Origin: an uncultured archaeon
GTDB taxonomy: Archaea > Asgardarchaeota > Thorarchaeia > Thorarchaeales > Thorarchaeaceae
Length of the DNA stretch: 64,000 nucleotides
Assembly (NCBI GenBank): GCA_964610875.1
Contig: CAZSWP010000005.1
Coordinates: 1-64,000 of the forward strand
Reading direction: 5' to 3'
The notes under the pieces were generated by a model, which searched no databases, had not been told where the DNA came from, and saw nothing but the letters and a program-made list of their open reading frames with translations. Below, one piece after another: positions 1 to 64,000 of the stretch. The position numbers and the translations under genes were made by a program. Each line of letters opens with the position of its first letter. Position 1 is the first letter of the stretch.

Positions 1-806
1 CCTGCTTTAATTCCCATCATTTTGAAAGCTGCTTTGACCGGAGGAGCCCCACCATTTCTAGTTACCAATCTTGAGAATGTTTGTACCGAATGCTGTAATT
101 CGACAGCTTTCTCATGATTACCCGATCTAACATTCTTCATTATATCAAGCCAGATGTGTGGAATTATATTCGCAGAAGCGAGGATGGCGGCTTCTGCACC
201 TGCAGCAACTGCGGATAGAAAGCACTCATCATGACCTATGATTACAGGTAGTTTGCCCTTCAATTTTTGTATTAGTTCAACTGTATGAGGTATATTTCCG
301 CTGCTGTCTTTTATTCCAACAATGTTATCCAATTCTGCAAGGTCTTGCATAAGATTAGAACTAAGCCATCCCAAGGTACATTGTGGAATGTTATAGGTGA
401 TTATAGGCAAATCACTCAGCCTCGCAACAGTTTCATAATGTTCGTAGTACCCTTTTTCACTAGGACGTAGAAAGAAAGGTGAAATAACTAAAGCAGCATC
501 ACACCCAATATCTGCAGCGTATTTTGTAAGAGCCGTTGTAGCAATTGTACTGTTCTGACCAGTGCCAGCCACAACCGGCACACGACCATCAACGAACTCT
601 ACACATAGCTTGAGGAGCTTCTTTCGCTCCTCTGTTCTCATGTACACAAATTCTCCAGTAGTACCAGCAGGAACAACTCCTGTAGCACCTTTACTTATTG
701 TGTACTCTATTATCTCTTTGAAGCTATCCTCAATCAGGTCGCCATCCTTTGTGAATGGCGTCACTAATGCAGGCATGACTCCTGTAGGTTTGAATTTCTT
801 CCCCAT
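1..806 (-). CDS. dapA: Dihydrodipicolinate synthase (DapA/NAL) family protein, runs off window start
   Basis: Read manually (absent from ORF track): MGKKFKPTGVMPALVTPFTKDG...GVVPAGTTGEF...; typical DapA N-terminus and GTTGE motif. Confidence 0.85.
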   Translation of the reverse strand, partial: MGKKFKPTGVMPALVTPFTKDGDLIEDSFKEIIEYTISKGATGVVPAGTTGEFVYMRTEERKKLLKLCVEFVDGRVPVVAGTGQNSTIATTALTKYAADIGCDAALVISPFFLRPSEKGYYEHYETVARLSDLPIITYNIPQCTLGWLSSNLMQDLAELDNIVGIKDSSGNIPHTVELIQKLKGKLPVIIGHDECFLSAVAAGAEAAILASANIIPHIWLDIMKNVRSGNHEKAVELQHSVQTFSRLVTRNGGAPPVKAAFKMMGIKA

Positions 807-875
807 ATGAGTCACCAGACGACAATTAAGAAGGCAAGATGTCTGTATATATGTTTCCAAGCTGAAGTGTTATCC

Positions 876-1193
876 ATGACAGAGTATAGAATTGTGTTAA
901 CAACTTGTCCCAAAGAAAATGCACCTGAACTTGCCAAACAGTTGGTTGAATCGCGATATTGTGCTTGTGCAAATATAATAAACAATGTAGAAAGCATATA
1001 TCATTGGAAAGGAGATATAGAACAAGCTACAGAGAGTATTATTCTTATGAAGACACATGAAAAATCTGTGGCATTGCTCCATGAAGAACTCAGAAAATAT
1101 CATACATATGATGTTCCGGAGTTTATAGTAATCCAAATAACTTGGGGAGCTTCATCATATCTACATTGGATATCTGAGAGTGTAAAGCTCTAA
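876..1193 (+). CDS. cutA: Divalent-cation tolerance protein CutA
   Basis: VLTTCP...LVESRYCACANI...SIYHWKG...HTYDVPE motifs; start taken at MTEYR. Confidence 0.9.
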   Translation: MTEYRIVLTTCPKENAPELAKQLVESRYCACANIINNVESIYHWKGDIEQATESIILMKTHEKSVALLHEELRKYHTYDVPEFIVIQITWGASSYLHWISESVKL

Positions 1194-1202
1194 TGAGATA
1201 CG

Positions 1203-3644
1203 CTAAGCAATTCCTGACCGACGTGCAGCATACTCAAGAGATTCGTTGAAATACTTACCAATAACCCTAGCAATTGCAGGACCGAGAATATAGTTGACTT
1301 CTCCAGCAAGGAGATTGTTGACATCCGTTTTGCTTGTGAGTTTCCCTCTTCGTTTCAGAATAGAAATCTCTCTCTGGACAATCTTCCTGGCTTCATCCCA
1401 AGACATTGGTTCTGCTTTAGCTCCTAAGAGACCTTCCTTGATATCCGTAAACGCACGCATTACAAAGGAGGATAGTGTATCAATGTCACCGCTTTGTTTG
1501 ACGTTTCCCTTACCATGTTTTGAACACTTGCCCTTTGTTGCTATCTCACCACAGACAGCACAGATGGGTCTTCCGTGATTTCTCCTGACAAAGAATGACA
1601 ATAGATTTGCACACTTTGCATCATCATTTGCCGTCCATTCTAGACCCGAGCTTCCAACTCTTCCAATTGCCCGAAATGCAGTATGAGATTTTGTATAGAT
1701 GAATGCATGTACGTCTAATTGACCCCTCTTTGCTTCAACAGCCTTTTGTTTCTGCAATTTTGCTTGGAGAGCAATTTCTTCTTTCTCCAATCGTAACTGC
1801 CTTTGTTGATTTAGGAACCGATGCATCAAATCAAACGCAATTGCATAGTTGTCAAAATTCAACTTTTCAAAATGGAGTGAAGAATCGACTATCCCTTCGA
1901 ATACGGGAGATGGTGAGCTCTTGAGATCAGCTCTGGCTTTCTCGATACTAGTCCTTGCTTGTCGCGCGTGATACCATGAGCAAATGGCATCTGCGTCCAA
2001 CTCAGGATGAACCGTTTTTATCTCGTTCAATCTCAATGCGGCAAGATCGATAATTATCTCCTCTCGCAGTTGCTGCATAGTTGGATCACTATCTTCATAG
2101 ATACTCTTCAGTATAGCTTTTGATCTTAGCAAGTCTTGTTTGGAACGTAGATACGTTTCAATCAATCGAGAAATATTCTTGAGAAGACTGATCGTAAAAT
2201 GCCATACCAAGTCTTCCCTCAGCGCCACCATTGTATTACCATGTGTTAGGGTGGAACCAATATCAGCAGAGGAAGATGCATGAATTCCAGAAATGCCATC
2301 TGTCTTTACCTCATCTCTGAGAGCTAACAATCTTTGGATTTCTTCAGGTTCCGGAACACGTGTTTTCTTTTTCAGTTCATCTAGAACCTGTTGTTCAATT
2401 GCTATTAGTGTGCTACGATTCTTTGTTAGAGTTTGAATCGAAACTGTGTCTAATTCTGAGGAGCGCAAACCTCTTGCTTTTAGCATTCCTTTTACTGGCT
2501 TTTCTAAAGTATGTTCCAACTTCTCTATTCTGCGTAGAGATCTTCCTATCTCTTCAAGTTCGTCCTTTGAATAACTAGGGCCTTCAGTATCCGGTGTTGA
2601 TTCACTTCTCATCCCAAGACCTTGTACAATCATTTCGCCATTAGTGATTCCTTTCGACCTAAGTAATGCATGAAGGTCAGAGGAGTCAAATTTCATAAAT
2701 GCCGCCAGAATATCAGTGGCTTCATCATACCTGTCATCCAAAATATCAGGAAATATTTCAGCTATAAAGAATCCCAAGTTTTCTTCGTAATCTGATAAGG
2801 TAGTTGGTGTTTCCAAGTCTTCTTCAAATCGCTCCAAGACAGCTACTTTTAGTTGATGGACCTTTTTGAGTGCGTCTTGACTAATACCAGCATTAAGATA
2901 GGCACTAATTGATGCTTTAGAAATCTCCATCCAAACTGAATCTGGCAAACCAGAAACAGATACTCTTGTTTCTAAAAACGTAGTTCTACCTACGATTTTT
3001 TCAATTCCCCTCTTTAGAACAGTTGTTTCTGGGACCTCTTCGTCATGAGGTCGCAGTAACTCTTCTCTTAAAGAGAGTGCAGACTCCTTTAGCCCAGATG
3101 CCTTAACGTAGATATCTTCACGCCAATGATTACCCCATCCCGTAATTTCATTTATGAAGTCAATCTCGCTATTTGCCGAATAATTCTCTGGGATCATTTG
3201 CAGGTGTTCTAGAATCAAGTTCCTAACTTCAATTTCGGTTTCCTCATCATGGGGGCTCCTATCATGAAAGAGGTCAATGAGTTTTATTGAGAATTCACTC
3301 ACGAGTCTGGAAACATCCACCTCTTCTCTTTGTTTTTCACCAAGTAGCTGGCGTACCTCAATTTCGAGCTGTTCACGTTCCTGCTTTTCTAAAGCTTCTT
3401 GGTCTTCAATTGACAATTCTTCATCAGCAGACAATTGCAGCAATCGAACACCTTGGTAATTATAGAGATAAAAAGCAGCAAAATAGGAAATTACATCCTC
3501 CAAAGGAATGGTGTCACCAAATAGGTTTTCAACAATCTTACGATCTCTAGAACTCCGCATGTGTGTTGCCAAAGCTTCACTTAACAGGATTCCCTTTCCA
3601 GCTTCACTCATCTGACGCGTTCTAATGAACCAATTGCTAGACAA
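1203..3644 (-). CDS. Large hypothetical helical protein with C-terminal Zn-ribbon (CAVC...CSKH)
   Basis: 813-aa ORF, 2 nt after upstream ORF stop, likely translationally coupled. Confidence 0.75.
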   Translation of the reverse strand: MSSNWFIRTRQMSEAGKGILLSEALATHMRSSRDRKIVENLFGDTIPLEDVISYFAAFYLYNYQGVRLLQLSADEELSIEDQEALEKQEREQLEIEVRQLLGEKQREEVDVSRLVSEFSIKLIDLFHDRSPHDEETEIEVRNLILEHLQMIPENYSANSEIDFINEITGWGNHWREDIYVKASGLKESALSLREELLRPHDEEVPETTVLKRGIEKIVGRTTFLETRVSVSGLPDSVWMEISKASISAYLNAGISQDALKKVHQLKVAVLERFEEDLETPTTLSDYEENLGFFIAEIFPDILDDRYDEATDILAAFMKFDSSDLHALLRSKGITNGEMIVQGLGMRSESTPDTEGPSYSKDELEEIGRSLRRIEKLEHTLEKPVKGMLKARGLRSSELDTVSIQTLTKNRSTLIAIEQQVLDELKKKTRVPEPEEIQRLLALRDEVKTDGISGIHASSSADIGSTLTHGNTMVALREDLVWHFTISLLKNISRLIETYLRSKQDLLRSKAILKSIYEDSDPTMQQLREEIIIDLAALRLNEIKTVHPELDADAICSWYHARQARTSIEKARADLKSSPSPVFEGIVDSSLHFEKLNFDNYAIAFDLMHRFLNQQRQLRLEKEEIALQAKLQKQKAVEAKRGQLDVHAFIYTKSHTAFRAIGRVGSSGLEWTANDDAKCANLLSFFVRRNHGRPICAVCGEIATKGKCSKHGKGNVKQSGDIDTLSSFVMRAFTDIKEGLLGAKAEPMSWDEARKIVQREISILKRRGKLTSKTDVNNLLAGEVNYILGPAIARVIGKYFNESLEYAARRSGIA

Positions 3645-3646
3645 AT

Positions 3647-6256
3647 CTAATCCCTCCTTAGATAATTGTTCCCAATCGTTACAAGAAGACTATTCCCGTG
3701 ATGTTCGTATGACACAAGATAAATCAACCCAGGATCATTTGGACTCCGGAGATAGACTCGAGTAGCTTTTGGAAATACCCGCCCAATTTTGCGTATCCGC
3801 GCATTCATGAGATATTCCAAGAAATCAACACTAATGTTTACACTTACCTCAGATGCTTGTTTAGCTCCCTCTAATCTGAGGACCCCTAATTTCTCATTAA
3901 ATACGGTTTCAATTTTTGATTTCTCATCTTCCATTTGCGATAGCTGAGATTCAAAAATCTCCTTCAATTGGAGGTAATCCCGTGTTTCAGCATCTCTCTG
4001 TGGTTTTGGTGGATAACCTTTCTCTTCTTTTACAGGATATTGTTCCATAATCTTCAGTCTTCGGTCTTCAAGAGATTCAGGTTTCTTTGGCTCTGGAATA
4101 GAAACTGGCTCACTATCAGACATCATTTCCTTAATTCTTTTTGTGAAGTTCTCAAGTTCAGTTTCATATTCCTTCATGTCTGCTTCATATGCATCCTTTG
4201 ATTTTTGAAGTAGTTCTGCTCGTCTATCATTGTGCTGTTTAATAGGAACATTTTCTTCATCAACTAGTTTACATTCTGCCTCCCAAATCTTCACAGATTC
4301 TTGGTATTTTTCTTCACGAACTTTGTATGCAGTCCGAATTCTATTAACCATAGCTTGTGCCGTTGCACCTTGACCTAACCTATCATAGGCACGTTTCAGA
4401 ATAATAAGTAAATTCTCACCCAAAGAAGAATTAGTTTCTGTATGCTCTCTAAAATCAGCCAGCCAACTTTTTGCTTCAATTAACCACTCCTCTGGTTTTT
4501 CCGTCTGTAACTCTATCAAATTATTAAGACCTTCTAGGAAGGGGGTTTGTCCGGTTTTTGCTTCACGTATTATTGGAATCAGGTTTTGTTTTGATAGAAT
4601 TGTTTCCCCGACATCAGGTAAGGTTTCACTAACAAAAGTTTCAAACATTCTTAGTAATTCATTTAGCTTACTTCCAGATTCATCATTGCTAGGTTCCGAG
4701 GTAACATCAAATTTACCTTTGATTTCTCTTCTTGCGGCTTCAGCCATATCATTGAATCCAATCAATGTCAAAATATCTATCTGGACGAATGCATCAGTTG
4801 TTTCTCTAGCAACTGCAGCAATCAGGTCTTCCATAGTATCATATGTAGTACCATCAAAGGAGATTCTATCTGCTATAGCATTCACTATTGAATATAGTTC
4901 TGCAAACAGTTTATGAAATATCATCGACTCTGTTGGATTTAGATCCTTACTAGTGGTCTGAACACGAAAATCCTGAAGTACATTGAGAAGGACCTTCTTA
5001 ACAGACTCGACCATCAAAAATTGCTTTAACTCATCACTAAAATAACCCATTACCCTTTTGGCAAATGTTGTGAAGTAGGAGAATATACCTCGCAATTGCC
5101 ATGCACGAATCTCTCCTTCGACAGGATATTCTCTCTGAACTGAAAGCATCAAGTGTTCAACCAGGGCTTTGGCAAAAGGAGTGCCAAGTTCTCCAGTTTC
5201 ATCTTGTCTTTGTGATATTGTTTCAATGAGGAAGGATTTGTGTTGATCAAGAGTTTTTTTCGCACCAGATTTTGCATGAGCCTCGACAATCTCCGAAAGA
5301 ACATCAACTGCAGCTGTCATTTGGTCAATAAATTCATCAATTGAAGACTGAAGATTCTCTAACTCACTAGGTTGTACAAGCTCACGCCCAATATGCTTGA
5401 CTAACACAGCTATAGTCGTGCGGGCAATATCAACCTCTTCTGTACTATAAGCATAGGAATTGAGTTCACCAAGAATTGCTTGACCCATCTCAGGTATCTG
5501 TGCTGACAATGTTGTGAGTGCTGTTGGAGAGATAATGCGTGTCATGAAGTGTTGAATCTGTGATTCCGAATCACTCATTGGTAGGCGAAACTCAATAGAC
5601 TCTCTAGAAATGATTCTTGGACCTGGAGGACTTGTTGCAAAGTCATCTCGATAACCCATCTTGATTATGGTTTCCGTATCAACATGTTCTGGTTTAATCA
5701 GGACTGAAGACCATGAACCCTGAAATTGCCTATCCAACATATCAACAAATGTTACACCATTAAAACGATCTGAGAATCTTCGCAACACAGAAACTCCTTC
5801 TGATTCGTAATCTAATTCATTTGCTAATACCGCTTCTTCAATATCAGAGAGCTTTTGTGCTACCTTATTGAGATGCTCATCAACCCTGAATGGATCTACG
5901 ACACCTTTTTCCCAACTCAGTGTACACAGATTTGATTTTACGTCTTTGAATCTACCCCCTGCGACAACGAGGTGCTCTGGTAATACCTCGGGTCCTTGAG
6001 CTCGTTCAAGGTCCCACTCCATAGAAAATAATTCTAAATTCTCATGCTCATATAGAGTATCCCGAACTGCAAATATCAGAGGAGCAATATTCATAGCGAC
6101 AGTTTCAGAGTTCTGTTCCATCATACTTCCAGAACCCGTTGCGCTACCAATTGGAAACCCATTCTTTGTTGTTGTACCCAAGACTGATACAGAGGCCATT
6201 TTGATTGCCTCAACCGTGCTAGGTGTTTGAATGTCAGAGTGTTCAGATTTAGGCAT
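3647..6256 (-). CDS. Large hypothetical protein: possible roadblock/longin-like N-terminus, helical middle, long coiled coil with Pro-rich hinges
   Basis: 869-aa ORF; LGTTTKNGFPIG near N-terminus; charged coiled coil aa ~640-790; start may be MASVSV (6199). Confidence 0.75.
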   Translation of the reverse strand: MPKSEHSDIQTPSTVEAIKMASVSVLGTTTKNGFPIGSATGSGSMMEQNSETVAMNIAPLIFAVRDTLYEHENLELFSMEWDLERAQGPEVLPEHLVVAGGRFKDVKSNLCTLSWEKGVVDPFRVDEHLNKVAQKLSDIEEAVLANELDYESEGVSVLRRFSDRFNGVTFVDMLDRQFQGSWSSVLIKPEHVDTETIIKMGYRDDFATSPPGPRIISRESIEFRLPMSDSESQIQHFMTRIISPTALTTLSAQIPEMGQAILGELNSYAYSTEEVDIARTTIAVLVKHIGRELVQPSELENLQSSIDEFIDQMTAAVDVLSEIVEAHAKSGAKKTLDQHKSFLIETISQRQDETGELGTPFAKALVEHLMLSVQREYPVEGEIRAWQLRGIFSYFTTFAKRVMGYFSDELKQFLMVESVKKVLLNVLQDFRVQTTSKDLNPTESMIFHKLFAELYSIVNAIADRISFDGTTYDTMEDLIAAVARETTDAFVQIDILTLIGFNDMAEAARREIKGKFDVTSEPSNDESGSKLNELLRMFETFVSETLPDVGETILSKQNLIPIIREAKTGQTPFLEGLNNLIELQTEKPEEWLIEAKSWLADFREHTETNSSLGENLLIILKRAYDRLGQGATAQAMVNRIRTAYKVREEKYQESVKIWEAECKLVDEENVPIKQHNDRRAELLQKSKDAYEADMKEYETELENFTKRIKEMMSDSEPVSIPEPKKPESLEDRRLKIMEQYPVKEEKGYPPKPQRDAETRDYLQLKEIFESQLSQMEDEKSKIETVFNEKLGVLRLEGAKQASEVSVNISVDFLEYLMNARIRKIGRVFPKATRVYLRSPNDPGLIYLVSYEHHGNSLLVTIGNNYLRRD

Positions 6257-6364
6257 TGAAAATCCCCATTGTGTTTGATTCTACTTCTAAATGGATAGTA
6301 GACTAAGAGAGATATAACCAATCTCATAGTCGTTTTTGAACTTACTTCGAATGTAACGGTTCTA

Positions 6365-7312
6365 TCAAACCGGTTCCCAAACCCCATCCTCAAGCTCACG
6401 GACCAAACCAGCATTAGTAAGGTCGCTTAGACAAACAAAAAGAGTTGTGGGTAGCAATGCATCAATACCAGTTGGAATAGGTATACTGCGTGCTTCTTGA
6501 ATATCAAATACAAGTTGTTGTATATCTGCATCTCCTCTTGCTGAAAGGTGATGCAATACCGTGTCTTGAAAGTGTAACATTGCATCTCTTGCTTCTTTGA
6601 ATTGTAAACCAACTTCATTTTCAAGGTAAGATATATCATGAGATGGACACAAACATTCTATGGGTAACTTTGAAATGGTATCTAACGCACCACTTCGAGA
6701 TGTAAAACTACCAGAGAGATCAACATAGAACTTTCTTGGTTCATTTGGGTAGTTATTCACCTCATCGCCAGAGAATAGGACTTTCTTTTTTCTTTCATAG
6801 AATAGACAGTGACCGGATGAATGACCTGCAGTGTGAATAACATCTATGGATATATTTCCAACTTTTATCTTATCCTGATGTTTGAAAATCCTATCGGGTT
6901 CTAATCCTCTATAGTTTACTCGTAATGGACCACGTTCCAACTTCATTGCAAATCTTTGTGCAAAATCTAATAGCAAACGCTCATTGATGAAAGATTGGGG
7001 GTCCTCAAGTAGAGATGCATCGTTCTTATGAATCATGATTGATGCACCAGTTGCTTTGCGCAAACGCCCAGCACCTCCAACATGATCAGGATGACCATGC
7101 GTACATAATATTCCAGCAACATCATTCCTTGGCTTAAACCCTAAATCTTCAATTGCTTTTACAATTTCATCTCCCGGATCACCAGCAGTACCGGGATCGA
7201 TGATGAGAAGTTCATCACCACCTATTAGCAAGTAGCTAGTTAGATATCCAAAATCTTCTACGTATTTCCCTCGAATCTGATATACGCCAGGGATAACCTC
7301 AACCGTGTTCAT
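6365..7312 (-). CDS. MBL-fold metallo-hydrolase with C-terminal wHTH-like tail
   Basis: THGHPDHVGG (HxHxDH), GHSSGH, FSGD, PSH motifs. Confidence 0.9.
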   Translation of the reverse strand: MNTVEVIPGVYQIRGKYVEDFGYLTSYLLIGGDELLIIDPGTAGDPGDEIVKAIEDLGFKPRNDVAGILCTHGHPDHVGGAGRLRKATGASIMIHKNDASLLEDPQSFINERLLLDFAQRFAMKLERGPLRVNYRGLEPDRIFKHQDKIKVGNISIDVIHTAGHSSGHCLFYERKKKVLFSGDEVNNYPNEPRKFYVDLSGSFTSRSGALDTISKLPIECLCPSHDISYLENEVGLQFKEARDAMLHFQDTVLHHLSARGDADIQQLVFDIQEARSIPIPTGIDALLPTTLFVCLSDLTNAGLVRELEDGVWEPV

Positions 7313-7393
7313 GTCAAGAAAATAACTTCCGATGAACACTTATGACCATATCGAAAAAATAGATACAAACGCGGGAAGAATAGAGTGAGGTAA

Positions 7394-8464
7394 ATGGACA
7401 TCGAAATATTGAAACAGAAGCTACTTAGGATAAGAAAAGAACTTGATTATAGAAGAGGAGTGGATCCTGTAATCACCGAAGTCGTTGAACATCCAGATGG
7501 TAGTATCCATGTAATTCTTCCTGACAGGTCAGAAAAAAGCCTCATGATGGGGCCAGGAGGAAGAATAGTTGCGACTATTGCTAAAGAGATTGAAAGACCT
7601 GTAAGCGTTTACTCTCATGACGAATTGATGATTAAAAAACACAGAATCTCGCTGATGGTGAATAGGATAGAAGAAATTGGAAATGAAGTGAGTCCAAACC
7701 AAGAGAGATTTCTTTTGTGGCTTAAACAAGTAGGTAAATCAGAAGAAAGGATACCTACAAGCCCCCGGATAATGCCAGTAAAACCGAATGGTAATATTCG
7801 AGTTTCAGTAGCATATTCAGGAGGCGTTGACAGTACAGCTAGTTTACTTCTTCTGAAATCAGGTTTTGATGATATTACTGCATATCACCTAGATATTGAA
7901 AATGATAGCACTATGCATTTGAAATTTGTTCAGAGAATCATCGAGAATCTTGGTATCGAAAGCATGCTTCTCCAACCAGAAGATGAGATGCTCAAGATTT
8001 TTAGACTAGCTGGCGAGGGAAGAGTTCATCCCTGTGGTCAATGTCATGAAAACATTCTGGTTCAAATCAGAAATAGTGCTAAGGATTCAGGGATGGATGT
8101 GCTTGTGACAGGAGAAATGCTGCCCACAGGCAGGCAATCCATAGAAATCGATGATGACCTTCTTGTCGTACATCTACCAGCAGCATTTGCCTTGTCAAAA
8201 TATGAAACTCAACAAATTGTTTCAAATGCAGGAATAGAAATACCATCAAACTCTTTTGGGTGTTCGAAACTTCAAAGTATTCAAGATGGTAGTTGGAGAA
8301 TGTTAGGGCCATCAATCTTCAGAGTGCTTCGCGAACTTCAAGCGGGAGTTTTGTCAACGGGGAAGGCATTATCGTTGTTGAAAAGTGTAATCATGCCAGT
8401 AATAGTAGATTCTCACAAAAAAGATAGAAATGAATTAGAGATGGAGGCGACAAAAGACGCATGA
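7394..8464 (+). CDS. KH-domain + PP-loop ATPase (COG1365-like)
   Basis: PDRSEKSLMMGPGG KH motif, AYSGGVDS PP-loop, HPCGQC, TGEMLPTG, FGC. Confidence 0.8.
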   Translation: MDIEILKQKLLRIRKELDYRRGVDPVITEVVEHPDGSIHVILPDRSEKSLMMGPGGRIVATIAKEIERPVSVYSHDELMIKKHRISLMVNRIEEIGNEVSPNQERFLLWLKQVGKSEERIPTSPRIMPVKPNGNIRVSVAYSGGVDSTASLLLLKSGFDDITAYHLDIENDSTMHLKFVQRIIENLGIESMLLQPEDEMLKIFRLAGEGRVHPCGQCHENILVQIRNSAKDSGMDVLVTGEMLPTGRQSIEIDDDLLVVHLPAAFALSKYETQQIVSNAGIEIPSNSFGCSKLQSIQDGSWRMLGPSIFRVLRELQAGVLSTGKALSLLKSVIMPVIVDSHKKDRNELEMEATKDA

Positions 8465-8934
8465 GAGGGGTATATTCGCTTATTATTGAAATCACTCGAG
8501 AAACGGATATTAAAATAGGATCTCTTGGGAGTATTAGATTTGGAAAGGGAATTTGGCTATATGTGGGGTCTGCACAGGGGAAGGGTTCAACTAACCTGCA
8601 AAATCGCTTGAATCGGCATTTCTCCTCAGACAAGACAGTACATTGGCACATTGACATGCTTCTGGAGAGTGAAGAGGCTCATCTAATTGATGCTCTCTGT
8701 GCAGTGACCCTCATAAATCGCGAATGTGATGTCGCATGTACTCTTGTTGATGACAGACATGCAGTTTGGGGACCTTCTGGTTTTGGGGCTTCAGACTGTA
8801 AAAGAAAATGCAATTCTCATCTATTGAAATCTAAAACATCTTTTGAAACTACTAAAAGAAATACAAGTCATTCATTCAAAAAGATAGGTTTGTCCCCACG
8901 TCTATTTGACGACCTAGAATCTATACACATGTGA
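8461..8934 (+). CDS. GIY-YIG/Uri superfamily endonuclease (DUF123/COG1833-like)
   Basis: RGVYSL...LYVGSA...RLNRH...HWHIDML...GFGASDC...SHL; ATGA overlap with upstream gene. Confidence 0.85.
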   Translation: MRGVYSLIIEITRETDIKIGSLGSIRFGKGIWLYVGSAQGKGSTNLQNRLNRHFSSDKTVHWHIDMLLESEEAHLIDALCAVTLINRECDVACTLVDDRHAVWGPSGFGASDCKRKCNSHLLKSKTSFETTKRNTSHSFKKIGLSPRLFDDLESIHM

Positions 8935-9000
8935 TCCGATTACATTAGAAGCAAGGGTTAAATGTCTACAACAAATCAAATCTATAAGGAGAATTGAAAA

Positions 9001-9213
9001 ATGCCAAATTGGAAAACAATCTTCGATCAAATGATGGCATCAGGACAGACATTTACTGTATATCTTCGTTATATGCAAAAGGACACATTGGCTAAGATTC
9101 CAAATGTGAGGGTAGCAGAGGTGTTTGAGGATTATATCAAACTAGAAAACCCCTCTGGATATGGTATCCTAGGCTACGATGACATTTTGTATATTTCAAT
9201 CCCGAGACAATAA
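9001..9213 (+). CDS. Small hypothetical protein, possible Sm/Hfq-like beta-barrel
   Basis: 70 aa, good SD (aaggaga); helix followed by five short hydrophobic strands. Confidence 0.7.
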   Translation: MPNWKTIFDQMMASGQTFTVYLRYMQKDTLAKIPNVRVAEVFEDYIKLENPSGYGILGYDDILYISIPRQ

Positions 9214-9241
9214 TTCCTCATGGATCCACCATTTTAAACAA

Positions 9242-11140
9242 TTACATAGTCTGGTCTATACGAGCCCAATCAAGAGACAATCTCTTTATCGTTTCATCAG
9301 TGGGTAAACCAGTTTCCTTGTCCCATCCTCGCAATCGGTAGTAATCGTCGAGCATTGGATCCAAGTCAACAACTTGTCCCTTCCCTGGACCATCAGGCAT
9401 TGGTTCATGGGTGAATCTTCTTGGTAGTGTGTCATCTTTTCTAGTAATCCCCTCTCTTGCATTGAAAAGCCGCTTCAAATTCAACTGTCGTTCAGCAATT
9501 TTGATGAGATTTTCAACACTTCCAAGAGATTCCTCTCCTGTAACAAGAGGTAATACTGCTGCAAAATCATCCATCCAGAATATTGGAGGCCATGAAACAG
9601 AATACCAGCAAACGATGAGGGTATCTCTTATGCAATATGCATTTTCTGTTTCAAATACTGCATTTGCTTTGTACTTCTCTGTATATGGATCAAGGATCTC
9701 TGGTAGTTTGTCTGCACCCCATCTCTCACGTGCTACATCTTCATAGCCAAGTTGATCCACAACTACCAAACTTCTTAGATGATCAGCACCACGGGCACCA
9801 GTTGCATGGGAAAGCCCAATGCTTCTATGAGTTCGGCCGTCCTGTCCAGATACCTCCATTCCTTTCACATGTATAGCGTATTTCTCAGACTCCTCATTCA
9901 ATTCCCGAGCAGCACGAAGACTACCTTTAGCTAATACATCTCCAATAGACTCTCTCTTTGCAATCATTTCAAGCAGTTGAATGATCAGTTTAGAATTACC
10001 CCATTCTAATTCCAATCCTTCAGTTTGGTCCTTAGTAATCAATCCGTTTTCAAACGATTCAATGGCATATCCTATTGTTGCACCAGCAGATATGATATCC
10101 ATTCCATAATGATTACATATCTCATTCGCTTTCAAGGTTGTAGGATAATCATCAACACCTAAAGAACTACCAAATGCCATCAGACCTTCGTACTCAGGTC
10201 CTTCCTGTAGAGTGCCAGAGAATTCCCCTGAGGATACATAGTTCATTTTCTTGCATCCGAGGCTACATCCAAAGCAGGCTCTATCTGATATTGTAAATCG
10301 AGGACGAATGTATTCTCCTGTGAGTTTTTCATACCCATTAAAAACACCAGTTCGATGGTTATATGTCGGTAATTCACCAATCTCTTGCTTTACTGCTGTG
10401 AGAATCCAAGTCCCCCATTTTGACATTTCTTGAGCTTGGGGATTTCTTCTCACTCTTTGGTGAGCTTTCTTAGCCAGTTCTGTAAAGGCTTCATGATTTG
10501 CAACGCGCACACCACCATGACCACGTATGGCAATTGCTTTCACATTCTTAGAGCCAAGCACAGCACCCATCCCAGTCCGTCCTGCAGCTCTTGCGTGGTT
10601 CACTATGACTGAAGCATAACGGACCAAATTCTCGCCTGCAGGCCCAATAGCACCTACTTGGATTTCCGAATCATGATGCCGCTTTTGAATAGCTCTCGTC
10701 ACTTTGTTTGTTTTCATACCCCATAAATCAGAGGCATCAATAAGTTGCAGGTCTGAATCATTTACAAATACATACACAGGTTTCTCAGACTTGCCTTCTA
10801 GGACCAACATATCATACCCTGCGTACTTCAACTCTGCTCCAAGAAAACCTCCCACATGACTCTCCCCCCAAATTCCAGTCAATGGTGCTTTCGCAACAAA
10901 TACCGTTCTTCCACTCATGGGCCATAGAGTACCAGTAATAGGTCCCGTGCCAACAAGCAATTTATTATCTTCAGATAAGGGGTCAATTTTGGCTGCTAAT
11001 TCCTCAAACATAAGACGAACTGCAAACCCATCTCCCCCAATATAATCACGAATCCATTCAGCAGGTATTGGTTCTGTCTTGAAAGCACCTGAGGACAGAT
11101 TGACACGAAGAATCTTTCCGGCATATCCGTTCTTAGACAT
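9242..11140 (-). CDS. aor: Tungsten aldehyde:ferredoxin oxidoreductase family
   Basis: GYAGKILRVNLS, AAGRTGMGAVLGSKNVKAI, CFGCSLGC, GPEYE, DDTLPRRF, YYRLRGWD. Confidence 0.93.
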   Translation of the reverse strand: MSKNGYAGKILRVNLSSGAFKTEPIPAEWIRDYIGGDGFAVRLMFEELAAKIDPLSEDNKLLVGTGPITGTLWPMSGRTVFVAKAPLTGIWGESHVGGFLGAELKYAGYDMLVLEGKSEKPVYVFVNDSDLQLIDASDLWGMKTNKVTRAIQKRHHDSEIQVGAIGPAGENLVRYASVIVNHARAAGRTGMGAVLGSKNVKAIAIRGHGGVRVANHEAFTELAKKAHQRVRRNPQAQEMSKWGTWILTAVKQEIGELPTYNHRTGVFNGYEKLTGEYIRPRFTISDRACFGCSLGCKKMNYVSSGEFSGTLQEGPEYEGLMAFGSSLGVDDYPTTLKANEICNHYGMDIISAGATIGYAIESFENGLITKDQTEGLELEWGNSKLIIQLLEMIAKRESIGDVLAKGSLRAARELNEESEKYAIHVKGMEVSGQDGRTHRSIGLSHATGARGADHLRSLVVVDQLGYEDVARERWGADKLPEILDPYTEKYKANAVFETENAYCIRDTLIVCWYSVSWPPIFWMDDFAAVLPLVTGEESLGSVENLIKIAERQLNLKRLFNAREGITRKDDTLPRRFTHEPMPDGPGKGQVVDLDPMLDDYYRLRGWDKETGLPTDETIKRLSLDWARIDQTM

Positions 11141-11141
11141 A

Positions 11142-11648
11142 CTATACATCCCCACGTGTTTTTTGCGTTTCAGCTGTTCTTTCGATTTCACGAAGGTATG
11201 AGATAATTTTCCCATGACGATCTACAGTGGTTGTCTTTGATGCAGGACCATATTGAATTGCACCAGTGGGGCATACTTTAGCACATTCAGGGTCCCCACC
11301 ACAGTGATCACATTTGATGATTCTCATTTTCTCAGTATCAAGTAGGATCACTCCATTAACGCAAACTCCCACGCAGGATTTACACAAGATACATTTGTCA
11401 TGGTCAACATAGGTCATCTTAGTAACAGGGTCTCTTCGCATAGCAAAAACAGGACAGATATCAACACATGGTGCTTCTTCACAAGGACCACAGACATTAG
11501 GAATATCTAAGCCCAAATCATCATACTTTACAATTTTCAAACGGGCCAAACCCGGACGAAATACACCTTCATGCTTTGCAGAACAAGCTAGTTCACAGAT
11601 TCTGCATCCTGTACATTTGGTATAATCAACTATCAGATGATTGGGCAT
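11142..11648 (-). CDS. 4Fe-4S dicluster electron-transfer subunit of AOR (DmsB/HydN-like)
   Basis: Four Cys clusters CTGCRICELAC, CGPCEEAPCVDICP, CILCKSCVGVC, CDHCGGDPECAKVCP. Confidence 0.92.
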   Translation of the reverse strand: MPNHLIVDYTKCTGCRICELACSAKHEGVFRPGLARLKIVKYDDLGLDIPNVCGPCEEAPCVDICPVFAMRRDPVTKMTYVDHDKCILCKSCVGVCVNGVILLDTEKMRIIKCDHCGGDPECAKVCPTGAIQYGPASKTTTVDRHGKIISYLREIERTAETQKTRGDV

Positions 11649-11765
11649 TCTTATCACCCTCTGGATGTATTCCAAACCCCAAACTAGACTAAAAGCTTTG
11701 GGAAAGTAACTTTATTGGTGAATCACTTATTAGGCAATGGTGATTTCGCATGCATGGGTATTCCA

Positions 11766-12191
11766 ATGAGCAAAGAGGAATCAGTCAAGGAAGATAAGAA
11801 AAGGGTAGAGAAATCAGATTATGCAGAAGTTGAATTTGAGATTGGAGATATTGAGTTTGAAGCTGCAGGGAGAAGCGTTGTTGTTGAGAGAATGTTTCGT
11901 CTCCTACTTGATAAAATAGAAGCAGGAAGCCTCGTAGCAACACTCACACTTCCTGAAGAAGAGAATGGGGAGGAAGAAACCGAGGAGGATGTACTCTATG
12001 AGGAGGAAATCGAAATTGAGGAATCAGAGGGTACAGAACTCTCTTCTGAAGAAGAGGCAGAAACTAAAGAAAGCGCTTCAGACGAAGACATACCATCCGA
12101 GGCGTATCTGGACCCGCCGCCGAAGTGGGACTCCCTAGATACCAGTACACCTCCTGAAACTGAACCGGAAAGAGAAGTGAGAGATATCTAA
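11766..12191 (+). CDS. Hypothetical protein with long acidic disordered C-terminus
   Basis: Small folded N-domain then E/D/P-rich tail. Confidence 0.65.
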   Translation: MSKEESVKEDKKRVEKSDYAEVEFEIGDIEFEAAGRSVVVERMFRLLLDKIEAGSLVATLTLPEEENGEEETEEDVLYEEEIEIEESEGTELSSEEEAETKESASDEDIPSEAYLDPPPKWDSLDTSTPPETEPEREVRDI

Positions 12192-12199
12192 CAGAATTA

Positions 12200-13279
12200 T
12201 CATATCTCGATTTTGTGGACCCATCCAAATGGATCCTCACGTTCTCCACATTGTATGCCTGTCAGTTCATCATAGAGCTTTTGAGTAAGCGGCCCAATTT
12301 CACCATCTGATACTACATGTGCTTTTTCTTTGAAGAATAGTTCACCTACTGGAGCAATGATGGCTGCAGTACCACACCCAAATACTTCTTTCACCTTTCC
12401 AGATTTCAAGCCTTCTAGAACTTCATTAACAGATATTTTCCTTTCTACTACGTTATTACCCCAATCACGCAAAATTGTAATGACAGATTCCCGGGTAATT
12501 CCTGGTAGAATGGTTCCACTCAATGCAGGAGTAGCAATTTCATCTTCAAAGACAACCATTATGTTCATTGTACCTACTTCTTCAAGATACTTGTTCTCTT
12601 TTGCATCCAACCAGAGAACTTGTGAATATCCCTTTGTTTTTGCTTTTGTACCAGCCATTAGACTTGCTGCATAATTACCCATCGTCTTCGCGGCACCAAC
12701 ACCACCCTCTGCTGCACGGATATATTGATCGGATATCCAAATTTTCACAGGAGAAAATCCTTCTTTGAAATATGGTCCAACTGGTGAAAGGATAATATAG
12801 AAGAGATATTCATCAGAGGGCTTGACACCTAATTTGGGTTCAATAGCAATCATGGTTGGACGAATGTAAAGAGATGTACCTTTCTGTGTGGGAATCCAGT
12901 CTTTCTCTATACGAATCAGCTCGTTGAGATATTTTAATGCCAAAACTTCGTCAAACTCAGCCATTACCATTCGTCGAGCGGAGCGATTCATACGAGACAT
13001 GTTTTTCTCAGGACGGAATAGATACACGCTATCATTTCGTCTGTAAGCCTTCATTCCTTCAAATATGCCTTGACCGTAATGAAGAACAAGAGCGGCAGGG
13101 TCCAATTCCAATGCTTTGTATGGGGATATGGTCGGGGAATGCCATTCGTTCTCACTGTATTTCATTATGAACATATGGTCGGTGAATATAGTTCCGAAAG
13201 GAAGATTAAGAGCATTCTCAGGCTTTGGTTTTTTCATCTCTTCAGAGCATAAGTCAATGTTGAGATTCATTTGAACCAC
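12200..13279 (-). CDS. ilvE: Branched-chain amino acid aminotransferase
   Basis: LHYGQGIFEGMKA, LYIRP, AKTMGNYA, EEVGTMN, ILPGITR, GTAA. Confidence 0.95.
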   Translation of the reverse strand: MVQMNLNIDLCSEEMKKPKPENALNLPFGTIFTDHMFIMKYSENEWHSPTISPYKALELDPAALVLHYGQGIFEGMKAYRRNDSVYLFRPEKNMSRMNRSARRMVMAEFDEVLALKYLNELIRIEKDWIPTQKGTSLYIRPTMIAIEPKLGVKPSDEYLFYIILSPVGPYFKEGFSPVKIWISDQYIRAAEGGVGAAKTMGNYAASLMAGTKAKTKGYSQVLWLDAKENKYLEEVGTMNIMVVFEDEIATPALSGTILPGITRESVITILRDWGNNVVERKISVNEVLEGLKSGKVKEVFGCGTAAIIAPVGELFFKEKAHVVSDGEIGPLTQKLYDELTGIQCGEREDPFGWVHKIEI

Positions 13280-13377
13280 GATGAAATCATAGAGTTTTCG
13301 CCCCTTTAAGGAGTTGGATATTGAAGAAACGCTTAAGTCAAATCATAATCCATTCTATTCAATGGGAGGAATCCATT

Positions 13378-13980
13378 ATGAGTCATGGTGAAGGCACTCC
13401 TGAAGATTATCTCTACATAGATCCAAAAGAAATACTATCTCAATACTCGGTAGAATGGGTAGCTTTGAGAAAATCATTCAGCGAGATAAAACAGCAACTT
13501 GCCGCGGTTCAACAAGAACTCAATGATCTGGATGAACAACTAGAAAATGGTGATATCACACAAAAGGAGCATATGGACTTATATCATGAGAAATGGTTAC
13601 AATCAACCCAGATTGTTCAAGTCAAACGAGAGGTCGAATCACGTCTCTACGAGATTCAAAGAGAGATACGAGAAGCAAACAAAGCTTTGAAGGAACAAAA
13701 GATAGAAGCAGAAAAGAGAGCACGTGTCGAACAAGAAAAAGCAAATGCGATGATAGAATGGATGTCACTTAAACAAGGATTTGAACTAGTAAAGGGTCGA
13801 CGTCGCGAAATAAATTCAGAGATGGACAAATTGGAAAGACAACGACGGTCGGGAGACATCTCTGATGTAGAGTATAGAAAAGCACATCTCGCTCAGATTA
13901 GCAAGCTAGCTGAATTAAGCATTGTAGAAAGTGATGTTAGAGGACGTTTGGGAGAGCTTCTTGAAATCATTAAGAAGTAG
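13378..13980 (+). CDS. Coiled-coil protein made of two tandem ~80-aa repeats (CdvA-like coiled coil?)
   Basis: Repeats EW..L...F...L.....GDI...E(H/Y)...V..RL.E. Confidence 0.7.
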   Translation: MSHGEGTPEDYLYIDPKEILSQYSVEWVALRKSFSEIKQQLAAVQQELNDLDEQLENGDITQKEHMDLYHEKWLQSTQIVQVKREVESRLYEIQREIREANKALKEQKIEAEKRARVEQEKANAMIEWMSLKQGFELVKGRRREINSEMDKLERQRRSGDISDVEYRKAHLAQISKLAELSIVESDVRGRLGELLEIIKK

Positions 13981-13994
13981 CACATTTCAGAGAA

Positions 13995-14030
13995 TGAAAA
14001 GGAAAAGAGGAACCCCGACTCTGGGGCTCC
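13995..14030 (-). terminator. Hairpin + U-tract terminator after gdhA
   Basis: Minus strand gagcccc-agagtc-ggggttc followed by ctcttttccttttc. Confidence 0.55.
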
Positions 14031-14046
14031 TACGTTGTTTCTCAAT

Positions 14047-15396
14047 CTATGCGAAATAGCCTTGATCAACCATAGCGTTAGCAACCTTGAGGAAACCAGC
14101 GATGTTAGCACCAAGTACATAGTTTTCCTTTTCACCAAACATCTTTGCGGTATCATGAACTGTTTGATGAATGTTGACCATAATCTGATGTAGCTTCTTA
14201 TCAACTTCCTCACGTGTCCAGAAGTAACGCATGCTATTCTGAGCCATTTCTAGCCCAGATACGGATACACCACCAGCATTGGCAGCTTTTCCAGGACCAT
14301 AGAGGATTTTGTTCTTAAGGAAGATTTCAACACCCTCAGGAACTGTAGGCATATTTGCTCCCTCACCTACTACGAGGACACCATTATCAACAAGAGCTTG
14401 TGCTTCCTTTGCATCAACCTCATTTTGTGTTGCACTCGGTAGTGCAATATCGCACTTGAGCTGCCATGGGCTACCATTTGAATCGAAGGTAACGCCTTTG
14501 AACGCCTCTGCATATTCCTTTATGCGACCCCTACGAACATTTTTGAGTTCCATAATCCAAGCAAGTTTCTCAGCATCAATACCTTCAGGGTCGTGGACCC
14601 AGCCTTTAGAATCGCTCATTGCGAGTACTTTAGCTCCTAGGTCAATACACTTCTCTGCAGCATATTGAGCAACATTTCCTGACCCGGATATACAGACTGT
14701 CTTACTCTTCATATCTTCATTCCGGGTTTTCAGCATCTCTTGTACGAAATAGACAGTGCCATATCCAGTAGCTTCAGGTCGTATTAGAGAACCACCCCAA
14801 CGGGCACCCTTACCAGTCAGGACACAGGTCCCGTGCCTATTTGTTATCTTCCTATAGGCACCATAGAGATAGCCGATCTCACGACCACCTACTCCAATAT
14901 CACCAGCAGGAACATCGGTAAACTGTCCGATGTGTCGATATAATTCAGTCATGAAACTGAAACAGAAGTTACGAACCTCTGCATCAGTCTTGCCTTTTGG
15001 ATCAAAATCTGAACCACCTTTTCCACCACCCATTGGTAGACCAGTAAGACTGTTTTTGAAAATCTGCTCAAATCCGAGGAATTTCAAAACACCTTCAGTA
15101 ACGGTTGGATGGAAACGGAGACCGCCTTTATAGGGTCCAATTGCTGAGTTGAATTGAACTCTAAAACCCCTACTTACATGAATCCTATCATCCTTGTCAA
15201 CCCAGGGTACACGGAACTTAATCAATCTCTCAGGAACAACAATCCTTTCGAGTATTGATTTATCCTTAAATACCGGGAATTTCTTAATAGCTGGTTCAAG
15301 AGTTTCTAAAACCTCGAGAACAGCTTGATGAAAGACCTTCTGGTCGGGGTCCTTCTCTATAACACTTTGGTAAACACTTTCGATATATTCATCCAA
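14047..15396 (-). CDS. gdhA: NADP-specific glutamate dehydrogenase
   Basis: GPYKGGLRFHP, MGGGKGGSDFDPK, DVPAGDIGVG, SGSGNVA, EGANMP; TTG start after GAGGT SD. Confidence 0.95.
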   Translation of the reverse strand: MDEYIESVYQSVIEKDPDQKVFHQAVLEVLETLEPAIKKFPVFKDKSILERIVVPERLIKFRVPWVDKDDRIHVSRGFRVQFNSAIGPYKGGLRFHPTVTEGVLKFLGFEQIFKNSLTGLPMGGGKGGSDFDPKGKTDAEVRNFCFSFMTELYRHIGQFTDVPAGDIGVGGREIGYLYGAYRKITNRHGTCVLTGKGARWGGSLIRPEATGYGTVYFVQEMLKTRNEDMKSKTVCISGSGNVAQYAAEKCIDLGAKVLAMSDSKGWVHDPEGIDAEKLAWIMELKNVRRGRIKEYAEAFKGVTFDSNGSPWQLKCDIALPSATQNEVDAKEAQALVDNGVLVVGEGANMPTVPEGVEIFLKNKILYGPGKAANAGGVSVSGLEMAQNSMRYFWTREEVDKKLHQIMVNIHQTVHDTAKMFGEKENYVLGANIAGFLKVANAMVDQGYFA

Positions 15397-15604
15397 TGGA
15401 AAGACCTCACTATGAATGAGTGATTGACAAGCTGGCACCGATAAGGGCTTACGTATAAATACATCGGAAGAGGTTACTTGCCAAGATAATGTACTTTTTT
15501 ACCGTAATATTACAGGAAGTTAGTGACAGACAGATTATCAAGGATTAATGTAACATAATTGATCAGATAATCAACTAGAGTTTACATAACGAGGGCAACC
15601 AAAT

Positions 15605-16252
15605 ATGCCTACCTTTGAGCAAGAGTGGATATCTCCAATCCTAGAAGTGTACAAAAAAGAAAAAATTACTGATGTTTACACAGTTATCTTGGGGCTAAAT
15701 CCTCTAGGACAAGCCCTGTGTAGATACATGTATGAAAGGAATATGTATGAAACAGTATTGATTTTCAATGCACCAGCATTCAACATATGGAATAGATATC
15801 CATCTGATGTCAAACCGCCGGTTATTCCAGTACAAGGGATGATATCTGAAGACATCATGCTGATTTTTGGTGATGTGTTCATCAAAGAATACGAATGGGT
15901 AACAGACATGCTCTTCTATCTTCGAGGACATGTTCCTACAAGATTTCTGATTGCTTTAATGGGCCACGATGGACCAACTGTAGGACAAGTCATCTCAAAG
16001 AAGGGTGAGAGATTACTGAAGAGAATGGCGGTTCCAATAGGAAGGGGTGATTTCTACGATGGATTAACTGCTCCACTAATGAGTATAGGCGGTACTGCTG
16101 GTTTTGATCCAGTAGTTATTTTTCAAGAAACAACACCAGAAGGAGAGATACTTACACAGGTGGATGATATAACTATAACACGTGAGAATATTGAGGAAGC
16201 AATAGAGATGCTACGTAAAGGCTTGGACTTTCATCTTGCATCAAGCTACTAG
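15605..16252 (+). CDS. Divergent PAC2/proteasome assembly chaperone-like protein
   Basis: ILGLNPLGQALCRY, LIFGD, DGLTAPLM...G..PVVIFQET pattern resembles the PAC2 fold. Confidence 0.5.
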   Translation: MPTFEQEWISPILEVYKKEKITDVYTVILGLNPLGQALCRYMYERNMYETVLIFNAPAFNIWNRYPSDVKPPVIPVQGMISEDIMLIFGDVFIKEYEWVTDMLFYLRGHVPTRFLIALMGHDGPTVGQVISKKGERLLKRMAVPIGRGDFYDGLTAPLMSIGGTAGFDPVVIFQETTPEGEILTQVDDITITRENIEEAIEMLRKGLDFHLASSY

Positions 16253-16965
16253 TCTATAGTTTCGCCACGAATTGTCTTGCCATACCCAGTTCTATCCCTT
16301 TCACGGTATGTCCCACTAGGTGTTGCTTTAGGAACTCGACTATCACAAGTTTCACACATTAAAGACCTTGCTTTCTTTGCTTCAATAATGTGACCACATG
16401 AAATACATGTCCACATTCCGGATTGGAGTAATTTGATTTTTCGAAACACCGCTTTCGCAATACCTTCCAAATCCTTAGGGCATTCAGAAGATATTCCAAC
16501 TACACCGTTCTCTTTCCACTCACACACAACAGAAACCAATGTTGTAGTCAACTCAATCATTCTTGTTGTTATCTCATCAAGATTAGGAGGTGTATCAGTT
16601 TTCTTCTTCTTGGGAACATCAGGAATTGCAGAGAGAATTTCCATGAATATGAGAAAAGCAGGTACTGGAAGTCTGTCTTTCCCTTTCGCTTCTACAAGTT
16701 GTGCCATAACTGCAGAAATCATTAGAGTCTGCGAATAATCTGCTAAGAGAAGTGATTTGACTTCATTGTATATTTTCAAAGGCTTGATTTTGTATTTCTT
16801 TGGATCCAATCCATTTTCATTAGCAATGAGATCTATTGTCTTTTGTAATCCCTTACCCTCACTCATCATTCTGTTGACTCTGCGCGCAATTCGAAAATAG
16901 TCAGCTCCAGAGTCACGAGCAATCTTCTGCAATACCTCTCTGGCAGTTTGGTTCAAGTGAAACAC
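16249..16965 (-). CDS. Hypothetical protein with C-terminal Zn ribbon
   Basis: CISC...CETC near C-terminus. Confidence 0.7.
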   Translation of the reverse strand: MFHLNQTAREVLQKIARDSGADYFRIARRVNRMMSEGKGLQKTIDLIANENGLDPKKYKIKPLKIYNEVKSLLLADYSQTLMISAVMAQLVEAKGKDRLPVPAFLIFMEILSAIPDVPKKKKTDTPPNLDEITTRMIELTTTLVSVVCEWKENGVVGISSECPKDLEGIAKAVFRKIKLLQSGMWTCISCGHIIEAKKARSLMCETCDSRVPKATPSGTYRERDRTGYGKTIRGETID

Positions 16966-17070
16966 AGATCCATGGTGGCAAATACTGAATCAGAGGAGAT
17001 GTATTTTAGGTTGTTGGAACAAGAATAGAATTAGGAAAACTGAATTGTTATTACAAAGGAATACAATCCT

Positions 17071-17622
17071 TTGTTCATGATGCTCTCAGATAGGGATATC
17101 AAAAAAGCAATTGATAAGGGAGATATTGTAATAGAACCTCTTGATATTACAAGCATTGGACCTTGTAGTATAGACCTCACACTTGACAGCCTATTTCGAA
17201 TATATAATCCAGGCGCACCGGTAGACCTCAAATCAGATAGACCTCTTGACAGTGACACGAAATTAGTAGACACTAGTGGAAAACCATTCATGATTCTACC
17301 TGGTCAATTTATTCTAGGACAGACACAGGAAAAAATAACACTATCAGAACAATATGCGGGATTGTTGGAAGGAAAATCAAGCATTGCACGATTAGGAATA
17401 ATTGTGCATGCAGCTGGTCTTGTTAATCCAGGAACAGGAACGATAAAACCGGGAAAATTGACTCTTGAAATATTTTGCGAGAATCTTAGCCCAGTGTTAC
17501 TTTATCCAGGAATGCGAATTGTTCAAATGATGTTCATACCATTAACGTCTGCAACAGAAAAAGGGTACGATAGTAGGAAAATTAGTACATACATTGGTCA
17601 AAAGGAACCAGACATCGCTTAA
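17071..17622 (+). CDS. dcd: dCTP deaminase
   Basis: LSDRDI, SIDLTL, EGKSSIARLGI, LTLEI, LYPGMRIVQ. Confidence 0.9.
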   Translation: MFMMLSDRDIKKAIDKGDIVIEPLDITSIGPCSIDLTLDSLFRIYNPGAPVDLKSDRPLDSDTKLVDTSGKPFMILPGQFILGQTQEKITLSEQYAGLLEGKSSIARLGIIVHAAGLVNPGTGTIKPGKLTLEIFCENLSPVLLYPGMRIVQMMFIPLTSATEKGYDSRKISTYIGQKEPDIA

Positions 17623-17660
17623 GGGGAAAATAACTTAAGGACGAGACCTCCGCGCACAAC

Positions 17661-18662
17661 ATGGCGAGTGCATTGAAAAAGTATGATATCGTCATTGCTA
17701 GTGGTGCAGAGCATCTTGGACTCAGATTCAAAGAACACGGATACAATGTTTATCGTTGTGCACCAAATTATGATAATGAAAGAATCTTTCCAAACGGAGA
17801 CATCTATGTAAGAATTCCCCGTATCGAGCGTCTTAGTGATAGAAATGTATTAGTCCTTCAGAGTTGTACTGCATCGGGACCCGATGAGTCAGAACGATTC
17901 TCAACTTCCGATCGACTTGTCGAGTTGCTGCTAATTTTGGATGTCCTTAGGAACCCTGCTGAAATCGAACAAATAGACCACAAAACATACTGTAGTAAGC
18001 CTGTAAAATCTCCCAAGAGAATAGATGTTGTTCTTACATTCCAACCTTTCGGTTTACAGGATAAAGCATTCAAAACAGGAGAAGCTGTTTCAGCTAGGTG
18101 GGCAATGTGTGAAGTCGCTAAACTTGCAGACAAAATTCATGTCGTGAATCCGCATGCACCTGAAAGTCTAGATTGGATGCAAGACCTGATTGATGAAGGC
18201 AAACTATCGATAGTAGATGTAACTGAAGAACTTGTTCTATTTGCTGCTAGGCAGTTCGAATTTGATGACTATATAGTAGTAGCTCCAGATGAAGGGGGAC
18301 AAGAGAGATTCGAATGTGCAGGCTTTGGCAAAAGTCGAGAGAATTCCTTCAAAGTGGAATTATATGGAGATCTTGATGTAATAGATAAGAATGTCATTGT
18401 AATTGATGACTTAACTAAAAGCGGCAGCACACTAATGAAAGCTGCAGATAGATTAAGGAAACAAGATGCTAAGGAAGTTGGCCTTGCAGTAGTGCATGTT
18501 CTCCCTTTGATTGATAGGGGAGAAGAATTACTAGAGAATCTGGTTGAAAAGAGCGACGGAAATGTAGTCGTGACAAATACAATTAGAACACATGAATTTT
18601 GTGTAAAGAATCCCGAACTTACTATGAATATCGTAGATATTCTGGTGAAACTAATCAAGTAG
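17661..18662 (+). CDS. Ribose-phosphate pyrophosphokinase-like (divergent)
   Basis: FPNGDIYVRI, QDKAFKTGEAVS, VAPDEGG, VIDDLTKSGSTL, TNTI. Confidence 0.8.
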   Translation: MASALKKYDIVIASGAEHLGLRFKEHGYNVYRCAPNYDNERIFPNGDIYVRIPRIERLSDRNVLVLQSCTASGPDESERFSTSDRLVELLLILDVLRNPAEIEQIDHKTYCSKPVKSPKRIDVVLTFQPFGLQDKAFKTGEAVSARWAMCEVAKLADKIHVVNPHAPESLDWMQDLIDEGKLSIVDVTEELVLFAARQFEFDDYIVVAPDEGGQERFECAGFGKSRENSFKVELYGDLDVIDKNVIVIDDLTKSGSTLMKAADRLRKQDAKEVGLAVVHVLPLIDRGEELLENLVEKSDGNVVVTNTIRTHEFCVKNPELTMNIVDILVKLIK

Positions 18663-18693
18663 TTATGTATGAATCAAGTACTGCACAAAGGAA

Positions 18694-18939
18694 TCAGTCC
18701 ATATACTGTTCAGCTTTTGATTTTGCCACCCATGATTTAGATGTATAACGCTCAACAAGGTTTCTTTTTTCAAGTGAATTAAGCGCTTGAATCACCTGAT
18801 TCTGATCACATTCGATATCCCTTTTTTGTAGTATTCTGGTGATTGCAGCAGGTCTCTGGCTATTGCTCTCATCAAGTATAGTAGAAAGTATAGCTTTTTC
18901 AAGTTCGGTGATTCCTTCAGCTTTACTCAATTGTATCAC
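18694..18939 (-). CDS. Small winged-helix protein
   Basis: ELEKAIL...VIQALNSLEKRNLVER wHTH pattern. Confidence 0.65.
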   Translation of the reverse strand: MIQLSKAEGITELEKAILSTILDESNSQRPAAITRILQKRDIECDQNQVIQALNSLEKRNLVERYTSKSWVAKSKAEQYMD

Positions 18940-19046
18940 TCAGAGCCAAACCCAGTCTGATTCTTTTAAGCGTATCTCTGTGAACTTATTCGGACCACGA
19001 AATCCTTTTTACATTGGCAATTGCCTCGACTTGAGAGTTCCAAAGA

Positions 19047-19802
19047 ATGATCGAAAACAAAGAATATCATATTGGAATTGCACCTAGTGAGATTCCTCCA
19101 TTAGTCCTTTTACCAGGAGACCCAGGCAGAGCAAAATCAATTGCAGAAAATTTCTTTGACAACCCAGAAGAAATTGCTAAGAACAGAGAGTATTGGAGCT
19201 ATAAAGGAACATACAAAGACCGACCGGTTGCAGTATGTTCTACGGGTATTGGTTGTCCGTCAGCAGCTATAGCTCTTGAAGAACTAATTCGCGTAGGATG
19301 TACTACTTTCGTTAGAGTTGGGACATCAGGAGCAATTGACTCTACCCTAAGAGTAGGAGATTTGGTAATTCTAACAGGTGCATACAGAGACGATGGAACC
19401 TCAAGACAGTACGTACCAATTGAATTTCCAGCCATATCCGATCCAAATCTTCTCCTAGCTATGAGAAAGGCGGCTATTGAACGAGATGTGAATTACCGAG
19501 TTGGTATAGGTCACAGTAAAGATGCATTCTATAGTGAATTTCCAGATATGGTCGCAGACACAGAGTCCACGGAAAAAAAGTGGGACCTCATGCGCAAAAT
19601 TGGTGTACTGGCGACGGAAATGGAAGCTGCTGCACTTTTTGTGATTGGTCAGTTAAGAAGAGTGAAGGTAGGAGTGATTTGTACAATAGTGGGAGAACCT
19701 ATTGAGAAAGAGGAAAAGATAGTTGGCAAACCAAAAATCAATAATATGATTTTGACTGCATTAGATGCAATGGTAATGGTAAGCGAAGGCCAAAATATCT
19801 AA
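19047..19802 (+). CDS. udp: Uridine/nucleoside phosphorylase (PNP-UDP family)
   Basis: LPGDPGRA, STGIGCPS, RVGTSG, RDDGTS, EMEAA. Confidence 0.9.
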   Translation: MIENKEYHIGIAPSEIPPLVLLPGDPGRAKSIAENFFDNPEEIAKNREYWSYKGTYKDRPVAVCSTGIGCPSAAIALEELIRVGCTTFVRVGTSGAIDSTLRVGDLVILTGAYRDDGTSRQYVPIEFPAISDPNLLLAMRKAAIERDVNYRVGIGHSKDAFYSEFPDMVADTESTEKKWDLMRKIGVLATEMEAAALFVIGQLRRVKVGVICTIVGEPIEKEEKIVGKPKINNMILTALDAMVMVSEGQNI

Positions 19803-19805
19803 CTT

Positions 19806-20600
19806 TTAGATACCTCCAAACCAGACCTTCTTCTGTACGGCTAGGTGGATTTCTTGTGCAGTCTTGGCATCGATTGAAGCCATTTTTGCAATCTGTTCAG
19901 CACTTGTAGCTACCAGATCGGTAACAGTAGCAATTCCAGAACTGAGAATAGCATCAATAGTCGGTTGTGGAACACCAAGTTCTGTTAAGAGACCTCGTAA
20001 CTCTTCAACACTTGATTTATCAGGGACAGGTGGAGTTACATCAGGCATTTCTGCTTCCATCGCTTCTGTTGGGGATTCTGTGTCTATAGCAGGCCTCTTC
20101 TTTTTCTTATCTCTGCGTGGCTTTTCACGTGTTGTACTATGTATTTCAATAAATGAGGGCCTCAAAACAACCAATCCTATGATCATCAATGCAAGCATTG
20201 ATGGAATCAGAATAATTGGACCGATGTTAATTCCTGAAATTCCACCTACTTCATTGAAAAAGGGAAGACTATTTTCAATACCATTCAAAAATGTTTCAAT
20301 GAAAGAGTCACCAGATAATTCAGTAGCTAGAGAAAACCAGAAAGGAGTGAAAAGAGAGAAACCTCCCAAATGAAAAATCAAGTATTCGCGAAATTCATCA
20401 CGTCTTGCATAGTAGAAAATAATGACAGGAACAAAAAGTATTGCAATTGAAACAACAGTCCATACCAAAAACAAGCCCCATATACCACTCAATATTGCTG
20501 CATCAGTAATTCCATATCCTGCAGCCTTTATAATCGCACTACCGATAAAGATTATTCCGGGCAAGATGAAACCAAATAGAATACCATAGGCATATCTCAA
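19806..20600 (-). CDS. Membrane protein (~4 TM) with C-terminal helix-hairpin-helix domain
   Basis: Hydrophobic N-half; basic/acidic linker; LGVPQPTIDAILSSGIATVTDL...IDAKTAQEI. Confidence 0.75.
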   Translation of the reverse strand: MRYAYGILFGFILPGIIFIGSAIIKAAGYGITDAAILSGIWGLFLVWTVVSIAILFVPVIIFYYARRDEFREYLIFHLGGFSLFTPFWFSLATELSGDSFIETFLNGIENSLPFFNEVGGISGINIGPIILIPSMLALMIIGLVVLRPSFIEIHSTTREKPRRDKKKKRPAIDTESPTEAMEAEMPDVTPPVPDKSSVEELRGLLTELGVPQPTIDAILSSGIATVTDLVATSAEQIAKMASIDAKTAQEIHLAVQKKVWFGGI

Positions 20601-20730
20601 TTTGTATGGACACCCCTTCTTTTTCCAATCTGTCTATAATCTGTTCATCGCATCTTAAAGGTATTTCCAGCACGTAAGGTTTTCCCGCTAAGCTTATCAT
20701 AGACAAGTTATCAATTAAGCGGGAGATTCC

Positions 20731-21819
20731 ATGAGTATATTCTTTGTTGTAGGCACTCGACCTGAAATTGTCAAAATGGCGCCCATAATCAAAATATGCG
20801 ATGGAAAAAAAATAGAGTATTTCGTGCTGCATACAGGACAGCACTACTCCAAAAATATGAGCGATTTCTTCATTGAAGATTTGGGTCTTACTGAACCCGA
20901 TAAGAATCTCAACATCGGTTCTGGGACACAAGCTGAACAAACAGCTAATGCACTAGTTGGAATAGAAAAGGAGTTGAACATTCAAAAACCAGATGTGGTT
21001 CTTGTACAAGGAGATACTAATGCAGTCTTGTCAGCAACATTAGCAAGTGTGAAACTGCAGATTCCAGTCGGTCATGTAGAAGCTGGTCTTAGAAGTTATG
21101 ATATACGGATGCCAGAAGAACATAATCGTAGGGTAACAGATCATTGTTCAAAGTACCTATTTGCACCTACAGAACGATCTGCAAAGATATTGAAAAGTGA
21201 GAATGTTTGGGGAGATATTTTCATTACCGGCAATACTGTTATTGATGCTCTAGAGAATAGGCTTCCAACTGCTCGAAAAAGACCTGATGTTATTGGGCAT
21301 TTGAAACTGAATGAATTTTGTTTACTGACGTTACATAGAGCAGAGAATGTTGATTCAAAAGCAGTGCTTGATGGAATAATAACCGGGTTGTTAGAACTTG
21401 ATGAGAATATAGTATTTCCAGCACACCCAAGAACAATTGCAAGATTGGAACAATTCGACTTGATGAATATGGTCAAGCAATCAGAGAGAATCCATATCAT
21501 AAACCCACTCGGATATCTGGATTTCTTGAATATGATGACTAGATGTGCATATGTATTGACTGATTCTGGAGGGATTCAGGAGGAGGTTACAGCTCCTTCA
21601 ATTAATAAGCGAGCATTTGTACTTAGAACTTCAACAGAAAGACCCGAAGCAGTTGATTCAGGACATGTTACAGTTGTTGGTGTGAATCCTGATGTGTTTC
21701 CAGAACAAATCAAATCATTAACAAAATCAGAATTGAAACCTTCGATTCTTTCCCCTTATGGAAAAGGTGATGCATCGAAAAAAATTATCGATATTCTGAT
21801 AAATGAACTGTCTTTGTGA
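20731..21819 (+). CDS. wecB: UDP-N-acetylglucosamine 2-epimerase (non-hydrolysing)
   Basis: GTRPEIVKMAP, HTGQH, GHVEAGLRS, PEEHNR, TDSGGIQEE. Confidence 0.95.
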   Translation: MSIFFVVGTRPEIVKMAPIIKICDGKKIEYFVLHTGQHYSKNMSDFFIEDLGLTEPDKNLNIGSGTQAEQTANALVGIEKELNIQKPDVVLVQGDTNAVLSATLASVKLQIPVGHVEAGLRSYDIRMPEEHNRRVTDHCSKYLFAPTERSAKILKSENVWGDIFITGNTVIDALENRLPTARKRPDVIGHLKLNEFCLLTLHRAENVDSKAVLDGIITGLLELDENIVFPAHPRTIARLEQFDLMNMVKQSERIHIINPLGYLDFLNMMTRCAYVLTDSGGIQEEVTAPSINKRAFVLRTSTERPEAVDSGHVTVVGVNPDVFPEQIKSLTKSELKPSILSPYGKGDASKKIIDILINELSL

Positions 21820-21939
21820 TTAAAAAATTCATAATATTGGAAAATACCGCGAAAGCAGGGTTTCCGCGCCGTTCTGCTAACCCTTATAAGAAACTTCTGC
21901 AACAAAATATCAGTCTTAAGCGTTTAGGAGCGAGATAGA

Positions 21940-22110
21940 ATGAGCTTTATTGTTAAGAAAGCAATTCAGGAATATGCAAAGAAGAAAAATATGCAAGTCA
22001 GCGGCGATTTCTATGGTGCCATGGATAAATTCATAAAAAATGCTCTAGATGAAGCTGCAGAGAGGACCAAGGCAAATGGTCGAAAAACTCTCAAAGACTA
22101 TGACTTGTAA
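21940..22110 (+). CDS. Histone-fold protein, short alpha3 (face-to-face/DUF1931-like) type, 56 aa
   Basis: Not in ORF track: MSFIVKKAIQEYAKKKNMQVSGDFYGAMDKFIKNALDEAAERTKANGRKTLKDYDL; RKTxxxxD motif; SD aggag; downstream hairpin. Confidence 0.9.
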   Translation: MSFIVKKAIQEYAKKKNMQVSGDFYGAMDKFIKNALDEAAERTKANGRKTLKDYDL

Positions 22111-22228
22111 TTCTATAATGTAGATTCATGTTGATACCTGGAGGCCAACAAGCTTCCGGGTTCATCTATTTTTCTTACACTCCGGCATTCTTATCAACCT
22201 TAGTTTTTAGCAGGATATACCTTTGTGA

Positions 22229-23014
22229 GTGATTGGATTGCGAAAGATATGCTTAACAAATGATGATGGCGCCCACAGCATTGGATTATTAAAATTGGCT
22301 GAGAAATTGAGCGAACATTATGACCTAACAGTAATAGTACCAGAAACACAGATGAGTGCTACAGGAAAGTCACTTACAATCAATCGACCCTTACGTGTCA
22401 GGGATAATAAAAATGCAGATGGTTATCGATTAATTACCCATGATGGGACCCCAGCTGACTCGGTTATTTTAGCACAAGTCTTTACCGATAAAATTGACAT
22501 TTTCATATCGGGAATAAATGCAGGAGGAAATACAGGATATCATAGTATGCTGACCAGTGGAACAGTTGGCGCAGCTTTTGAAGCTGCACTCAAAGGGTAC
22601 CCTGCTATAGCACTGTCCATGGAAGCGACCCCTGATGATTGGTTCGATCCTAACGGTAGTGCAAGTGACTATGAATATGCATGCGAATTCGCACTTGATA
22701 TAATAGATAAAATTCTAGAAAAAGGATTGCCTGATGGTATTGATGCCATCAACATGAATTTCCCCTGTAGTGTAACTAAGGACACCGAGATTATGGTTAC
22801 AAAACCCACTCGCGTCAGAATGACGAATGATGTTGAAATTAGAGTAGATCCCCATAAACGCAAGTACTATTGGTTCAAGGGAGTTGAACAAGATGGAAGA
22901 CCAGGTGAGGATGCATACTCTGTTCTGAAATTAAATAAAATATCAATATCTCCAATCGTTATAGAATCAATTGGAAGAGATGAAATTGAACTAGTAAAAT
23001 CACTCATAGAGTAG
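22229..23014 (+). CDS. surE: 5'/3'-nucleotidase SurE
   Basis: LTNDDG, GTPADSV, SGINAG.N, SGTVGAA. Confidence 0.93.
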   Translation: MIGLRKICLTNDDGAHSIGLLKLAEKLSEHYDLTVIVPETQMSATGKSLTINRPLRVRDNKNADGYRLITHDGTPADSVILAQVFTDKIDIFISGINAGGNTGYHSMLTSGTVGAAFEAALKGYPAIALSMEATPDDWFDPNGSASDYEYACEFALDIIDKILEKGLPDGIDAINMNFPCSVTKDTEIMVTKPTRVRMTNDVEIRVDPHKRKYYWFKGVEQDGRPGEDAYSVLKLNKISISPIVIESIGRDEIELVKSLIE

Positions 23015-24014
23015 ATAGTTTTTCTAGGGCAAGCCAAAGTGCATCGGTTTTCGGTCGTTCAAGAGTTTTTGTCGCACCATTATCCTTAATTTCTCTAAGA
23101 TTCTTTTCTTCTGCAATTTCTCCAATAATTGACACTTGAATTGCTTCAGCTTCGATTCTAGAAACAACATCTTCTGCATATTTTTCCTTACAAGTCATTA
23201 ACATACAACCACTACTGATTAGATTCATGTAATCAATATCTAGTAACTGACATATAGCAATGGTAGATGGATGAACAGGAATACGGGTACTGTCAACAAT
23301 ACACCCAACATCACTAGCATCACATAACTCATGTATGCCACCAGCAATTCCACCTTCAGTAGGATCATGCATTGCAGTTATATGACCTGTTTGAAATGCA
23401 ACGATACCCTCCTTTACTACACTTATCTTGTTTCGAAGAGTTATTCCGGTTTCAGTTATTTCATCTCCAAGGATATTTGTTAGTCTTTTTCTCCCTTCTG
23501 ATGCAAGAATTGCGGTTCCTTCAATAGCGGCAGATTTTGTTAGAATAAGTGCATCACCCGGATTTGCTCCAGTAGAAGTTACATATTCTCCTTCAGTAGT
23601 TTCCCCAAGCATGAAACCAGCAATGATTGGTTTGTCTATATCATCAGTGATTTCTGTGTGGCCCCCAACTACTGCAATACCAAGAGATTTTGATGCGTCA
23701 TTTATTTGTTGCATGATGCGTCCTAATTCCTCCTTAGTAGAACCAGAAGGTAGTATGATGGAATTTAGGAACCACTTTGGAGCAACTCCAAAAGTGGCTA
23801 CATCATTCGCATTCACATGCACTGATAGCCAACCTACATCTTCAACAGAACCGGTAATCGGATCAGTTGAGGCAACAAGAATTTTATCTCCGAATCTGAT
23901 AAGTGATGCATCTTGGCCTAGACCTGGACCGAGTATTAAGTCAGGATCTGATGAACCAAGTCTACTAAAAACTTCAGATAGCAGAATTTCGGGTGGAACC
24001 TTACCAGGAAGCAA
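23004..24014 (-). CDS. AIR synthase-related (PurM/HypE/ThiL-like) protein
   Basis: PGKVPP, GPGLGQDAS, STDPIT, NANDVA, GGHTE, MHDPTEGG; TTG start after GGAG; ORF-track extension to 24125 overlaps a structured RNA. Confidence 0.85.
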   Translation of the reverse strand: MLPGKVPPEILLSEVFSRLGSSDPDLILGPGLGQDASLIRFGDKILVASTDPITGSVEDVGWLSVHVNANDVATFGVAPKWFLNSIILPSGSTKEELGRIMQQINDASKSLGIAVVGGHTEITDDIDKPIIAGFMLGETTEGEYVTSTGANPGDALILTKSAAIEGTAILASEGRKRLTNILGDEITETGITLRNKISVVKEGIVAFQTGHITAMHDPTEGGIAGGIHELCDASDVGCIVDSTRIPVHPSTIAICQLLDIDYMNLISSGCMLMTCKEKYAEDVVSRIEAEAIQVSIIGEIAEEKNLREIKDNGATKTLERPKTDALWLALEKLSTL

Positions 24015-24035
24015 ACTTTCTGTCTCCAATACTCT

Positions 24036-24148
24036 GAGGGCGCACCGCCTTGTATCTGTTGCATGAAAAGTGTGTTCATCGAAAACCCATTCGGGACTCT
24101 CAACACTCACTATGACAACAGACATCTTTCAGGAACGATGCGCACCTC
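24036..24148 (-). ncRNA. Putative structured RNA or leader (long irregular hairpin with K-turn-like motif)
   Basis: Four nested helices, several G.U pairs only on minus strand; TTATTAAG upstream at 24164-24171. Confidence 0.55.
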
Positions 24149-24191
24149 TTGTTTTGCCTCTGACTTAATAACATAATCGTACAAACATACT

Positions 24192-25691
24192 CTAAGAAGG
24201 AATGTAAGCTTCGGCTTCTTTTAGACTCAGTGAACTCATTTTTGCTTGTGAATGAATAGAGTCAAGTATTGCATTAATCACAGATTTTTCCTTCATCAGT
24301 TCACTTGATAGAAATGCATGACCACCACTAGAACGAGCCACAATATATGCACCAAATGTTTGCCTAAACTCATGGAATGTAAGCAGGGTCTCCATTGGAT
24401 CAGAAAAGCCCTCCTTACGTGTACGTAACATTGTTGCTAGTTCTAAGGCTTCATGATAAGGTCGTTTCAGGAACTTGGGCCACCTTTTGTGGTCTGGATT
24501 CGCTGAAACTGCAGCGATACGGACATTGTTTTTCTTCAGTAATCGTGATGCTTTTACGAGGTCTCTCACTGGAGTATACTGTGCTTCACCAGGTCCTGCA
24601 GATTGTGCTAATGGTATATTAGGCGCAAAATCAGATATGACGACTACAAGTGGTTCAATATCTCTGTTCCTCATTTTTTCACGTTTGATAGTTTCTAGTG
24701 CTTTCATTAATGCATCAGCTAGAGGTGTTAGTCCCGAAATCCGAAGTCTTGCCAAAGCGCGGTATATTTTATTCCAATTTGTAGTAGGGGCTTGAACCTC
24801 AACTGCTCCACTGTCCTTAAATGCAACAATACCAACCCTATCTTTAGAACCTCTTGTTTCTCGTTCTATACGTTCTACTAGTTTTCGAACCTCATTCATA
24901 CTACCTTTCATTGATAAACTAACATCGATAACAAGAATTATGGTTAGTGGGGTACGACCTGTAAAGACACTCTCTCTTAGATCTTCGGGTTTTATTTCAA
25001 TGTGTCGACCCTCTTCAAATTTACCGCTTCGTGAAACAGCTGCCATAATTGTGGCAGGTAAGTGGATGCTACCGGGGTCAGCAGAGGGGGTTCGCCAACG
25101 TGAAGGGCGACCATGTTTCAAACTCTCTTGAGCTTTGAGAGACCCTACTGCACGACTACTCACCCTCTTCTTTGCCCATCCTCCAGATGCGACTCTGGAC
25201 CGAATCATTGCTCTAGCATGTAATTCTTCAAGGTCAAAGAGAGACTCACCAGTATCCAAATCAGGAGTCTTTACAAAGAATGAAGAGTCTAAGGCAATAG
25301 CCTCACGCAATTCGGATTTTGAACCCGAAACCTTACTCTTCTTTCCAGCTCGGTAAGGACGGGTGGCTCTTCCCCATTCATCGCCTTCTTCAGGTTCAGC
25401 TGCACTTGGTTCAACGGTATCAATTCCAGCAGCAGGCCCCTTCTGACGTTTTAACATATTTCGTAACCAATATCGAACTGTGAAATAGATGAGAGGTATG
25501 TAGATGATTGTATTAATCACAATAAGATACAATGGGGGCAATGAGAAAAATGGAACACCAGCAATTAGATTCAGTGGGCTCATGAAAAGCCATCCAAAGT
25601 AACCAAATCCTACCACTGCCATGATGGCACAAATTGTCCCCTTGATGGGATTTTCACCACGAGGATTTCTTATTTTACTCGGCGTTTTTTT
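24192..25691 (-). CDS. ChlD-like C-terminal module (2 TM + VWA/MIDAS); probably the -1 frameshift continuation of the upstream AAA+ ORF
   Basis: DVSLS MIDAS, GLTPL, ISD; IHLPATI ChlD-type motif; frame open from the A9 run (25685-25693) to 24192. Confidence 0.85.
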   Translation of the reverse strand, partial: KKTPSKIRNPRGENPIKGTICAIMAVVGFGYFGWLFMSPLNLIAGVPFFSLPPLYLIVINTIIYIPLIYFTVRYWLRNMLKRQKGPAAGIDTVEPSAAEPEEGDEWGRATRPYRAGKKSKVSGSKSELREAIALDSSFFVKTPDLDTGESLFDLEELHARAMIRSRVASGGWAKKRVSSRAVGSLKAQESLKHGRPSRWRTPSADPGSIHLPATIMAAVSRSGKFEEGRHIEIKPEDLRESVFTGRTPLTIILVIDVSLSMKGSMNEVRKLVERIERETRGSKDRVGIVAFKDSGAVEVQAPTTNWNKIYRALARLRISGLTPLADALMKALETIKREKMRNRDIEPLVVVISDFAPNIPLAQSAGPGEAQYTPVRDLVKASRLLKKNNVRIAAVSANPDHKRWPKFLKRPYHEALELATMLRTRKEGFSDPMETLLTFHEFRQTFGAYIVARSSGGHAFLSSELMKEKSVINAILDSIHSQAKMSSLSLKEAEAYIPS

Positions 25692-26863
25692 TTACCATCC
25701 TCAGAGCCCCACTGGGCCATAGCTGATTGTCTACCAAATTGTCCTCCACTCATTCTATGGCCTGACTTGTCTTTGGACTCTTCGCTCATTTCAGTTGGGG
25801 ATTTTCTTCTATCAGCTTTTTTTGCTACTTCATGAGCTTTGGATATAGCTTGATCAATCTCATCAAAGGGAGGTGGCTCTAAGAGCCCACCACGCCTTGT
25901 CCTATGACTAAGAGCAAGTTGTGCTGCAATTTTCATATCTTCAAGATCAACGACCGCTCTCTTATCAAAAGCTGCAAGTGTGATTGCTGTTTTACTAATT
26001 ATAATATCAGGACGTACTCCATCTACCTCGAGAGCATCACAAGCCATTGCAATTGCTTTGAGGTTGGTTTCAGGTAAATTGACTTCGGAGAGTAATTCCC
26101 TTGCTTTGACTATTTGTTGACGAAGGTTTTCCTGAGATTCCTTCCACTCCTCTAGGAAAGCATCAGGATCTCTTTCAAAATCTAGATTTCTACGAACTAG
26201 TTCCATTCTTTCCTCAATAGATAGATTACCACCCACCGAAACGTGAAGCGGGAATCTATCTAGTAGTTGTGGTCTGAGTTCTCCCTCTTCTGGGTTCATA
26301 GAGCCCATTAGAACAAAATCGGAAGGATGAGAAATTGATATTCCTTCACGTTCAATAACATTCACTTTTGTAGCAGCAGCATCCAATAAATCATCAACAA
26401 GATGGTCTGGTAGAAGGTTAACCTCATCGACGTAGAGAACATTCTGGTGAGCTTCAGCAAGGATACCAGGTTTCAACGCTTGAATACCTTCTTTAAGAAT
26501 ACGTTCAATATCAATTGATCCTATTAGACGATCTTCAGTTGTTGATAAAGGGAGATTGATTACTCTCATTTTCCTTTTCTTTCGTGGAAGTGTACCTTCA
26601 TTTTCTAATCTTCCTCTACAATTAGAGCAGAGTGCATCTTTCCTATCAGGATTACAACCGAATCTGCACTCTTCGACAATATCCACCTCTGGAAGAAGAT
26701 CAGCAAGCCCACGAACAATAGTAGTTTTGCCAGTTCCTTTTGGTCCTGCTACTAAAACACCGCCAATACGAGGATTCACTCCATTAAGAATAAGAGCGAG
26801 TTTAAGTCGCTCCAATCCTACTAAAGATGTGAATGGTAACACTACTCTCTTTAGATGTTCCAA
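25670..26863 (-). CDS. Magnesium chelatase ChlI-type AAA+ ATPase
   Basis: PFTSLVG, GGVLVAGPKGTGKT, TEDRLIGS, LYVDEVNLL, EREGISISHP, NPEEGELRPQLLDRF. Confidence 0.93.
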   Translation of the reverse strand: MEHLKRVVLPFTSLVGLERLKLALILNGVNPRIGGVLVAGPKGTGKTTIVRGLADLLPEVDIVEECRFGCNPDRKDALCSNCRGRLENEGTLPRKKRKMRVINLPLSTTEDRLIGSIDIERILKEGIQALKPGILAEAHQNVLYVDEVNLLPDHLVDDLLDAAATKVNVIEREGISISHPSDFVLMGSMNPEEGELRPQLLDRFPLHVSVGGNLSIEERMELVRRNLDFERDPDAFLEEWKESQENLRQQIVKARELLSEVNLPETNLKAIAMACDALEVDGVRPDIIISKTAITLAAFDKRAVVDLEDMKIAAQLALSHRTRRGGLLEPPPFDEIDQAISKAHEVAKKADRRKSPTEMSEESKDKSGHRMSGGQFGRQSAMAQWGSEDGKKKRRVK

Positions 26864-26939
26864 AGTAGATCCTCTCTAAGATTCTGAAGAGATTAGACAC
26901 ATATAATGGTAATTATTTAAGAAAAGGTAGGGATTACAA

Positions 26940-28094
26940 GTGTTCTCACTCATAACACACCTTGAATGCATGGAATGTAGTAGAAAGTATTCTGTAGACC
27001 AGCCTGCTACAATCTGCGTATGTGGAGCGCCACTCCTTGCACAATATGACCTCGCTTTAGCTCATGAGGCTGCATCTTCAGGAGAATTTCCATCTAGAAT
27101 GAATTCGATGTGGCGTTATTCACAGCTCCTACCCGTGAAAGTACATTCATGCATTGCATCTTTGGGAGAGGGTTGGACACCACTATTGATGAGTAGAAGA
27201 ATTGGAACACATCTCGGACTTAGACTTCTTAGGATTAAAGATGAATCTCAGAATCCCACATTAAGTTTCAAGGATAGAGGACTGTCAGCAGCAGTATCAA
27301 AACATGTAGAACTTGAATCTCAAGCTTTTGCTTTGCCGTCCGCAGGTAATGCAGGAGTTTCAGCAAGTGCATATGGTGCAGTGTCAGGAAAACAAGTCTA
27401 TGTCTTTATGCCTGAAGATACACCGCCAGCATTCTTCAGAGACTGTGACCTCTATGGGGCAGAAGTCTTTCCAGTAAAAGGCACAATATCGGATGCCGCT
27501 GCGGAAATGAAACAATTAGATGGAATGTGGACAGACCTTTCTACGACAAAGGAACCGTATCGCGTTGAAGGGAAAAAAACTCTTGCATTTGAGATAGCAG
27601 AACAATTAACCTGGAATGTTCCAAATGTTATCATTTGTCCAACTGGAGGAGGAACCGCACTCATTGGGATTTGGAAGGGACTTGATGAATTGGAGAATAT
27701 TGGACTCATAGGTTCAGAGAGACCTCGATTATATGCCGCTCAGAGTGGAGGCTGTGCACCAATTGTCAAATCCTTTGAGATGAATATTGATTATGTTGAA
27801 GCTTGGGAAGGAGGCGAAACATCTGCATATGGCCTTCGCGTCCCTCATCCATTTGCTGGCAGATTGATTATGAATGCCCTCAAGAATTCAGGAGGTGGAG
27901 CAGTGGCTGTATCTGAGAACGAGATTGAATCAATGGTTAAAATTGCAGGTAAAATGGAGGGTTTGAACATATGTCCAGAAGCTGCTATTGGTTTGGCAGG
28001 TGCTAGAAATTTAGTCGAATCTGGAGATATTGATTATGATGAAGATGTTGTGGTTCTTAATACCGGGTCTGGAGCTAAATACTTCTCAGGATAA
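26940..28094 (+). CDS. thrC: Threonine synthase-like PLP enzyme
   Basis: N-terminal Zn ribbon, LGEGWTPL, NPTLSFKDRG, SAGNAG, EGKKT, PTGGG, NTGSG. Confidence 0.88.
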   Translation: MFSLITHLECMECSRKYSVDQPATICVCGAPLLAQYDLALAHEAASSGEFPSRMNSMWRYSQLLPVKVHSCIASLGEGWTPLLMSRRIGTHLGLRLLRIKDESQNPTLSFKDRGLSAAVSKHVELESQAFALPSAGNAGVSASAYGAVSGKQVYVFMPEDTPPAFFRDCDLYGAEVFPVKGTISDAAAEMKQLDGMWTDLSTTKEPYRVEGKKTLAFEIAEQLTWNVPNVIICPTGGGTALIGIWKGLDELENIGLIGSERPRLYAAQSGGCAPIVKSFEMNIDYVEAWEGGETSAYGLRVPHPFAGRLIMNALKNSGGGAVAVSENEIESMVKIAGKMEGLNICPEAAIGLAGARNLVESGDIDYDEDVVVLNTGSGAKYFSG

Positions 28095-28152
28095 AATGTC
28101 GTGTTCATACATAATATTATTTACTTTCAGTAAAATTCTTTATTTTGAATAG

Positions 28153-29361
28153 GTGTCGTCAAAATATGGAGGACAATCTTTGGCTAAGTCTGAAAAAACA
28201 GAGATTCAAGATGATAGAGCAACATATGAGAGAGAACATGAATATCGTTCTTTGAGGGAGGCTATCGGTGCCGGAAAGATAGAACTCGCTGTTGTCATAG
28301 GATTGATTATTATATACTTCTACTTCAGATTCTCCGGTGGGAATGCACTCCTAATCGTTCTTCTTGGACTTCTTATGGGGACATGGTTGGCATTTCGGCC
28401 TTCAGAGTGGGCAGTTGAAGGAATAGAAAGTGTAGCAGGTTATAGGGGATACACTGCATACATGGCGGGTTTGCTATCAAGTCTAGTAAGTAATATGCCT
28501 GAAGCGGTAGTAAGCGGATTATCTGCTTACAATGGCTTTACTACAAATCAACCGGAACTGTTAGACATAGCTGTTCTCTCAGTTCTAATTGCTGCTGGAT
28601 TCAATATGGTCCTCCTCGGTATAACAATTGTAATCTCTACAAAAGGAAAAGGGGCCATGGATGTACCTGAGGAAGTTAGTATGAAGGATTCAGTTCTAAT
28701 TAGATGGACAATTGTTGCACTACTAAGCATGTTTGCTCTAGGAGTTGTAAATCTAATCTCTGTTACAGATGGTCATGAACAGTTTTTCCCAAGAGAAGCA
28801 TCATTCATCCTATTCATTTCATATATTGTGTACGCTTTCTCACTCTCACATGGCGAAGTGGGAGAAGTAGGTGAAAGTCCAAAGGTGAAACCTCATTTCA
28901 CAAAACAGAATACTGCAATCCTTTGTATCATTGGTTTTGTAGGAATCTTCATTGCTGGTGAAATGCTTACATCCTCAATAGAAATCTTGTTGCACGATTT
29001 TGAAACAGATATAGCTGCATTAGGAGACCCCGTAACATTGGCAGCCCTAATTCTTGGGGCTGCTGGATCTATCCCCGAACATGGTATAGCGTTAATTGCT
29101 GCTGCAAAAGGAAAAGTGGGTTTGGCCATTGGAAATTTAGTTGGTGGAGTACTTCAAATTACGCTACTTGTTGCAGGAGGAATTGGAATCTTTGTTCCGA
29201 TTCCACTCGATAGATATGTACTCTTCCAAATTGTTGTATTAGCTGGAAGTCTTTGGTTCCTGAAGAGAAATATTACAGATGATAAGAAACTGGATATGTT
29301 TGAAGGATTGATGATTATTTTGCTACAAGCGTATGTGTTTGTTTTGCTTATCTGGGGTTGA
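28153..29361 (+). CDS. Ca2+/cation antiporter (CaCA family)
   Basis: alpha-repeats SNMPE and GSIPEH, LAIGNLVG; ~11 TM. Confidence 0.8.
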   Translation: MSSKYGGQSLAKSEKTEIQDDRATYEREHEYRSLREAIGAGKIELAVVIGLIIIYFYFRFSGGNALLIVLLGLLMGTWLAFRPSEWAVEGIESVAGYRGYTAYMAGLLSSLVSNMPEAVVSGLSAYNGFTTNQPELLDIAVLSVLIAAGFNMVLLGITIVISTKGKGAMDVPEEVSMKDSVLIRWTIVALLSMFALGVVNLISVTDGHEQFFPREASFILFISYIVYAFSLSHGEVGEVGESPKVKPHFTKQNTAILCIIGFVGIFIAGEMLTSSIEILLHDFETDIAALGDPVTLAALILGAAGSIPEHGIALIAAAKGKVGLAIGNLVGGVLQITLLVAGGIGIFVPIPLDRYVLFQIVVLAGSLWFLKRNITDDKKLDMFEGLMIILLQAYVFVLLIWG

Positions 29362-29991
29362 GAGTACATGAGGAAGGATTTCACGTAAATCCTTCTTCCT
29401 TATTGTTATCATTGCGGCCTCGGCCACTTCTTCTTTTGAGGGGTTGAACGCAATTGATAGTCCGGCGATTTTAAGAACACTAATATCATTCGTACCATCT
29501 CCAACGAATGCAGTTTCTTCTAAAGATACTCCAAAATGGGCACAGACTTCTTCAATTTCTTTTGCCTTTCCACCCCAACCAACCTTTACTCCCACTTTAC
29601 CTGTGAGAAAACCATCTCTATAATCGAGTTCATTAACAAGCACATATTCTATGCCCACTCGACCGGCTATGTCAAGGGCAAGAATGTCTAAACCACCAGA
29701 AAGAATTGCAGCATGAATGCCATTTTTTTTGAGTTCATCGATAGTTTCAATGGCACCTGGCATAAGCTGAGTTTCTTTTGCAACAGTTAAGACCTTAGAA
29801 AGTGGTTGTCCCTTCCAAAGACCTGCATCTAAATCAGCCCATCTCTGATAATCAATCTCACCTGCAAAATATTGGTCATAGAAAAGTTGACCTTCTTCAC
29901 GAGTGTTGAAAACTTCATGCAAACGCCACCATGAGCTATCATGAGTGGTTAGAGTACCATCTACATCAAAAACTACCAGACGGATTTTCAT
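29323..29991 (-). CDS. HAD-IB phosphatase (SerB-like)
   Basis: FDVDGTL, SGG, K, VGDGTND. Confidence 0.85.
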   Translation of the reverse strand: MKIRLVVFDVDGTLTTHDSSWWRLHEVFNTREEGQLFYDQYFAGEIDYQRWADLDAGLWKGQPLSKVLTVAKETQLMPGAIETIDELKKNGIHAAILSGGLDILALDIAGRVGIEYVLVNELDYRDGFLTGKVGVKVGWGGKAKEIEEVCAHFGVSLEETAFVGDGTNDISVLKIAGLSIAFNPSKEEVAEAAMITIRKKDLREILPHVLSTPDKQNKHIRL

Positions 29992-30028
29992 ATCTGAGCA
30001 CCAGATATGTTATGCTAAAAAGATTAGG

Positions 30029-30688
30029 TTAACTCTGTGCTTCTTTCTCACGCTCTTCTTTTGCCTCTCGTTCTAAATCAGCTAGCAAGTCATCAATACG
30101 CTTCTCATCAGATTCTTTTTCTTTCTCGGCGGTCTTTTCACCTTCGGTTCCCAGTGGTGGAAGGACACCTTCCTTCTCCAAAAGGATTTCGGCTTCCATT
30201 GCATCAAGTTGTCGTTCAATTCTCTCCTCGGATTCAATGGACGCTTCTGAACCTGAAAGATCTTCAGAAAGAAGCTCGCCTGCTATTGATATCTGTTCAA
30301 ACGATTCAGATAGTTTATCTAACTGGGTTTGAATCTCACCAGGGCTCAATATCTTCCGTGCTGCAGTTAGTGCATCATTAGCGATACTGAAGGCTCTGAG
30401 AACCTCAGCTTGATCTTTTGCTTCTTCAATATTCAGCAAAGCTGTTTCCAAAGTCAAAAACTGCTGCTGATATCTACCTCGTCTGTTCTGAAGGTCCACA
30501 ACGATGCTTAGATGCTGTCTTGCAATAGACCTATCCCCTCGAGCCATAGCTTCTTTTGCAATCTTTTGCTCTTCCGTCATCCTAGTTTCTAGTCTGCGAA
30601 TCCTCAGAGTCATAGCGTTCATTGTGCCTTTTATTTCAAGGATTCCACGTTCAGCATCCACTTTCTTTTTTCCGCTTAGAAAACCCAT
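30029..30688 (-). CDS. Snf7-family ESCRT-III protein (Vps20/32/60 group)
   Basis: MGFLSGKKK..., helical hairpin with GDRSIARQHL, LETALLNIE, acidic tail with VLPPL and IDDLLADLE. Confidence 0.85.
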   Translation of the reverse strand: MGFLSGKKKVDAERGILEIKGTMNAMTLRIRRLETRMTEEQKIAKEAMARGDRSIARQHLSIVVDLQNRRGRYQQQFLTLETALLNIEEAKDQAEVLRAFSIANDALTAARKILSPGEIQTQLDKLSESFEQISIAGELLSEDLSGSEASIESEERIERQLDAMEAEILLEKEGVLPPLGTEGEKTAEKEKESDEKRIDDLLADLEREAKEEREKEAQS

Positions 30689-30765
30689 GATAGTGCACCA
30701 AAACCTGCGCATTCATGAGAACTTCGGAATCTATGTATTTAAAGAATTGTGAGAAGGGGGATACT

Positions 30766-31614
30766 ATTAAGAAAGATTGGCGCTTTAATCTACTCGGTGT
30801 CATAGTGGCAATTCTAGGTGAAATGAAGGAAGTGATCAGGTCTATCAAGAGCGCAGTTATTGAAAACATTCATCAATCAAAAGATAAGACCGGTAGCGTA
30901 AACCCTTACGGAGATAAGACATTAGTCCTAGACCAATTGTCAGAAGACACAGCAATAGAGATATTGCAATCATCAGGTCATGTATATGCAGTACTCACAG
31001 AAGAACAAGGCCTAGTATTGCCTGATAAAAAACCAGAATTTCTAACAGTATTAGATCCAATTGATGGTTCTGCTAATCTAGAACGTGGAATACCATTATG
31101 TTCAGTCGGGATATCAGTAGTTCCCTATCAAGAAACCATGACATCTGATGATGTGGAAATCAGCATAATTGACTCTTTCTTCACCGATGAAATATACGTG
31201 GCCATCACAGGAAAAGGGGTTACAAAAAATGGGGAGAAAGTCACACCTGCACAAGAGAAAGCATCTTCAGACTTGATAATCTCATATGATACTAAGCGAC
31301 CATGGAAAGGCGAATTTGGTCAGTCATCAAAGCAGGTTCTTGAAGGCGTCCATGATATGAGAAGAACAGGTAGTAACTTACTTGATCTATGTTGGACAGC
31401 ATCCGGATCTTTAGATGCGATGATTGACTTACGAGGTATTCTTCCTATTGTTCATGTTTCTGGAAGTCATATGGTATTCGAAGCAGGGGGTTTTGTTCTT
31501 GAGCAATCAGGAAAACGAATGGTACTACCTATTGAGAAGGATGTGAGGATGAGCTATGTTGCAGCCTCCTCAGAGAACCTAGCTAGGTATCTTTTGGATT
31601 TATTCAAAAAATGA
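30766..31614 (+). CDS. Inositol monophosphatase / FBPase class IV
   Basis: TEE, LDPIDGSAN, RRTGS, A.GSLDA; start uncertain (ATT 30766 after GGGGG, or ATG 30823). Confidence 0.85.
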   Translation: MKKDWRFNLLGVIVAILGEMKEVIRSIKSAVIENIHQSKDKTGSVNPYGDKTLVLDQLSEDTAIEILQSSGHVYAVLTEEQGLVLPDKKPEFLTVLDPIDGSANLERGIPLCSVGISVVPYQETMTSDDVEISIIDSFFTDEIYVAITGKGVTKNGEKVTPAQEKASSDLIISYDTKRPWKGEFGQSSKQVLEGVHDMRRTGSNLLDLCWTASGSLDAMIDLRGILPIVHVSGSHMVFEAGGFVLEQSGKRMVLPIEKDVRMSYVAASSENLARYLLDLFKK

Positions 31615-31663
31615 AATTTAGCTGAATCTAACATTTTATAACTAACAGATAGAGTTTCAGTAA

Positions 31664-32485
31664 TTGGCGAAAATAATGTCAATGCCTCCAATTCCAAAAG
31701 AAATTCAAGAAGCAATGGGAAAGATCAAGCACAAGATTGTCATCCTCTCTGGAAAGGGAGGTGTCGGAAAAACCACTGTGGCTACAAACTTGGCGATTGC
31801 ATTCGCCAAGACAAAGCATAGCGCGGGAGTACTTGATGTAGACATCTATGGACCAAATGTACCAAAGCTTCTAGGATTAGAAGGGCAATATCCAACAGCA
31901 GAGGATAATAAGATACACCCCATAGAAGGACCGCTTGGAGTCAAAGTCATGAGCATGGGTTTTCTTCTTCGTAACGCAGATGATGCTGTAGCCTGGAGAG
32001 GACCTCTGGTAGCGAAGGCGATTAGTCAGTTCCTAGGTGATGTTAACTGGGGAGAGTTAGATGTGATTGTTGTTGATCTCCCACCTGGCACTGGTGATGA
32101 GATACTCAGTATTCTACAGCAAATACCAGACATCTCTGGAGTAATCATCGTATCAACACCGCAAGAGGTAGCAATGCTAGATGCAAGAAGAGCTATCCAA
32201 CTCGTAAAGAAAATGAATGTCCGTGTTCTAGGTGTCATTGAGAACATGAGTGAGTTCGTATGTCCCAGTTGCGGAAAAGCATACAAGATTTTTGGAGAAG
32301 GAGCTGCTGCAAAGGCTTGTGAAACCTATGGAGTAGAGCACCTTGGTACATTACCTCTCGATCCTAGAATCATTACTTTAAGTGATGAGGGAAATCCCTT
32401 CGTCGTGGCTGAACCTGATTCAAAGGCTGCCAAAGACTTTAACAAAATTGTAGATAAGATTTCTGAGATGATTGGTATTGAATAA
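31664..32485 (+). CDS. mrp: Mrp/NBP35 Fe-S carrier ATPase
   Basis: SGKGGVGKT, DVDIYGPN, WRGP, DLPPGTGD, ENMS..CPSC. Confidence 0.93.
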   Translation: MAKIMSMPPIPKEIQEAMGKIKHKIVILSGKGGVGKTTVATNLAIAFAKTKHSAGVLDVDIYGPNVPKLLGLEGQYPTAEDNKIHPIEGPLGVKVMSMGFLLRNADDAVAWRGPLVAKAISQFLGDVNWGELDVIVVDLPPGTGDEILSILQQIPDISGVIIVSTPQEVAMLDARRAIQLVKKMNVRVLGVIENMSEFVCPSCGKAYKIFGEGAAAKACETYGVEHLGTLPLDPRIITLSDEGNPFVVAEPDSKAAKDFNKIVDKISEMIGIE

Positions 32486-32540
32486 TACATGATGGCTGTG
32501 CTACCTGCCATCTATCGTAGATATTGCAGGGAAAGAGAGA

Positions 32541-32972
32541 TTAATCCTCTTCCCGTTCATCATCAGAAGATTCGAGTTCTTCCCCTTCTTCCTCGTCAAG
32601 AAGATTATCCTCTTCTTCACCTTCTACACTAGAAGTTGTGATTCCTGCTGGAGTCATCTTCCAGATGTATAAATAACCCAGAAAGATGCTAAGTAGAGCT
32701 AAGAGGATTACTATTGCAACAGCACCACCAGCACTAAACCAAGCTATAGGATTTATCCAGAGCTCATTTGTAGGTGTGTCCAAAAAAACTCGCTGGACCC
32801 ACATTGGTACAGTAAATGCCAGCGGCAAACAAATTAGAATCAAAAGTATAATTGATGCAATAATCTCAGCAGTATATATGAGAAGTCTCTTCAAAGTGCT
32901 GTCAACAACTTTTCTGGCTTTGGACAATTTACTCGCTCCGATTGCTGAGGTCATCCATACGCCTTTTAACAT
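32541..32972 (-). CDS. Two-TM membrane protein with acidic tail
   Basis: Two hydrophobic segments, E/D-rich C-terminus. Confidence 0.7.
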   Translation of the reverse strand: MLKGVWMTSAIGASKLSKARKVVDSTLKRLLIYTAEIIASIILLILICLPLAFTVPMWVQRVFLDTPTNELWINPIAWFSAGGAVAIVILLALLSIFLGYLYIWKMTPAGITTSSVEGEEEDNLLDEEEGEELESSDDEREED

Positions 32973-32980
32973 TTGCTAAC

Positions 32981-33083
32981 AAAAAATGAATCGGGGGGCT
33001 CACGAAAAGCAAGCATTTCGCCAGTGCCTGCGACAAACAGATGGATTTGAGAGAGATGTAGCGGATATATGTGAGCCCCGCAT
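32981..33083 (-). ncRNA. Putative structured small RNA 1
   Basis: Closing stem GGGGCTCAC/GTGAGCCCC (33071-79/32995-33003), GGAAAA+TATATATT promoter 33104-33117, U6 tail. Confidence 0.6.
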
Positions 33084-33179
33084 GTAATATAGAAACCTAT
33101 TGCAATATATATTTTCCTATGAGGTTATAATATAATCTATCCAATTTATAGTGGTTGTTCTACTGAAGCAATAATCATG

Positions 33180-33280
33180 AATAAGAGGAGCTGGGACCTG
33201 AAGGAGGAGAGAGAATAATTCTCGTAAGAGGAGATCTTACATGCGAGAGAGAAGAGAGTCTTGAGGTCCCCAGCTCTCTA
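33180..33280 (-). ncRNA. Putative structured small RNA 2
   Basis: Closing stem GAGCTGGGGACCT/AGGTCCCAGCTC, inner stem with UCUCC-containing loop, TTATATAC at 33300-33307. Confidence 0.6.
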
Positions 33281-33361
33281 TGGTATTATACTCATGTATG
33301 TATATAATACAATCTCGTGTGCTGATGGCTTTACTAGAAGTTGTTTATTTTATTGTGATTT

Positions 33362-33418
33362 TCGCAATAATATTCATGAAAATTGCGATACACACAAAAT
33401 TTATATAAATTTGTTGTG
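33362..33418. promoter_or_regulatory. Palindromic operator-like sites and TATA box between divergent sRNA promoters
   Basis: TCGCAAT-N13-ATTGCGA; AAATTTA-TA-TAAATTT centred on TTTATATA. Confidence 0.45.
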
Positions 33419-33429
33419 GAATATGACAT

Positions 33430-33575
33430 GAATGCGTGTGGAGGATCGCCAAGCTTGTCTTCGACAAGCCCCCTCCTGAAAATAACCTGACAGCACTTTT
33501 TGTGCACACACATCCTCTCCTCCTCAAACAAGCAACCAAGCGAAATTTTCTGGCGGTCCTCGCACCTTTCTACTC
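33430..33575 (+). ncRNA. Putative structured small RNA 3
   Basis: Closing stem GAGGATCGCCA/TGGCGGTCCTC (G.U favours + strand), hairpins GCTTGTC-TTC-GACAAGC and GCAC-T5-GTGC, TTTATATA at 33400. Confidence 0.6.
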
Positions 33576-33588
33576 TTTATTACTACAA

Positions 33589-33969
33589 TCAAGTGACTAT
33601 TTCAAACAGCAATGGAAAACTACCATGAGAATAAATCTCCATAAGGAATGGGTTCTTTGATTCAGCCACTTTTTTCCATAGGTCATTTTCTCTCAGATAA
33701 TACGATATGTCGGTACTGTCATTCCTTATCTCAACAACAGATCCTTGAGGAAGAGATTCTAAGTCACTCACATCTAGAAGTTCTTCGTTACTGTTTGGCA
33801 TATTGGATGGTTTAGATAGAAAAACACGAAAGATATAGTCATCAGAGTGAATGAGTAATGCGACATGTGGCCGGTTTAACGAATCCCATTTCCGCGGGAT
33901 AGGTGGAGTGCGACATGTATAAGCTCCCATAGCAGATTGCATTATCAATAACGTGCTTTCATCAATCAT
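33589..33969 (-). CDS. Hypothetical protein
   Basis: 126-aa ORF with GAGGT SD; no recognised motif. Confidence 0.5.
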   Translation of the reverse strand: MIDESTLLIMQSAMGAYTCRTPPIPRKWDSLNRPHVALLIHSDDYIFRVFLSKPSNMPNSNEELLDVSDLESLPQGSVVEIRNDSTDISYYLRENDLWKKVAESKNPFLMEIYSHGSFPLLFEIVT

Positions 33970-34240
33970 TCAAATAATACCTCTGAGATGTAACTCGAAG
34001 GGGGGACCTTCATCAATTTCATAATCAAATGCGAATCAACGAATATATAGCATTGTTTCAGCACAATTGACAAAAAAGGACCTCAATAAACACCAAATAC
34101 TAACATAGATTGACTTCTAATGCTATTCTAGATTATTCAAAGAAAAATGTAAGAAAACCAATCTAAATCAATATGCCCATGTTTTATAATCAGTCATAGA
34201 TAGACAATGCTACTTAACAAACGGACAAAATATGGAAACC

Positions 34241-34927
34241 TCATAACTGATCTTCTTTTACACGTTTTACGACATGGTCTAGAATTTCACGTAAGGAAGA
34301 CACAACAATTGTTGCTCCAGCATCTCTTAAATCATCCTCTTTTGTTTCGCCTGTTGCTACACCCCAGAACTCAACACCAGCACGTCTTGCCGCGACACCA
34401 TCAATTAGGGCATCACCGACATATACTGCTTCGTCAGAATCAATACCTAGACGTTCAACTACCTGGTGGAGACCGTCAGGGTATGGTTTAGGACTTCTTG
34501 ATTCATGTCTAGTCTGTATAACTTCAAAATAGTCAGTAAGTGGTATTTTTGAGAGCATGATGTCTACAGCATTTCGGCCATTATTTGTCAGAATTGCTGT
34601 CTTCAAACCAATCTTTCTAATTTTAGACAAAGTATCGAATGTACCGTCCATAAGAGTCACATCAACTGCAGAGGTGTCTTCATGAGAAGATAAGATGCCA
34701 TCTAACTCAATCTGCCATAGGTCCCATTGATATTCGTCGATGCGATGAGGTATGAAATACTTTCTTGCTTTTCCCGTTGTACTGGAGATACCATCTGCTG
34801 GTTCAATTAGTTCAGGAGGAAGTCCCTTTGAGATGAAGAACTTCTTAGTGTCCGACCGCATTGCTTCTAATGGCAACTTCAACTTTGTCAGAGTGCCATC
34901 AAGATCGAAAATAATTGCTTGAAGCAT
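34241..34927 (-). CDS. HAD-IA hydrolase (phosphoglycolate phosphatase-like)
   Basis: FDLDGTL, TNN, KPYPD, YVGDALID. Confidence 0.88.
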   Translation of the reverse strand: MLQAIIFDLDGTLTKLKLPLEAMRSDTKKFFISKGLPPELIEPADGISSTTGKARKYFIPHRIDEYQWDLWQIELDGILSSHEDTSAVDVTLMDGTFDTLSKIRKIGLKTAILTNNGRNAVDIMLSKIPLTDYFEVIQTRHESRSPKPYPDGLHQVVERLGIDSDEAVYVGDALIDGVAARRAGVEFWGVATGETKEDDLRDAGATIVVSSLREILDHVVKRVKEDQL

Positions 34928-34964
34928 TACGTATTCTCCGAGCAGCAACTAAGGTGAACAGCAC

Positions 34965-35615
34965 TTAAGGATAATCATTTGATAACTTCATAAAAAAGTC
35001 GTCAATCTCCTCGATTACTGATCCAAGCATGCTTGTATAGAAATGCCCCTCATTTGGAACCTTCAATGATTGAGAGTTTGGTAATACTGAGGAGATAGTT
35101 TCAAGGTCTTTAGGAGGGACAACTTTGTCAACCATGCCATGTATTGTCAGGGCAGGACAAATTATGTGTCTAAGATCATTATCGCTTATCCCAATTTGAT
35201 AAAGAATTGAAATTGATGCACTCAAGGTTATTAAGAAATCCAGTTCAAATTTCGTTGCTACTGCAAGTGCCACTGAACCTCCAAAGGAATAGCCAATTAC
35301 ACCGAGTTTTTCTATTTTACGTAAATCAGTGAAATAATACATTGCACAAATTGCCTCATCCAGTGCAGCCTGTTCTCCGCGATAAACAGATTTAGACGGA
35401 GTGGCTCCAGAGAAATTAAATCGAAATGTATCAATGCCGAGATTTGAACATGCATTTACGGTAGCTTGAACTACATCATTGTGCATCGTTCCCCCATAGC
35501 GAGGATGTGGATGTAATATCAATGCACCTCTAGCTGATCGATTTTTGGGTGAGTTTAATATACAATCAAGTTCATGCCCGTTGCATTCAATTCTATAATG
35601 TAATTCCTCTATCAT
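34965..35615 (-). CDS. Alpha/beta hydrolase (COG2945-like)
   Basis: HPHPRYGGTMHN, GYSFGG, D, GHF. Confidence 0.88.
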   Translation of the reverse strand: MIEELHYRIECNGHELDCILNSPKNRSARGALILHPHPRYGGTMHNDVVQATVNACSNLGIDTFRFNFSGATPSKSVYRGEQAALDEAICAMYYFTDLRKIEKLGVIGYSFGGSVALAVATKFELDFLITLSASISILYQIGISDNDLRHIICPALTIHGMVDKVVPPKDLETISSVLPNSQSLKVPNEGHFYTSMLGSVIEEIDDFFMKLSNDYP

Positions 35616-35628
35616 AATGCTCCTCGCT

Positions 35629-36126
35629 TTAGTCTTCTCTAATTACAAGAGCTTTGATGCATGTATCATCACCATTGGCAGCTCTAACAACTTCCATCTT
35701 AATTTCTGGAGCAATTCCTTCAGCAACTGCACCGACATATGGGAGACACACAGATTCACAGTATAACTTGCCATCCTTTTTGAATTCTTCATATTGTGGG
35801 CAATATGGATGGGTTGTTTCAACTTTGTTTTCAGAAGTCCAATTGGTCTTCATCTTTGCGCCCATTACATGTCCTATTACAATCCAAGCATCAACTGCAT
35901 CCTTGAGTGATGAACCCAGACCCAGACGTTCTTTCATGGCACTTGCATCCTGAGCGCCAAGACGGCGGAATATTTCAGAAATAGCGTTTAATCCTTCTTT
36001 ACCAAATCGCTCATCAAGTACCTCCGCCATAGTACTCATTAGACGAGTGAGATTACTCCGCAATTCTGAAACCTTGTTACCAGCAGGAATGATACCTTTT
36101 GTTGCGGCGGTTCTCATGATTCCCAT
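35629..36126 (-). CDS. V4R/ATC-hydrolase-like fold protein
   Basis: RLG..D helix, CP, C...C, GDDTC pattern. Confidence 0.6.
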   Translation of the reverse strand: MGIMRTAATKGIIPAGNKVSELRSNLTRLMSTMAEVLDERFGKEGLNAISEIFRRLGAQDASAMKERLGLGSSLKDAVDAWIVIGHVMGAKMKTNWTSENKVETTHPYCPQYEEFKKDGKLYCESVCLPYVGAVAEGIAPEIKMEVVRAANGDDTCIKALVIRED

Positions 36127-36268
36127 TTTCTTTTATTCTCTCCTTATGCAGAACTTCTTTTTCTGGGTGATATCTGTAACTCATTAGTCTTCTCATTTCA
36201 AGACAATAATTCCGAAAACAACAAAACATCTATACTATGTGATGGTTGACAATTATGAGGTTATATTG

Positions 36269-37285
36269 ATGTCACAATTCGAGGGTATTGATTTTACAAG
36301 CATGGAAAGCATGGTTGATGCATTTCCGAAACTTATCGGGTCTGTAAATCCACCAGATGAGTTATTGGAAAAAGCAAAAGAAATGCATGAGAAGGAATTG
36401 AATGGTATTTGTCTTCTAGGAATGGGAGGCAGTTCGATTGCAGGAGCTTACTGTAAGGCATTATATCATACTGATACAGAAATTCCAATTGAAATATGCC
36501 GCGGTTATTTTTTGCCTAAGTATGTGAACCATGATTGGGCAGTTATTGCAGTCAGTTATTCCGGGAATACCGAAGAGACTCTTTCTTCACTTAGAATGGC
36601 AAAAGAGAGAGATTGTGAGATATTCGGAATAACATCTGGAGGAAAACTAAAACATCTAATAAAACAGGAAAGACTGATGGAGATTATCCCAGAATTCCAA
36701 CCCCGAGCTGCTTTACCTATTTTACTCTCCTATGAACTTCCTTTGATTGAAAGTCTCATCGGAAGAGAAATTACAAATCTGAAGGAACTAGAAGTCGAAT
36801 CAATCGATATTCGAGTTAATAGTGAATTTATATCTTCTAGAAATCTAACAGAGAAAATCATAAACAAACAACTTCTCTTTATTGGTGCCGAGCATTTGTT
36901 ACCTGTTGCATATCGAGCAAAGTGTCAGGTAAATGAGAATGCAAAAACATTGGCGTTTCATGCAGAAATCCCTGAATCAAATCACAATGAGATCGAGTCT
37001 TCTGGAGATTTTTCAAAAGCAGATATAGTTCCAATATTTCTAAAGAGTCAGAATCTATCAAAACGCATCTTAGATCGTATCCATGCTACTATTGATATAT
37101 ACAAGGATGAAGGAGCAATTGTTTTTGATGTTGAATCATGCAATTCCACAAAACTACCTGAAATGCTGGCACTGACATTTTATCTAGATAAAGTATCACT
37201 AGATATTTCAAAACATCTTGAAGCAGACTCAACAAGAGTAGAAAGAATATCTAGGCTGAAGAGGAAACTCTCCAGCCCTGAATAA
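36269..37285 (+). CDS. Bifunctional phosphoglucose/phosphomannose isomerase
   Basis: GMGGS, SYSGNTEET, TSGG, QPRAA, QVNENAK, PESNHNEI. Confidence 0.9.
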   Translation: MSQFEGIDFTSMESMVDAFPKLIGSVNPPDELLEKAKEMHEKELNGICLLGMGGSSIAGAYCKALYHTDTEIPIEICRGYFLPKYVNHDWAVIAVSYSGNTEETLSSLRMAKERDCEIFGITSGGKLKHLIKQERLMEIIPEFQPRAALPILLSYELPLIESLIGREITNLKELEVESIDIRVNSEFISSRNLTEKIINKQLLFIGAEHLLPVAYRAKCQVNENAKTLAFHAEIPESNHNEIESSGDFSKADIVPIFLKSQNLSKRILDRIHATIDIYKDEGAIVFDVESCNSTKLPEMLALTFYLDKVSLDISKHLEADSTRVERISRLKRKLSSPE

Positions 37286-37288
37286 CAA

Positions 37289-37822
37289 TCAAAAATCACC
37301 TTCATAGCTGAATGCTATTATTCTCACAGATGGTGCCCGTGCATTGAAGACTCGCCAAAACATAGTAAGAGTTACTGCGAATACCCACTCATCATTTACC
37401 GTGGCATTATACAAAAGCCATTTGTCATTTATTACAGTGACGGTATTTTGCACTGTGAATGTTTCATTATATCCTGAGGTTAGCGTCTTTCGGTCACTGG
37501 GAATATCGCGTCTAAAAGTAACATAATTGAATTTATCACCATTCAAATAGACTGATACCGTAAGATAGTCCAAACGTGCTTCTCCTGAAGATGCTTCAGG
37601 AGCCAGAAAGCTGAAATCAAGTGCTACACGAGGATTTATCGTTACGTTTTCAATATCCACATTGGTGACACGTATTTCTTCAAGATCAACTTCCAAAAAG
37701 CTAACAATGACATAACTGCCACCGTAATAATTGGCGGTTGTAGCAAGACCGAATCCACTTACAACACCAAGTACAATCATAATTACAACGATAAGATTTT
37801 GCGGCTTTGTGTCTGATATCAC
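37289..37822 (-). CDS. Membrane-anchored beta-rich hypothetical protein
   Basis: N-terminal TM followed by beta-strand-rich domain with NxT sequons. Confidence 0.65.
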   Translation of the reverse strand: MISDTKPQNLIVVIMIVLGVVSGFGLATTANYYGGSYVIVSFLEVDLEEIRVTNVDIENVTINPRVALDFSFLAPEASSGEARLDYLTVSVYLNGDKFNYVTFRRDIPSDRKTLTSGYNETFTVQNTVTVINDKWLLYNATVNDEWVFAVTLTMFWRVFNARAPSVRIIAFSYEGDF

Positions 37823-37897
37823 AACGAGTCACCTTGATTAAATTCCCAATATTTCCAATATCTTACTTCCGCTCCACGCAGATTTCTTGTTTTCATG

Positions 37898-38767
37898 TCA
37901 CACACCTAGTATTATCAAACCAGCTATATGTATAATCCAAGGGGCTATAGCAAGAATAGCTGGGAGTGGAATAGCAGGCAGGATTTCATCATCCTTAGCT
38001 AAGATAGTCACATTGATAATAATACCTGCAAGCGCAAGTATCATTGACATCAACCAGACATAGATTGGAAAGAAGACGAATGCATGTGCAGACACTAATG
38101 AGAATGCAACATAATCTCCCACCCCAACTGTAACAGTTTGACTTTGAATTCTGGTATAGTCAAATGGATCATCACCAATTCGACCAGACATCATTGCAGC
38201 TTCTGCCACGGGAGAATATCTCGTGAGAAAGAAATCCTCTACAACCAAAGTTACTACTAAGACAAACATTGTTGAAGTAACCATTGTTATCCCAAGAAAT
38301 ATTCCGAATATACTACCATAGAATGCAACAAAGATATTTTTCAGTAGAGGAGGGATGGCGTCCATAAGTATCATTGCGAGCGAGAGCATAGCCACTCCTA
38401 GTGATACTATCATAACAATCCCTTGGAATATGTTTCCAGCACCTTTGAAGAGTATCAATAGAAAAGATTCCCCAATAAAGACCGACACGAAATAGAGAAT
38501 TGGAGATACAATGAATGCGATCATGAGTCTCTTGGCTCCGCGACCTCTACGCTTCAAGACCCAGAAAAGCGAAAGAATAACTACTGTTCCCAGCAGAACC
38601 GACACAAATGCCTGCAGAACCAATTGGTTGGGAGTATAGGTTGGAGCGGAACCTATGATTTGACCGATATATGATGAATCTAAGACTGATGCTGCAAATA
38701 TTGAACCAATTGCAAGGGGCAGTGCTGAAAGAAACACCATAATCTGGTAGGGTCTATCTGTATTCAA
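37898..38767 (-). CDS. Presenilin/SPP-like (A22) intramembrane aspartic protease
   Basis: ~9 TM; ED (for YD), GVGD (GxGD), LPAIP (PAL). Confidence 0.75.
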   Translation of the reverse strand: MNTDRPYQIMVFLSALPLAIGSIFAASVLDSSYIGQIIGSAPTYTPNQLVLQAFVSVLLGTVVILSLFWVLKRRGRGAKRLMIAFIVSPILYFVSVFIGESFLLILFKGAGNIFQGIVMIVSLGVAMLSLAMILMDAIPPLLKNIFVAFYGSIFGIFLGITMVTSTMFVLVVTLVVEDFFLTRYSPVAEAAMMSGRIGDDPFDYTRIQSQTVTVGVGDYVAFSLVSAHAFVFFPIYVWLMSMILALAGIIINVTILAKDDEILPAIPLPAILAIAPWIIHIAGLIILGV

Positions 38768-38855
38768 CTATTCTCACCTGATTAGTAGAACTTCTATATC
38801 CATTAAAGAAAATAGGTTTGAGCAAGAGATGCTGAAGGATGATAAGAGGTTATTG

Positions 38856-38888
38856 AAAAAAAAGAAAGGTGAGGGGACGAAGTCCCCT
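38856..38888 (-). terminator. Hairpin + U-tract terminator after ABC solute-binding gene
   Basis: AGGGGAC-TTC-GTCCCCT then cacctttcT8. Confidence 0.7.
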
Positions 38889-38902
38889 AAATATTACTAG
38901 AA

Positions 38903-40738
38903 CTATTTCTGTCTCATTAATACATAGCCACCAACAAGGATGACCACTGCAGCACCGACTGCACCAGCAACAATTGCCATTGTGAAGTCGACTGGTTCTT
39001 CAGTAGTCGGACCAGTATCGGTGTCTTGTGTCCTATCAAGACCGTAGAAGTAATTCTCGTTGTAGGTCAGCTCTGTGAACTCACCGGCAACATAGTCACT
39101 ACAGTAGAATGGACCGGATGTAATCATTTCATCTGGATCAGTTGGGTCTGGATTCCAGAGATTCCATCCATCAAGACCAATGTCTGTAAAGATATGCTTT
39201 GGTAGGATTGGTTTGTAAGACACAGTGTGCAGATGCCAGAATGATTCAGAGCTAAATTCAACAACCAATTGATAGGTTGTTGGTGCGAAAGCGGCTGTCA
39301 TATCAGTCAAATCTGCACCGTATGGATTACCAGGAGCATCACGGAAGTAGTTCAATGAGAATGCTACATCTGCAGCGGTAAGTGGTGTTCCATCAGACCA
39401 AGTAGCGTTCTGAACCATATCAAATGTAAATCGGGTGTAACCCTCAGGTACATCATCATTGTCGTCACTGGTTTCAGCAATGTATGACTCAGCAAGCCAC
39501 ATTACATCTGTACCATCTGGGGCAATGCCAAATAAGCCATCCCACATCATGTTGTTCACGTTTGCCGCATATGCAGATGAACTGACCATGAAGTTGAATG
39601 AGTCAATGTCAAGTGGATTGCTCCAGCGGAATGTTCCACCGAATGGACCACCCTCAGACTCCTTCAAGTGAACCTTGTAGTTGGTCCACCAACCTGGTAC
39701 ACCATCACTTACATCGTTAACGTAACCTTCGAACTTATCAGTTCTGTAAGCTGAAAGAAGGACGTTCTCATAACAGATGATCATTGGTGATTGATATATC
39801 CAGACCTTCTGCATCTCGATAGCTGCCTCATATACATCATCATAGTCTGTTGCGTAGAGGAGCTGGTTTCTCCAGGAATCATAAGTGTCGTTTCTGAAGT
39901 TGGGGAAGTTCCAGTAGGGTTCGTCTGCATATTCTGACCAGAATTCATATGCAAGCCAGTCAACATCAAATGAACCGAATGAAGATCCAAGGAATACGAT
40001 ATCGTAGTCTCCGTGGAAGTACAATCTGTTCAGATACTCGTAGAAATCAGTTGGTGTTGAACTTGCATCAATGTGTAATGCATTGAGTGCTTCAGCGACC
40101 TTCTGACCGACTTCAATAGCAATGCTTGACGACTGAGCACATTCTACAAGAATATCGAATGCGTTACCATGTGGATCATTTCTGAATCCAGTAACTTCAT
40201 CAATATCGAAACCACTGTCATTCAACATCTGGTTACCAAGTAGAACATTTGCCTCATAGTAAGTCTCAGTCAACTGTTTCTCAATTGAGAATGGGTTTAC
40301 CTGTGGTACAACGCTGTCCTGTGGGAATGATAGACCATCCCACACGTCGTCTGAGATTGCTTCTTTGTCAACTGCGAATGCAAGTGCACGTCGTAAAACA
40401 GTATAGTTTAACGGGTTTTTGGCTGTGTTAATTGTAACATATCCATAACCATTACGAAGCACATTCGCAACATCAATGTTTTCGGCTTCTTCCAGAGCTG
40501 GTAAGAAGCTTGGATCAACCATATCGCCAATAAGGTCGATCTCATTATTTTGTAGCGCTAGTACTTGCTGATCGTCCTGCGTGATTACGTTGAAGACTAG
40601 TTTGTCAATATATGGACCACTTTTGGAATGACCCGGTAAAGTAGTCTGGGCATTAACAAACATAGGTGAAATAGCCATCAACATAAAAGCAGCAGTTAAC
40701 GATAAGGCAAGTGCTCTTTTAGCACGACTGCTAGCCAT
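38903..40738 (-). CDS. Peptide/nickel ABC transporter substrate-binding protein (family 5), with signal peptide and C-terminal TM anchor
   Basis: LRRALAFAVDK, WSDGTPLTAADVAFS, SGPF; circularly permuted order; C-terminal TM + basic tail. Confidence 0.9.
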   Translation of the reverse strand: MASSRAKRALALSLTAAFMLMAISPMFVNAQTTLPGHSKSGPYIDKLVFNVITQDDQQVLALQNNEIDLIGDMVDPSFLPALEEAENIDVANVLRNGYGYVTINTAKNPLNYTVLRRALAFAVDKEAISDDVWDGLSFPQDSVVPQVNPFSIEKQLTETYYEANVLLGNQMLNDSGFDIDEVTGFRNDPHGNAFDILVECAQSSSIAIEVGQKVAEALNALHIDASSTPTDFYEYLNRLYFHGDYDIVFLGSSFGSFDVDWLAYEFWSEYADEPYWNFPNFRNDTYDSWRNQLLYATDYDDVYEAAIEMQKVWIYQSPMIICYENVLLSAYRTDKFEGYVNDVSDGVPGWWTNYKVHLKESEGGPFGGTFRWSNPLDIDSFNFMVSSSAYAANVNNMMWDGLFGIAPDGTDVMWLAESYIAETSDDNDDVPEGYTRFTFDMVQNATWSDGTPLTAADVAFSLNYFRDAPGNPYGADLTDMTAAFAPTTYQLVVEFSSESFWHLHTVSYKPILPKHIFTDIGLDGWNLWNPDPTDPDEMITSGPFYCSDYVAGEFTELTYNENYFYGLDRTQDTDTGPTTEEPVDFTMAIVAGAVGAAVVILVGGYVLMRQK

Positions 40739-40948
40739 TGTCTCTCTATCTCCTTAATTCCGAGTCGAATCGGATAACAGATAAAAACAATTCCATCATA
40801 AAAGGCTTATGCTGTTTCTCAATACACATTCCTGCATATAGCTTTTGTCAATAGATATTTGAAAAAATGAGAAGTTCGTAATCATTTTCAGAAAGCAGAG
40901 AGAGATGAGTGAGAAGAAAATCCTCCCACTCCATCTATAGTTATATGC

Positions 40949-42520
40949 CTATCTTTCTCTTAATCTTGGGTTTAATACTTGGTCCAGCGTATGACCAACA
41001 AATGTGAATGCAAGCGAGATACTTGTAATCATCAGCCCTGGGAAAACAACTACCCACCAGGCACCATTGCTGAAACCACCTGAACCTTGTGCATCAGCTA
41101 GCATTCTACCCCAGCTTGGAGCGCTCGGATCAGTCAATCCAAGAAATGCAAGCCCTGATTCTGAGAGGATCGCACCTACAACACCTAGTGTGATGTTAGC
41201 AAAGAGGATTGGTGTCACGTTAGGCAAAATGTGTCTGAATATGATATAAGTGTCAGACGCACCAATAGCGCGTGCTGACTCCACGTAAGCCTTGTTCTTC
41301 TCAGCCATCACCTGCGACCGTATCAGTCGCGACGTCCCCGTCCAACCAAGTATTGAAATCACGACGATAATGTTCTCAATGGTCGGTCCGAGGAATGCTG
41401 CCAAGACCATCATAAGCGGTAATCCGGGGATGACAAGCAGGAAGTCTACTACTCGCATGAGGGCTTCATCAATTTTCCCACCGAAGTATCCTGCAACTAG
41501 TCCTACAATAACACCAACCGCTGTAGATAGTCCTGTTGCTACAATACCAATTGTCAGAGATACTTGAGAACCGTAAACGAGTTGACTCCACGCATCTGCA
41601 CCTTTATCTGTAGAACCGAGAAGGCCAAAATAATCACCATAGGCTTTTACTTCAAGTCCGACCAAGGAAACTTTGACAGACCCAGTATATTCTTCCCATG
41701 GATGAGATCCTAGATAATCCTGAAAATAGTTTGTCGGTGCTAGACCTACTGCCATTGTAAGTTCATCCAGTGGATCATCTTGATTACCATCCTCGTCAGC
41801 AACCATTCCACGCCAGCCAGCACGGATATCAAAGTAGTTCAAATCAATCCTACGCGATTGTATCATTTCACTATATGGAGGATAGGACTGATAGACTCTC
41901 TGCCAATTGCCAGATGAATCAATCAGCCAGAGATATAGTTTGAACATAAGGCCCCCCGCTTCACGAGTCTTAAAATCACCAGTAAGATGGGTTGAAAATG
42001 ACAATGTGATGTTCACGTCACTTGGAAGGGCTTCATAAGGCCATTCAAACGTCTGAGTGAGATACACAAAGTCAAGGGTATCAGGCAATTGTCCATCAGG
42101 TTCAGAACGATACGACACACCATCACCCGCGGCATAATCCCATGTTAGATTTGTATGAGTAAGTCCAAAAGTACTATTTTCGTCCCCATGAGAAACAGAA
42201 TATTGTTCAGTATGATTACCAGTAATCGTATAATCAGGTTCAAGAGTGAAATAAGGATTAGGCACAACTTGATTTGTGACTACACCATTAGGGTCGAATA
42301 CAGACATCCATTCAGGGGCGAGAAAACTCGGAGCGACTTTATTGTTTGGTGATGGGTCGTGAGTAGCCAACGTAGGAGCAGTTAGTGCCATTCCAGTATA
42401 GAATAACAGGATTAGAAGACCAATAATCCCAATTTTATGTCTACTGAATTCTTTCCAAAATCCTACAATACTGACATACCAGTTGCTATCACGCCAGGAT
42501 CCATGTTTTACTTGACTCAT
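40949..42520 (-). CDS. DppC/OppC permease with large extracellular insertion (copy 1)
   Basis: LGSTDKG, YVESARAIGAS, HILPN, WWVVVFPG, NPRLR. Confidence 0.9.
   Translation of the reverse strand: MSQVKHGSWRDSNWYVSIVGFWKEFSRHKIGIIGLLILLFYTGMALTAPTLATHDPSPNNKVAPSFLAPEWMSVFDPNGVVTNQVVPNPYFTLEPDYTITGNHTEQYSVSHGDENSTFGLTHTNLTWDYAAGDGVSYRSEPDGQLPDTLDFVYLTQTFEWPYEALPSDVNITLSFSTHLTGDFKTREAGGLMFKLYLWLIDSSGNWQRVYQSYPPYSEMIQSRRIDLNYFDIRAGWRGMVADEDGNQDDPLDELTMAVGLAPTNYFQDYLGSHPWEEYTGSVKVSLVGLEVKAYGDYFGLLGSTDKGADAWSQLVYGSQVSLTIGIVATGLSTAVGVIVGLVAGYFGGKIDEALMRVVDFLLVIPGLPLMMVLAAFLGPTIENIIVVISILGWTGTSRLIRSQVMAEKNKAYVESARAIGASDTYIIFRHILPNVTPILFANITLGVVGAILSESGLAFLGLTDPSAPSWGRMLADAQGSGGFSNGAWWVVVFPGLMITSISLAFTFVGHTLDQVLNPRLRER
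41046..41641. repeat. 596-bp direct repeat, copy A (identical to 44729-45324)
   Basis: Line-by-line comparison found no mismatch; offset 3683. Confidence 0.9.
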
Positions 42521-42661
42521 TGTACTTACCTCTGAAACTATTCTATGGGAACATCAATGGTCCACTTTTTTTTTGGCATTACAAAGGCATGTGCTTCGGA
42601 GCGAAATAATGACTGCTTATCAAGATATCTGAATGTACTGTAAAATTACAGTCCGATATTC

Positions 42662-42696
42662 AAAAAGAAACGAAAGGATGCCCCGGAGGGACATCC
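42662..42696 (-). terminator. Hairpin + U-tract terminator after dppB
   Basis: GGATGTCCC-TCC-GGGGCATCC then tttcgtttcttttt. Confidence 0.65.
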
Positions 42697-42711
42697 ATGT
42701 TTCAACCTTGA

Positions 42712-43761
42712 CTACCCATACTTGATACGCGGATCAAGCACACCATAGAGAAGGTCTGCTATGAAGTTAGCCAAAATGGCTGTAATTGCAATGATCATAA
42801 AGATTGCCTGAACGACTGGATAGTCCAGAATGAATAGGCTATCAAAGATATACCGACCCAGACCATACCAGTTGAACACCGTTTCTGTCAACGTTGCACC
42901 ATTTATCAGGAATCCAAAAGTCATAGCAATGATAGTTACCATTGGCAACATTGCGTTCTTCAGTCCATGCTTGTACAGCACCTGGTTCTCATCAAGACCC
43001 TTTGCTCGTGCTGTGAGGATGTAATCCTCGGTCATCACGTCAATGAGGTTGTTTCTCATATAAAGAAAATATCCTCCATACCCGCCTACTCCAAGCGCAA
43101 TCATCGGCAAGATGAGATGATGGAGGATGTTTCCAGCAAGGACAAGTGCACCAAGTGGGTCATTCTTCACGCTTACCCACACGGAATAATCGATGGTTCC
43201 ACCAAGTGGAAACGAAATGAGATTACCCGTCATTGCAGGTAGATAGAATGCGAATATCATCAAAAGCATCATACCCAACCAGAATATGGGAAGTGCATAG
43301 ATGAAGAGTGCCACCGTGACAGCACTCACGTCTTTTCGAGAACCGGGGTCAGCTGCAACTTTGACACCTGTCCAGATACCGAGAATGATTGAAACAATGG
43401 ATGATGTACCCATTAACAACAGAGTGTTGGGTAATCGTGCCATTATCTCTTCCATTACGGGTTTCTGAGAAACAAATGATATACCAAAGTTTCCTGTGAA
43501 CATGTTGACAACATAGCGCCAGAACATGTAGATCCAGTCAAAGATGTCTGGATCAGGAACGAGTCCAAACCGTAGATACAGTTGTTCAAGAGCATCACGG
43601 GTGAGGTTCCTTCTAAGTTCCTCACTAATCATAAGGTCAACTGGGCTGACACCTAATACAAGCGTTGGGAGTCTGAAGAGAAAGAAGTTGAAACACACTA
43701 CAGCTACCACTAAGAGGAACATGTAGATGCTTCTTCTAATAACGTACTCTCTAAGTCCCAT
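42712..43761 (-). CDS. DppB/OppB permease
   Basis: GNFGISF, RLPNT, PIFWLG, EDYILTARAKGL, ETVFNWYGLG, DYPV, LDPRI. Confidence 0.93.
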   Translation of the reverse strand: MGLREYVIRRSIYMFLLVVAVVCFNFFLFRLPTLVLGVSPVDLMISEELRRNLTRDALEQLYLRFGLVPDPDIFDWIYMFWRYVVNMFTGNFGISFVSQKPVMEEIMARLPNTLLLMGTSSIVSIILGIWTGVKVAADPGSRKDVSAVTVALFIYALPIFWLGMMLLMIFAFYLPAMTGNLISFPLGGTIDYSVWVSVKNDPLGALVLAGNILHHLILPMIALGVGGYGGYFLYMRNNLIDVMTEDYILTARAKGLDENQVLYKHGLKNAMLPMVTIIAMTFGFLINGATLTETVFNWYGLGRYIFDSLFILDYPVVQAIFMIIAITAILANFIADLLYGVLDPRIKYG

Positions 43762-43934
43762 TGTCAGACTCACCACATTTAGTACCTAGTGTCACTAAGT
43801 ACTTTAAGGCTATATAATTCAAAGATTTCTTCCTAATAAGGATAATGTTCAAGGCGTTAATTATTCTAAGAAAAAATTGAGTAAATTTTTAGTTCATAGG
43901 TTCGTGCCTACTTACTCTATAGTGTATGTACCTA

Positions 43935-44330
43935 TGTCAGATTCACATGTCCACGTTCCGAGTCATTAGAGATTGCATGTGCAATGCTGAACTCATCAGC
44001 GTTAATACAAAGTGCACCGTACTCTGGCATCTCTGTCAGATATTGGTCTGGCATATATTCGTTTGTTGCAACACCTTCAGGGTCGAACACAGACATCTAT
44101 GATGGAGCAAGTAAACTGGGTGTAACCCTGATGTTTGGGGGTCGATTATTGGTTGCTACAAATGATGCACCAAATGCCATTCCAAAACAAAAAAAATGAG
44201 AAGTATTAAACCAAACATTCCAATTTTGTGATTACGATGTTGTTTCTAAAAATTGGAGAAACTAACATACCAATTACTTTCACGCCAATTAGATGTTTTT
44301 CCTCTGTTCACAGTCTTTACCTCTGAAAGA
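43935..44330 (-). pseudogene. Decayed 5' fragment of a third dppC copy
   Basis: Similar to 45829-46200 (tgtcagattcac.tgtccacgttc..., actctggcatctctgt..., acaccttcagg.tcgaacac) with indels and stops. Confidence 0.85.
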
Positions 44331-44581
44331 ATTTATGCATTATTAGAAATCATTACTAATCATTCTTTCAGGTAGTAATTGTATCGAATAATAAAAAGGA
44401 TAATTTTCAGAGCATCTTTGTGTCATAGTTATTTGGTAAAATATGACTAATTACAAACTTAGAATTGTTTCCACCATTATCATTTGAACCTAACTATGTC
44501 ATCAAATCAATACATTTACAGTTGGAAGTCATTCAAGATACTGATAAAAAGAAACAAATGCATTATTGCCGAAAAAAGAAC

Positions 44582-44618
44582 AAAAAAGGAGATAGATGGG
44601 TCCCATGGTGGGCCCATC
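44582..44618 (-). terminator. Hairpin + U-tract terminator after dppC copy 2
   Basis: GATGGGCCCA-CCA-TGGGACCCATC then tatctcctttttt. Confidence 0.6.
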
Positions 44619-44631
44619 ATTACTTTGAAAA

Positions 44632-46203
44632 TTACCTCTCGCGTAATCTTGGATTCAGAACCTGGTCCAGCGTATGACCAACAAATGTGAATGCCAATGA
44701 TAGAACGGTAATCATCATTCCTGGAAAGACAACTACCCACCAGGCACCATTGCTGAAACCACCTGAACCTTGTGCATCAGCTAGCATTCTACCCCAGCTT
44801 GGAGCGCTCGGATCAGTCAATCCAAGAAATGCAAGCCCTGATTCTGAGAGGATCGCACCTACAACACCTAGTGTGATGTTAGCAAAGAGGATTGGTGTCA
44901 CGTTAGGCAAAATGTGTCTGAATATGATATAAGTGTCAGACGCACCAATAGCGCGTGCTGACTCCACGTAAGCCTTGTTCTTCTCAGCCATCACCTGCGA
45001 CCGTATCAGTCGCGACGTCCCCGTCCAACCAAGTATTGAAATCACGACGATAATGTTCTCAATGGTCGGTCCGAGGAATGCTGCCAAGACCATCATAAGC
45101 GGTAATCCGGGGATGACAAGCAGGAAGTCTACTACTCGCATGAGGGCTTCATCAATTTTCCCACCGAAGTATCCTGCAACTAGTCCTACAATAACACCAA
45201 CCGCTGTAGATAGTCCTGTTGCTACAATACCAATTGTCAGAGATACTTGAGAACCGTAAACGAGTTGACTCCACGCATCTGCACCTTTATCTGTAGAACC
45301 GAGAAGGCCAAAATAATCACCATAAACCAAAGCACTAACTCTTGTGATTGTAACTGTGACAGAACCTTCCCATTCTGTTTCAGGAGATCCTCCCTGATAG
45401 TTACGGAAGTTGTTTGTTGGAGCCAGTCCAACTCGAACTTTCAGAACATCCTCAGGATCTATTTGATTACCATTCTCATCTTCAATCATCCCTCTCCAAC
45501 CTTCAGCCATATCAAAATAGTTTAAGTCAATTCTTCTTGACTGAGGACTTTCACTGTAAGGAGGATAAGATTGATAGACTTTTTGCCAATCACCAGATGA
45601 ATCATATAACCACATGTATACTTTGAACATCAGTCCTCCTTCTACATTTTCTGCAAAATCACCAGTAAGAGCAGTAGCGAACTCGAGAGTCATGTTGACA
45701 TCACTCGGCATACTCTCATAAGGCCAGTCAAATTGTTGTTCAAAGTAAATGAAATCGTAAGCATCAGGCAAGTTGCCAGTCGGGTCTGGAGGGACTCTCC
45801 AGAACATCTCACCAGGTGAGTGTTCCCATGTCAGATTCACGTGTCCACGTTCTGATTCTTCTGAGAATGCATGTGCAATACTGAACTCATCGGAATTGCT
45901 ACCCAACTTACTGTACTCTGGCATCTCTGTTAAGTATTGGTCTGGCATGTACTCATTTGTAATTACACCTTCAGGATCGAACACACTCATCCATGATGGT
46001 GCTAAGAAACCGGGTGCGACCTTTATATTTGGTGATGGATCATGGGTTGCTAGAAAAGGAGCACCAAACGCCATTCCAACGTAGAAACCCAGCAGTAACA
46101 AGCCGAGTAGTCCAATTTTATGTTTGCGGTATTCTTTCCAGAAACCGGAAAAACTGACATACCAGTTACTGTCTCGCCAACCGCCTTTCTTTTTTTCAGT
46201 CAT
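44632..46203 (-). CDS. DppC/OppC permease with large extracellular insertion (copy 2)
   Basis: Same length (523 aa) and motifs as copy 1. Confidence 0.9.
   Translation of the reverse strand: MTEKKKGGWRDSNWYVSFSGFWKEYRKHKIGLLGLLLLGFYVGMAFGAPFLATHDPSPNIKVAPGFLAPSWMSVFDPEGVITNEYMPDQYLTEMPEYSKLGSNSDEFSIAHAFSEESERGHVNLTWEHSPGEMFWRVPPDPTGNLPDAYDFIYFEQQFDWPYESMPSDVNMTLEFATALTGDFAENVEGGLMFKVYMWLYDSSGDWQKVYQSYPPYSESPQSRRIDLNYFDMAEGWRGMIEDENGNQIDPEDVLKVRVGLAPTNNFRNYQGGSPETEWEGSVTVTITRVSALVYGDYFGLLGSTDKGADAWSQLVYGSQVSLTIGIVATGLSTAVGVIVGLVAGYFGGKIDEALMRVVDFLLVIPGLPLMMVLAAFLGPTIENIIVVISILGWTGTSRLIRSQVMAEKNKAYVESARAIGASDTYIIFRHILPNVTPILFANITLGVVGAILSESGLAFLGLTDPSAPSWGRMLADAQGSGGFSNGAWWVVVFPGMMITVLSLAFTFVGHTLDQVLNPRLRER
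44729..45324. repeat. 596-bp direct repeat, copy B
   Basis: Identical to 41046-41641. Confidence 0.9.
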
Positions 46204-46386
46204 TTTTCGGCCTCCGTATGAGTAAAAAGCTTCTTTATTCCGTTCTTAAAAACGCAACACAGTAAGACTTTTACTCTCTACTATCGTTCTTCCTAAGTAA
46301 GCCCTTGAGTTTGCACTAAAAAGCCTGCCTGTCTATGCGGAATATTCCAAAATAATTTGGAGAAATAAATGAACATTGGTAAATTC

Positions 46387-46695
46387 TCAAGCCTCATCTA
46401 GCTCATCTGTAAAAGGGTCGTAATCATCCTCAGATGCATTTTCGTGTTCCTCATCGCGTTTCTCTCTAGCTTTGAAGATATCTTTTGTTCTTCTTGATGC
46501 CGCCCAAAGATCTGCAAATACCATTCCCACTAGGAAAACTGTAAGTACTCCTGTTAATGCCAATATTGAACCAATAAATTGAAGCGTTGGATGTAACCAA
46601 GCAAGTCCAAGACCTCCAAAAAGTAAGAGAATAGGTATTAGAAGAATTCTTTTTTTGGGTTCATCACGGGTTTTGGGGAATGTTTTAATTTTCAT
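46387..46695 (-). CDS. Small two-TM protein with acidic tail
   Basis: Two TMs and D/E-rich C-terminus. Confidence 0.65.
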   Translation of the reverse strand: MKIKTFPKTRDEPKKRILLIPILLLFGGLGLAWLHPTLQFIGSILALTGVLTVFLVGMVFADLWAASRRTKDIFKAREKRDEEHENASEDDYDPFTDELDEA

Positions 46696-46833
46696 AACAA
46701 AACCACAAATCCATAATCTATGACAAGCCTTTTACTGTTTTCGAAATGAGCGAGCAACAAATAAGGACTCAAGGTACTAACGTTACCATATCACGAGAAA
46801 ACCTTTTGCCACTTCAGGTTTCTAGGAGTAAAG

Positions 46834-48333
46834 GTGCCCAGTGTAATGCTTAGAGTAAAAGCTTTGGATTCAGTGAAAAATAAGGGCATTAAGAGAGATC
46901 ACGAGTATAATCTCTATCTTGTCGATTCCCATCATCATATGGGCAGAGAATCAGGACATCAAAACACACCATCAACTGCATATGAGTTCTACACTTTACT
47001 ATGGTTCGAATTGAAGCGTGCTGCATCAGAGATGAAGAACAATGATAGATTACTATTCAAACCAATAGATGTGCAACCACTTGACTTTGTTTCAGATGTA
47101 TATTCGATAAGAAAGAGTTGGAGATCACTATCCCATGGTTGGTTGGTAGATAGGACTGTTGTATTTCCTTATACTGATGATTACTCCTTACCAACGAAAA
47201 AAGGAAGAGCATCTTTTGAAGTGTCGAATGAAAGGATTTCTGGTTGGACAACTAGGTCACCTCATTCATCGAGATTGATAGGTTTTGGACGTGTGAATCC
47301 ATCAGATGCTGAACAGACATCAATTAAGGTCCCAGTTGGCGAGCTAGATCGTTGCGTAAGCAAACTTGGTTTAAGAGGTTTGAAACTTCATCCTCTCGCA
47401 CAACTTTTTCTGGAAGATATCGAATCCAATCCTACAAAACAAATTGTGAAGAGAGCTGCAACTCATAAGATACCCATAATTTTTGATACACGTAATATCA
47501 AGACTGTGATGAGAATTCATAATTTAGTAAGAGCATTGGAAACTGAAGACAAATCAATTGTAGAAAATCTTAGAATCATTTTAGCTCACTGTGGCATGAG
47601 TCCCGCCGATTCTAGACTATATGATGCTCTTTCACACCCATGCATATTTGCGGACACATCCAGTCTACATGGACAAGATGTGCCTTTATTGTTCGAGAAC
47701 GCATTTCGACGCCTTCCAACGTTTTGGTCAGACAAGCTCCTTTTTGGAACAGATTACAGTTTTCTTACAGTACAAGCAATAGATGTCATTCTCTATCTTC
47801 TATCAAAACAATTTCCTGGAACTCTAATCGAAGCTCAGAAAATTCTTGCAGGGAATATTTTACGTCTAATTGGAAGACCATTTTCACGAAACACGGGGAA
47901 GACTCCACCTCAAAGACTATTGGGACCTTTGGAATGCGGAAGCACAAGAAAGGGGATAGAACAAGAGATTATCAGATTGATAAAAAGCAAGGCATGGTCA
48001 TTGGCGTCTATTGATTTTATGCTACCGCCAAATCATACTTGGCCAGAAATACAACCCATTACAGAGGGAGGAGAAAATGGAATATACAAGAATTCAATGA
48101 TTGTTTCACTAATAGATGAGAACAATGATGAAGTTCAGATCTGGATTCATGAGCTTCCGGATAATCTTATTGGCGTAGTTCTTTCTGGAACTAACAATAT
48201 GTATTGTATTGATACATTGGAGTATTCAAGTCAAGCACTGCAAAAGGTTCTGACACAAGAATTAGTAGCGAAAACAATCTATGTCAAAGATAGTAAATCA
48301 TTGGCGCGAGAGATTTTCCAAAGATTATCATAA
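46834..48333 (+). CDS. Amidohydrolase_2-family TIM barrel with C-terminal extension
   Basis: DSHHH, GLRGLKLHP, ILAHCG, ADTS, LFGTDY. Confidence 0.8.
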   Translation: MPSVMLRVKALDSVKNKGIKRDHEYNLYLVDSHHHMGRESGHQNTPSTAYEFYTLLWFELKRAASEMKNNDRLLFKPIDVQPLDFVSDVYSIRKSWRSLSHGWLVDRTVVFPYTDDYSLPTKKGRASFEVSNERISGWTTRSPHSSRLIGFGRVNPSDAEQTSIKVPVGELDRCVSKLGLRGLKLHPLAQLFLEDIESNPTKQIVKRAATHKIPIIFDTRNIKTVMRIHNLVRALETEDKSIVENLRIILAHCGMSPADSRLYDALSHPCIFADTSSLHGQDVPLLFENAFRRLPTFWSDKLLFGTDYSFLTVQAIDVILYLLSKQFPGTLIEAQKILAGNILRLIGRPFSRNTGKTPPQRLLGPLECGSTRKGIEQEIIRLIKSKAWSLASIDFMLPPNHTWPEIQPITEGGENGIYKNSMIVSLIDENNDEVQIWIHELPDNLIGVVLSGTNNMYCIDTLEYSSQALQKVLTQELVAKTIYVKDSKSLAREIFQRLS

Positions 48334-48408
48334 AGCTTCACTCTTACTATTCTTTATAACATTATAACTCAATTCTATGACAGCTAACTTGAACTGGAGG
48401 AAATTAAA

Positions 48409-49698
48409 ATCACCAACAAAATCAGTCTCGAAATCATTGATGGTGGAGATCTTCGAGGTTATGCACATCTACATCCAGCAACAGCGGAATCTCTTGAAGC
48501 CGAGATTGGGTCAATTGTGATTTTTGAAGATCCAAACAGTAGTTTTTGGGGAGCATCTGAGATAAGAAAAAATGATGAGGTTGATAAAGACAAAATCATT
48601 ATTGATTCACTTGTTCTTGAAGCGTCCTTACTTATGGAAGGAGACACAGTGGAAGCCGTTCTCTATGATAGTGATATGATTGCTCTCGATTATGTTGAAT
48701 TTGGTCTCAAACCACTCACAGAAGATGCCAACACAGATGACCTAGTATCACGAGCTGCAAAAGAAGTTGAATCACTAGAGAAACTGATTGGAGGTCGTCT
48801 AGTCTATCCAGGAATGTCATTTAATTGGGCTGATTTAGATGTTAAGGTCGAAATTATGAATACAAGACCAAATCTTGTAGGAAAGAGCTTTGCAAAACTT
48901 GCATTTGAAGCACTGAAGGAACGAACAGGTTATCAGTTCAAAACGGTGGGTATTGCAACTCCCTTTAATGCGATTCTTTGTATTGATACAAGTGGCTCCA
49001 TGAAAACCACAGATGTTCCAGTTCAAGATATTGCACATGCAAGGGAGGGACTAAAAGACCTTGCAGGAGACAATCCAGAAGTTCAGGCATTCCTAGACAG
49101 ATTTGAAGAGGGGAGAAATGTGAGTAGAGCTGAAGCTGCAGCAATGGCGGTTCTGCTTTACTTAGCAGAAAAAGTAGGAAGAGGTTACGGCGAAAAAGTT
49201 GCGGTCATCACCTTTGAGAAAGAGGTTTCAGAGATGACATTCCTAAACTCAGACACAGGAGAGGTGATGCCATTTGTCGAATGTACAGGAAGAGAGAAGG
49301 CATTGGGTCTGCAAATAATCAGCACACATGTTGTTGACAAAGTTGAAGAGGGGGGAACACTCACAAATATGGGCAGTGCTCTGGAGAAAGCTCATGACAT
49401 CCTTGAGTCTTTTGGAGACCCCACAAAGCCAACAATGCTTATACTTCTCACTGATGGAATGACCACTACTGGTCCACCACCATTAAAACTCCTGAAAGAC
49501 AAATTCACCGATAGAAGCCGCATCGTATTATACACCATTGGTCTTGGAGAAAGAAGTGAGATTGATGAAGAATTAATGCTTGCCATTTCTCAGTATGGTA
49601 ATGGTAATTATAGACATGTAGATAATATGAGAGATCTTCTCGAATGGTATGGACGGCTAGCTAGTGAATTCGCAATTGTGGTTAGAGAATCAAACTAG
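48409..49698 (+). CDS. CDC48 N-domain-like + VWA fusion protein; probable non-AUG (ATC) start
   Basis: In-frame upstream RGYAHLHPATAESLEAEIGSIV; second psi-loop IIIDSLVLE..LMEGDTV; MIDAS DTSGS, GTLT, LTDG. Confidence 0.75.
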   Translation: MTNKISLEIIDGGDLRGYAHLHPATAESLEAEIGSIVIFEDPNSSFWGASEIRKNDEVDKDKIIIDSLVLEASLLMEGDTVEAVLYDSDMIALDYVEFGLKPLTEDANTDDLVSRAAKEVESLEKLIGGRLVYPGMSFNWADLDVKVEIMNTRPNLVGKSFAKLAFEALKERTGYQFKTVGIATPFNAILCIDTSGSMKTTDVPVQDIAHAREGLKDLAGDNPEVQAFLDRFEEGRNVSRAEAAAMAVLLYLAEKVGRGYGEKVAVITFEKEVSEMTFLNSDTGEVMPFVECTGREKALGLQIISTHVVDKVEEGGTLTNMGSALEKAHDILESFGDPTKPTMLILLTDGMTTTGPPPLKLLKDKFTDRSRIVLYTIGLGERSEIDEELMLAISQYGNGNYRHVDNMRDLLEWYGRLASEFAIVVRESN

Positions 49699-49703
49699 TA
49701 ATC

Positions 49704-51017
49704 TTATCTCGGTTCAAGAGCTTCAGCTAGACCTTTGAGTGTATCAACGTCCATTTCTTCAATCTGCTCTTCAGGTATTCCATCCAACATGTCTTGGGGT
49801 AAAGTTATCAGAATTTTCGCTTTCTTCACACCATATTTCGATACAAAATACTCTTCACGTGATTCTTGATCAGAAGGACCAGTACTTTCTTCTAGAAGCT
49901 CTTCGATCTCTGCTTTTTTCATCCGCTTCAATGTACTTGGTGCGATTTCTTCCTTTACTTCATCGGGAAGGGATTTAATAAGCTCCTTCTTAGTTTTTGG
50001 TGTGTCATCAGATTCTCTAAAACTCTTTTCTTCTTCAGACATCTCTTCATCATCAGTTGCAATCAGTGCCTCCAAATCTTCAATACTGAGTTCGTTAAGA
50101 GCTCCCTCTGGCAAAGAATCTTTGACCTCATCTGGAATCTTCTCAATCAAATCTTCTCTTGATTTAGTCTTCTTTTTAGGGACTTTCTTTACCTTTCGAA
50201 CCTTCACTTTCTTCTTTTTCTTCTTAGAAGGAGGCTTCTCTTCTGGTTCTTCCTCTCTCTCAGGGAGTGACTCCTTAAGTGAGTCCACTAGTTCTCTTGC
50301 GGTCTTTACAGTCAATCGACGCATATCTTCAGGAGGGAGTGTTTTACGAATCTCCTCAGGTAACTCCGCGAGTATTTCTTCGACTTCATGAGAAATACCG
50401 GTCTTTGCCGAGGGGGTAGTAGTAGCAACTGAAGGTACTTCTGCATCAGGTAGAATTATAGGACGTGCTTCAAGTTCTTCTTCTAACATTTGAGTATCAA
50501 TTTCAACATTCTCAAATCCTTCACTTTTCCATCGAAGAAGTTTGTTGATTGCTACTTCACTTAATTTCAGACCCGAAAGAAAGAGTTGTATTTCTTCATC
50601 AGTCATATCTGGAAAGTCATCTAAAATTTTATCAATGTCTTCCTTAGGAACTCTTGCCCAAATTGGACCGTTCATCAGTTTTGAGAGACCTCGTGCACAA
50701 TGAGAACGTACCCAAGTGTTTGAATCCTTGAGACCTTTAAGAAGATTAGGAACTGTTCTTGGTTGATGATAGAAAGCTAAGGCTTCAGCAGCAGCAATTC
50801 TAACATCCTCTTCATCATCAGAGAGAGATTTTACTATCTCGTTTACTATCTCAGGATCGCCAAGATCAATAGATGCAAATAAGGCGCGTTCTCGAACAAC
50901 ATCGGAAGCGTCTCCAAGTGCACGAATAAGTTCTTCTCGTGCTTTCTTGTTTTCTCTCGCTTTCTTTGCTACAACTTCCGTTTCGAAATCCAATAGTAAC
51001 CTTCTGGTTTCTGACAA
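49704..51017 (-). CDS. HEAT-repeat protein with four C-terminal ~30-aa LP(E/D)E repeats
   Basis: D.SDVVRERA, DDEEDVRIAAAEAL, DSNTWVRSHCARGL; poly-Lys linker; repeats. Confidence 0.8.
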   Translation of the reverse strand: MSETRRLLLDFETEVVAKKARENKKAREELIRALGDASDVVRERALFASIDLGDPEIVNEIVKSLSDDEEDVRIAAAEALAFYHQPRTVPNLLKGLKDSNTWVRSHCARGLSKLMNGPIWARVPKEDIDKILDDFPDMTDEEIQLFLSGLKLSEVAINKLLRWKSEGFENVEIDTQMLEEELEARPIILPDAEVPSVATTTPSAKTGISHEVEEILAELPEEIRKTLPPEDMRRLTVKTARELVDSLKESLPEREEEPEEKPPSKKKKKKVKVRKVKKVPKKKTKSREDLIEKIPDEVKDSLPEGALNELSIEDLEALIATDDEEMSEEEKSFRESDDTPKTKKELIKSLPDEVKEEIAPSTLKRMKKAEIEELLEESTGPSDQESREEYFVSKYGVKKAKILITLPQDMLDGIPEEQIEEMDVDTLKGLAEALEPR

Positions 51018-51210
51018 CGGCCTGTTCTCCCAATTTTATGAATATTCTTTTGTATACATCTATCATGAATCGATGTATCACAAGAGGTCGAATTGTATCA
51101 ACTACTTAAATCAGTTGGCTCTATGTATATCCTTTTTGTATGAATACGCAATACACAGAAAATATCCCTCTGAAAGAAGATACTTAAACAAGGGAGAGTT
51201 CAGCTCGCAC

Positions 51211-52053
51211 ATGGCGTTTGAAATGGATTCTCAGAGAGAGCTGAATACAGTTAGGATAGTGCTCTTCGTATTTGTCATGTTTTTAGTTGTAGAGTTCTAT
51301 CCTGTGATAACAGGTCTTGTAGAAGGCACAGAAGCGTACGGTCTTGTGGCAACAGCAGGTTTCTTCCTTCATTTCTTCTTCATGTATATTGCAGTAATTG
51401 GGTTTCTGAAGTGGGAACAATCCACTTCAGAATCCAGACGTCCATTAACAACCGATGATCTTGGAGCTAGCATTGACGATCGAAATTTTCTAAAGAATTT
51501 GATAATCGGAGCATTAGCAGGAACTATCGCGGCTGGGTCAGTTTTAGTTATTGCAAGTATATTCAATGCCGATTTGCGACCACTAAATGAAATCACAGCT
51601 GACTTAATTCTAAATCAGATAATAATCACTATACCAACTGCTTTCATTGAGGAACTTGCTTATCGCGGATACATGCTAACAAGAATGAGTAGACTCTGGG
51701 GACGAGGCATAGGAATAATAGTCAGTTCTGTGGTATTTTCTTTGTTTCATTTTAATTGGTGGTTTCCATTGGGAACAGTACCTATGCTATTGGTTGGCTT
51801 GTTCACATTGAATCTGTTTCTTGGAGGTGTGGTGCTTTCAATTGGTTATTTCTACTCCGGAGAGAAACTATGGTTGCCAGTGGCATTTCATTTCATGTGG
51901 AATATGATTGCATATCTATTCTTTCTGAATTATCCGAGAGATACTGTATTGATGCCTGAAATCTTTCAAATTGAATGGGGAATTACAACAGTAATAGGAT
52001 TCCTGATAGGGTTAGTTGTAATAATTCTGGCTTTAAGAACCTCAAAGAAATAA
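51211..52053 (+). CDS. CPBP/Abi intramembrane metalloprotease
   Basis: EELAYRG, FSLFH, HFMWN. Confidence 0.88.
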   Translation: MAFEMDSQRELNTVRIVLFVFVMFLVVEFYPVITGLVEGTEAYGLVATAGFFLHFFFMYIAVIGFLKWEQSTSESRRPLTTDDLGASIDDRNFLKNLIIGALAGTIAAGSVLVIASIFNADLRPLNEITADLILNQIIITIPTAFIEELAYRGYMLTRMSRLWGRGIGIIVSSVVFSLFHFNWWFPLGTVPMLLVGLFTLNLFLGGVVLSIGYFYSGEKLWLPVAFHFMWNMIAYLFFLNYPRDTVLMPEIFQIEWGITTVIGFLIGLVVIILALRTSKK

Positions 52054-52086
52054 TATTGGAGTGGGTATTATGACCTACCCACTCTT

Positions 52087-52794
52087 CTAATTCGTCATTG
52101 ACGCATCGGATTCTCGTGAAACAATCATTGTCATGCCACTAATACCTAGCACTGCAACTTTTTCACCAGAACTAATTGGTGGTCCAGTTGTTCTTGCCCA
52201 CCAGATTTCCGCTCCGAATTTCACCTTTCCTCTTGGATTAATATCTGTGATAGCCTTGACTTCACGGAATTGCCCATAATTCCATTCAGGCCACTTATCA
52301 TAGTCACGAAGGGCAAACCAATAGATCGCCATAAGACATACAATAGTACCCGTCATGATGTATACTGTTGTACGAAGTGTTGGGTCAACGAAAGCTGAAA
52401 CAATGATAGCTAATCCATAGACCGGAAACAGCTTCAATGCCACTTTTGCATCCACAAAGCCGCCCTCTAGGACTCCGCTTCCGCCAGTAAACATTGCGAA
52501 CATCAGATACAGCATGATTCCAACGATTATCAGCATCCAAGGCTCAAATGTGAATGTGGGATTGAGAAAAATCTGGAATACGAACAGGATAATAATCAGT
52601 GGTACAACGACTTGTGCCATCGCTTTTCCTGATGCGGGTTCTAATGTTACTACAAGGAGTGTAAGTAGCACTCCAAGAAGAATCAATCCCATAAAGGGAT
52701 TCATTGTGATTATCCCGACAGCTAACCCAAGAGCTGACATTAGCATTAGAACCACGAATATTTTTACCCAAGCGTCCATTTCTCTTTCCACCAA
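52087..52794 (-). CDS. NfeD-family membrane protein
   Basis: Multi-TM + OB domain GKVKFGAEIWWAR...GEKV; adjacent to SPFH gene. Confidence 0.8.
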   Translation of the reverse strand: MVEREMDAWVKIFVVLMLMSALGLAVGIITMNPFMGLILLGVLLTLLVVTLEPASGKAMAQVVVPLIIILFVFQIFLNPTFTFEPWMLIIVGIMLYLMFAMFTGGSGVLEGGFVDAKVALKLFPVYGLAIIVSAFVDPTLRTTVYIMTGTIVCLMAIYWFALRDYDKWPEWNYGQFREVKAITDINPRGKVKFGAEIWWARTTGPPISSGEKVAVLGISGMTMIVSRESDASMTN

Positions 52795-52809
52795 CCACTA
52801 ACAAATTGA

Positions 52810-53637
52810 CTATTCATCTCTGCCTTTATTCTTTGGCAACCTCATTCCACCAGTACCCGCAGTCAGCGCTGCAGCAGTACCTACTGTCGTGCCTACCTCA
52901 GGAAGGTTAGTTGGAACCATTATGATAAGATTAGCATTCTTGCTGATCTCCTGCATGATGTTCCATGTACGCAGTACAAAACCGATGTTTGATTCTTCAT
53001 ACATTCGAGCTGCCTTGAGCATAGCTTCTGAAGATTCAAGCTCTGCTTGTGCGAGAGTTATCCTTGCTCTCCTTTCTCGCTCTGCCTGAGCTTCTCTACT
53101 CATAGCATCTTGCAATTGAGTCGGAATTACAACATCACGTATCTCAACAGCAGTGACTTTAACACCCCAGTGTTCAGTCTTCTCATCAATGAGTTCCTGC
53201 AAATGAGCTGCAATTTTATCACGCTCTGAAAGCAACTCATCAAGTGTTACTTTGCCATTAGTTTCACGGAGTGTGGTCTGTGCAGCAAGCTCCACTGCGA
53301 TTGTGTACCGTTCTACACTCAGAATTGCTAATTCAGGGTCAATCACTCTGAAATACATGACTGCGTCGACGACAACTGGAACGTTGTCTTTGGTCAGCGA
53401 CCGTTCTGTCTTGAAAGCATATGTCTGCAATCTCAATGATACTCTCATAGCTACTTTATCCAATAATGGCCATACCCAGATAATACCTGGGCCTTTTATG
53501 TGCTTGAATTTGCCAAGTCGGAGAATTGCGACACGCTCCCATTCCTTCAACACCTTGATTCCGCTAGCAACGAACATCAAGAGGAAGAAACCTATTACTA
53601 CAAATACAAATGTTAATGCAAATACATCCAGCTGCAA
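52810..53637 (-). CDS. SPFH/band 7 stomatin-like protein
   Basis: EWERVAILRLG, TKDNVPVVVDAV, AQTTLR, EAQAERERRA. Confidence 0.92.
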   Translation of the reverse strand: MQLDVFALTFVFVVIGFFLLMFVASGIKVLKEWERVAILRLGKFKHIKGPGIIWVWPLLDKVAMRVSLRLQTYAFKTERSLTKDNVPVVVDAVMYFRVIDPELAILSVERYTIAVELAAQTTLRETNGKVTLDELLSERDKIAAHLQELIDEKTEHWGVKVTAVEIRDVVIPTQLQDAMSREAQAERERRARITLAQAELESSEAMLKAARMYEESNIGFVLRTWNIMQEISKNANLIIMVPTNLPEVGTTVGTAAALTAGTGGMRLPKNKGRDE

Positions 53638-53780
53638 TATCGTGTTACTCCCAAAAACCTAATTCACTTTAGGTTCACAAGTGAACGGTATAGAAACTCC
53701 CGTTCTAAGTAACCATTTACGTGAAGGCTTATGAAGTTTAACACTTCTCTCATTTTCTTGACAACAATTTTGATCTTCAG

Positions 53781-54584
53781 CTACTTGATGTCCTCATCTA
53801 ATTCCAGTATTTCTGTTTCTGGATTCAGTCTGAGTGGAAGACCAAGACCAATCCGAATAGCACTAATTGATACCGCTGAAACAACCAATGTAGCAATAAA
53901 AGCCCCAATAAAACGCTCAATGGGATACACGAAGGTAATGGGTAGATAAATCGCAGCCAGGGCCTCGACATTAAAACCAGTCACAAAGACAAGATAGTAC
54001 ACTGTTATTGCACTGCCTATAGAACTATCAACAATTAACCCTGTAAGTATTACAAGGAATAGAGCTGGGGCGGTTAGCGGTTTTACTAGATCTGGATGTA
54101 AATCAAGTAATGAATACAGTTTTGCACCGATTGGGGGGATGATTATAGGAATGTTCACAAGGAACATGACTACAAATAGCCATACGTAGATTATGGTTTG
54201 TTCCCCAATGGGACTAACAAGATAGAGAAGCGTTGATACAGCCAAGAACAGAGGACTAACCCACATTTTCATTTCTCTAAAGGACCCGACTGAGATTGCA
54301 CATGCAGTAGGAGCTAGTGTTGGCACGATTGGACCAAGAATACCACCCAAATTGAAAACACCTACACCCAATAAGGAACCAATGAAAACAGAGATTGCCC
54401 CATAGATTGGACCCAATAGAAAGCCGATTACTGGGGCAGAGATCATTCCCCATGTAATGAAGCCTCCACCTGTCCCCAGTACACTATAAGGAATCAATGA
54501 CATTACTGTGTGAAAAGCGGCAAATATGCCTACTAAAGCCCATGGATATGCTTTTGAATCAACAAAATTGGACAAAGAATACAC
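53781..54584 (-). CDS. ECF S-component-like membrane protein
   Basis: IFAA..., GFLLGPIYGAISVFIG, YPIER; 7-8 TM. Confidence 0.6.
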   Translation of the reverse strand: MYSLSNFVDSKAYPWALVGIFAAFHTVMSLIPYSVLGTGGGFITWGMISAPVIGFLLGPIYGAISVFIGSLLGVGVFNLGGILGPIVPTLAPTACAISVGSFREMKMWVSPLFLAVSTLLYLVSPIGEQTIIYVWLFVVMFLVNIPIIIPPIGAKLYSLLDLHPDLVKPLTAPALFLVILTGLIVDSSIGSAITVYYLVFVTGFNVEALAAIYLPITFVYPIERFIGAFIATLVVSAVSISAIRIGLGLPLRLNPETEILELDEDIK

Positions 54585-54882
54585 CTACTCCATGTTGATG
54601 GTTTGCAATCCTAGTATGATATAACGTTTCCTAAAAAAACGGCTCTGTAGAAAAAGTCTGGTCTATGTCAGATGGAATCATCATTTAGCTTACAATATCT
54701 CAATAATTCACAAAATAACTACATAAATCGTCTAACAAAAGGGGTATAATCTAAATGATATCCGAATTATTCTACAGAGCCTAAAAAAACACAAATCGAA
54801 TGAGAGGAATAACTCGAGCAGGTGTGACTATTAGAACGAACGCTTCAGATGGAAATATGGTATCAGGGCCTATCAAGTGGCA

Positions 54883-55803
54883 TTAAATGCTCCTTAATGC
54901 TCTCGCCAACCCATCAGACTCCACTTTAGACTTGATGTCGATTTCCTCTGATTCAGCCATCTTCAGAAGCGGAGGCATAAGAGCCATCTCGATTCCAATA
55001 TGCTTTGCCAGCTGGGTTTCTTTTAGTTTTGCGTCAGACACTCTGAGGATCTCTTTCAACTTTTCATATGCATAATATATCTTAGATAACTCGTTCTTCA
55101 GTTTGAAAGAACCATCTTTATCATCAAGGGATTCTTTCACCATATTCTCAAAACGATGAATGTCAATCTTCATCCCTTCATAGATATACTTACGTTCTTG
55201 AAGATCATAAATGCAAGGTTGTCTATCTTTTATGGAGGGGATTTGAATGTGTGGAATAGTATGAAGTGCAAGATCTTGATTTGTGAATAAATCAGATATT
55301 CTACGCAAGATTTTGGAACCTGTATCGGGGTCGTCATGAATCAAGTACACAGGATTTGAAAGAAGGATTTGCATTAGCAGATTTCCGAGAACTTTTACAT
55401 TCTCCTTTTTTCCTAAGCCAAAAGAATCGAGTAGTTCGGGGAGATTGATATTAGCGCTTGCAGGTAATTCTGGCGCTGCTTTTTCTTCGGCAATCGCATC
55501 TTCACCCTCAGCAACAATCGCATAAGGATATTCGATTCCTCGCACAGTAAGATTTCTGTCAAGATAAACCATAATCGCGTGAGGGGGCTCACCATGCATC
55601 GAAACGAGAGGTGTGATTACAGTAGAGATGGCTCTAAGCTTAGTTACGTCAACAAGAATTCCTATATTCCTTTTGCATATCTTGCAGAACACGAAGATTT
55701 CTGTTGAATCCGAATCATGAGCACTATCTGTGGACAAGAAAACACCTGCTAAGTTGTGCGTTTCCATACAATTGAATTTTTCCATTTCGAAGAAGCCCAT
55801 CAT
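54883..55803 (-). CDS. Hypothetical protein with N-terminal CxxC...H..H...D..LxVRG metal-binding domain
   Basis: CKIC, HGEPPHAIMVYLDRNLTVRG; start may be TTG ~55737. Confidence 0.7.
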   Translation of the reverse strand: MMGFFEMEKFNCMETHNLAGVFLSTDSAHDSDSTEIFVFCKICKRNIGILVDVTKLRAISTVITPLVSMHGEPPHAIMVYLDRNLTVRGIEYPYAIVAEGEDAIAEEKAAPELPASANINLPELLDSFGLGKKENVKVLGNLLMQILLSNPVYLIHDDPDTGSKILRRISDLFTNQDLALHTIPHIQIPSIKDRQPCIYDLQERKYIYEGMKIDIHRFENMVKESLDDKDGSFKLKNELSKIYYAYEKLKEILRVSDAKLKETQLAKHIGIEMALMPPLLKMAESEEIDIKSKVESDGLARALRSI

Positions 55804-55845
55804 TTCATACTATAGGATTGAGGATAATAGGCTTCTTGCGGATAT

Positions 55846-56535
55846 TCAAGTTGGTGGTTGTCTGAGTACAGCTATTGCTAGCAATAGCATACCAATCCCG
55901 CCCAAGGGAGGATTGAGGAATGCGGTCACAGGTGATAGGAAGGTCACCTGTCCAAGGACAACTAGAGCCCAACCAATCAAGAGGCTAAGAGCTTTTGTCC
56001 TATAGAAGGCTTCAGTTTCGCGTATTACCATCTGAATGAGGAGTATGAATGTGATAGCAGCTGTAGTCAGAATAAACACGAGTACGAGAGCGTAATTCGG
56101 AATAAAGGGACTAAGAGAGTAATGAGCTAACGAATCATCAGTGAATGTATAGACTGCATCAGAAGTTAGCGTAACGAAAACCTCTGCAACTAGCTCGATT
56201 GCTACCACTGCTAGTATTGCTTTGTAGACCTTCTCCATTAAAGTACCTTCTTTCTGTTTTATTAAAGGAAGGACAATGAAAAATGTGAGAAGCGTTGCAA
56301 GCATCATTGGGGCAATCAAGGTAAACCTGAATAATAGGATATCCTCAGGTTGACTTGCAGTATAGAAACCTCGTGCAAAGAACATGACTCCAGTAATTAC
56401 GTAGGTCAATAAGAACAAAGAAAAAATCAAAGTTAAGAAATTCCTCTCGGTGATGTATCGACGGAGCGTCAATATGAAACAGATACCAAGAAGAATTGAA
56501 CCGAGTAGAAATGTGAAATGTACTATTCCAAACAT
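55846..56535 (-). CDS. Stand-alone 7-TM membrane (sensor-like) protein
   Basis: Seven hydrophobic segments; GAGGTG SD before MFGIVH. Confidence 0.7.
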   Translation of the reverse strand: MFGIVHFTFLLGSILLGICFILTLRRYITERNFLTLIFSLFLLTYVITGVMFFARGFYTASQPEDILLFRFTLIAPMMLATLLTFFIVLPLIKQKEGTLMEKVYKAILAVVAIELVAEVFVTLTSDAVYTFTDDSLAHYSLSPFIPNYALVLVFILTTAAITFILLIQMVIRETEAFYRTKALSLLIGWALVVLGQVTFLSPVTAFLNPPLGGIGMLLLAIAVLRQPPT

Positions 56536-56763
56536 CGCAAACACCTCAATAATAATAAACATCGATTTACTTACGTATAGATGTTTTCCTGATATCATAT
56601 ATAGGGATATCAAGGAATATCAGACCACTCTACACAATTTACTCCTCGCGGAAAATTGATCTTTGTAACTCGCCTACTTCAGTAAGATCTAATCGGATTC
56701 TTTTCAGTATAGTATGATTGTATAAAGTGAAAATTTGATAAGTAGAAGCATCGAGATTTTTAT

Positions 56764-56838
56764 TGGCGGTTTCGATGAGGCATAGGTCTGATTCTGAGCT
56801 TCGGCTATGACGAATCGGTGAGCAGCTGAGAACCACCA
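56764..56838 (+). ncRNA. Putative box C/D guide sRNA
   Basis: C-like UCGAUGA 56772-78, D' CUGA 56794-97, gcUUCGgc loop, C' AUGACGA 56807-13, 12-nt guide, D CUGA 56826-29, terminal stem. Confidence 0.65.
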
Positions 56839-57099
56839 CTTCCTAAATAGCAAGAAGTAATCATAATGCTTCTTTGATTCTAAATATTATCCATAATCCT
56901 TATTTTTTAATTTTAAAATACCATAATTCCTAATATCTATAAGGGCTCAAACCTAATTTACCTAAGGAAAACGTAGGTATAGAACGAGTGACGTTCGGAC
57001 CTGTCAATTATCAGACAGGTAGTGACAATCAAAAGATTCAGACAGTATTCCCCCTACTTTTTTCTCCAAATATCTGTCTGATAGAAAGGTGAAAGTAAA

Positions 57100-58096
57100 T
57101 GTGTGAGAAGAAAATGATCAGTGTACCAGTACCAGTTAGCGAATGGCCTGAACTTGATAGAAATGGAGCCATAGTGAGTAGAATGACAGCGGAGCCCAAC
57201 CAATGACACTTATGAGCAGCGAAGAGATCACAAGAGCCTTCTTTGATGGAGCGGATGATGATACTCTGAATGTTGAGCCAATCCACATGCGAGCATTGAT
57301 CGAGAAGTGTGATGCATACATCTTCATCCGATCACCTATGAACATCACAGCCTTAGCGAATGTCGATCCAAAGAAGATACTATTGCAGAACAAAGCGAAT
57401 CAGGAGATTCAGGCAATCCGATTATCAAAGAAATGGTGCTTGACAGTACATCCATGTCTTACACTTGCCCAGCAAGCAAACATGAGTATGGACGAATACC
57501 AGAACTTCGTCTACGGAGCGACACTAAACGATTGGAAGGAAGAAAGCAAGAATTTGTATTTGATGAAAGAGCATCTAGAAAGACACAATGACATTCGATT
57601 CATTGGTCCTGAAACGGATCTTTACGCGAAGACTGAAGGAAGAATATGGATTGCTTCAGATGGAAAGCATAACCTTCCTAGTGGGGAAGTTTTCACAGCA
57701 CCAATCGAGGATTCTGTCGAGGGTAAGATATACTTCGACATTCCATTCCTCCAGCAGGGAAAGGTCATTGAAGGGGTCAGATTGACCTTTGAGAAGGGAG
57801 AAGTAGTAGACTTCTCATCAGAGAAATCAGAGGAAACCCTCAAGTCAATAATAGACACTGATGATGGTTCTCCTAGGCTTGGAGAGATGGCTATCGGCAC
57901 TAATCGAGGCATCAAGCAATATACACTCAACATGCTCTTTGATGAGAAGATTGGCGATACCATTCATTGTGCACTAGGAAGGGCTTACAAGGACTGCAAT
58001 GGAGTGAATGACTCAGCTATACATGTAGACATGATAAAGACAATGTTCGATGGCGAGGTTATCGCTGGCGACGAAACCATATATTCGAAGGGTTGA
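57100..58096 (+). pseudogene. M29 (AmpS/thermophilic metallo-) aminopeptidase, N-terminus disrupted and C-terminus clipped
   Basis: NLPSGEVF, LGEMAIG, LFDEKI, HCALG, SAIHVD intact in 57203-58096; in-frame upstream GAQP preceded by several stops. Confidence 0.7.
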
Positions 58097-58290
58097 TAAC
58101 TGATTCGCCCATTGTATTTCTTTGCGATTCTAACACTCTGAGTTATACCAATACCACCAAATCTCCTCTCAGAATCGAAAAGGCCACCCACAAGATGAGA
58201 TGGAATGTCAGGACCGTTGTCAGCAATTGAAATGAAAAACTCGTTTTCGTTGCAACTGAGTAACCGATTAAAAAGCCAAAGATCGCCTTT
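58092..58290 (-). pseudogene. Histidine kinase HATPase_c fragment
   Basis: FISIADNGPDIP...LFDSERRFGGIGITQSVRIAKKYNGRI; no start and no H-box. Confidence 0.75.
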
Positions 58291-58304
58291 GCCACATATA
58301 TATT

Positions 58305-64000: not shown

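What the first reader, a model, noticed from the sequence alone, without database searches (positions are those of the whole stretch)
24192..26863. Probable programmed -1 frameshift making soluble and membrane-anchored forms of a ChlI/ChlD AAA+ machine
Seen: the ChlI-type ORF ends GGT AAA AAA AAA CGC CGA GTA AAA TAA (A9 at 25685-25693). The -1 frame has a stop right at the start of the run, then opens exactly on it (KKTPSKIRNPRGENPIKGTICAIMAVV...) and runs through to the VWA domain. A -1 slip gives a ~890-aa AAA+-linker-TM-TM-VWA protein; no slip gives a 397-aa AAA+. Small hairpins follow the run (tccc-atcaa-gggga, tgcc-atcat-ggca). Established: some prokaryotic chlD genes make both chelatase ATPase subunits from one gene by frameshifting on poly-A. 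Unusual here: an Asgard-like host, a two-TM hairpin between AAA+ and VWA (ChlD is normally soluble), and no ChlH/CobN gene in the window. Inference: a membrane-tethered AAA+/VWA remodeller whose subunit ratio is set by slippage.
Basis: partly seen in the sequence, partly recalled or inferred. Interest (0 to 1): 0.8.

Follow-up and report, generated by a model that had tools for sequence, protein, structure and literature searches.

The report
Poly-A slippage site in membrane-anchored chlD-like gene
A run of nine A's lets one gene of a Thorarchaeota (Asgard) archaeon make a short soluble ATPase and, after a one-base slip, a long membrane-anchored ATPase-plus-VWA protein. The site is real and kept across the whole archaeal family, but this recoding trick is already published for chlD-type genes.

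Summary
On the minus strand a ChlI-type AAA+ frame (26863-25670, 397 aa) ends 12 nt after an A9 run (25693-25685). The -1 frame opens on that run and continues through two hydrophobic helices into a ChlD-type VWA domain, giving an 890-aa fusion.

In 46 genomes of the same family with a readable junction:
- 40 keep the -1 split with an A9-A11 run.
- 5 are in-frame because the run is one base longer.
- 1 has an extra deletion.

The 17 codons before the downstream ATG evolve as coding sequence in the -1 frame (64% synonymous differences against 9% and 4.5% in the other frames). No usable start codon lies upstream of them. No RNA structure is conserved after the run.

Best reading: one recoded chlD-like gene makes two products by slippage on poly-A. 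RNA-polymerase slippage is somewhat more likely than ribosomal -1 frameshifting.

This belongs to the published fs-chlD recoding class (PMC3711429, PMC9227772). This scan has already reported it on other Asgard genomes (e1-5445304, e1-5455056).

What differs is the membrane hairpin between the domains and the absence of any CobN/ChlH gene in 41 family genomes. Function remains inferred: a membrane-tethered AAA+/VWA remodeller.

The parts
25670..26863 (-). 0-frame ORF: short product, ChlI-type AAA+ ATPase of 397 aa. The TTG start has GAGG 8-11 nt upstream.
   Evidence: TIGR02030 BchI-ChlI 375 bits; PDB ChlI 8osf/6l8d/1g8p E about 1e-92 over aa 5-331.
26723..26746 (-). Walker A motif (GPKGTGKT). 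Walker B LYVDE lies at 26423-26437. The sensor-1/Arg-finger block lies at 26252-26305.
   Evidence: these columns are invariant in alignment A2.
26618..26668 (-). Four-cysteine insertion (C-x3-C-x8-C-x2-C) in the AAA+ domain, invariant in the clade.
25685..25870 (-). Low-complexity linker after the AAA+ core (aa 332-393 of ORF1). It is predicted disordered in the orthologue model.
25685..25693 (-). A9 slippery run, read as T9 on the + strand: the recoding site.
   Evidence: Among 47 aligned orthologous junctions the run is A9 in 31, A10 in 10, A11 in 5 and A7 in 1.
25692..25694 (-). TAA in the -1 frame. It closes that frame just before the run, so the shift cannot occur upstream of it.
25670..25672 (-). 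0-frame TAA stop, four codons after the run. It overlaps the ATA (Ile) codon of the -1 frame.
25623..25685 (-). -1-frame junction peptide (TPSKIRNPRGENPIKGTICAI). It has no ATG/GTG/TTG start and is conserved as protein.
   Evidence: codon-position entropy 0.53/0.26/1.40; 64% of codon differences are synonymous.
25620..25622 (-). Conserved ATG (42 of 47). It is an internal Met of the fusion and a possible extra start for a 476-aa TM-VWA product.
25572..25637 (-). Hydrophobic helix 1 (TM1) of the hairpin.
   Evidence: Kyte-Doolittle 19-aa window, 1.86; helix 396-425 in the orthologue model.
25476..25541 (-). Hydrophobic helix 2 (TM2). Basic residues flank the outer ends of both helices and the loop between them is uncharged.
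   Evidence: the charge pattern is read from the sequence.
24486..24941 (-). VWA / integrin-I domain with an intact MIDAS site: DxSxS at 24912-24926, Thr within 24720-24737, Asp within 24624-24641.
   Evidence: VWA_2 52 bits; the best PDB match is BchD 2x31_A (E 1e-5); MIDAS residues are invariant in A2.
24192..25691 (-). Whole -1-frame open stretch (499 codons plus stop), forming the C-terminal part of the 890-aa long product.
   Evidence: TIGR02442 profile positions 399-614, continuing ORF1's match to positions 2-355.

Best explanation
The two ORFs are one chlD-type gene recoded at a poly-A run. Standard reading ends four codons after the run and gives a soluble 397-aa ChlI-like AAA+ ATPase. 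In a fraction of events the reading register moves by one base on the A9 run. This happens either because RNA polymerase adds an A to the transcript (my preferred mechanism, about 55:45) or because the ribosome slips -1 on A_AAA_AAA. Translation then continues into a linker, a two-helix membrane hairpin and a ChlD-type VWA/MIDAS domain, giving an 890-aa membrane-anchored form. By analogy with ChlI/ChlD and CobS/CobT, the short and long forms probably assemble into a mixed AAA+ ring complex at the cytoplasmic face of the membrane. The VWA domain would then hold a client. No ChlH/CobN exists in the genome, so the client is not a classical tetrapyrrole chelatase subunit. Shown here: the site, its conservation, translation of the junction in the -1 frame, and the domain make-up. 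Inferred: the two products, their assembly and the function.
For: Gene identity: ORF1 and ORF2 match consecutive parts of one profile, TIGR02442 positions 2-355 and 399-614. ORF1 is ChlI-like (PDB E about 1e-92; fold TM 0.84-0.92). ORF2's VWA is closest to BchD.

Conservation: of 46 family genomes with a readable junction, 40 keep the -1 offset with an A9-A11 run inside the frame overlap. The overlap is as small as 10 nt, which is the run itself, in L014. AAA makes up only 58% of Lys codons genome-wide, yet the run is uninterrupted in all but one genome.

Translation of the junction: the 17 codons before the ATG show third-position wobble in the -1 frame. The only candidate start there is ATA or GTA in 36 of 47 sequences.

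Fused forms: five genomes and one metagenome contig are in-frame fusions, and they give the junction predicted for the -1 shift (five by one extra A in the run; L053 by one extra base, a G followed by A10). They are scattered over four genera.

Need for both products: more distant relatives are in-frame AAA+-TM-VWA proteins. A Bathyarchaeota relative has a separate chlI-like gene directly upstream of its in-frame TM-chlD. The own genome has no second ChlI gene.

Precedent: poly-A runs of 7, 9 and 11 in fs Mg-chelatase genes gave 10, 40 and 63% shifted product in E. coli (PMC3711429).

For transcriptional slippage in particular: no conserved downstream structure; runs of 9 or more where 7 would do for the ribosome; in-frame variants keep both the run and the out-of-frame stop; and L033 needs the opposite shift direction.
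Against: There are no RNA or protein data: no junction peptide, no transcript with A10, and no raw reads, only low-depth contigs. A conserved ATG follows the junction peptide and could also start a separate TM-VWA product. Seven of 47 orthologues have a GTG overlapping the ORF1 stop, which would allow coupled re-initiation in those genomes. Some in-frame relatives (G035, Thermoprotei, a Promethearchaeota contig) show no short ChlI form at all, so the need for a short form is not universal. Neither slippage by archaeal RNA polymerase nor frameshifting by archaeal ribosomes has been measured for this family.
Confidence: 0.85

Rival explanations
1. The shift is purely ribosomal: a classical -1 programmed frameshift on A_AAA_AAA, with tandem tRNA-Lys slippage and no contribution from RNA polymerase. 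This is a sub-variant of the best explanation, not an alternative to recoding.
For: Every run holds an A_AAA_AAA or A_AAA_AAG heptamer in phase. L003 has lost the A9 but keeps a perfect heptamer directly before the stop. The published chelatase cases are described as A_AAA_AAR frameshifting (PMC5009743).
Against: No conserved downstream stimulator was found: RNAalifold gave 0 pairs on 47 sequences, and the single-sequence fold had z = -0.62. The run is kept at 9-11 A although 7 would suffice. L033 would need a +1 shift. In E. coli, efficiency rose with run length (PMC3711429), as expected for polymerase slippage.
Confidence: 0.3
2. There are two separate genes. ORF2 is started on its own, at ATG 25622 or by termination-reinitiation at the Ile/Val codon that overlaps the ORF1 stop. 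The A run is only a Lys-Lys-Lys tract.
For: ATG is conserved in 42 of 47 sequences. The ORF1 stop overlaps the I/V codon (ATAA, GTAA or GTGA). In L018 and L019 the ORF1 stop overlaps the ATG as TAATG. Database annotations-534-aa VWA proteins. PMC3711429 saw some downstream initiation beside frameshifting in some of its tested constructs.
Against: The 16 codons upstream of the ATG are under protein-level selection in the -1 frame. The I/V codon is a canonical start in only 7 of 47 sequences. No Shine-Dalgarno-like sequence lies at a working distance; this is read from the alignment. The uninterrupted A run is kept despite 42% AAG usage. Natural in-frame fusions and in-frame distant relatives exist. 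The -1 frame is open across the run in every genome.
Confidence: 0.07
3. This is a DNA-level contingency locus. Replication slippage switches the run between A9 and A10 in the population, turning the fusion on and off, and there is no slippage in RNA or on the ribosome.
For: Six independent in-frame variants sit among split relatives, five of them one A longer than their nearest split relative, in four genera and one metagenome. Poly-A is also slippery for DNA polymerase (PMC3711429).
Against: 87% of genomes (40 of 46) sit in the same out-of-frame register, which is not what free switching would give. The 0-frame stop four codons after the run is conserved. The contigs laid show one length only, though at low depth. 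This can coexist with the best explanation.
Confidence: 0.1
4. The split is an assembly or sequencing homopolymer error, or the gene is a decaying pseudogene.
For: Homopolymers are error-prone. This is a metagenome-assembled genome with about 3x contig depth at the locus.
Against: The same register is found in 40 independently assembled genomes of 15 genera. Both halves are under purifying selection, with 55-78% amino-acid identity and no internal stops. MIDAS and Walker motifs are intact.
Confidence: 0.02

Closest known systems
Frameshifted chlD genes (fs-chlD; the 'magnesium chelatase' recoding cluster): Antonov et al. 2013 (PMC3711429), Atkins et al. 2016 (PMC5009743), Kuznetsov et al. 2022 (PMC9227772)
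   Same: A ChlI-type AAA+ frame and a VWA frame overlap at a -1 offset on a conserved poly-A run (A7-A11 in the published set). The short product corresponds to the small subunit and the shifted product to the medium subunit. In-frame fused homologues exist. The set includes archaeal members (Methanocaldococcus, Methanococcus) and orphans without a large subunit (Spirochaeta thermophila, Brevefilum fermentans).
   Different: Here a two-helix membrane hairpin lies between the AAA+ and VWA domains, so the shift also decides between a soluble and a membrane-anchored form. The host is an Asgard (Thorarchaeota) family. No CobN/ChlH was found in 41 family genomes. NCBIfam equivalog cut-offs are not reached.
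Thermus thermophilus dnaX (tau/gamma made by transcriptional slippage on A9), as cited in PMC3711429
   Same: An A9 run in a gene for an AAA+ protein. Polymerase slippage gives a full-length and a truncated AAA+ subunit that assemble into one complex. No RNA stimulator is needed.
   Different: In Thermus dnaX the in-frame product is the long one and slippage truncates it. Here the register is reversed in most genomes. The family and function are different.
ChlI/ChlD (BchI/BchD) and CobS/CobT motor of class I chelatases (PDB 8osf, 6l8d, 1g8p, 2x31)
   Same: The AAA+ fold and sequence match (E about 1e-92; TM 0.84-0.92). The ChlD-specific pre-VWA element and the MIDAS-bearing VWA domain are present. 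A short plus a long AAA+ subunit are expected to form a two-tier ring.
   Different: No ChlH/CobN partner is present, a membrane hairpin is present, and both AAA+ modules are the same active sequence.
MoxR-type AAA+/VWA chaperone pairs (NorQ/NorD, PMC9976466; also RavA/ViaA, CbbQ/CbbO, CoxD/CoxE from my own knowledge)
   Same: This is a working analogy. An AAA+ ring and a VWA/MIDAS adaptor act on a client protein, often for metal-centre insertion, and some of those clients are membrane complexes.
   Different: The AAA+ here belongs to the ChlI clade, not MoxR (the bpMoxR hit of 21.7 bits is below its cut-off of 27). No client gene is evident in the neighbourhood.

Membership tests
fs-chlD recoding class | An N-terminal ChlI-type AAA+ frame and a C-terminal VWA frame that together cover one ChlD-type protein. 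| tested here: met
   (TIGR02442 positions 2-355 and 399-614).
fs-chlD recoding class | Overlapping frames at a -1 offset with a conserved A-rich slippery site (A_AAA_AAR or poly-A) in the overlap. | tested here: met
   40 of 46 genomes; runs of A9-A11.
fs-chlD recoding class | Homologues in which the two parts are fused in frame. | tested here: met
fs-chlD recoding class | Both products actually made (reporter or protein evidence). | not testable with these tools
   No RNA run holds the locus. Only the E. coli reporter data for other members exist (PMC3711429).
Class I Mg/Co chelatase medium subunit (ChlD/BchD/CobT), as a functional chelatase | A large subunit ChlH/BchH/CobN is encoded in the genome. 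| tested here: not met
   PF02514 gave 0 hits in the own genome (95% complete) and 0 of 41 family genomes. The control genomes gave hits.
Class I Mg/Co chelatase medium subunit (ChlD/BchD/CobT), as a functional chelatase | Score above the curated equivalog cut-offs (TIGR02031 BchD-ChlD, TIGR02442). | tested here: not met
   237.5 bits against a cut-off of 499.55; 452.8 + 105.6 bits against 779.45.
Class I Mg/Co chelatase medium subunit (ChlD/BchD/CobT), as a functional chelatase | A C-terminal integrin-I/VWA domain with a complete MIDAS site. | tested here: met
   DxSxS, Thr and Asp are invariant.
Class I Mg/Co chelatase medium subunit (ChlD/BchD/CobT), as a functional chelatase | A soluble protein with only a Pro/acid-rich linker between the AAA+ and VWA domains. 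| tested here: not met
   two hydrophobic helices lie between the domains. An acidic stretch follows them.
ChlI/BchI small subunit (for the short product) | An AAA+ domain of the ChlI clade with Walker A/B, sensor and Arg-finger motifs. | tested here: met
   TIGR02030 scored 375 bits, below its equivalog cut-off of 466.95, so this is family-level membership only.
MoxR AAA+/VWA chaperone systems | An AAA+ domain of the MoxR clade. | tested here: not met
   bpMoxR 21.7 bits against a cut-off of 27. The best matches are all ChlI.

The most novel reading that the evidence does not exclude
The slip ratio at the A run sets how many protomers of a mixed ChlI/ChlD-type AAA+ assembly are tethered to the membrane. 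This defines an archaeal, chelatase-independent, membrane-anchored AAA+/VWA remodeller that acts on a membrane or envelope client. It would also be the first recoded cellular gene shown in Asgard archaea, possibly by RNA-polymerase slippage, which has not been demonstrated for an archaeal cellular gene as far as I know.
Probability: 0.3. Interest if true: 0.6.

Novelty: new variant of a known kind. Interest (0 to 1): 0.4.

Why it matters
First, annotation. In about 70 Thorarchaeota genomes these are filed as two unrelated genes ('AAA family ATPase' and 'VWA domain-containing protein'), although they are one recoded gene.

Second, biology. The case extends the published chlD recoding device to Asgard archaea and to a subfamily in which the shift switches the same ATPase between a free and a membrane-tethered state.

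Third, function. A whole archaeal clade of ChlI-TM-VWA proteins (Thorarchaeota, other Asgard archaea, Bathyarchaeota, Thermoprotei) lacks any large chelatase subunit. This supports the view that the ChlI/ChlD motor has roles outside tetrapyrrole metalation.

It is not a new mechanism, and this scan has already met it on sister genomes.

Tried and rejected
- RNA evidence: the look-up of sequencing runs listed no RNA holder, so nothing can be said about expression or about A10 transcripts.
- Read support: only Logan contigs were available. One contig bridges the run with A9. A second ends 12 nt past it and was not counted. Depth is about 3x, and the samples may be the ones the genome was assembled from.
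- Downstream stimulator: RNAalifold on 47 junctions gave no pair, and the window's own fold is not better than shuffles (z = -0.62).
- Start at the I/V codon: rejected as the general mechanism (ATA or GTA in 36 of 47).
- A run as an archaeal TATA box for an internal promoter: considered, and judged unlikely because no A-to-T change is seen in 47 sequences. This is inference only.
- Gene neighbourhood as a clue to function: the flanking genes are housekeeping (thrC, Na/Ca exchanger, SurE, epimerase). The AIR-synthase-like gene downstream is syntenic within the family, but it is not adjacent in the three distant relatives whose neighbourhoods were listed, so no partner could be named.
- Other A9 sites in the genome (C26, C74): these are plain intergenic runs or adjacent unrelated genes.
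- The Antonov 2020 MBE paper is not held. Its content is cited only through PMC9227772.
- A literature search for membrane-anchored ChlD found nothing relevant.
Full report
OBSERVATION. The genes lie on the minus strand. The 0 frame (26863-25670, 397 aa) ends GGT AAA AAA AAA CGC CGA GTA AAA TAA, with A9 at 25693-25685. The -1 frame carries TAA at 25694-25692 and is then open to 24195. It begins KKTPSKIRNPRGENPIKGTICAIM and has no ATG, GTG or TTG before ATG 25622. A -1 shift on the run gives an 890-aa protein.

WHAT THE TWO FRAMES ENCODE. ORF1 is a ChlI-type AAA+ ATPase:
- TIGR02030 scores 375 bits.
- PDB ChlI/BchI chains match with E about 1e-92 over aa 5-331.
- The orthologue model superposes on ChlI with TM 0.84-0.92.
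- Walker A/B, sensor and Arg-finger motifs are intact.

ORF2 holds a VWA domain with a complete MIDAS site. Its best solved relative is BchD. The two frames match consecutive parts of a single profile, TIGR02442 'putative cobaltochelatase': positions 2-355 and then 399-614. Together they therefore correspond to one ChlD-type protein. The last 65 residues of ORF1 are a low-complexity linker, not a domain.

COMPARATIVE TEST OF THE SLIP SITE. The organism is a Thorarchaeota (Asgard) MAG from a microbial mat. ORF2 was sought in 87 genomes of the order, and 72 have it. In 46 genomes the junction can be read:
- 40 are split at the same -1 offset with an uninterrupted A9-A11 run inside the frame overlap.
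- One of those 40 (L003) has the A9 broken by a G, but it carries A7 as a perfect A_AAA_AAA directly before the stop.
- 5 are in frame.
- 1 (L033) has a one-base deletion just upstream of the run and would need the opposite shift.

The overlap of the two frames is as short as 10 nt in L014 and consists of the run, which pins the shift to it. Among 47 aligned junctions the run is A9 in 31, A10 in 10, A11 in 5 and A7 in 1. Runs of 9 or more A/T are rare in this genome (34 against about 86 expected). AAA makes up only 58% of Lys codons. The run is therefore kept as nucleotides, not merely as Lys-Lys-Lys.

THE JUNCTION IS TRANSLATED IN THE -1 FRAME. In most genomes the 17 codons that end at the ATG lie after the ORF1 stop and before any canonical start. 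Across 47 distinct sequences, codon-position entropy is 0.53/0.26/1.40. In the -1 frame 64% of pairwise codon differences are synonymous, against 9% and 4.5% in the other two frames. The only conceivable start there is the Ile/Val codon that overlaps the ORF1 stop. That codon is ATA in 21, GTA in 15, GTG in 7, ATT in 2, GTC in 1 and GTT in 1. Independent initiation therefore cannot be the general route into this peptide; the peptide has to be reached from ORF1.

IN-FRAME VARIANTS. L020, L044, L051, L052, L053 and a JGI metagenome contig (P0002/L027) are in-frame fusions of 880-913 aa.
- Five of the six have one more A than their nearest split relatives; L053 has one extra base instead, reading G followed by A10.
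- Their junctions match the peptide predicted for the -1 shift, for example GKKKTSKVRNPRG in L020.
- They lie in four genera whose other members are split, so they are independent recent events.
- They keep the run, and they keep the stop in the other frame, so a slip there would give the short form.

This pattern fits a run at which both registers are read in every cell. It also shows that the fusion protein is viable. Some or all of these variants could be consensus noise or DNA-level phase variation; the tools available cannot tell these apart.

MECHANISM. No structure is conserved downstream. RNAalifold finds no pair in 47 sequences, and the window's own fold has z = -0.62. The published chelatase cases gave 10, 40 and 63% shifted product in E. 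coli for A7, A9 and A11 (PMC3711429), and they are described as A_AAA_AAR sites under purifying selection (PMC5009743). Four observations lean towards RNA-polymerase slippage:
- the run is kept at 9 or more A;
- there is no stimulator;
- the in-frame variants tolerate the other register;
- L033 needs the opposite direction.

Ribosomal -1 slippage on A_AAA_AAA is not excluded, and the two may add up. I put recoding as such at 0.85.

MEMBRANE HAIRPIN AND WIDER FAMILY. Hydropathy finds two hydrophobic segments directly after the junction peptide. The AlphaFold model of the in-frame orthologue L020 (mean pLDDT 74.5) has this layout:
- a confident AAA+ domain, residues 1-342;
- a disordered linker;
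- two long helices, 396-425 and 435-461;
- a second disordered stretch;
- a confident VWA domain with a helical C-terminal extension.

Basic residues flank the outer ends of the hairpin and the connecting loop is uncharged. By the positive-inside rule both globular domains should therefore face the cytoplasm; this is an inference from the sequence. An exhaustive search shows that the nearest relatives are in-frame AAA+-TM-VWA proteins of 735-880 aa. They form about 20 clusters at 50% identity and come from Thorarchaeota and other Asgard archaea, Bathyarchaeota and Thermoprotei. The hairpin thus marks an archaeal clade, whereas the split at a poly-A run is specific to this Thorarchaeota family; distant relatives have no long run at the junction. 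In a complete Bathyarchaeota genome a separate chlI-like gene sits directly upstream of the in-frame TM-chlD. This parallels the chlI plus chlD arrangement and supports the need for a short and a long subunit. The window's genome has no second ChlI gene. Other in-frame relatives show no short form, so this need is not universal.

FUNCTION. CobN/ChlH (PF02514) is not found in the own genome (95% complete) or in any of 41 family genomes, while the control genomes gave hits. The protein therefore fails a defining test for a working class I chelatase. It also scores below the NCBIfam equivalog cut-offs. Neighbouring genes give no client. An AIR-synthase-like gene downstream is syntenic within the family only. 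The most likely role, by analogy with ChlID, CobST and MoxR/VWA pairs such as NorQD (PMC9976466), is an ATP-driven remodeller. Its VWA/MIDAS domain would hold a client at the membrane. This is inference.

COMPARISON AND NOVELTY. The recoding belongs to the published fs-chlD class (PMC3711429, PMC5009743, PMC9227772). That class already includes archaeal members and orphans without a large subunit. This scan has already reported the same device on another Thorarchaeota genome, with the membrane hairpin (e1-5445304), and on another Asgard genome with an in-frame A11 (e1-5455056). I read those notes after forming my view and they agree with it. Relative to the literature, two things are new: the Asgard host, and the fact that the shift toggles one ATPase between a soluble and a membrane-anchored form. 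A literature search found no description of a membrane-anchored ChlD. I class it as a new variant of a known kind, of moderate interest.

LIMITS. There are no RNA or protein data and no raw reads. TM segments come from hydropathy and a model, not from a dedicated predictor. Genomes of one family are not independent samples.

Noticed in passing
window 26618-26668 (-): A four-cysteine insertion (C-x3-C-x8-C-x2-C) between Walker A and Walker B of the AAA+ domain. It is invariant in all 24 aligned clade members and may be a zinc or redox site.
   Followed up: partly
window 23004-24125 (-): An AIR-synthase-related (PurM/HypE/ThiL-like) gene 66 nt downstream on the same strand. It is below all NCBIfam equivalog cut-offs and is syntenic in the family loci, but it is not adjacent in the distant relatives whose neighbourhoods were listed.
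   Followed up: partly
L033 (G076:C75), about 3-6 nt upstream of its A9 run: A one-base deletion relative to its relatives puts ORF1 in a different register at the run, so the fusion would need a +1 shift or the loss of one A. It may be a real variant or an assembly error.
   Followed up: partly
L003 (G023:C37), junction: The A9 is interrupted (AAAAAGAAA). A second run, A7, lies directly before the stop as a perfect A_AAA_AAA heptamer. L007 has both the A9 and this A7.
   Followed up: partly
L054:4901-5965 and 6001-8616 (Bathyarchaeota, CP070659.1): A separate 354-aa chlI-like gene lies 35 nt upstream of an in-frame 871-aa AAA+-TM-VWA gene. This is the two-gene counterpart of the recoded single gene.
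   Followed up: partly
cluster of P0022 (JGI metagenomes): An 803-aa in-frame relative whose 90% cluster also holds a 300-aa 'ChlI' member and a 535-aa 'ChlD' member on one 92-kb contig. This may be another split or recoded copy in a different lineage.
   Followed up: no
G000:C26:30787-30795: An A9 run lies just before the ATG of a LemA-like gene, after a gene ending in a Gly-rich tail. It is intergenic and not a frame junction.
   Followed up: yes
window 30029-30712 (-): A Snf7/ESCRT-III family gene, in keeping with an Asgard genome.
   Followed up: no

What the first reader, a model, noticed from the sequence alone, without database searches (positions are those of the whole stretch)
32980..33575. 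Cluster of three promoter-bearing structured small RNAs with anti-Shine-Dalgarno-like loops
Seen: the ~600-nt gap without a credible CDS holds three GC-rich islands of 100-140 nt in AT-rich DNA. Each has 5' and 3' ends that pair into a 9-13 bp closing stem, a TATA box ~25-30 nt upstream (33104-11 and 33300-07 on minus; 33400-07 on plus), a pyrimidine tail, and unpaired UC-rich loops (RNA1 ACAUCUCUCUCAAA; RNA2 CUCUCUUCUCUC, UCUCC, UCUCUCUCCUCCUUC; RNA3 CCCCUCC, ACAUCCUCUCCUCCUCAAA). RNA1 and RNA3 share ACAUC..UCUC..CUCAAA and GCGAAAU...UUUUC just before the 3' stem strand, suggesting paralogy. Established: bacterial sRNAs use C-rich loops to pair with SD sequences. Inference: this is a family of trans-acting, RBS-occluding sRNAs or protein-sponge RNAs in an Asgard archaeon. 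Local SDs are GGAG/GAGAG-rich, e.g. AAGGAGAUAGAGAG before the ABC binding-protein gene at 40738. I do not recognise an Rfam family.
Basis: partly seen in the sequence, partly recalled or inferred. Interest (0 to 1): 0.85.

Follow-up and report, generated by a model that had tools for sequence, protein, structure and literature searches.

The report
Three clustered CU-rich small RNA genes
A gene-free gap in this Thorarchaeota (Asgard archaeon) genome holds three separately promoted small RNA genes, conserved at the same spot across the family and absent from RNA catalogues; each uses an end-to-end stem to hold open a pyrimidine-rich loop that contains the ribosome's own mRNA-docking sequence, so they probably control translation, though no target was found.

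Summary
Window 32978-33575 carries three structured RNA genes: RNA1 and RNA2 on the minus strand, RNA3 on the plus strand. Each has a TATA box, a closing stem supported by covariation, and a G-poor, unpaired C/U-rich interior. Covariance models find one copy per genome, in the same order and orientation between orf143 and orf126. Hits in the Thorarchaeota family: RNA3 44/86 genomes, RNA2 44/86, RNA1 16/86. Neither RNA2 nor RNA3 was found in 125 other Asgard genomes. Rfam has no match, and the element is not a repeat. RNA1 is not a leader of orf143: an oligo-T run and a conserved orf143 promoter follow it. RNA2 and RNA3 carry CCUCCU, the 3' end of the family's 16S rRNA.

Function remains inferred. 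The tracts can pair with many Shine-Dalgarno regions. However, I found no extended target, no rRNA target and no conserved mRNA target; the best hit, aIF2-alpha, is not conserved in relatives. No RNA-seq run is available. Masking of ribosome-binding sites is my best guess (about 0.4). A protein-binding RNA or RNP is the main rival.

The scan has already reported this same cluster in other Thorarchaeota genomes, with the same conclusion.

The parts
32978..33085 (-). RNA1 gene (about 105 nt): closing stem, CU-rich interior, oligo-T end
   Evidence: Model R3 hit at 32991-33083, 82 bits. Homologues occur in genera g8 and g9, with weaker hits in g2, g5 and g7 at the same position.
33071..33079 (-). 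RNA1 closing stem, 5' strand (GGGGCUCAC); pairs with 32995-33003
   Evidence: three pairs covary among 7 sequences. U-G pairs fix the strand.
33043..33064 (-). RNA1 conserved unpaired tract CCGCUACAUCUCUCUCAAAUCC
   Evidence: Invariant columns in A8. P(unpaired) 0.77.
32981..32986 (-). Oligo-T run after the RNA1 stem (likely terminator)
   Evidence: T4-T6 runs follow the stem in most of 12 homologues.
32960..32971 (-). Conserved BRE/TATA-like box (GCAAnnTTTAAAGG type) of orf143, downstream of RNA1
   Evidence: It shows that orf143 has its own promoter, so RNA1 is not its leader.
33104..33111 (-). TATA box of RNA1
   Evidence: An AT-rich TATA block is conserved in g8 and g9.
33175..33282 (-). 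RNA2 gene (about 105 nt)
   Evidence: Model R2 hit at 33172-33296, 60 bits. 44/86 family genomes; 0/125 other Asgard genomes.
33264..33279 (-). RNA2 closing stem, 5' strand; pairs with 33184-33199
   Evidence: All 13 pairs show changes on both sides; 85.9% of cells paired against 69% in shuffles.
33200..33217 (-). RNA2 near-invariant tract UAUUCUCUCUCCUCCUUC (contains CCUCCU)
   Evidence: Alignments A5 and A7. P(unpaired) 0.89.
33243..33258 (-). RNA2 second CU element CUCUCUUCUCUCUCGC
   Evidence: UUCUCUCUC is conserved in A7.
33300..33307 (-). TATA box of RNA2 (ATATAATA block invariant in g1, g8 and g9)
33353..33367 (.). Palindrome TTGTGATTTTCGCAA between the divergent RNA2 and RNA3 promoters
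33383..33397 (+). Second copy of the palindrome (TTGCGATACACACAA), abutting the RNA3 TATA
   Evidence: TTGnGA..TCRCAA lies directly before the TATA in nearly all of 31 homologues.
33400..33409 (+). TATA box of RNA3
33428..33575 (+). RNA3 gene (about 145 nt)
   Evidence: Model R1 hit at 33433-33572, 99.8 bits. One copy per genome in 44/86 family genomes and 13/16 genera. 0/125 other Asgard genomes.
33434..33450 (+). RNA3 closing stem, 5' strand; pairs with 33553-33566
   Evidence: 13 of 14 pairs show changes on both sides; 96.9% of cells paired.
33468..33492 (+). RNA3 5' CU element (GCCCCCUCCUGAAAAUAACCUGACA)
   Evidence: CUCCCUCCUGAAAUCCUGAU is conserved in A3.
33508..33544 (+). RNA3 main conserved single strand ACACAUCCUCUCCUCCUCAAACAAGCAACCAAGCGAA
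   Evidence: Invariant columns in A1 and A3. P(unpaired) 0.89.
33589..33969 (-). orf126: family-restricted beta-rich protein, convergent with RNA3 (neighbour; any link is unproven)
32541..32972 (-). orf143: small membrane protein downstream of RNA1 (neighbour; true start probably the TTG near 32927)

Best explanation
The gap holds three sibling genes for stable small non-coding RNAs, restricted to one Thorarchaeota family. Each is transcribed from its own TATA promoter. RNA3 is divergent from RNA2 and RNA1, and its promoter carries a palindromic operator-like site. Each RNA folds so that its 5' and 3' ends form a GC-rich helix, which holds a 60-100 nt, G-poor, C/U-rich interior single-stranded. 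My best guess at mechanism is that they act in trans by base pairing. The exposed tracts (CUCUCCUCCU in RNA2 and RNA3, which includes the 16S anti-Shine-Dalgarno CCUCCU, and CAUCUCUCUC in RNA1) would pair with purine-rich ribosome-binding regions of mRNAs and compete with the 30S subunit, lowering translation of many Shine-Dalgarno-led genes. Shown: the genes, promoter elements, structure, strand, conservation and phyletic range. Inferred: transcription itself, the trans action, and the targets. I put the genes being real at about 0.9; the confidence below is for the mechanism.
For: Conservation and structure:
- One copy per genome at a syntenic site, in the same order and orientation in at least 6 genera.
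- Stem covariation well above shuffled and slid controls, with G-U pairs that fix the strand.
- TATA boxes conserved in relatives at 21-34 nt before the stems.
- RNA1 is followed by oligo-T and then by the orf143 promoter, so each RNA is a separate transcription unit.

The tracts look built for pairing:
- They are the most conserved part of each RNA (17-22 invariant nt).
- They are predicted unpaired (0.89 against about 0.5) and the interiors are only 12% G.
- The 16S rRNA of relatives ends in GGAUCACCUCCU, and family genes use GGAGG(U) 7-9 nt before the AUG. RNA2 and RNA3 therefore carry an exact copy of the anti-SD.
- Predicted duplexes of -18 kcal/mol or better occur at 124-205 start regions against 25-64 internal control regions.
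- A conserved U-run precedes the 3' stem strand, as at Sm/Lsm sites.

Precedents: CcsR 'cuckoo' RNAs carry CCUCCUCCC anti-SD loops and occur in clusters (PMC8034643). M. mazei sRNA41 masks ribosome-binding sites (PMC5867862).
Against: - No transcript data could be obtained.
- The excess of start-region duplexes is matched by the anti-SD itself, and my start-codon choice favoured SD sites.
- 9-mer matches are barely enriched before ORFs: 18% against 15% for a reversed control.
- Contiguous pairing runs of 11 or more are only 1.3-1.7 times the reversed-seed control.
- No extended antisense site exists in the genome.
- The best single candidate, the aIF2-alpha RBS at -31.9 kcal/mol, is not conserved in 18 relatives.
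- An 'anti-RBS including AUG' reading finds no matching genes.
- Invariance extends to non-CU sequence (CAAGCAACC, AGCGAAC) that SD pairing does not explain.
- RNA1 lacks CCUCC.
Confidence: 0.4

Rival explanations
1. Protein-binding RNAs: a sponge or RNP scaffold. The several C/U-rich motifs in each RNA, held single-stranded by the terminal helix, would bind and titrate a pyrimidine-specific or 16S-3'-end-recognising protein, or form a stable particle. The partner could be one of the lineage-specific neighbours, such as orf126.
For: - Two or three CU elements per RNA across three RNAs give multivalency.
- Long invariant stretches include non-CU sequence.
- No mRNA or rRNA target was found.
- The overall shape, a terminal stem plus a pyrimidine-rich internal loop, resembles Y RNAs.
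- orf126 has the same phyletic range (25/26 family genomes against 0/125 others) and sits next to RNA3 wherever both are found.
- Genus g3 lacks both RNA3 and orf126 (0/17 each).
- In Rhodobacter, the small protein encoded beside the CcsR cluster binds those RNAs (PMC8034643).
Against: - No candidate protein is identified.
- orf126 has no Pfam match and no fold match.
- No TROVE/Ro gene is present.
- The joint absence in g3 is a single event at one locus.
- The whole neighbourhood (Mrp, HAD) is syntenic too, so adjacency is weak evidence.
Confidence: 0.28
2. Cis-acting elements: structured 5' leaders or processed parts of the orf143 transcript (RNA2 and RNA1), or a 3' or antisense element of orf126 (RNA3), rather than free-standing RNAs.
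For: RNA1 ends 18-60 nt before the orf143 coding region in all genera that have it. RNA3 ends 17-185 nt from the orf126 stop codon, in convergent orientation.
Against: - Each RNA has its own conserved TATA box.
- An oligo-T run and then a conserved BRE/TATA box for orf143 lie between RNA1 and the coding region.
- RNA3 is on the strand opposite orf126 and does not overlap it.
- In genus g3 an RNA2-like gene persists without orf126.
Confidence: 0.07
3. Guide or housekeeping RNAs of a known class (C/D box, H/ACA, Y RNA, or a fragment of SRP or RNase P RNA) too diverged for Rfam to detect.
For: The RNAs are single-copy and conserved across the family. RNA3 has two CUGA motifs.
Against: - No Rfam hit even at E<=10 beyond noise.
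- No RUGAUGA box on either strand.
- Complementarity to 16S and 23S rRNA is no better than for shuffled cores.
- No Ro/TROVE gene.
- Restriction to one family argues against a universal housekeeping role.
Confidence: 0.04
4. Not RNA genes: a mobile-element remnant, small-ORF genes, or spacer DNA that merely looks structured.
For: Several 40-74 codon ORFs overlap the islands.
Against: - No other copy in the genome.
- Indels are not in threes, hairpins are inserted, and compensatory stem changes occur.
- No Pfam match for the two overlapping ORFs scanned.
- Conserved at one locus across at least 13 genera.
Confidence: 0.02

Closest known systems
CcsR / 'cuckoo' RNAs of Alphaproteobacteria (Rfam ar14 group; PMC8034643, PMC4615179)
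   Same: Clusters of homologous small RNAs. They display a CCUCCUCCC-type anti-Shine-Dalgarno motif in unpaired regions, sit at a conserved intergenic site, and lie next to a small lineage-typical protein gene.
   Different: The host is bacterial. In CcsR the motif sits in the loops of two short hairpins, whereas here it lies in one large loop closed by the RNA's own ends. CcsR RNAs are processed from a UTR of the DUF1127 gene, whereas here each RNA has its own promoter and one is divergent. There is no DUF1127 neighbour and no Rfam match.
C-rich-loop sRNAs of Firmicutes that mask ribosome-binding sites (RsaE/RoxS; streptococcal csRNAs) - from my own knowledge
   Same: Exposed C/U-rich seeds complementary to GGAGG. 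Sibling copies are common. The seed is the most conserved part.
   Different: The seeds here are much longer (17-22 invariant nt) and alternate C and U. The architecture differs. There is no sequence or Rfam relationship. Action here is untested.
Methanosarcina mazei sRNA41 and sRNA154 (archaeal trans-acting sRNAs; review PMC5867862)
   Same: Archaeal intergenic sRNAs proposed or shown to repress translation by masking ribosome-binding sites.
   Different: The phylum differs and there is no detectable homology. The M. mazei RNAs have identified targets and expression data; these have neither.
Y RNAs (eukaryotes, some bacteria) - from my own knowledge
   Same: About 100 nt. The 5' and 3' ends pair into a long stem that encloses a large pyrimidine-rich internal loop, and the 3' end is U-rich.
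   Different: No Ro60/TROVE gene in this genome. No Rfam Y_RNA match. No conserved bulged-C Ro site was identified.

Membership tests
Any Rfam 15 family | Score at or above the family's gathering threshold | tested here: not met
   No hits in the whole window at gathering thresholds. The best hits in 32800-33750 have E of 1.7-9.9 at 13-20 bits, against cut-offs of 37-99.
CcsR / cuckoo RNAs (ar14) | Two hairpins, each with CCUCCUCCC in the loop | tested here: not met
   The CU tracts lie in one large interior closed by the terminal stem. The motif is CUCUCCUCCU, not CCUCCUCCC.
CcsR / cuckoo RNAs (ar14) | Adjacent DUF1127 protein gene (CIN1 context) | tested here: not met
   The flanking orf143 and orf126 have no Pfam match.
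CcsR / cuckoo RNAs (ar14) | Clustered sibling copies | tested here: met
   Three related genes lie within 600 nt, though each has its own promoter.
C/D box sRNA | Box C (RUGAUGA) and box D (CUGA) near the paired ends | tested here: not met
   No RUGAUGA on either strand of 32960-33600. CUGA occurs only inside RNA3.
Y RNA | Ro60 (TROVE) partner encoded in the genome | tested here: not met
   PF05731 was not found in G000 (95% complete), while the positive controls were detected.
Y RNA | Terminal stem enclosing a pyrimidine-rich loop | tested here: met
   This is a resemblance of shape only.
MITE / repeat element | Many copies per genome | tested here: not met
   Only the locus itself matches in 3.75 Mb. 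Each model finds one hit per genome.
Trans-acting RBS-masking sRNA (functional class) | Discrete transcript, and pairing with ribosome-binding sites that reduces translation | not testable with these tools
   No RNA runs hold the locus. In silico pairing is possible but not specific.

The most novel reading that the evidence does not exclude
The three RNAs are not ordinary mRNA-specific regulators. Instead they mimic the 16S rRNA 3' end (a helix followed by or enclosing CCUCCU-type single strands) and form a lineage-specific RNP, possibly with orf126. This RNP would globally set the level of Shine-Dalgarno-dependent initiation, or titrate a factor that reads the 16S 3' end, under control of the factor that binds the conserved TTGCGA-N-TCGCAA operator at the RNA3 promoter. 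That would be a translation-control system so far unknown in archaea, in the lineage closest to eukaryotes.
Probability: 0.12. Interest if true: 0.8.

Novelty: new variant of a known kind. Interest (0 to 1): 0.6.

Why it matters
I found no described small regulatory RNA of Asgard archaea in the papers searched; their RNA biology is essentially known only from genome sequence. These three RNAs have strong comparative support, defined promoters and ends, and an obvious hypothesis to test: an exposed copy of the anti-Shine-Dalgarno sequence. If they do mask ribosome-binding sites, anti-SD sRNA control of translation would have arisen independently in the archaeal lineage nearest to eukaryotes. 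If they bind protein instead, they would define a new RNP. The covariance models also give annotators a way to label these loci, which are currently blank in Thorarchaeota genomes.

Tried and rejected
- Rfam at gathering and at E<=10: nothing. tRNA/tmRNA scan: nothing.
- Repeat/MITE reading: rejected, single copy.
- Expression: no RNA holder is listed for the locus, only three DNA metagenome holder runs from two studies (microbial mat and sediment). Expression therefore could not be tested, and read laying was not used.
- rRNA target: the best duplexes of the four conserved cores with 16S and 23S of two relatives are no better than shuffled cores. The window's own genome has no 16S assembled.
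- Long antisense target: the 13-mer GAGGAGGAGAGGA with up to 1 mismatch occurs 11 times elsewhere in the genome, with no pattern. A 19/20 match at C1:126675 lies antisense inside a 755-codon ORF, so I treat it as chance.
- 9-mer seed matches before ORFs: 18% against 15% for the control.
- Contiguous pairing runs: 1.3-1.7 times the reversed seeds.
- Duplex ranking of 3434 crude gene starts: the top hits are a functional mix (aIF2-alpha, uL2, Pop5, AFOR, an SBP, a beta-helix protein, Cas4). The aIF2-alpha site is not conserved in relatives.
- 'Anti-SD plus anti-AUG' reading: no matching genes above control.
- Alternative pairing or triplex between the RNA3 5' stem strand and its CU tract: the stem strand varies with compensation in the 3' strand while the tract stays fixed, so this is unsupported.
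- RNA1 as the orf143 leader: rejected.
- orf126 identity: no Pfam match; a good model (pLDDT 87) but no fold match (Foldseek E>=0.3; best VIA Z 3.8; Atlas TM<=0.5).
- A protein-pattern scan of genome contigs with orf126 found nothing, and the alignment was too diverse to scan with.
- The C50 gap with similar palindromes is not conserved in 40 relatives.
- No literature on these RNAs was found.

Full report
WHAT IS THERE

The 616-nt gap between orf143 (32541-32972, minus strand) and orf126 (33589-33969, minus strand) contains three islands of 47-53% G+C, separated by spacers of 22-32%.
- RNA1: 9 bp
- RNA2: about 12 bp
- RNA3: 14 bp

Folding z-scores are -1.6, -3.1 and -4.5 respectively. TATA-like boxes lie 21-34 nt before each stem. 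The whole window has no Rfam match at gathering thresholds, the locus (32800-33750) shows only noise at E<=10, and the window has no tRNA. The sequence occurs once in the 3.75-Mb assembly.

The organism is a member of the Thorarchaeota. The RNA3 core 22-mer hits only MAGs titled Thorarchaeota or Promethearchaeota, plus one labelled 'uncultured archaeon'.

CONSERVATION

BLAST against relatives first picked up the 3' half of RNA3 in many genera, and RNA1 in one genus. I then built three covariance models.

| Model | RNA | Family genomes hit | Genera hit | Other Asgard genomes hit |
|---|---|---|---|---|
| R1 | RNA3 | 44/86, one hit each | 13/16 | 0/125 |
| R2 | RNA2 | 44/86 | 10/16 | 0/125 |
| R3 | RNA1 | 16/86 | 8/16 (strong in g1, g8, g9; weak in g2, g5, g7) | not searched |

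R2 also hits genera that R1 misses (g2, g3, g4).

Wherever several RNAs are found, the layout is the same as in the window: orf143 <- RNA1 <- RNA2 | RNA3 -> <- orf126. Mrp and the HAD hydrolase lie outside this block.

STRUCTURE AND STRAND

Only the closing stems vary, and they vary by compensation.
- RNA3: 13 of 14 stem pairs show changes on both sides, and 96.9% of cells are paired, against 84% in shuffles and 28-61% when the partner is slid.
- RNA2: all 13 pairs show double changes, with 85.9% paired against 69% in shuffles.
- RNA1: three pairs covary among seven sequences.

These alignments were fitted to the models, which favours the stems. However, the independent MAFFT/RNAalifold runs gave the same stems for RNA3 and RNA2. 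Frequent G-U and U-G pairs fix the transcribed strands as proposed.

The interiors are the opposite of the stems: nearly invariant in sequence, 12% G, and predicted unpaired (0.77-0.89 against about 0.5 for the rest). The conserved cores are:
- RNA3: CUCCCUCCUGAAAUCCUGAU and ACACAUCCUCUCCUCCUCAAGCAACCAAAGCGAAC
- RNA2: UUCUCUCUC and UUCUCUCUCCUCCUUCC
- RNA1: CCGCUACAUCUCUCUCAAAUCC

Minimal RNA3 versions of about 100 nt (genus g6) lack all inner hairpins. Other genera insert hairpins inside the CU tract without losing the flanking CCUCC. A U-run precedes the 3' stem strand in all three RNAs.

The RNA3 model weakly recognises RNA2 (19 bits) and RNA1 (8 bits) on the correct strand. That is consistent with distant paralogy.

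SEPARATE TRANSCRIPTION UNITS

The TATA blocks are conserved. RNA1 ends 18-60 nt before orf143, which raised the possibility that it is a leader. However, the interval holds a T4-T6 run in most genera, followed by a conserved GCAAnnTTTAAAGG box, which I read as the BRE/TATA of orf143. Alignment of the protein N-termini also moves the orf143 start to about 32927. RNA3 converges on orf126.

A palindrome, TTGYGA-N2-5-TCRCAA, abuts the RNA3 TATA in almost every genus and occurs twice in the window. This suggests that a specific factor regulates RNA3.

FUNCTION

The 16S rRNA of relatives ends in GGAUCACCUCCU, and family genes show GGAGG(U) 7-9 nt before the AUG. RNA2 and RNA3 therefore expose an exact anti-SD hexamer, extended by CUCU. 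RNA1 has no CCUCC.

I tried several ways to find what the tracts pair with. All failed or were non-specific:
- rRNA gives duplexes no better than shuffled cores.
- There is no extended antisense site in the genome.
- 9-mer matches before ORFs run at 18%, against 15% for a reversed control.
- Strong predicted duplexes are 3-5 times more frequent at start regions than inside genes, but so are duplexes with the anti-SD itself, and my gene starts were chosen by SD strength.
- The top hits have mixed functions.
- The best single hit, the aIF2-alpha RBS, is not conserved in 18 relatives.
- Reading the tracts as anti-(SD + spacer + AUG) finds no matching genes.
- No RNA-seq run holds the locus.

RBS masking therefore remains an inference from anatomy and from precedent: CcsR 'cuckoo' RNAs (PMC8034643) and M. 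mazei sRNA41 (PMC5867862). The long invariant stretches, which include non-CU sequence, together with the multivalency and the lack of targets, keep a protein-binding or RNP role alive.

orf126 is a candidate partner only by association:
- It has the same phyletic range as the RNAs: 25/26 family genomes against 0/125 others, and 56/86 family genomes at orthologue stringency.
- It is always next to RNA3 where both are found.
- It and RNA3 are both missing from genus g3. That is one event at one locus.
- It folds confidently (pLDDT 87) into a beta-rich domain that matches nothing solved or in the Atlas.

COMPARISON AND NOVELTY

These RNAs work most like anti-SD sRNA clusters (CcsR/cuckoo, RsaE/RoxS, csRNAs, sRNA41), and they are shaped most like Y RNAs. 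They are members of none of these:
- no Rfam match
- a different way of displaying the motif
- no DUF1127 neighbour
- no Ro gene
- no C/D boxes

I class them as a new variant of a known kind: a lineage-specific triad of closed-loop CU-rich sRNAs.

Earlier agents of this scan reported the same cluster in other Thorarchaeota genomes, with the same verdict. I re-derived this independently on this window. New here:
- the evidence that RNA1 is not a leader
- the operator at the RNA3 promoter
- the orf126 co-distribution
- several negative target tests

Noticed in passing
window 33353-33367 and 33383-33397: The palindrome TTGYGA-N2-5-TCRCAA occurs twice between the divergent RNA2 and RNA3 promoters. 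The second copy abuts the RNA3 TATA, and this is conserved in nearly all genera. It is probably a transcription-factor site. Only 4 strict sites exist in the genome.
   Followed up: partly
G000:C50:1831-2266 (L004:1190-1625): A 436-nt gap between convergent genes holds three similar palindromes and TATA-like boxes. Its minus strand folds with z -2.9. It may be another ncRNA gene with the same promoter type, but it is not conserved in 40 relatives.
   Followed up: partly
G000:C3:138785, C4:15394, C34 end, C76 end: A repeated element end (..CCTAGACATGTTTCAGGAGGGGGTTATATAC..) breaks two contigs. Fifteen nt of it are complementary to the window-specific form of the RNA3 5' CU element (33468-33483). 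The reversed-seed control gives similar matches, so this is probably chance.
   Followed up: partly
window 32925-32972: orf143 probably starts at the TTG near 32927 (MSKARKVVDS, matching relatives' MSSAKKAVDS), not at the ATG at 32972. A GGAG lies 9 nt upstream, and the gene's own TATA-like box is at 32960-32971.
   Followed up: partly
window 33589-33969 (-): orf126 is a 126-aa beta-rich protein restricted to this Thorarchaeota family. It has an invariant Cys and an RPHVA motif, a distant paralogue in each genome (for example G000:C3:2170-2409), a confident model, and no Pfam or fold match.
   Followed up: yes
L079 (G004 16S 3' end), L077 (G019), L078 (G008): The 16S rRNA genes of relatives carry insertions. 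G004 has about 30 nt inserted between helix 45 and the AUCACCUCCU tail. In G019 the 16S model match runs into unrelated hairpins just after GUAGCGG. In G008 the 16S match spans 2411 nt for a 1478-position model. These may be introns or expansion segments.
   Followed up: no
window 33222-33245; L051/L053/L060/L041 RNA3: The window's RNA2 has an extra 6-bp hairpin that g8 and g9 lack. RNA3 of genera g9, g8 and g5 carries 20-40 nt hairpins inserted inside the CU tract, flanked by duplicated CCUCC. Earlier scan notes report tRNA-type introns in other Thorarchaeota sRNA genes. I did not test these inserts for a bulge-helix-bulge fold.
   Followed up: no
   Followed up: yes
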